Shown piece after piece: positions 1 through 20,000 of a stretch of 20,000 nt of DNA (its first letter is position 1; each line of letters begins with the position of its first letter). The notes beneath the pieces were generated by a model, which did no database searches, was not told the DNA's origin, and was given only the letters and a program-made list of their open reading frames with translations. Source of the stretch: an uncultured virus (IMG/VR IMGVR_UViG_3300026478_000873) (lineage: Duplodnaviria > Heunggongvirae > Uroviricota > Caudoviricetes); IMG/VR virus record IMGVR_UViG_3300026478_000873. One strand, written 5' to 3'. The translations under genes were made by a program, and so were the position numbers.

Positions 1-859
1 TGAGTACATCCGCCCCCAAGTGTTTGAAGTGCAGTATGCGGATATTAAGTATCCGACCATTCTGCCTGTTACCAGTGAAGCTGGCCCTGGCGCTCAGACC
101 TTCACTTACCGCATCATGGACTCCACTGGTGAGTTCAAGCTGATCGCTGATGCTGCTGATGATCTGCCCCGTGCTGACATCAGCCAGACCGAGAAGAGCA
201 TCAACATCCGCTCCTTCGGTGGTTCCTTCGGTTATACCGTGCAGGAACTGCGTGCCGCTCAGATGGCCAACATCGCTCTGGAGCAGCGTCGTGCTGCTGC
301 TGTGCGTCGTGCCTATGAAGAGAAGGTGGAAGAAGTGGCCCTGTTCGGTGAGAGCACCGTGGGTCTTTCCGGTTTCTTCAACAACTCCACCGTGGATGTT
401 GTGGCCGCTGATAAGTGGTTCACCACTGCAAGCATCACCGCCCAGGAAATGCTTGAGCTGCTGAACTATGGCGTGACTGCCATTATCAATGGCTCCAAAA
501 TGAAGGAGCAGCCCGACACTATCCTCATGGCTTATGAGGATTACAACAAGGTGAGCACCACTCGCAACTCCGACTCCTCGGATGTGACCGTGCTGGAATA
601 CTTCCTGCGCACCAACCCCTACATCCGCAATGTTGAGCCCATCAACCAACTGGATGCTGATAACAGCGTGCTGAACACCAACCGCATGGTTGTGTATAAG
701 CGCGATCCCGAGAAAGTGCAACTGCACATTCCTCAGCCCCTGGAACTCTTCCCGCCCCAACAGCGCGGCCTTGAGTTCATCGTTCCCGCTCATGCTCGCG
801 TGGGTGGCGTGGCTCTGTACTATCCCAAGAGCGTTATCTACGTTCAGGCTTCTAGCTGA
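1..859 (+). CDS. Major capsid protein, HK97 fold, DUF2184/Linocin_M18-like (5' truncated by window edge)
   Basis: Frame is open from position 2 (EYIRPQVFEVQY...), so the GTG at 20 is not the true start. Motifs GPGAQTFTY, ADDLPRAD, FGYTVQELRAAQ, NRMVVYKRDPEKVQLHIPQP and ARVGGVALYYP match DUF2184 capsids as I recall them. Strong C-ending codon bias, as expected for a highly expressed gene. Confidence 0.9.
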   Translation, partial: EYIRPQVFEVQYADIKYPTILPVTSEAGPGAQTFTYRIMDSTGEFKLIADAADDLPRADISQTEKSINIRSFGGSFGYTVQELRAAQMANIALEQRRAAAVRRAYEEKVEEVALFGESTVGLSGFFNNSTVDVVAADKWFTTASITAQEMLELLNYGVTAIINGSKMKEQPDTILMAYEDYNKVSTTRNSDSSDVTVLEYFLRTNPYIRNVEPINQLDADNSVLNTNRMVVYKRDPEKVQLHIPQPLELFPPQQRGLEFIVPAHARVGGVALYYPKSVIYVQASS

Positions 860-884
860 GGATAGTTAATCAAGGGAGGGACGT

Positions 885-890
885 TAAGCT
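885..890 (+). promoter_or_regulatory. Putative -10-like box TAAGCT
   Basis: In the intergenic gap, 24 nt before ATG 915; variant of the TAGANT motif found before several genes. Confidence 0.35.
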
Positions 891-914
891 ATGAACAATT
901 GTTTTTTTTGAACA

Positions 915-1301
915 ATGCTAATTGCTTATCGTCCCGAACTTGAAAACCCGCCCCGTGAAGGCGGGTTTGGCATTATTACGCAAACAGGTATGATCCAACT
1001 CACGCCTGGTCTTAATCAAGATATTCCAGAACATCAATGGAAAGTGGCTCGTGAGAATAAGGCAGTAAAACGCCTTATGAACATTGGAGCCATTGAGGAA
1101 GTGCGAGAGCAGATCATGGTGGAAGACATTCCGCAAGATGTGCAAACGCTTTCTCAGATGCCAATGGTGGAAGCCATCCGCATGATTGAACTCATTCATG
1201 ATCCAGATCAATTGAATGGCTGGAAAAAGATTGAAGGCCGCGTGCGCGTGCGCAATGCCATTAATAAGCGCATTGAAAACATTCGCATTGGGAAAGCCTG
1301 A
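915..1301 (+). CDS. Hypothetical head-associated protein
   Basis: 128-aa ORF between capsid and connector genes; IQLTPGLN..W..VKRLMNIGAI resembles small proteins that commonly follow DUF2184 capsids. Confidence 0.7.
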   Translation: MLIAYRPELENPPREGGFGIITQTGMIQLTPGLNQDIPEHQWKVARENKAVKRLMNIGAIEEVREQIMVEDIPQDVQTLSQMPMVEAIRMIELIHDPDQLNGWKKIEGRVRVRNAINKRIENIRIGKA

Positions 1302-1303
1302 TT

Positions 1304-1615
1304 ATGGCCGTTACTTATGCGAGTTTTCTTGAGCGGTTCCCTGAATTCACTCCCCATCCATCGGGAATTGTGAATGGCGCCATCTCTGAAGCCACCTACG
1401 ATGCTTCTGCAGACGTGTTTGGGGAACAAACTGATAGAGCAGTTAAATTTCTTGCTGCTCATATCATTGCCATCCAACTTGCACAAATGGGCATTCAAAT
1501 TGGTGCCACTGAAGGCAAGGTGTATGGTGAGGGGCTAGATGCCACTCAATACGGTCAAGAGTTTAAGCGTATGCTGAATACGCTGCCTTCTTCTTCTGTT
1601 GGTTTCGTTGTATGA
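1304..1615 (+). CDS. Head-tail connector/adaptor (DUF4054-like)
   Basis: N-terminal FLERFPEF, central LAAH and C-terminal TQYGQEF motifs; synteny after the capsid gene. Confidence 0.8.
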   Translation: MAVTYASFLERFPEFTPHPSGIVNGAISEATYDASADVFGEQTDRAVKFLAAHIIAIQLAQMGIQIGATEGKVYGEGLDATQYGQEFKRMLNTLPSSSVGFVV

Positions 1616-2001
1616 GCAATTTTCTGGAGCCACTTGCCAATTCCACACTGGTATGGTCGGTGGCTTCAGGCTATGCACTTGATAGCGAAACTGGAAATTA
1701 CGTTGCCGTTGCAACAGGCGTCACTTATTACGCCACGTTAAGGCAGAAGCGTAATCCTCAGTACGATTATTTGCTTGGTGCAGATCAAACTGCTGTCTAC
1801 ATGGAGGGGCGTCTCACTTCTCCATTAACGCTTTCCGGCGTAACGCCTGGTGATTCTGCTCAAGCAACGATCAATGGAAGAGAAGGGCGCTTTGAACTGT
1901 TGCCAAACGAGGAGATTGCTATTCATTATTGGCAGTTCCTCGGCACGCCAATTAGAGGAATTTTTAGACTAATTGGCAAAGGAAGCGTTGATAACGCTTA
2001 A
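1612..2001 (+). CDS. Putative head-closure/stopper protein
   Basis: ATGA overlap with the connector gene; 129 aa, beta-rich, 'YALDSETGNYV' hairpin typical of head-closure proteins. Function assigned mostly by synteny. Confidence 0.55.
   Translation: MSNFLEPLANSTLVWSVASGYALDSETGNYVAVATGVTYYATLRQKRNPQYDYLLGADQTAVYMEGRLTSPLTLSGVTPGDSAQATINGREGRFELLPNEEIAIHYWQFLGTPIRGIFRLIGKGSVDNA
1964..1974 (+). promoter_or_regulatory. Putative late promoter -10 element (TTAGACTAATT) for the tail tube gene
   Basis: Identical 11-mer recurs at 14522-14532 before the second tube-like gene. Confidence 0.45.
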
Positions 2002-2033
2002 TCACTTTTCTTTCCATTGCTGAGGATCTTCTC

Positions 2034-2612
2034 ATGCTTTACCATCCCACAGAACTGGTGAAGAGCCAAGACGTGATTGTGCGTGTTGGCTCGATCAGTG
2101 GCACCAGCCGCCCCGTAATCACCCAGAGCGGCGCCACCTTCAGCGTAAGCGGCGCTCCCACTCTTTACACTCTGCAAGCTGCTACCACGGCTTCTGTTGC
2201 CTTCAATGATGGCAATACTGAGTTCTACCTGCTTGGCGGCGGTGGTTTTGCTGATAGCGTAATTGTTACCAGCCAAGCCACTGCATCCATTACTTCCTAT
2301 TTCCAAAAGGATGTTGATGGCACCGTGTTTGTGCCGAATAGCTTTGACGAGGCTTTCCAGGTGATCAGCTCGGCTCGTTATGACAAGAACGCTGAGGTGT
2401 ACGTGGAAATCAACAAGCAGCTTGGCGCTTCAGGCACCACTTATTACTATGACCGAGTGGCTTACGTGGGTCGCGTGATGAACTACAACGAGAGCTATCC
2501 TGCTGATAACCTCGTGGAATGCACCTTCGATCTGATTAGCCGTGGTCGCATTGGCATTCATCAGAATGCCTCCGAGACTGGCTCGATCATCCCGACTGCT
2601 CCTAATAGCTGA
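2034..2612 (+). CDS. Major tail tube protein
   Basis: 192 aa; C-terminal 'RVMNYNESYPADNLVECTFDLISRG' tube signature; GAGG SD upstream; high-expression codon bias like the capsid gene; followed by a terminator. Confidence 0.8.
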   Translation: MLYHPTELVKSQDVIVRVGSISGTSRPVITQSGATFSVSGAPTLYTLQAATTASVAFNDGNTEFYLLGGGGFADSVIVTSQATASITSYFQKDVDGTVFVPNSFDEAFQVISSARYDKNAEVYVEINKQLGASGTTYYYDRVAYVGRVMNYNESYPADNLVECTFDLISRGRIGIHQNASETGSIIPTAPNS

Positions 2613-2635
2613 TTCATCTTTCCATAGATCTTTGC

Positions 2636-2666
2636 TAGCCTTCCCTTACGGGGAGGCTATTTTATT
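2636..2666 (+). terminator. Rho-independent terminator
   Basis: Stem TAGCCTTCCC / GGGGAGGCTA (10 bp, one G-U), loop TTAC, followed by TTTTATT. Confidence 0.8.
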
Positions 2667-3077
2667 GTGAACATTGCACAACTTCGGGAAGTGGTTACTG
2701 AGCTACTTTCCGCATCGCCTAATTTAATTGGCACTTATACATTGCCAAATAATTCAACGCTTCCTGCTGTTTACGTAGTGGGAAGGCAAAGCGTGCCGCA
2801 CGAATGGAAAGTGAAGGGACTGGAAGTGACAATGAGAGAGTTTCCAATCCTTAATCCTGGCTCTCCATTGGGAGGCACTGTAAAAGTGAGTCAAGTATGG
2901 GAAGTGGTTTTAACTCAATTTACACCCAGTAGCAATACGCTCGCTACAGCGATGGACAGAATGGTTAGACGTTTTCCTGATGCCACGCCAAGATATTTTC
3001 AGGGAGATGATATTGCCTATGAGCGCTGTCGATTTTTGATTCCAGATTTAATTCTCCGTAATTTAATTGCGCCATGA
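2667..3077 (+). CDS. Putative tail terminator/tail completion protein
   Basis: 136 aa, GTG start with GGAGG 10 nt upstream; size, alpha/beta pattern and position fit tail terminators. Confidence 0.5.
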   Translation: MNIAQLREVVTELLSASPNLIGTYTLPNNSTLPAVYVVGRQSVPHEWKVKGLEVTMREFPILNPGSPLGGTVKVSQVWEVVLTQFTPSSNTLATAMDRMVRRFPDATPRYFQGDDIAYERCRFLIPDLILRNLIAP

Positions 3078-3526
3078 GTGGAATCATCAATGGAGGCTCA
3101 ATTATTAACGGAAAAATTCTTGAGCAAAAATTAGCGCAAGCTTTTGAAACTTGGGCACGTTTTGATGCGAACGATTATTTTCGCGGACAATTTACGGAAG
3201 ACAAGTGGAACTATCCTGGAGAGACAGAAAGGAAAAGCGGAGAACTTGCCAGGGATCCACGTAATATTTTCGATCTTGGCGATCTTTATAGAAGTGGTAG
3301 GGATAGCTTTAAAATTACGCAAGGAAGCATAGATATCACTGCATCGTGGGATTGGGATGCAAAGAATAGTTCAGGAAGAGGCTATGCGTGGTATGTTCAT
3401 GAAGGACTGTCAACTAATTTGGCGCCAAGGCAGTGGACAGACGTGTTTCAGCAGCGCGATCTATTTGCAAGTAGCAATGTAAGCAAGGAGCTAAGATCGC
3501 GAATACGTAAAGCATTGGGCAAATGA
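3074..3526 (+). CDS. HK97 gp10-like neck/tail completion protein
   Basis: Motifs PRNIFDLGDLYRS and YAWYVHEG...APRQW match the DTGxLxxS ... YAxYVHEG ... PRPF pattern; ATGA overlap with the previous gene. Confidence 0.7.
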   Translation: MSGIINGGSIINGKILEQKLAQAFETWARFDANDYFRGQFTEDKWNYPGETERKSGELARDPRNIFDLGDLYRSGRDSFKITQGSIDITASWDWDAKNSSGRGYAWYVHEGLSTNLAPRQWTDVFQQRDLFASSNVSKELRSRIRKALGK

Positions 3527-3780
3527 ACATCGATTATCTATGGAACCAGGATAATACTGTGCATGCCATTAATTGCGAGCTTAACGGCATGGCTCTAGAC
3601 GTTGGCATATTATGCCTTATTTCTTGCCGGGAAGAGACGCTTAGAATAAGCAACGAAAATCATTCAATGCTGGTTGAAGTGCCTAAGGAATTTCGCTCTA
3701 ACAGCGAAAGAGTGAAGGTGTTCAACGCATTGTTAAACGTTCTTGATCATGAGCAAATACAGCTTCCTTCTGCAAACTAA
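3523..3780 (+). CDS. Hypothetical protein (85 aa)
   Basis: ATGA-coupled to the upstream gene and fills the gap before the chaperone gene, overlapping it by about 32 nt. Confidence 0.6.
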   Translation: MNIDYLWNQDNTVHAINCELNGMALDVGILCLISCREETLRISNENHSMLVEVPKEFRSNSERVKVFNALLNVLDHEQIQLPSAN

Positions 3781-4285
3781 AGCTGAAGATTATTGTGAGC
3801 TTCTTCCCGAAATTCGACTCAAGAAATACGGTGGTTGGCTTGTGGCCGAAGCCATTGAACAGGAAGAAATTAGTAAACTGCAAAGCCAAGCTACTATTAA
3901 AGCTGTGCAACTGGCTAAGCGTATTGCCACTGCAAAGGACATCCCATTAGACGAAGCTTTCGGTTTACTTCAAGGCGGTGGCGGCTCTATTACTGAGGCT
4001 GAGCTTCTTTCCGAATACACGGAAGAAACCCTCAGTATGATTACCAGCGGCTCTTCAGTGGAAAGCACTAACGCTCGTATGGTTACTGCCTTTATTCGCT
4101 CTCGCGGTCAAGGCTTAATTGACGGGGAATGGCAAGACCTTTCTGATTGGGAATTGGATGATACCAAAAATCTGCCTCGCAAAGCCATTGCCAAAGTGGT
4201 TGAATTTATTGCCGAAGAACAAAATGCTGAGACGCAGGAGGCAGTGGCCGCAAAAAAAGCAACGAAGAGGAATTCTCCTCAGTAG
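3749..4285 (+). CDS. Tail assembly chaperone (gpG-like)
   Basis: Acidic helical protein two ORFs upstream of the tape measure gene, ending just after a slippery site. ATG 3749 preferred to TTG 3743. Confidence 0.75.
   Translation: MSKYSFLLQTKAEDYCELLPEIRLKKYGGWLVAEAIEQEEISKLQSQATIKAVQLAKRIATAKDIPLDEAFGLLQGGGGSITEAELLSEYTEETLSMITSGSSVESTNARMVTAFIRSRGQGLIDGEWQDLSDWELDDTKNLPRKAIAKVVEFIAEEQNAETQEAVAAKKATKRNSPQ
4236..4280 (+). other. Programmed -1 ribosomal frameshift signal
   Basis: AGGAGG (4236-4241), 10-nt spacer, A_AAA_AAA (4252-4258) in the correct phase, 8-nt spacer, hairpin GAGGA-ATTC-TCCTC (4267-4280). The -1 frame is open into the next ORF. Confidence 0.75.
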
Positions 4286-4725
4286 CAGAAATGCTGGAAG
4301 CGCGAGCGCGTAACCAGTTAAAGGGACTGACAGATTGGAATGAAATTTATTTCCGACTTTCTGCGTCGGATTTTCATGATAGACGATGGCATGCTGATCA
4401 ATTTGGTCGGCAGCCATTGTCTGACATTAAGCGTGCATTGAAATATTTAGACAAACACGACATTGCAAAATACAATGTGCAGAGCGTTGCTATTGCAAAG
4501 CTTGGCACTATGGCCGCTGGCATGATGGTAGGACGCAAGTCTAAAATTAAGCCGGAAGACTTTCTGCCCTTTGACACTAAAGCCATCAAGAAAGATACTG
4601 GCGTTACTGATGCCAGCTTGATTGTTCTTCAACGTTTAATGAAGACAAGAAAAATGGACGGCAGGGTGATTGCATTGCTCGCCGATGATTTAAAAGCTTT
4701 TTCTGGGCGTAATCAAGAGCAATGA
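4252..4725 (+). CDS. gpT-like C-terminal part of the G-T frameshift chaperone
   Basis: -1 frame relative to gpG; reads KKSNEEEFSSVAEMLEARARN... (track start ATG 4291 has no SD); 'KIKPEDFLPF' motif typical of pre-tape-measure chaperones. Confidence 0.7.
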   Translation, partial: KKSNEEEFSSVAEMLEARARNQLKGLTDWNEIYFRLSASDFHDRRWHADQFGRQPLSDIKRALKYLDKHDIAKYNVQSVAIAKLGTMAAGMMVGRKSKIKPEDFLPFDTKAIKKDTGVTDASLIVLQRLMKTRKMDGRVIALLADDLKAFSGRNQEQ

Positions 4726-4728
4726 TTA

Positions 4729-4734
4729 TAGAAT
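4729..4734 (+). promoter_or_regulatory. Putative -10 box TAGAAT
   Basis: In the intergenic gap, 25 nt before the tape measure ATG. Confidence 0.4.
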
Positions 4735-4759
4735 GAAGGGAATGTGATTAGAAAGCAAG

Positions 4760-7700
4760 ATGGCAGCTCAAGACGCCGAATTGAAGCTTAAGGTAAGTCT
4801 TGACCTGGCATTTTTCAGGCAGCAATTAGCAGGGCTTGGACAAGCTGCTGCTGGCACTCCATTGCCAGTGCAAATTAGATTTGATAGGCGTAGTGTGCAA
4901 AACGAGCTTAATGCTCTTGGCGCAAATATTAGACGCAGAAATTATACGCTTAATGTTAACACTAATTTAAAGGCTGAAATTGAGAATGCGTCTAAATTGG
5001 CTAAAGCTCTGAATGAGCTAGGAAGATCCAGAGGCACCGCTCAGCAAGGGATCAATCAACAGCTTGGGCTTGGTCAATTGTTAAAAGGCCCACAATCTGG
5101 GGGTATTGGCAGTAAAGATGTAGAAAGGCTTTATCGTGCAGCGGCTAGGGCTGGCATCCTTGAATACAGCAAAGAAGTAGCGAGAACAAAAGCTTCTGCG
5201 GTGGCAGCACTAGAAGAGGTTGGCAGCGATAGCGTAAAAGGTCTTCTTAATGGCCTTAAGAGCGAAGACGAAAAGTTGAGAGCAGCAGCCGAATATCTTG
5301 GAGAGTCTTTAATTAAGACGGTAAAGAATGTTCTTGGCATTGCATCGCCTTCTCGTGAATTTAAGAAGATTGGCCAAAATGTAGGCGAAGGTTTCCAGCA
5401 GGGCATGATGTCCTCGATGGATAAAGCCTTCGATGCAGTAGAAGGGCTAATGCGGGCACGCATGAAAGTGCTCGATACTATTGCTCGCGGCATGTTCCGC
5501 ATGGCAGGCATTGACCCTGCTGCTATCAGGGCCGAAGCTGCTCAACGCCGCGCATTGCCTGGCGTTAATTTCCCTGCGACAGTGCCGCCTCGCAATGTTT
5601 CAATTGGTCCGTCTGGAACAGGTAGAGCATTGCCGCCTGGAGCCATTCCTTCTGCATTGCCTGGCACTGCATTTGGTGCGCAACGTTATTTACCTACTGC
5701 ATTAAGTGACGAGCTGAAAACAATTTTACGTGGAGCCGCATTTGCTTTTGTTGACTCTCTTAAGCAGCAAGTAAGAAGCACTCGCATTGGCCTTGGAGCA
5801 ACACAACAGCCTTTACTTGGGGCCAGTCGTATTGCTGGCTTACTTCCCGCTGGCGTTGGTCGTGCTCCCAGCGTTTATTCAACAGGTGCAGTTGGCGGCG
5901 AAACCCGCGCAGAAATGATGGCGCGTCGCGAACGTGAAGCCCGCATGCGCTCGGATTTACGTGGCATGGATGTAATCGGAGGTGGGGCTGGTCGCACTCC
6001 TTCTCCTTACAGCTATGCGTATCGCGGGGCGCGTCCCACTAGCGCCATTGTTCCCTATGCAACTGGAGGGGCAATTGTACCTCAGCCGTCGATGGCGGGA
6101 GGCGGTGCGCAGCCTCCTGCCGGCGGCGGTGGTGGACGATTTGGTGGCTTTGGTGGCATGATTCCAGGCGCTGGTGATTTTGGTCGCGCCATTGGAGGAG
6201 TGAATCTACCTGGCACTGGAACAATTAGAGAGCTTGGACAGGAGTTTGGTTTTGCCGCTAAGCAAGTTGTGTTGTTTGGCCAGGCGTATAAATTACTTGC
6301 ATTCATTCAAAATCTTCCAGCGCAAGTGGGTGCAGCAGTTGGACAATTACAAAGTTTTAGGAATACATTAAATGCAGTCACTCCTTCCACTGAAGAGGCT
6401 CGGGCGTCTAATGAGCTTTTGCTCGGACTCATGGAGAAATATAACGTGCCTTTGCAATCAGCACGTGATGGCTTTACTAAGCTATACGCTTCCATGGCTC
6501 CCGCTGGTTTCAGTGGAAACGAAATCAGAGACTTATTCACCGGCATTACAAAAGCTGCGGCCACGTTTGGCATGAGCGCAGATAAAGTTGATCGCGTTAA
6601 CTATGCCTTTGCTCAGATGGCTAGTAAGGGGCAAGTGATGAGCGAAGAACTTAAAGGTCAGTTGGGCGATGTTCTGCCTGGTGCAATGGCTTTGTTTGCT
6701 GAAGCAGCAGGATTTAAAGGGCCTAAGGCCATTCAAGACTTTTCCGCTGCCTTGGAAGATGGCGCCTATAAAGGAGAGGCAATGGTTGCATTGCTGAAAA
6801 ATGTAACTGTTGTAATGAATAAAGAGTTTGGTCCTGGCGCTGAAGGCGCGGCGCGAACTTTCCAGGGCGTAATGAACCGCATGCAAAACTCAATGGCTCT
6901 TTTCTATGAGAGCTTTGAACCTGTTGCAGTGGGATTCTTGAATAGCGTTGTTGCCCCGATGACGGACGGCATCAAACAGCTTACCGATGGACTTAATGCC
7001 TTTTTTACTGGTACAGCAGCAAAAACAGCAGGAGGATTTGCTATTGCTCAAGAGCTGGAGCGGCTGCGTCCGGCATTTGATGGCATTGGACAAAACGTGT
7101 CTACTTTTGTTGTTCAATTGGGAGAACTTGCAAGAGTTGCTCTTGATGTTGGCAAGGTATTCTTGCAAATTGCTGGCAATCCAATTGTTGGTTATCTTGC
7201 AAAGCTTTATGCGATTGCTCTTCCCATCAATATTGCGCTTGGCGTGATGCGTGGATTGTGGGCTGCTAATGCATTGCAACTGTTAATTTTCAATGCAAGA
7301 GTTGCTTCTGGTACTTCGACTTTATCAGCGTTCAGGGGGATGATGGCTGCAACAGGCGCTACAGCGCAAACTACTGCAGCTTCCATCCGCACTGCTGGTA
7401 TCACCTTGCGCACTTTCTTCGCGACAACTGGCGTTGGCTTGGTTGTTGTTGGTATCAGTATGCTCATTGAGAAATTCCTGACAATGAACCAGGCACTGGC
7501 TGATACCAAAGCAAAGGCGATGGGTGCGGTGCAGGCTATTCGCTCAATGTCACAAACGGAAGCTCGCGCAGCCGAACAGCAGGCGCAGTCGGCCTATCAA
7601 ACAATTGGAGCGATTGCAGGGCGTGGTGGTACTCAGCAACCAGGCGGAGATCGTCTTGTTCCCGTGAGCGAAAGAGAACTTAAGCAACTTCAGGGACTTG

Positions 7701-9376
7701 GCGCCATTCGCTCGCAACAGACCCCAGGTGGCCCGATCTACGTGAAGAGAAGCGAGGTAATGGCTTTGGCTCCTCAAGCGCAGCGACTTCAAGCAGAGGC
7801 GGCCTTTAGGCAGCGGCAAATTAAAGCAGAAGAACAGTTGGCGCAAACCCCTGCTGTACTTGGTGCAATTCCACCTAGCGAAGGAGAAGGAAAGAAAAAG
7901 AAAGGGAAAGAACTTGATGAATATAATAGAAGTCAGCTCGATTTTATTAAGCAGCGTTTTGATAAAGAAAAACAAGTATTAGATCAGCAATTGCAAGCCA
8001 ATTTGGTTTCAAAAACTTCTTACGATATTAAACTTGCTGAATTGACACTTGAAACTGAAAGAGCTGAGTTACAGGAAAGATTCCGATTGGAATCAGAGAA
8101 AATCCAAAAGGATAATTTAAGTGCCGCCGATAAAGCTTTAGCGATTAAAGATCAAGAAGTGAAACTCGCCAATGGCTTGGCTATTGCCGAAAAACAGCGT
8201 GATATTGCGGTAAAGGGCGCCAAATTAGAACTGCGCCAGCCCTTCATCGAATCGCTGCGCAGCGAAAATATGGAAATTGACAAGCAAAATGCATTGATTG
8301 AAAGATTGAAAAAGGGATATAGCGATTTAACACCTGAACAAGAAGCATCATTTATCATTGAAGAAAAAGTTGCAAGATTAAAGGCAGATGAACAAAAACT
8401 GATTCAAACAGATATCGATAATTTAAAACAGCAAATCCAATTACGCATTGAAAACGCAAAGCTTTTAGAAAAAGAGCAAGGTTTGCAGTCGGCGCGACAA
8501 GGCTTAAACCTGATAGGAGCTGGTATGCAAGCGGGCTTCGCAGGAAGCGCGGCTAATGTTTTTGAAAGGACAATGGAACAATATGGAGATAGAAATTATG
8601 CCGCCCAATTGGCTGAAATTGAGACGGCAGCGATGAAACTTCGTAGTGTATTTGAGGGATTGCAGGGCGCCATTCAAAGCATTAGCGGAGCTTTTGCCAA
8701 TGTTTTGACAGAGGGTGTGGCGGGAATGATTGCAGGCACTGCCACTGCAAAAGAAGTATTTGCCAACTTCTTGCAAAGCGTTGCGCAAGCACTGTCTCAA
8801 GCAGCAGCGCAAATGATTGCCACTTACATTGCTATTGGTGTTGCAAAAATGTTTGCAGGAATGGGAGGAGGCTCAAACGCTGACATGTCAAAAACGGGCA
8901 TCAGCGAAGGAACTCTTGCTCCCATGCGTCAGTATTCAATGGAGGGTCCCTTGACTGGCATGACTGGCATTGCGAATGGCGGATTCCTCTCTGGCGGTTT
9001 CCAAGCATTCGCCAACGGCGGCATGGTTGCTGGTCCCACTCTTGGACTCGTTGGCGAAGGCGGCGAAAGCGAATTTGTCATCCCATCTTCCAAGATGGAA
9101 GGTGCAATGAAGCGTTACAATGCAGGCGCACGAGGGGCTGGTGTGATTCCCGCTGGAAGGGATGTATCCTCCATGGAAACTGGTGGAATAATGGTTACAA
9201 GCCCAATCGACGTGAGATACACTGTAGAGCGTATCAATAGCATTGATTACGTCACTGCCGATCAATTCCAGCAAGGCATGTCTCGCGCAGTGCAGCAAGG
9301 CGCTTTACAGGGTGAACAGCGCACACTCCGCAAGCTTCGTAATTCACAAACCACTCGTTCTCGTGTTGGGATTTAA
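4760..9376 (+). CDS. Tail tape measure protein
   Basis: 1538 aa, Ala/Gly-rich helical; LGIASPSREF motif; tape-measure domain (FAQMASKGQVMSEELKGQLGDVLPGA); hydrophobic segments; coiled coil; C-terminal FANGGMV..PTLGLVGEGGESEFVIP. Confidence 0.95.
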   Translation: MAAQDAELKLKVSLDLAFFRQQLAGLGQAAAGTPLPVQIRFDRRSVQNELNALGANIRRRNYTLNVNTNLKAEIENASKLAKALNELGRSRGTAQQGINQQLGLGQLLKGPQSGGIGSKDVERLYRAAARAGILEYSKEVARTKASAVAALEEVGSDSVKGLLNGLKSEDEKLRAAAEYLGESLIKTVKNVLGIASPSREFKKIGQNVGEGFQQGMMSSMDKAFDAVEGLMRARMKVLDTIARGMFRMAGIDPAAIRAEAAQRRALPGVNFPATVPPRNVSIGPSGTGRALPPGAIPSALPGTAFGAQRYLPTALSDELKTILRGAAFAFVDSLKQQVRSTRIGLGATQQPLLGASRIAGLLPAGVGRAPSVYSTGAVGGETRAEMMARREREARMRSDLRGMDVIGGGAGRTPSPYSYAYRGARPTSAIVPYATGGAIVPQPSMAGGGAQPPAGGGGGRFGGFGGMIPGAGDFGRAIGGVNLPGTGTIRELGQEFGFAAKQVVLFGQAYKLLAFIQNLPAQVGAAVGQLQSFRNTLNAVTPSTEEARASNELLLGLMEKYNVPLQSARDGFTKLYASMAPAGFSGNEIRDLFTGITKAAATFGMSADKVDRVNYAFAQMASKGQVMSEELKGQLGDVLPGAMALFAEAAGFKGPKAIQDFSAALEDGAYKGEAMVALLKNVTVVMNKEFGPGAEGAARTFQGVMNRMQNSMALFYESFEPVAVGFLNSVVAPMTDGIKQLTDGLNAFFTGTAAKTAGGFAIAQELERLRPAFDGIGQNVSTFVVQLGELARVALDVGKVFLQIAGNPIVGYLAKLYAIALPINIALGVMRGLWAANALQLLIFNARVASGTSTLSAFRGMMAATGATAQTTAASIRTAGITLRTFFATTGVGLVVVGISMLIEKFLTMNQALADTKAKAMGAVQAIRSMSQTEARAAEQQAQSAYQTIGAIAGRGGTQQPGGDRLVPVSERELKQLQGLGAIRSQQTPGGPIYVKRSEVMALAPQAQRLQAEAAFRQRQIKAEEQLAQTPAVLGAIPPSEGEGKKKKGKELDEYNRSQLDFIKQRFDKEKQVLDQQLQANLVSKTSYDIKLAELTLETERAELQERFRLESEKIQKDNLSAADKALAIKDQEVKLANGLAIAEKQRDIAVKGAKLELRQPFIESLRSENMEIDKQNALIERLKKGYSDLTPEQEASFIIEEKVARLKADEQKLIQTDIDNLKQQIQLRIENAKLLEKEQGLQSARQGLNLIGAGMQAGFAGSAANVFERTMEQYGDRNYAAQLAEIETAAMKLRSVFEGLQGAIQSISGAFANVLTEGVAGMIAGTATAKEVFANFLQSVAQALSQAAAQMIATYIAIGVAKMFAGMGGGSNADMSKTGISEGTLAPMRQYSMEGPLTGMTGIANGGFLSGGFQAFANGGMVAGPTLGLVGEGGESEFVIPSSKMEGAMKRYNAGARGAGVIPAGRDVSSMETGGIMVTSPIDVRYTVERINSIDYVTADQFQQGMSRAVQQGALQGEQRTLRKLRNSQTTRSRVGI

Positions 9377-9379
9377 CAA

Positions 9380-9910
9380 ATGACTGCTCGCGACTACCCA
9401 TTCTTCAGTGATCGTTTAGCTCTCGCTCAATATGTCACTTTTTACGAAGTGGCCAAAAATGGCTCTTTAAATGGAGTTTATAGAGGGCAAAATTTCTTTA
9501 TTAACGAGCAAGTAGATTACGATAATGGCAATGGAGGGCAAGCTAAATACAACTTTGTACCTTTTGCTTTTACTGGCGTTACTGTTTCTAGGAACGGTGA
9601 TAACGAAAGCACATCCTTAATTTTTCCTAACAATGCAGTGGTCCGAGTCTGGACAACTGCTTTACTAGGAGCAGGAAGAAGATGGGTGGCACAAGTGGAC
9701 ACGTTAATTGTTGACCCTGATAATAGTGCAAAAAACAATCGCCTTTCTTCATACACAGGACAAGTAATTAGCGCGGGATGGGCTGGGCCACGATTGGAGA
9801 TTCAACTCGGTTCAGTATTGGATGCTGTTGGAGCTGATGTGCCTCGCAGAAGAATTACAGAAGGAGCTTTTGGACCATTGCCAACCACTGCTTCCATCCG
9901 TATGGCATGA
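9380..9910 (+). CDS. Minor tail/tail-tip protein (lambda gpL N-terminal-like)
   Basis: Immediately after the tape measure gene; YNFVPFAFTG and 'LEIQLGSVLDAVGADVPRR' resemble gpL/DUF1833-type tip proteins. Confidence 0.55.
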   Translation: MTARDYPFFSDRLALAQYVTFYEVAKNGSLNGVYRGQNFFINEQVDYDNGNGGQAKYNFVPFAFTGVTVSRNGDNESTSLIFPNNAVVRVWTTALLGAGRRWVAQVDTLIVDPDNSAKNNRLSSYTGQVISAGWAGPRLEIQLGSVLDAVGADVPRRRITEGAFGPLPTTASIRMA

Positions 9911-10296
9911 CAATCTCGCCTTCATCCCTAATTGGGCGCCCATATAAGCTCGGTGCAGATGGAAGCGGAACTGAAATTGATTGCATTCATTTGGTATATG
10001 CCACTTGGCGTTATCTTGGTATTCCTTCGCCAGCGTTTGAAAATCAATGGTATGTGGCATCAAATAGGTATATAGCGAAAGCAATTTTGCGATGGGGCGC
10101 TAGGATACAAGCACCCTACCAGGACGGGGATTTATTGCTGCTACCAGACAAAACACACGTTTTTGCCGTGGTGTGGCAATCAGGCATCCTTTACATTAAT
10201 AGAGACTTAGGAGCTGTTTCTTGGTGTCCATTGAGCGCAATTCCTCCATGTCACGTTTTTCGATGCCGATCCTGCCTTACGAAAGGCAGCTCATAG
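9907..10296 (+). CDS. NlpC/P60-family tail assembly protein (gpK C-terminal-like)
   Basis: LIGRPYKLGADG...IDCIHLV (catalytic Cys), GDLLL and a downstream His (THVFAVV). Confidence 0.75.
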   Translation: MTISPSSLIGRPYKLGADGSGTEIDCIHLVYATWRYLGIPSPAFENQWYVASNRYIAKAILRWGARIQAPYQDGDLLLLPDKTHVFAVVWQSGILYINRDLGAVSWCPLSAIPPCHVFRCRSCLTKGSS

Positions 10297-13200
10297 AATT
10301 ACTTGGCTGTAGCCCTGAGGAATATTGCGCTTTTAAAGAAGAAGTGATGCTGCGCTCCAAAGAGCGTCCAGCAGCGTACGAAGGCATCCCTGATATTGTC
10401 AATGGTGAAACGGCGTGGATTATTGCATCAATTATTATTTCCATTGGCAGCACTGCAGCGAGTTATTTTCTTGCTCCAAAACCTCCCGAAGCCGGTGGAA
10501 CAAAACAACGAAATAGACAGCTAGATAGCATTGTCGGGCGTGATAGATTTGCTCCCACTTTTGGTTTTCAAGCGGGACAAGATATTTCTCGCTACGGCGA
10601 ATCCATCCCCATTGTTTTTACAAAGCATTTTTATCAAGGATTCCTGCGTCAATACATTGGCGGGGTAATGATTAGCCCCAAGCTTGTATGGTCTCGTTCT
10701 TATAGCTGGGGACGTTTTCAAAGCATCGATATGATGTTCTTAGCAGGGCAAGGCCAAATGGGGCGTGGCCCTTATTCCACTGCAGCAGAAATTGCAGAAG
10801 ATCGAGCTGGTGTTTATATTGGGCAGTCTCCCATTGATTCCCTTCTTCCTTCTGATTATCGATGGTTTTATTATCAGGGAGCTGCTGCAAATAGTAATGG
10901 CATTGGCTATGCAAATGATAGTAGGCTTGTTGCGACGCACCATCGCCATGGAGATTGGGGGGATGATGGTCCTCCTAATTCTGCGTTCTATGCCCCGTCT
11001 TTTGCTGGTGGTGACGCAGCCGGCTTTAGTCACTGTTTTTCTCCTTCTACGCAGCTTCAATTTGGCGTATATGGAGCTATTCCTAATGGCACACCTTTAC
11101 GCTTAAATTGGCAAATTATAAGCAACATTGATGACTACACAGACGAAACAAGAGATAGCAATAGGGCTAAGCGTGTGATGATTTGTGGCAATACCAGCAT
11201 GAATGGCATTGGCAGGAATTATCCGAGGCAAATTGGAATTGTATTGCATAATAATTACGCCACTTCATTCACTGGAGACAACGGGGAATATAGAACTATT
11301 CAAAAAGGAGATACTATTACTCTTATATATAATGCGCAGCGGCTTCAAAGACAGTTTTACGCAGAAAGTTATATCGATGAAGACAACATAGATACGCGGG
11401 GCCTTGATAACACTGAAATAATCACAACATCGCAGTCTGAGCTTGAAAAATACGACGAGGTGTTGCAGCGTGGCACTTATTTCTTCGTGGGCAATTGTAA
11501 ATTTATTGTCGACTCAAGAACACCAGCAGATGAAATTTATAATAAGCGCACCAGGAAGGCATTTTCTATCAAATTAAAATGTGTTGAAGTTTATCCAGAT
11601 AAACTTGGCTTTGGCCGCATTGGCATTTGCAATCCATCATATGTCAATAGCACCACTCCACTTCCGCGCAGCAGGGCTGCAGTCGGTACAGATATTGGGG
11701 CTCCATGGTTTCCCTTGTGTCAGGCAGAGGTGGCTTCGTTCCAGAACACTCGCAAGTGTCAATACACGGAAATAGGGATTAAGTCTAATGTTTGGTTGCG
11801 TTTCAATAATTTATGTAACTTTACAAACCTTCCAGAACCGGAGGCTCTTGATAACTTTGATAGCAAAAATATTATACTGTCTGCTGGTACATTACAAACA
11901 TATACCACAAGGGCTTCGTTTTTCTTTATTTACGTAAAGCCCGCCAATGCTTCTTCTTCTCAAGACTGGCATTTGATTACTGACATCCCATTTTGCGTCA
12001 CAGGTTCATCTCCTCAGGATAAATTTAACTTTATTCGCATTGCCCATAATTTTGATCAGTTTGAGTATCAATTGCGCCCAGTATCATCTTCTGAAATTGT
12101 TCATATTATTGGGCGAGATCAATATTGTTTCAGGCTTAACGCCGAGGCGTCATTCTTGCCTCAAGAAACAAAGCAGACGCCTTATGGTCCCTTCACTGTT
12201 TATACCAAGGGAACAAAGGATCAAATAAGCAGCTTTGCTACTAATGATGAATTGATTAATACAAATATTGATAAGGATGCTCAGTATTATACGGATACCG
12301 AAATTGGCGTAAAATTTGTTCGCGCAACATTGCTTAGCAACGGAAGTACGGCATCTCCAAACCAATTAAGCAACGCAATTAGCAAGGCTATTAATAAGGA
12401 CGCCGATCCAAATGCTTCTGAACAGGGATTTCCCGATATCCCATGGGGAGGCATTGGCGAGGGCAGTATTTACACTTTCACAAATCCAGAAGCAAACTTG
12501 TTTAGTGTTGCCCTTTCTAAGAGTGGCCTCTCCAAGGAAATGTCATTAAAAATGGACATTCAAGTGTATAAAGGAACTGCGTCAGGTGACAGAGATTTGT
12601 TTTGGCGCATTGTTGATATTCGGCCAATTAATGTCACATCTGATAATAATTTTAAGTGGAGCAAGGGAGACGTATTTACGATTACAAAATCACTAATCAA
12701 TCCTATTGATTCTGTTGTTTTTCATTTTGAAGTTACTCGTGGCATCTCTGGAAAGCTGCCTAATGCAACCGTGGCACCTGGGCAGTACGAACGTATTTTT
12801 GAAGGTAATTCTGCCATCGCTGAAGTTTCGCACTATGGAGATTTAATTAGCAGGAGTTGCGACAATGGCCCGGAGCATGAAGTGGTATATGTAAATGAAA
12901 GCCTTACGCCAACAAATATTCCCACTTATGAAGGATGCGCAATGGCCGGTCTTCGCATTCGCAGCGGACGCAACATGAGCCAGTTGGAGCAGCTTCATTT
13001 ATATCAAAAGAATGGCATTCAAGTGGAGCTTGTAAGGAGCACTGGAAAGCCTTACGCGGTTGGTCCGTCGAATATATTTACGGATCTTGTGTATTATTTG
13101 CTGACCAACAAGCAAGCTGGCATGGGAGGATTAGTTGGTGATTCAGTGGTTGATGTAGAGAGTTTTCAAGAAACCGCAAAATTTCTTGAAAGTAATTATT

Positions 13201-14123
13201 TGTATTACGACGATGTAATTACGGAGCCTAAAAATCTTAGGGATTTTATTGCTTCCATCGTCCCATCATTACTATGCACATTGTCCACTCGCAATGGGAA
13301 GATTGCTATTACTCCGGCATTACCCGCTCAGCGCACTGGATCTATTGAACCATTGGTAAGCGTGCCAATTCGTGCAATGTTTACTGATGGCAATATTATT
13401 GAAGACTCCTTTGAGCTGCAGCACATTTCTGCTGACGACAGAAAACCATTCAAGGCGTCCATTCGTTATAGGCAAGAAAAGACGAATCAATTCCCGGAAG
13501 AAAAAAATATTGTCGTCTACTACAACGACCAAGCTGATGCTCCTATTGAGCAATTTGATTTCACTCACATTACTTCACGCATCCATGCAGAGCAGGCAGC
13601 CAAGTATTTGTTGAGTTCACGCAGAAATATTACGCATACTATTAGCTTCAAGGCTGTGCCATATGGCATTGCATTGGCTCCAGGCGATTACATTCGCGTT
13701 GTAACGCAAAGTAATATTTTTGATCCCGATGCAAATAATGGCGTCATCTTAGACGATCAAGATGACAATGCAAATGATCCGCGCAAAGGTAACTTTGCTG
13801 GTGGCACCATTGTTTCTTTTGAGCCAATTCCAGATGGAAACCACCCGGTGTTTTTATGGGACAGGACAAATCAAGATGTGCAGGATACAACTATTTTGGT
13901 AAAGGATGGAATGGCTTTTAATCAGCGCAATGCCATGTTCTGTCTTCGCAAAGACATTAATAGGGAAGAAGTGTACACGGTTGAATCTCTTCAGTTAGAT
14001 GAAGATGGAATGGTAATGATTACTGCCAGTTATTTTCCTCTTTATGGCGGCACAGATTACAGTAAAATTGCATATGAGGTGGTACGCGGTGGACAAATTG
14101 GTTTCACCGTCGAAGCAAACTAA
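10248..14123 (+). CDS. Tail tip hub / host-specificity protein (gpJ-like)
   Basis: About 1290 aa; N-terminal hydrophobic helix ending FLAPKP, YGESIPIVF, AMFTDGNIIEDSF, ALAPGDYIRV and YTVESL...MITASYFP motifs typical of gpJ-like proteins. ATG 10248 (or 10263) more likely than TTG 10221. Confidence 0.85.
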   Translation: MSRFSMPILPYERQLIELLGCSPEEYCAFKEEVMLRSKERPAAYEGIPDIVNGETAWIIASIIISIGSTAASYFLAPKPPEAGGTKQRNRQLDSIVGRDRFAPTFGFQAGQDISRYGESIPIVFTKHFYQGFLRQYIGGVMISPKLVWSRSYSWGRFQSIDMMFLAGQGQMGRGPYSTAAEIAEDRAGVYIGQSPIDSLLPSDYRWFYYQGAAANSNGIGYANDSRLVATHHRHGDWGDDGPPNSAFYAPSFAGGDAAGFSHCFSPSTQLQFGVYGAIPNGTPLRLNWQIISNIDDYTDETRDSNRAKRVMICGNTSMNGIGRNYPRQIGIVLHNNYATSFTGDNGEYRTIQKGDTITLIYNAQRLQRQFYAESYIDEDNIDTRGLDNTEIITTSQSELEKYDEVLQRGTYFFVGNCKFIVDSRTPADEIYNKRTRKAFSIKLKCVEVYPDKLGFGRIGICNPSYVNSTTPLPRSRAAVGTDIGAPWFPLCQAEVASFQNTRKCQYTEIGIKSNVWLRFNNLCNFTNLPEPEALDNFDSKNIILSAGTLQTYTTRASFFFIYVKPANASSSQDWHLITDIPFCVTGSSPQDKFNFIRIAHNFDQFEYQLRPVSSSEIVHIIGRDQYCFRLNAEASFLPQETKQTPYGPFTVYTKGTKDQISSFATNDELINTNIDKDAQYYTDTEIGVKFVRATLLSNGSTASPNQLSNAISKAINKDADPNASEQGFPDIPWGGIGEGSIYTFTNPEANLFSVALSKSGLSKEMSLKMDIQVYKGTASGDRDLFWRIVDIRPINVTSDNNFKWSKGDVFTITKSLINPIDSVVFHFEVTRGISGKLPNATVAPGQYERIFEGNSAIAEVSHYGDLISRSCDNGPEHEVVYVNESLTPTNIPTYEGCAMAGLRIRSGRNMSQLEQLHLYQKNGIQVELVRSTGKPYAVGPSNIFTDLVYYLLTNKQAGMGGLVGDSVVDVESFQETAKFLESNYLYYDDVITEPKNLRDFIASIVPSLLCTLSTRNGKIAITPALPAQRTGSIEPLVSVPIRAMFTDGNIIEDSFELQHISADDRKPFKASIRYRQEKTNQFPEEKNIVVYYNDQADAPIEQFDFTHITSRIHAEQAAKYLLSSRRNITHTISFKAVPYGIALAPGDYIRVVTQSNIFDPDANNGVILDDQDDNANDPRKGNFAGGTIVSFEPIPDGNHPVFLWDRTNQDVQDTTILVKDGMAFNQRNAMFCLRKDINREEVYTVESLQLDEDGMVMITASYFPLYGGTDYSKIAYEVVRGGQIGFTVEAN

Positions 14124-14125
14124 TC

Positions 14126-14506
14126 ATGAGTCTTCCAGACATCACGCCCACTTCTCGATCACTAAATCTTGGTCCATGGCCGCTTAAAACTTTCCGTCTC
14201 AATAATGGAGCTGAAATTCGGCGTCTTTATGGCAATAGGCGAAATAATTTAGAGCTTGAACTTACCTACGAAAACTTACCAGACAGCGTGGCAAATCAAT
14301 TTAGAGAGAAATATGATGATACAAAGGGAGGGTTTGATACATTTCGACTTCCAGGCAATACATTTGCTGGGTGGACAAGTGACTCTGGCACCTATATTGG
14401 ACCCACTGCCAACGTTTGGAGATATAAAGAGCCTCCCACTATTACCAATGTAAAAAGAGGTGTTAGCACTGTGCAGGTGGTCTTAATTAGCGTGTTTGTT
14501 CAATAA
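14126..14506 (+). CDS. Distal-tail-like minor tail protein (gpM/Dit-like)
   Basis: 126 aa; 'NGAEIRRLYG..LELTYENL..F..YD..KGGFDTF..WRY..PP' resembles the gpM/DUF2460 pattern. Confidence 0.6.
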   Translation: MSLPDITPTSRSLNLGPWPLKTFRLNNGAEIRRLYGNRRNNLELELTYENLPDSVANQFREKYDDTKGGFDTFRLPGNTFAGWTSDSGTYIGPTANVWRYKEPPTITNVKRGVSTVQVVLISVFVQ

Positions 14507-14521
14507 GACACGTTGGAACAA

Positions 14522-14532
14522 TTAGACTAATT
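14522..14532 (+). promoter_or_regulatory. Putative late promoter -10 element (TTAGACTAATT)
   Basis: Intergenic, 16 nt before ATG 14549; identical to 1964-1974. Confidence 0.5.
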
Positions 14533-14548
14533 AGTAGGTGACTGTGCT

Positions 14549-14989
14549 ATGACTTATTTCACTGGACGAAATGGGAAAATGGTGGTCGGTGGTTCTACCA
14601 TCGCCAAGGTTACATCATGGTCCATGAACGCAGACTTGGACCTTTTGGAAACCACTGCATTAAATGATGCCAATAAAAGTTTTGTAGCCAATCTTCCTAC
14701 TTATACTGGTAGTGCCACAATTTTATATTACAAAGATGCTGCTGGCGCCTTTGAAACTGATGGCATTTTTGGCAGATTATTAAGGCGAAACGCATCACTA
14801 GCAACTGCTACTTTGCGGCTACAAATAGCGGACGGTAACACTGTGCGAGAAGTAGTTTTAGAAGCATTTATTACATCATTAGCCATTGGAAGTTCTGTGG
14901 GAGAAATCGTATCAGCAGATATTAATTTCCAGGCAACGGGAGACCTTGCCGATCCTACGGCTCAAGCACCTGCTGGTGTTGCATTGTAA
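14549..14989 (+). CDS. Tail-tube-fold minor tail protein
   Basis: GRNGKM..IAKVTSWSM..DLLETTAL..YTGSATILY..FITSLAIGSSVGEIVSADINFQATG is a tube-protein pattern. Confidence 0.7.
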   Translation: MTYFTGRNGKMVVGGSTIAKVTSWSMNADLDLLETTALNDANKSFVANLPTYTGSATILYYKDAAGAFETDGIFGRLLRRNASLATATLRLQIADGNTVREVVLEAFITSLAIGSSVGEIVSADINFQATGDLADPTAQAPAGVAL

Positions 14990-14991
14990 TC

Positions 14992-15912
14992 ATGAGTGTT
15001 TATCTTGGACATCGAGGGCGAATTGAACTGCAGCGCACTGGGCAGTCAAAGATTGTCACCAATGTATTGGCTAATCATGTCAATGCCGATTTAGATCGGC
15101 TTCAATTGGATTTTGGTCAAGAGAACGGAGTGGATTTATTATGCCCTTTTAATAATGGCGATGAGATAGAATTTCGCGGGCCAATAAACGCCGCAGGAAA
15201 TCGCACATTATTATCTTTTGTATCGGCTAGTGGCTGGTCAGATGGCAATCAGCATGGCTCTGGAAAATGGTTTGTTAATGTTGATGACCTAGGTGGAATA
15301 CGCCTTTATTCAAGTTTTGAGGCAAGTCTGGCTGGAGATACTGGTACGTCTATTCCATTGGAAACACTTGCTAATGATATTGACAATGTAGAACTAGAGC
15401 TTGCAAATAATATCCCGCGCATACTAGGCAGGGCTATTTCTTGGGAATTAAATACAACCAGGGAGAATGTTGATACGACTGTATTAATGGATCAATTCAG
15501 GAGTCAATGGTCGAGTTTGATGTCTGGAAGTGGGCGAATTAATGCTCAATGGAATTACAGAGAAGAAGTTGGAGAAACCGGAATTGATATTTCCAATTAT
15601 TTTCTACAGCTAGCTTTGCGTACTGAAATTGGGGCTCAGTTTAAGGCTCAATTGTTCCTTAAAACTCCTGGAGCTGGAGGCTTAAATCCAGACGGCACTG
15701 ACGACGCGCTTTGGTATGACATTTCTGGAGTGGTTACGCAAGCGGGGGTGCAAGTGTCGCCAGATGCATTGATAGAAGTTGGAATAGATTTTATTACAAC
15801 GGGACCAATTAAATTACTTGCTCGTACTATTCCATTGGATGTTATCTTGCAGGAAAATGGAGATGATCTTTTGTTAGATGGTTTAGTTGCTGGCCGCCTC
15901 TTGCTAGAGTGA
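14992..15912 (+). CDS. Tube-fold protein with inserted domain (putative fibre-attachment collar)
   Basis: First ~15 aa and the second half (LGRAISWELNTTRENVDTT..SGSGRI..VVTQAGVQV..IEVGIDFITTG) align by eye with the preceding ORF; ~125-aa insertion in between; C-terminal ILQENGDDLLLD peptide. Confidence 0.6.
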   Translation: MSVYLGHRGRIELQRTGQSKIVTNVLANHVNADLDRLQLDFGQENGVDLLCPFNNGDEIEFRGPINAAGNRTLLSFVSASGWSDGNQHGSGKWFVNVDDLGGIRLYSSFEASLAGDTGTSIPLETLANDIDNVELELANNIPRILGRAISWELNTTRENVDTTVLMDQFRSQWSSLMSGSGRINAQWNYREEVGETGIDISNYFLQLALRTEIGAQFKAQLFLKTPGAGGLNPDGTDDALWYDISGVVTQAGVQVSPDALIEVGIDFITTGPIKLLARTIPLDVILQENGDDLLLDGLVAGRLLLE

Positions 15913-15940
15913 GGCATAGCGTAAAAAGCAGCGCTGAATT

Positions 15941-18265
15941 ATGGCCGACCTTAAAATTTCTCAACTTACAGAACTTGCTGCCGCTGATTTGGCAAGCGAT
16001 GATGTGTTGGCTGTTGTTAATCTTGGCACTGGAGAAACGCGAAAAATCAAGGCCACTTCATTAATTAATAGAAGCGTAATTTTTCTTTCTGGCAGTACCA
16101 TTTCTGGAAGTGCTGTTAATTTTAGTAGCGTTACTATTAGTGGAACATCTTTAGCAAGCGGCACAGTTTCGTCTGGTAATATTGCGTTTAATTCAATTAC
16201 TGCTCAATTATTGGCAGACAATAGCGTCAATGTAGTAGACAGCGCTCTGCCAGCGTCTGGTGAATTTTTAGGGCAATTTGCTACTACAACTGGAGATGAT
16301 TTTATTTATGCATGGGATGGATCATCTTGGTCTCCTATTAAAGCGGCTGGATCTATTGCTTCTGTTAGTGGTGTAGCATCTGGCATTGTAAATATTGCTT
16401 CTATTACAACTAGCGGAAATGCCGTCATTAGTGGTTATTTATCTGCCACTACTTCCGGCTCTCAATTCCTAGCTGGGCCGACTGGAGCTGGAGGATCAGT
16501 ATATTATCGCCCTATTGAATCTTCCGATCTTCCCATTGCTACCACGGCCCAAGCGGGAGCTGTCATTATCAATGGAAATGGCCTGACGCTAAGTGGCAAC
16601 ACTGTTGCCATTGACAATTTTATTTCCACTGCTTCTGGCTTTTTAGGCGTTGCAGTTAATGAATATGGCTTGATTACTCATACCAGGGCTGTTGTTGGAG
16701 CGGATCTCCCCATTGCTCAATCTGGAATTACTGGAGCGGTTCAGCCCGGTACTGGCCTTGATGTGGATGGTGTGGGAACTATTGGCCATTCCAACTCCAT
16801 TGCATCTGGAGTGGTAAACGGCATTACATTTGATACTGAAGGGCACATTACAAATGCCATCCCATTAATTGCAGCAGATATTCCAAATCTTGATGCCAGC
16901 AAGATAACGACTGGCACCCTTGACAATGCGCGCATAGCTGCTCAAAGTATTGTGGGCGCCAAACTGGCCGATAGGTCTACGGCGCAATTCGGTGATAATC
17001 AACCCACTGCAGAATATATTGGCCAGCTTTATTTTAATAGCCTTTCACGAGATATTTATATTTGGGACGGCAACGTTTGGCAGCCGATTGGTATTTCAGT
17101 TGGTGAAATTGTATTCGCCGGTACATACGATGCAGGTACCAATTTAGTTGCTTCTGTGACCAGCGATGGTTCTGCTGTTGGCTTAGTAGTTGGACAAGCA
17201 CTGCCTGCTGCCGCCACTGCAAATAATAGATATTATCTTGTTGTTTCGGAAGCAGGCACTGGCACTGGTAATGCACCAAATGTAGCGCTTGCACCTCCAG
17301 ATATTATTCTTTCCAATGGAAGCGCATGGACTGAAATTGACGTTAGTCAAACTCTTACTAACGTAACAGCAAACCAAGTTTCCTATACGCCCGCTGGAAA
17401 CATTGCTGCAACAAATGTACAAGCGGCATTGGATGAATTAGATAATGAAAAGCTTGCCGTAAGCGGCGGGACAGTTACGGGAGTAATTACCCTTAGCAAT
17501 ACAAGTAGTGGCATTGCTTTTGAAGGCACTACTGATAATGCTTTTGAGACTTTACTCAATGCTGTAGATCCAACCGCCGACAATACAATATTATTACCAA
17601 ACCTTAGTGGCACATTAATTACCACCGGAGATACGGCCACAATTAGTGGTGTCATGATTGCTAGTGGCACTATTACTAACGCCAAAATCAGTCCAACTGC
17701 GGCTATTGACGGAGCAAAAATTCAAGCAGCAAGCACGACGACGAGTGGCGTTGTTGTGTTAGTGGATTCAACTAGCAGCACAAGCACGTCTACTGCCGCC
17801 ACTCCGAATTCAGTTAAGACTGCTTATGATCTAGCAAATGCAGCGCTACCATCATCTGGTGGCACAATGACAGGAGCAATTACATTTGCCTCTGGACAAA
17901 CTATTAGCGGATATGCACAACTAGCGAGTGCGCAAAGCTTTACTGCGGCTCAGCGGGGTTCAGTTGTTAGCGTTGCTGGAAGCGGAACTGTAACGCTTAA
18001 TTTAGCATTGGGCAATAATTTTGCTGCCACATTGAGTGGAACCACTACTTATGCATTGCCGTCTGGAATGACTGCGGGCCAAAGCGGGGCTTTAGTGCTA
18101 ACGCAAGATGGCACAGGAAGTCGCCTGGTTTCCTTCTCTGGATGGAAATTCCCTGGCGGGACAGCTCCAACTGCCACTACAACGGCATCGGGAGTTGACG
18201 TGGTTGTTTATTACGTCGAAAGTGCTTCTAGAATTAGCGCTCGCATGGTTAATGATGTGAAGTAG
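15941..18265 (+). CDS. Side tail fibre protein
   Basis: 774 aa, Ser/Thr/Gly/Ala-rich; N-terminal MADLKISQLTEL; tail-fibre repeat ASTTTSGVVVLVDSTSSTSTSTAATPNSVKTAYDLA (~17729-17839); C-terminal domain with GQSG..LTQDGTGSR..WKFPGGTAPT..VD. Confidence 0.85.
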   Translation: MADLKISQLTELAAADLASDDVLAVVNLGTGETRKIKATSLINRSVIFLSGSTISGSAVNFSSVTISGTSLASGTVSSGNIAFNSITAQLLADNSVNVVDSALPASGEFLGQFATTTGDDFIYAWDGSSWSPIKAAGSIASVSGVASGIVNIASITTSGNAVISGYLSATTSGSQFLAGPTGAGGSVYYRPIESSDLPIATTAQAGAVIINGNGLTLSGNTVAIDNFISTASGFLGVAVNEYGLITHTRAVVGADLPIAQSGITGAVQPGTGLDVDGVGTIGHSNSIASGVVNGITFDTEGHITNAIPLIAADIPNLDASKITTGTLDNARIAAQSIVGAKLADRSTAQFGDNQPTAEYIGQLYFNSLSRDIYIWDGNVWQPIGISVGEIVFAGTYDAGTNLVASVTSDGSAVGLVVGQALPAAATANNRYYLVVSEAGTGTGNAPNVALAPPDIILSNGSAWTEIDVSQTLTNVTANQVSYTPAGNIAATNVQAALDELDNEKLAVSGGTVTGVITLSNTSSGIAFEGTTDNAFETLLNAVDPTADNTILLPNLSGTLITTGDTATISGVMIASGTITNAKISPTAAIDGAKIQAASTTTSGVVVLVDSTSSTSTSTAATPNSVKTAYDLANAALPSSGGTMTGAITFASGQTISGYAQLASAQSFTAAQRGSVVSVAGSGTVTLNLALGNNFAATLSGTTTYALPSGMTAGQSGALVLTQDGTGSRLVSFSGWKFPGGTAPTATTTASGVDVVVYYVESASRISARMVNDVK

Positions 18266-18275
18266 GAGAAAACTA

Positions 18276-18419
18276 ATGATTCCAGGAAATATTAATTCTT
18301 TACTGCTTGCTGCCGATGCAGCGCCTACTGGTTATAGTATCTCACGTTCACTGCGGTTCAACAGTAGTGACAGTGACTTGTGGCAAAACCTTTGTAATAC
18401 ACAGGAGGCAGCAAAATGA
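18276..18419 (+). CDS. 47-aa stub: N-terminus of a lectin-type receptor-binding protein with a short unrelated tail (not in the ORF track)
   Basis: AGGAG SD at 18264-18268; translates MIPGNINSLLLAADAAPTGYSISRSLRFNSSDSDLWQNLCNTQEAAK*; its TGA overlaps the ATG of the next gene (ATGA); N-terminus is similar to that of the next gene. Confidence 0.7.
   Translation: MIPGNINSLLLAADAAPTGYSISRSLRFNSSDSDLWQNLCNTQEAAK
18348..18377. repeat. Imperfect dyad plus tandem hexamer; candidate recombination junction
   Basis: TCACTGCGGTT-C-AACAGTAGTGA (9/11 inverted match, 18348-18370) overlapping AGTGAC-AGTGAC (18366-18377). Confidence 0.45.
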
Positions 18420-19945
18420 CTATCCCAGGAAGCGCAATATCTCTTCTTCTTGCAGGCGCAGCTACCGACCCTAACCTTGTCGAGATCTACGCCTGGGGCG
18501 GTGGCGGTGGGAGCGGCTATGCAGGTGGATCAGGTGCTGGCGGAGGCGGTGGTGCGGTTTACGCAACTGCTGTAATAAGCCCATCTCAGGTTTACAACGT
18601 CATTGTCGGTGGCGGCGGTTTAACAATGGCACCCAATGCAGGCACGGGCGGCACCGTGTCCGGCGGCGGTGGATTAGCTGGCACAAGTGGCTATGGCGGC
18701 CAAGGCGGCGGATATTCAGGGATTTTTATTGGCGCTGCAGCAACCCAAAATGCCGCGCTTGTTATTGCCGGTGGTGGTGGTGGTGGCGCTTATGAAGGTG
18801 CTGCCGGTGGCGCTGGTGGTGGATCTACAGGTGCCGCAGGAGGCAGCGGAGCTGCTGCTGGTGGCGGAGGCGGAACGCAAAGTGCAGGTGGCACCTCTTC
18901 GCATTCGGGTGTTGGCACTGCGCTGAAAGGAGGCGATTGCGGAACATCGGGAGACGGTGGAGGCGGCGGCGGTGGAGGCGGCGGTTATTGGGGCGGCGGT
19001 GCTGGCTCTGGAGCAAACCCTGGCTCAGCCGGTGGTGGCGGTTCTGGGTATATCAACACGCTGCAAACACTAACCGGCACGCTTTACGCAGGTTCTGGTG
19101 CTACTCCAGGAAATAGCGGCAGTTCTTTTAGAGGAAGCTATGGCAATGGCGGGGCCAGCGGCGCGAACAACGGCTTGCAAGGTGTTGTTATTATTCGCTA
19201 TCAAGGCACACCGCGCTATACAGGCGGGACGATCACTCAATCTGGCGGGTACACAACACATACATTTACAGCAAATGGCTATCTAAATCTGAATACGGTT
19301 CTTTTGATGCCATTCAAGACATCGGCAACTGCAGACCATTCCCCCATTCCAAAGACAGTCACCATGAACGGTACTGTCACGATTTCATCGACTCAGTCAA
19401 AGTATTATGGTGCTAGCGCCTATTTCTCCAATGGAAACTGGCTGTCTGTCGCCGCTTCAAACGATTTTCTTTTTGCAGCTAATGATTTTACGATGGAATT
19501 GTGGATTTACCCAACCACAAACGCTTATGATATCTTTGGTGCTCTGGGGGGAAAACTTGCGCTTGGCTTGATTATTGGCAATTCATATAACTTTTCCAGG
19601 GCCGATGGAACAATCACTTTTGCCGACGACGGCTCGGGCGGCATTGTTACTAATTACCCGAATCAAAACTCAGTGAGCGGGCCAATGGTGGTCAACCAAT
19701 GGCAGCACCTTGCGTTTGTCCGCAGTGGCACGTCATTTTTGATATTTAGAGACGGTCAGCTTTTAAGCACCACAACTGTCAGCTCTTCCAATAATAACGT
19801 CGGCAGCAGTTCTCTCGCCATGGGAATTGGGCGTTTAACTGGATCAACCAATAGGCCAGTCACTGGATACATCCAAGATCTTGCTGTTTATAAGGGTTAT
19901 GCAAAATACACCGGAACGTTTACGCCTCCAGGTCCCCTTACATAA
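18416..19945 (+). CDS. Glycine-rich adhesin with C-terminal LamG/concanavalin-A-like domain (putative receptor-binding protein)
   Basis: AGGAGG SD at 18403-18408; Gly-rich domain (AWGGGGG...GVVIIRY...YTTHTFT) up to ~19280; LamG-like domain (DFTMELWIYP, NQWQHLAFVRSG, IFRDGQL, GYIQDLAVYKGYAKYT). Confidence 0.85.
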   Translation: MTIPGSAISLLLAGAATDPNLVEIYAWGGGGGSGYAGGSGAGGGGGAVYATAVISPSQVYNVIVGGGGLTMAPNAGTGGTVSGGGGLAGTSGYGGQGGGYSGIFIGAAATQNAALVIAGGGGGGAYEGAAGGAGGGSTGAAGGSGAAAGGGGGTQSAGGTSSHSGVGTALKGGDCGTSGDGGGGGGGGGGYWGGGAGSGANPGSAGGGGSGYINTLQTLTGTLYAGSGATPGNSGSSFRGSYGNGGASGANNGLQGVVIIRYQGTPRYTGGTITQSGGYTTHTFTANGYLNLNTVLLMPFKTSATADHSPIPKTVTMNGTVTISSTQSKYYGASAYFSNGNWLSVAASNDFLFAANDFTMELWIYPTTNAYDIFGALGGKLALGLIIGNSYNFSRADGTITFADDGSGGIVTNYPNQNSVSGPMVVNQWQHLAFVRSGTSFLIFRDGQLLSTTTVSSSNNNVGSSSLAMGIGRLTGSTNRPVTGYIQDLAVYKGYAKYTGTFTPPGPLT

Positions 19946-20000
19946 GGCATGTCAATTCTTCAATTACGCCCGCGCCCGCTGACCCCACTAGAGAACAAGG

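Follow-up and report, generated by a model that had tools for sequence, protein, structure and literature searches.

Segments of tail fibres and other adhesins are exchanged between phages at conserved motifs, as in gp37/gp38 of the T-even phages and in the side tail fibres of P2, P1, Mu and lambda. In invertible tail-fibre segments and shufflons, the recombinases are Gin of Mu, Cin of P1 and Rci of R64. Morons are extra genes with their own transcription signals that are found between phage genes. Finally, in the part of the study consulted, Rad52-like recombinases form mosaics between short diverged sequences, in which a block of near-100% identity is flanked by weaker homology (De Paepe et al. 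2014, PMC3945230); the side tail fibre (stf) case is mentioned in the same text.

The locus described here was found in a window of 20 000 nt, comprising bases 20543–40542 of one 78 772-nt virus record (IMG/VR IMGVR_UViG_3300026478_000873). Similarly to the adhesin-segment exchanges, a host-recognition module appears to have been swapped between unrelated phages, and the N-terminal attachment part stays with the backbone. The known exchanges yield in-frame chimeric fibres, whereas in this case a complete gene with its own Shine-Dalgarno (SD) sequence is present, the incoming protein is already equipped with the N-terminal peptide, and the old N-terminus is left behind as a 47-aa ORF. As in morons, the late region contains a foreign gene that carries a ribosome-binding site, but the unit lies inside a gene, the body of which it replaces, and a simple consensus scan of the + strand at 17800–20000 revealed no promoter- or terminator-like sites. 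With considerable confidence, the 47-aa ORF is interpreted here as the scar of a tail-gene body replacement, the incoming unit probably having spread by homologous recombination at the conserved gene ends. In this respect the feature is ordinary, if unusually clean, phage mosaicism.

The stub ORF is located at 18276–18419 on the + strand, as are all window features given below, and its translation is MIPGNINSLLLAADAAPTGYSISRSLRFNSSDSDLWQNLCNTQEAAK followed by a TGA stop, which shares bases with the start codon of the following gene (ATGA). No Pfam or PHROG match was obtained for the stub, which was recorded as a protein on 27 contigs. An AGGAG SD, read from the sequence, is placed at 18264–18268, 7 nt before the stub ATG and overlapping the fibre stop codon. 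Both the ORF and its SD were thus as quoted in a first-pass annotation of the same DNA. Directly upstream of the stub is the tail fibre gene (15941–18265, 774 aa), with matches to Pfam Phage_fiber_2 and to PHROG tail fibre families; its product and the 809-aa fibre protein of backbone B share 49% amino-acid identity. Downstream is a gene for a Gly-rich/LamG tail protein of 509 aa (18416–19945), with a Pfam Laminin_G_3 domain at residues 346–493 and assignment to PHROG families of baseplate or unknown function. In its first ca. 17 amino acids, MTIPGSAISLLLAGAAT, this protein shares the N-terminal motif family of the displaced gene; the corresponding start in locus L063 is MTIPGSANPLLLTAAAT.

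The stub carries the family N-terminal motif M-x-PG..LLL...RSLRFNSxDS. Four longer proteins of 802–969 aa (P0004–P0007) start with MIP..LLL..PTGYxIxRSLRFNSxDSAYLxRT and match the stub at residues 1–33 only (70% coverage), in agreement with the statement in the first-pass annotation that this motif normally opens long LamG/ConA-type tail proteins. Past residue 33, these proteins run on as AYLSRTPASAGNRKTW and contain SPRY and DUF7483 domains. The N-terminal motif was encoded by at least 555 viral loci, and in all of the 80 loci kept the match continued past the break (to query residue 57–60). ORFs were parsed in 73 of these 80 loci: 49 were closed and 780–1178 aa long, 22 were cut by the end of the locus, and two were short and closed, one of 547 aa (L068) and one of 87 aa with a frameshift at an unrelated position (L089). 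For the remaining seven loci, the motif parse gave no ORF. The long body of this protein (LamG, SPRY and C-terminal DUF7483, ca. 800 aa) was absent from the stub, and DUF7483 was not detected anywhere in the record.

A complete representative of the family is the intact gene of contig L101, which was assigned to PHROG virion structural and tail fibre families and was 34–44% identical in amino acids, over 94–99% of its length, to proteins of cultured aquatic phages, e.g. Methylophilales phage MEP301, Roseobacter phage CRP-811, pelagiphages (HTVC011P and others) and cyanophage SS120-1. The annotations of these proteins are SPRY-domain, lectin-domain, virion structural or tail fibre protein. No paper on DUF7483 was found in the literature, and the consulted part of the MEP301 paper contained no passage on the SPRY protein. 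The intact L101 gene is thus alike to the LamG/SPRY/DUF7483 virion proteins of aquatic phages, whereas the window has the gene ends only, with 33 N-terminal and 7 C-terminal codons retained.

The position of the break was obtained by DNA alignment of five stubs (backbones A–E, of which A is the backbone of the window) and two intact genes. All seven sequences were common up to AGTGACAGTG, ending at window position 18375, after which the intact genes continue as CCTACTTGTCC, stubs A–D as ACTTGTGGCAAAACC, and stub E as GTTTCGAC. Because ACTTGT is shared, the exact break is ambiguous between 18375 and 18381. On the basis of protein and DNA alignments with the intact genes, 18276–18375 is the 5′ remnant of the LamG/SPRY/DUF7483 virion protein gene (33 codons and 1 nt), and the AGGAG at 18264–18268 is the native start signal of this former large gene. 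The following stretch, 18376–18415, is a foreign leader with no homology to the intact genes; it encodes the last 14 stub codons and includes the AGGAGG SD (18403–18408) located 7 nt upstream of the start codon of the 509-aa gene. Consequently, the first-pass view that the last ca. 40 nt resemble an untranslated leader with an AGGAGG SD was borne out, as was its reading that a long LamG-type tail protein has lost all but its constant N-terminal part, which is fused at the proposed point or close beside it (18375–18381) to another gene.

Two further sequence features had been pointed out at the junction. The tandem AGTGAC repeat, AGTGACAGTGAC, is present at 18366–18377; in the DNA alignment, the intact genes have AGTGACAGTGCC and lineage E has AGTGACAGTGGT at this site, and the second AC of the doublet is a product of the junction. 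The imperfect dyad (ca. 18348–18376) did not hold as a meaningful site. Folded as DNA, the surrounding 50 nt gave −6.2 kcal/mol with z = −0.62, a value equalled by 49 of 200 shuffles, and the homologous stretch of the second copy in the record showed no fold (z = +1.29). The left arm of the dyad is within backbone-specific sequence and differs in backbones B, C and D. The dyad is a chance feature of backbone A only.

A second scar was identified downstream of the incoming gene. The sequence TTCAATTACGCCCGCGCCCGCTGA at 19959–19982, encoding FNYARAR and a stop, is a 3′ remnant of the replaced gene by homology to the end of the intact gene in L101, which finishes with AFAESPFNYARAR and a stop; homology to this gene end begins at genome position 40500. 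The stop is followed by a conserved 18-nt box, CCCCACTAGAGAACAAGG (19983–20000), which is the right end of the shared segment described below and which is also present in two B-like contigs with an intact gene. In one of these, L101, the order is the fibre gene (ending in TLITNLS), an 818-aa gene (YIYAAFAESPFNYARAR and stop; end FAESPFNYARAR and stop), the 18-nt box, and a 284-aa integrase. In the other, L100, the same place is taken by an 804-aa gene, which a 96-nt spacer separates from the box and the subsequent integrase. Backbone B was 80.5% identical to L101 up to the stub and 90.8% identical from genome position 40500 onward.

Since there are scars at both ends, and since an intact gene lies between the same fibre and integrase in the B-like relatives, the body of the gene is concluded to have been replaced. 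According to the alignments, a unit of ca. 1.58 kbp (ca. 18376–19957, i.e. leader, SD and the complete Gly-rich/LamG gene) appears to have replaced codons 34 to ca. 811. The first-pass suggestion that the Gly-rich/LamG gene was inserted at this site was therefore essentially right; more exactly, the event was a gene-body replacement that left a 3′ scar. Another contig, L289, carries the same scar in a second, independent 3′-end replacement. No donor context could be identified for the Gly-rich gene among its more distant homologues, which have other N-termini and other neighbours, and a search of GenBank phage DNA with window positions 17800–19000 returned only an uninformative 37-nt Gly-rich match in a Caulobacter phage. 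Two other candidate features were rejected: terminal inverted repeats at the segment ends, which were judged by eye, since remnants of the old gene account for both ends, and a −1 frameshift at CAAAATGA fusing the stub to the Gly-rich protein, as lineage E reads CCAATGA at this position.

A search for a second copy of the site, as proposed in the first-pass annotation, was successful in that the + strand of the record has two copies of the 18-mer AACAGTAGTGACAGTGAC, at genome positions 38902 and 78649, in direct orientation; the second copy, however, belongs to a second phage. Genome positions 38899–39025 and 78646–78772 are identical over exactly 127 nt, and the identity stops at the contig end. 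This overlap length would match the largest k-mer of usual metaSPAdes runs. The two halves of the record were colinear in the tail-tip module only (from tape measure to fibre), at 36–50% amino-acid and ca. 65% DNA identity with an offset of ca. 39.7 kbp. Portal and capsid genes are present in each half and differ in family between the halves: half A contains portal PF06381, DUF2213 and capsid PF09950, and half B contains large terminase, DUF4055 portal, Mu F, scaffold protein and Gp13-like capsid genes, in addition to genes for lysozyme, a Sak-like single-strand annealing protein (SSAP), RusA, and a PD-(D/E)XK nuclease. The GC percentage was 46.3 in A, 52.2 in B and 53.2 in the shared segment. 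The record is a "lollipop" assembly, in which a partial phage A (1–38898) leads through a shared repeat into a circular phage B (38899–78645, 39 747 bp), and the second site is the copy of phage B.

Depth and joints were followed in independent k=31 contigs from the river metagenome runs X1, X2, X5 and X15. In X2, the A backbone was one contig of 38 971 nt with a depth of 28.4, the B flank had a depth of 52.2, and the segment was a contig of its own (1643 nt) with a depth of 81.4, as compared with 80.6 for the sum of A and B. Likewise in X5, the segment was a separate 1643-nt contig with a depth of about the sum of A and B. The A:B depths were 28.4:52.2 (0.54) in X2, 19.4:24.7 (0.79) in X5 and 8.07:5.85 (ca. 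1.4) in X1. The assembler merged A and B because the unit is identical in these co-occurring phages. The 1644-nt segment is the assembly-graph repeat behind the chimera, and the 100% completeness rating given to the record in the database is misleading. As one genome, the record is unfit for taxonomy, host prediction and gene-content statistics.

The shared repeat also leads to broken or wrongly joined contigs in several further samples. In IMG/VR, contigs of other samples ended at genome-equivalent positions 39011–39025, and started or ended at 40416–40419 and 40541–40542; one B contig of 38 343 nt had both ends inside the segment. In a metagenome scan with generic Gly-rich patterns, five relatives were confirmed, one of which (L137) was informative and had the left flank of backbone C joined to the right flank of B. 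Flanks cannot be phased across a 1.6-kbp repeat in short-read assemblies. A comparison of the first 20 kbp of A with the three records containing L005, L007 and L011 gave no match that would place the right flank of phage A, and the depth bookkeeping in X2 suggests that the ATAGTC flank may belong to A.

The shared segment of 1644 nt (18357–20000; genome 38899–40542) follows differing left flanks in A, B and C and is itself near-identical among them. The junction was present in eight viral contigs with these three left flanks, i.e. A-type (L009, L012), B-type (L006, L008, L010, L011) and C-type (L005 and L007, in records of 58 kb and 83 kb), and these contigs stop at the segment edges. The C stub begins with MSTPGSVIPLLLGSTATAYNVERSLRF. 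Backbones A, B and C reach identity at CG(G/T) followed by TTCAACAGTAGTGAC, so that their left boundaries coincide within 3 nt. The 1644-nt block was 99.9–100% identical between A-type and B-type contigs, when the flanking tail genes were ca. 65% identical in DNA. Both segment ends recur at the ends of C contigs, with 99.2% identity over 127 nt. In backbone D (L109, L107), the segment was 95–98% identical in amino acids, the identity beginning only from GTGACAGTGAC, 8–11 nt further to the right, and the 3′ scar is present in a version of its own, TTCAACTACGCCCGAGCCCGATGA. The Gly-rich protein of lineage E (L108) was ca. 77% identical in amino acids and has the same break; its distance from GACAGTG through the ATG is 53 nt as in A–D, the leaders agree at 19 of 46 bases, and its stub stop likewise overlaps the next ATG. 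A recognisable 3′ scar was lacking in lineage E. The break itself is shared by A–D and E, and the identity boundary is shifted in D. After the box, the flanks diverge at once, B having TTAAAGCG (the integrase stop) and the 83-kb contig G002 having ATAGTCTGC (a gene for a small membrane protein).

As the record is demonstrably chimeric and the repeat starts 18 nt before the break, the stub–leader junction itself could be suspected of being a false join of two phages within a conserved motif. This is extremely unlikely. The break is inside the shared segment and not at its edge, and the identical junction was found in eight viral contigs and one metagenome contig from several samples, with the stub protein on the 27 contigs. 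Moreover, the A fibre, the stub and the rest of the segment up to its end are joined in a single k=31 contig of 3326 nt in X1, and the same arrangement is found in the diverged lineage E.

The first-pass annotation had also put forward a shufflon-like inversion or excision switch. In a programmed site-specific switch of this sort (a shufflon, an inversion of the Min/Gin/Cin kind or an excision), a recombinase acting at a CAGTAGTGACAGTG-like site would pick the adhesin body. The locus is similar to shufflons in its constant N-terminal module, variable distal parts and, in backbone B, a nearby recombinase gene. A tyrosine integrase of 284 aa (genome 40543–41397, − strand, PHROG integrase) immediately follows the segment in B, and the earlier statement that no recombinase was visible should be corrected in that this gene begins one base past the window end. 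The second exact site copy and the agreement within 3 nt between A, B and C in where their identity starts on the left would also fit a switch. However, the recombinase is an ordinary integrase. In L100 and L101 it is found equally next to the intact gene, and what comes after the segment in G002, or after the gene in lineage E, is not this integrase. No serine invertase was detected in the 108 ORFs scanned of the 111 called, a 115-aa protein giving the sole related match, a weak one to HTH_7 below the cut-off. The second site is direct and was joined to the first by the assembler, and neither the 14-mer nor the 18-mer had any match at ≤1 mismatch on the − strand of the record, which leaves the locus, in contrast to shufflons, without inverted sites.

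The silent segments of a shufflon were missing as well: a six-frame search of the 78 772-nt record for the start-less LamG frames that had been anticipated returned no DUF7483 body and one Laminin_G_3 domain, that of the expressed gene itself. Nor were alternative junctions seen in the contigs compared. The left 19-mer at the break, TTCAACAGTAGTGACAGTG, was followed in 99 of 107 viral contigs by the intact gene (FNSSDS[A/G][Y/F/H]), in eight by this stub, and in none by another kind of junction. In the contigs of all four runs (X1, X2, X5, X15), no joint or loose end was present at the proposed crossover point, although contigs drop rare variants and a rare alternative junction may have escaped detection; the loose ends seen at the segment edges (L097, positions 2899 and 4542) represent other backbones. 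When the displaced boundary in D and the insignificant dyad are added, the switch interpretation, including its inversion and excision forms, is refuted as far as these data allow and is regarded as very unlikely.

The spread of the unit is better described by its ends. The left arm, the above-mentioned TTCAACAGTAGTGACAGTG at 18357–18375 (codons F28–S33 and a G), was exact in 107 viral contigs, and the A/B/C identity starts here. The right 18-mer, TACGCCCGCGCCCGCTGA, was exact in 40 viral contigs, where it was located behind the intact C-terminus in 34, behind the Gly-rich gene in four, and in another context in two; in 24 of these 40, the 17-mer CCCCACTAGAGAACAAG follows after the stop. Within 2.5 kbp upstream, the longest exact runs between A and the other backbones were 13–14 nt, i.e. 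shorter than the left arm. Because A has no upstream exact run over 14 nt, the 19–22-nt arm is the best available seed for this backbone. For the pairs B–C and B–D, exact runs of 21–25 nt do exist upstream. All left crossovers of A–D fall within the last ca. 20 nt next to the heterology, and this clustering, given the equally long upstream runs in B–C and B–D, leaves room for some preference for the site.

Traces of homologous recombination were seen on both sides of the unit, as the 5′ part of the stub and the fibre on the left were 65–81% identical, and the scar and 18-nt box on the right are conserved in many phages. A block of over 90% identity between otherwise diverged genomes, as expected for a recent mosaic, is also present. 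Spread by homologous recombination at the conserved gene ends is most likely on this comparative evidence. The arrangement is alike to the relaxed homologous-recombination mosaics in its near-100% block within diverged genomes with weaker flanks (De Paepe et al. 2014, PMC3945230, as far as consulted), in the Sak-type SSAP encoded by one backbone, and in the short perfect arms (19–22 nt, up to 43 nt). The mosaics in the consulted part of that study were of lambdoid coliphages (PMC3945230), when the phages here are uncultured river phages; the arms here are two ends of one gene, leaving a 5′ stub in a translated frame and a 3′ scar, and the case is known from sequences alone.

The following course of events is proposed. 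In these river phages, the tail fibre gene is normally followed at once by a gene for a LamG/SPRY/DUF7483 virion (distal tail) protein of ca. 800 aa. In one ancestor, the gene body, from codon 34 to ca. 7 codons before the stop, would have been swapped for the ca. 1.58 kbp unit, and the 5′ remnant now reads on in frame through the new leader, resulting in the 47-aa ORF. As the incoming protein has the same ca. 17-aa N-terminal peptide, it probably docks at the virion site of the displaced protein. The two gene ends, because their DNA has been kept letter-perfect in many phages, may act as homology arms, by which the unit would have been moved through recombination into several backbones with different head and replication modules. 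Phage single-strand annealing proteins probably assist in this process, B encoding the Sak-like SSAP, RusA and PD-(D/E)XK nuclease.

A function for the stub was also considered, in which the small ORF is retained and translated. It would then serve as a translational relay between the fibre gene and the incoming gene (fibre stop, stub, ATGA overlap), or its product would be a peptide with the anchor part only that occupies the docking site. The start codon and the frame are intact in all five backbones (A–E) with the RSLRF core motif kept, but the 5′ parts may be fresh, each derived from the recently intact gene of its own backbone. The two cassette lineages, 77% identical in amino acids, have an equal length from the break to the ATG and a stub stop overlapping the next ATG; the 14 tail residues, however, are not conserved between them (19 of 46 leader nt, ca. 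2–3 of 14 aa), an open frame of 14 codons in the same phase is estimated to arise by chance in about one case in six, and the downstream gene has a strong SD of its own. In the RNA run X15, a contig extends across the fibre, stub, Gly-rich gene and integrase, which does not show transcription or translation and may be due to DNA carry-over. Retention of the stub as a translated small ORF is thus considered unlikely. The wider proposal, that the stub is under selection as a relay or anchor peptide tuning the occupancy of the docking site and that the conserved ends form a community-wide landing pad for tail-protein bodies, is doubtful.

Read as the scar of a tail-gene body replacement, the locus provides a base-by-base view of a host-recognition gene moving between unrelated environmental phages. 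The scars of the move, a 47-aa ORF with only the start of the old gene and a 7-codon end, are recognisable, and such stubs could be used in metagenomes as markers of recent receptor-binding-gene replacement.

The virus record (genome 1-78772, of which the window covers 20543-40542) is a chimera in which two different phages are joined, phage A being present in part (genome 1-38898) and phage B as a circular genome (genome 38899-78645), and the record as a whole carries a 127-nt terminal/internal repeat. The database rates this chimeric record as 100% complete and linear. Phage A encodes a ribonucleotide reductase fragment, a xylose-isomerase-like TIM barrel protein, an FAD oxidoreductase-like protein, a GT4 glycosyltransferase and a DUF4422 protein (genome 2616-4067, 11874-15557 and 16209-16979), all five bracketed by its portal gene and capsid-assembly genes. 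No terminase was recognised within the 38.9 kb of phage A present.

The 1644-nt segment shared between backbones, which contains the Gly-rich/LamG gene, also occurs in a 3734-nt metagenome contig (L137), in the order C-type fibre and 47-aa stub, shared segment, B-type integrase flank. This contig is either a real recombinant or a further mis-join across the repeat. In locus L097, which covers the segment (edges at 2899 and 4542), contigs from three river metagenome runs (X1, X2 and X5) had loose ends in the Gly-rich region at window 18790-18985 (L097 3307-3526), together with an in-frame joint that omits 171 nt (L097 3332 to 3504), with a shorter-side support of only 22 nt. The loose ends and the joint could mean that the Gly-rich tract varies in length, or that other Gly-rich genes cross-match here. 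In run X2, a further loose end at L097 4524 (genome 40524) corresponds to another left context, which joins the segment 18 nt short of its right end and is similar to a small ORF located between the intact family gene, encoding the ca. 800-aa LamG/SPRY/DUF7483 virion protein, and the downstream box in the related locus L100. On the basis of this resemblance, the same sample also holds phages that have the B-type right flank and lack the Gly-rich unit.

The box, CCCCACTAGAGAACAAG(A/G), is 18 nt long and lies directly 3′ of the DUF7483 gene stop (window 19983-20000 and loci L249-L288). It is kept in many phages, the exact 17-mer being found in 24 and a near-exact copy in about 32 of 40 contigs, and it may represent a terminator, a regulatory site or a module boundary. 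Backbone B continues with a 284-aa tyrosine integrase gene on the minus strand (genome 40543-41397), beginning 1 nt past the window end and oriented tail-to-tail with the Gly-rich/LamG gene. Because phages D and E (L107 and L108) have, after a box-like sequence, a small hairpin and then the next gene, without an integrase, the integrase module looks like an insertion directly after the box.

In locus L089, a frameshift ends the family gene's product at 87 aa, at a position unrelated to the stub break, and the gene is intact at 814 aa in the close relative L063 from the same sample; the break marks a pseudogene or stems from a sequencing error. Another phage (L289; G004:C1:1-2149, around 560-670) has retained the SPRY portion of this family's protein, with a different, shorter C-terminal end (...GDAFKYARAQIN*), and 7 nt past this new end come the box and, ahead of it, the 3′ scar TACGCCCGCGCCCGCTGA of the old gene. 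This replacement is an independent one, at the same right arm.
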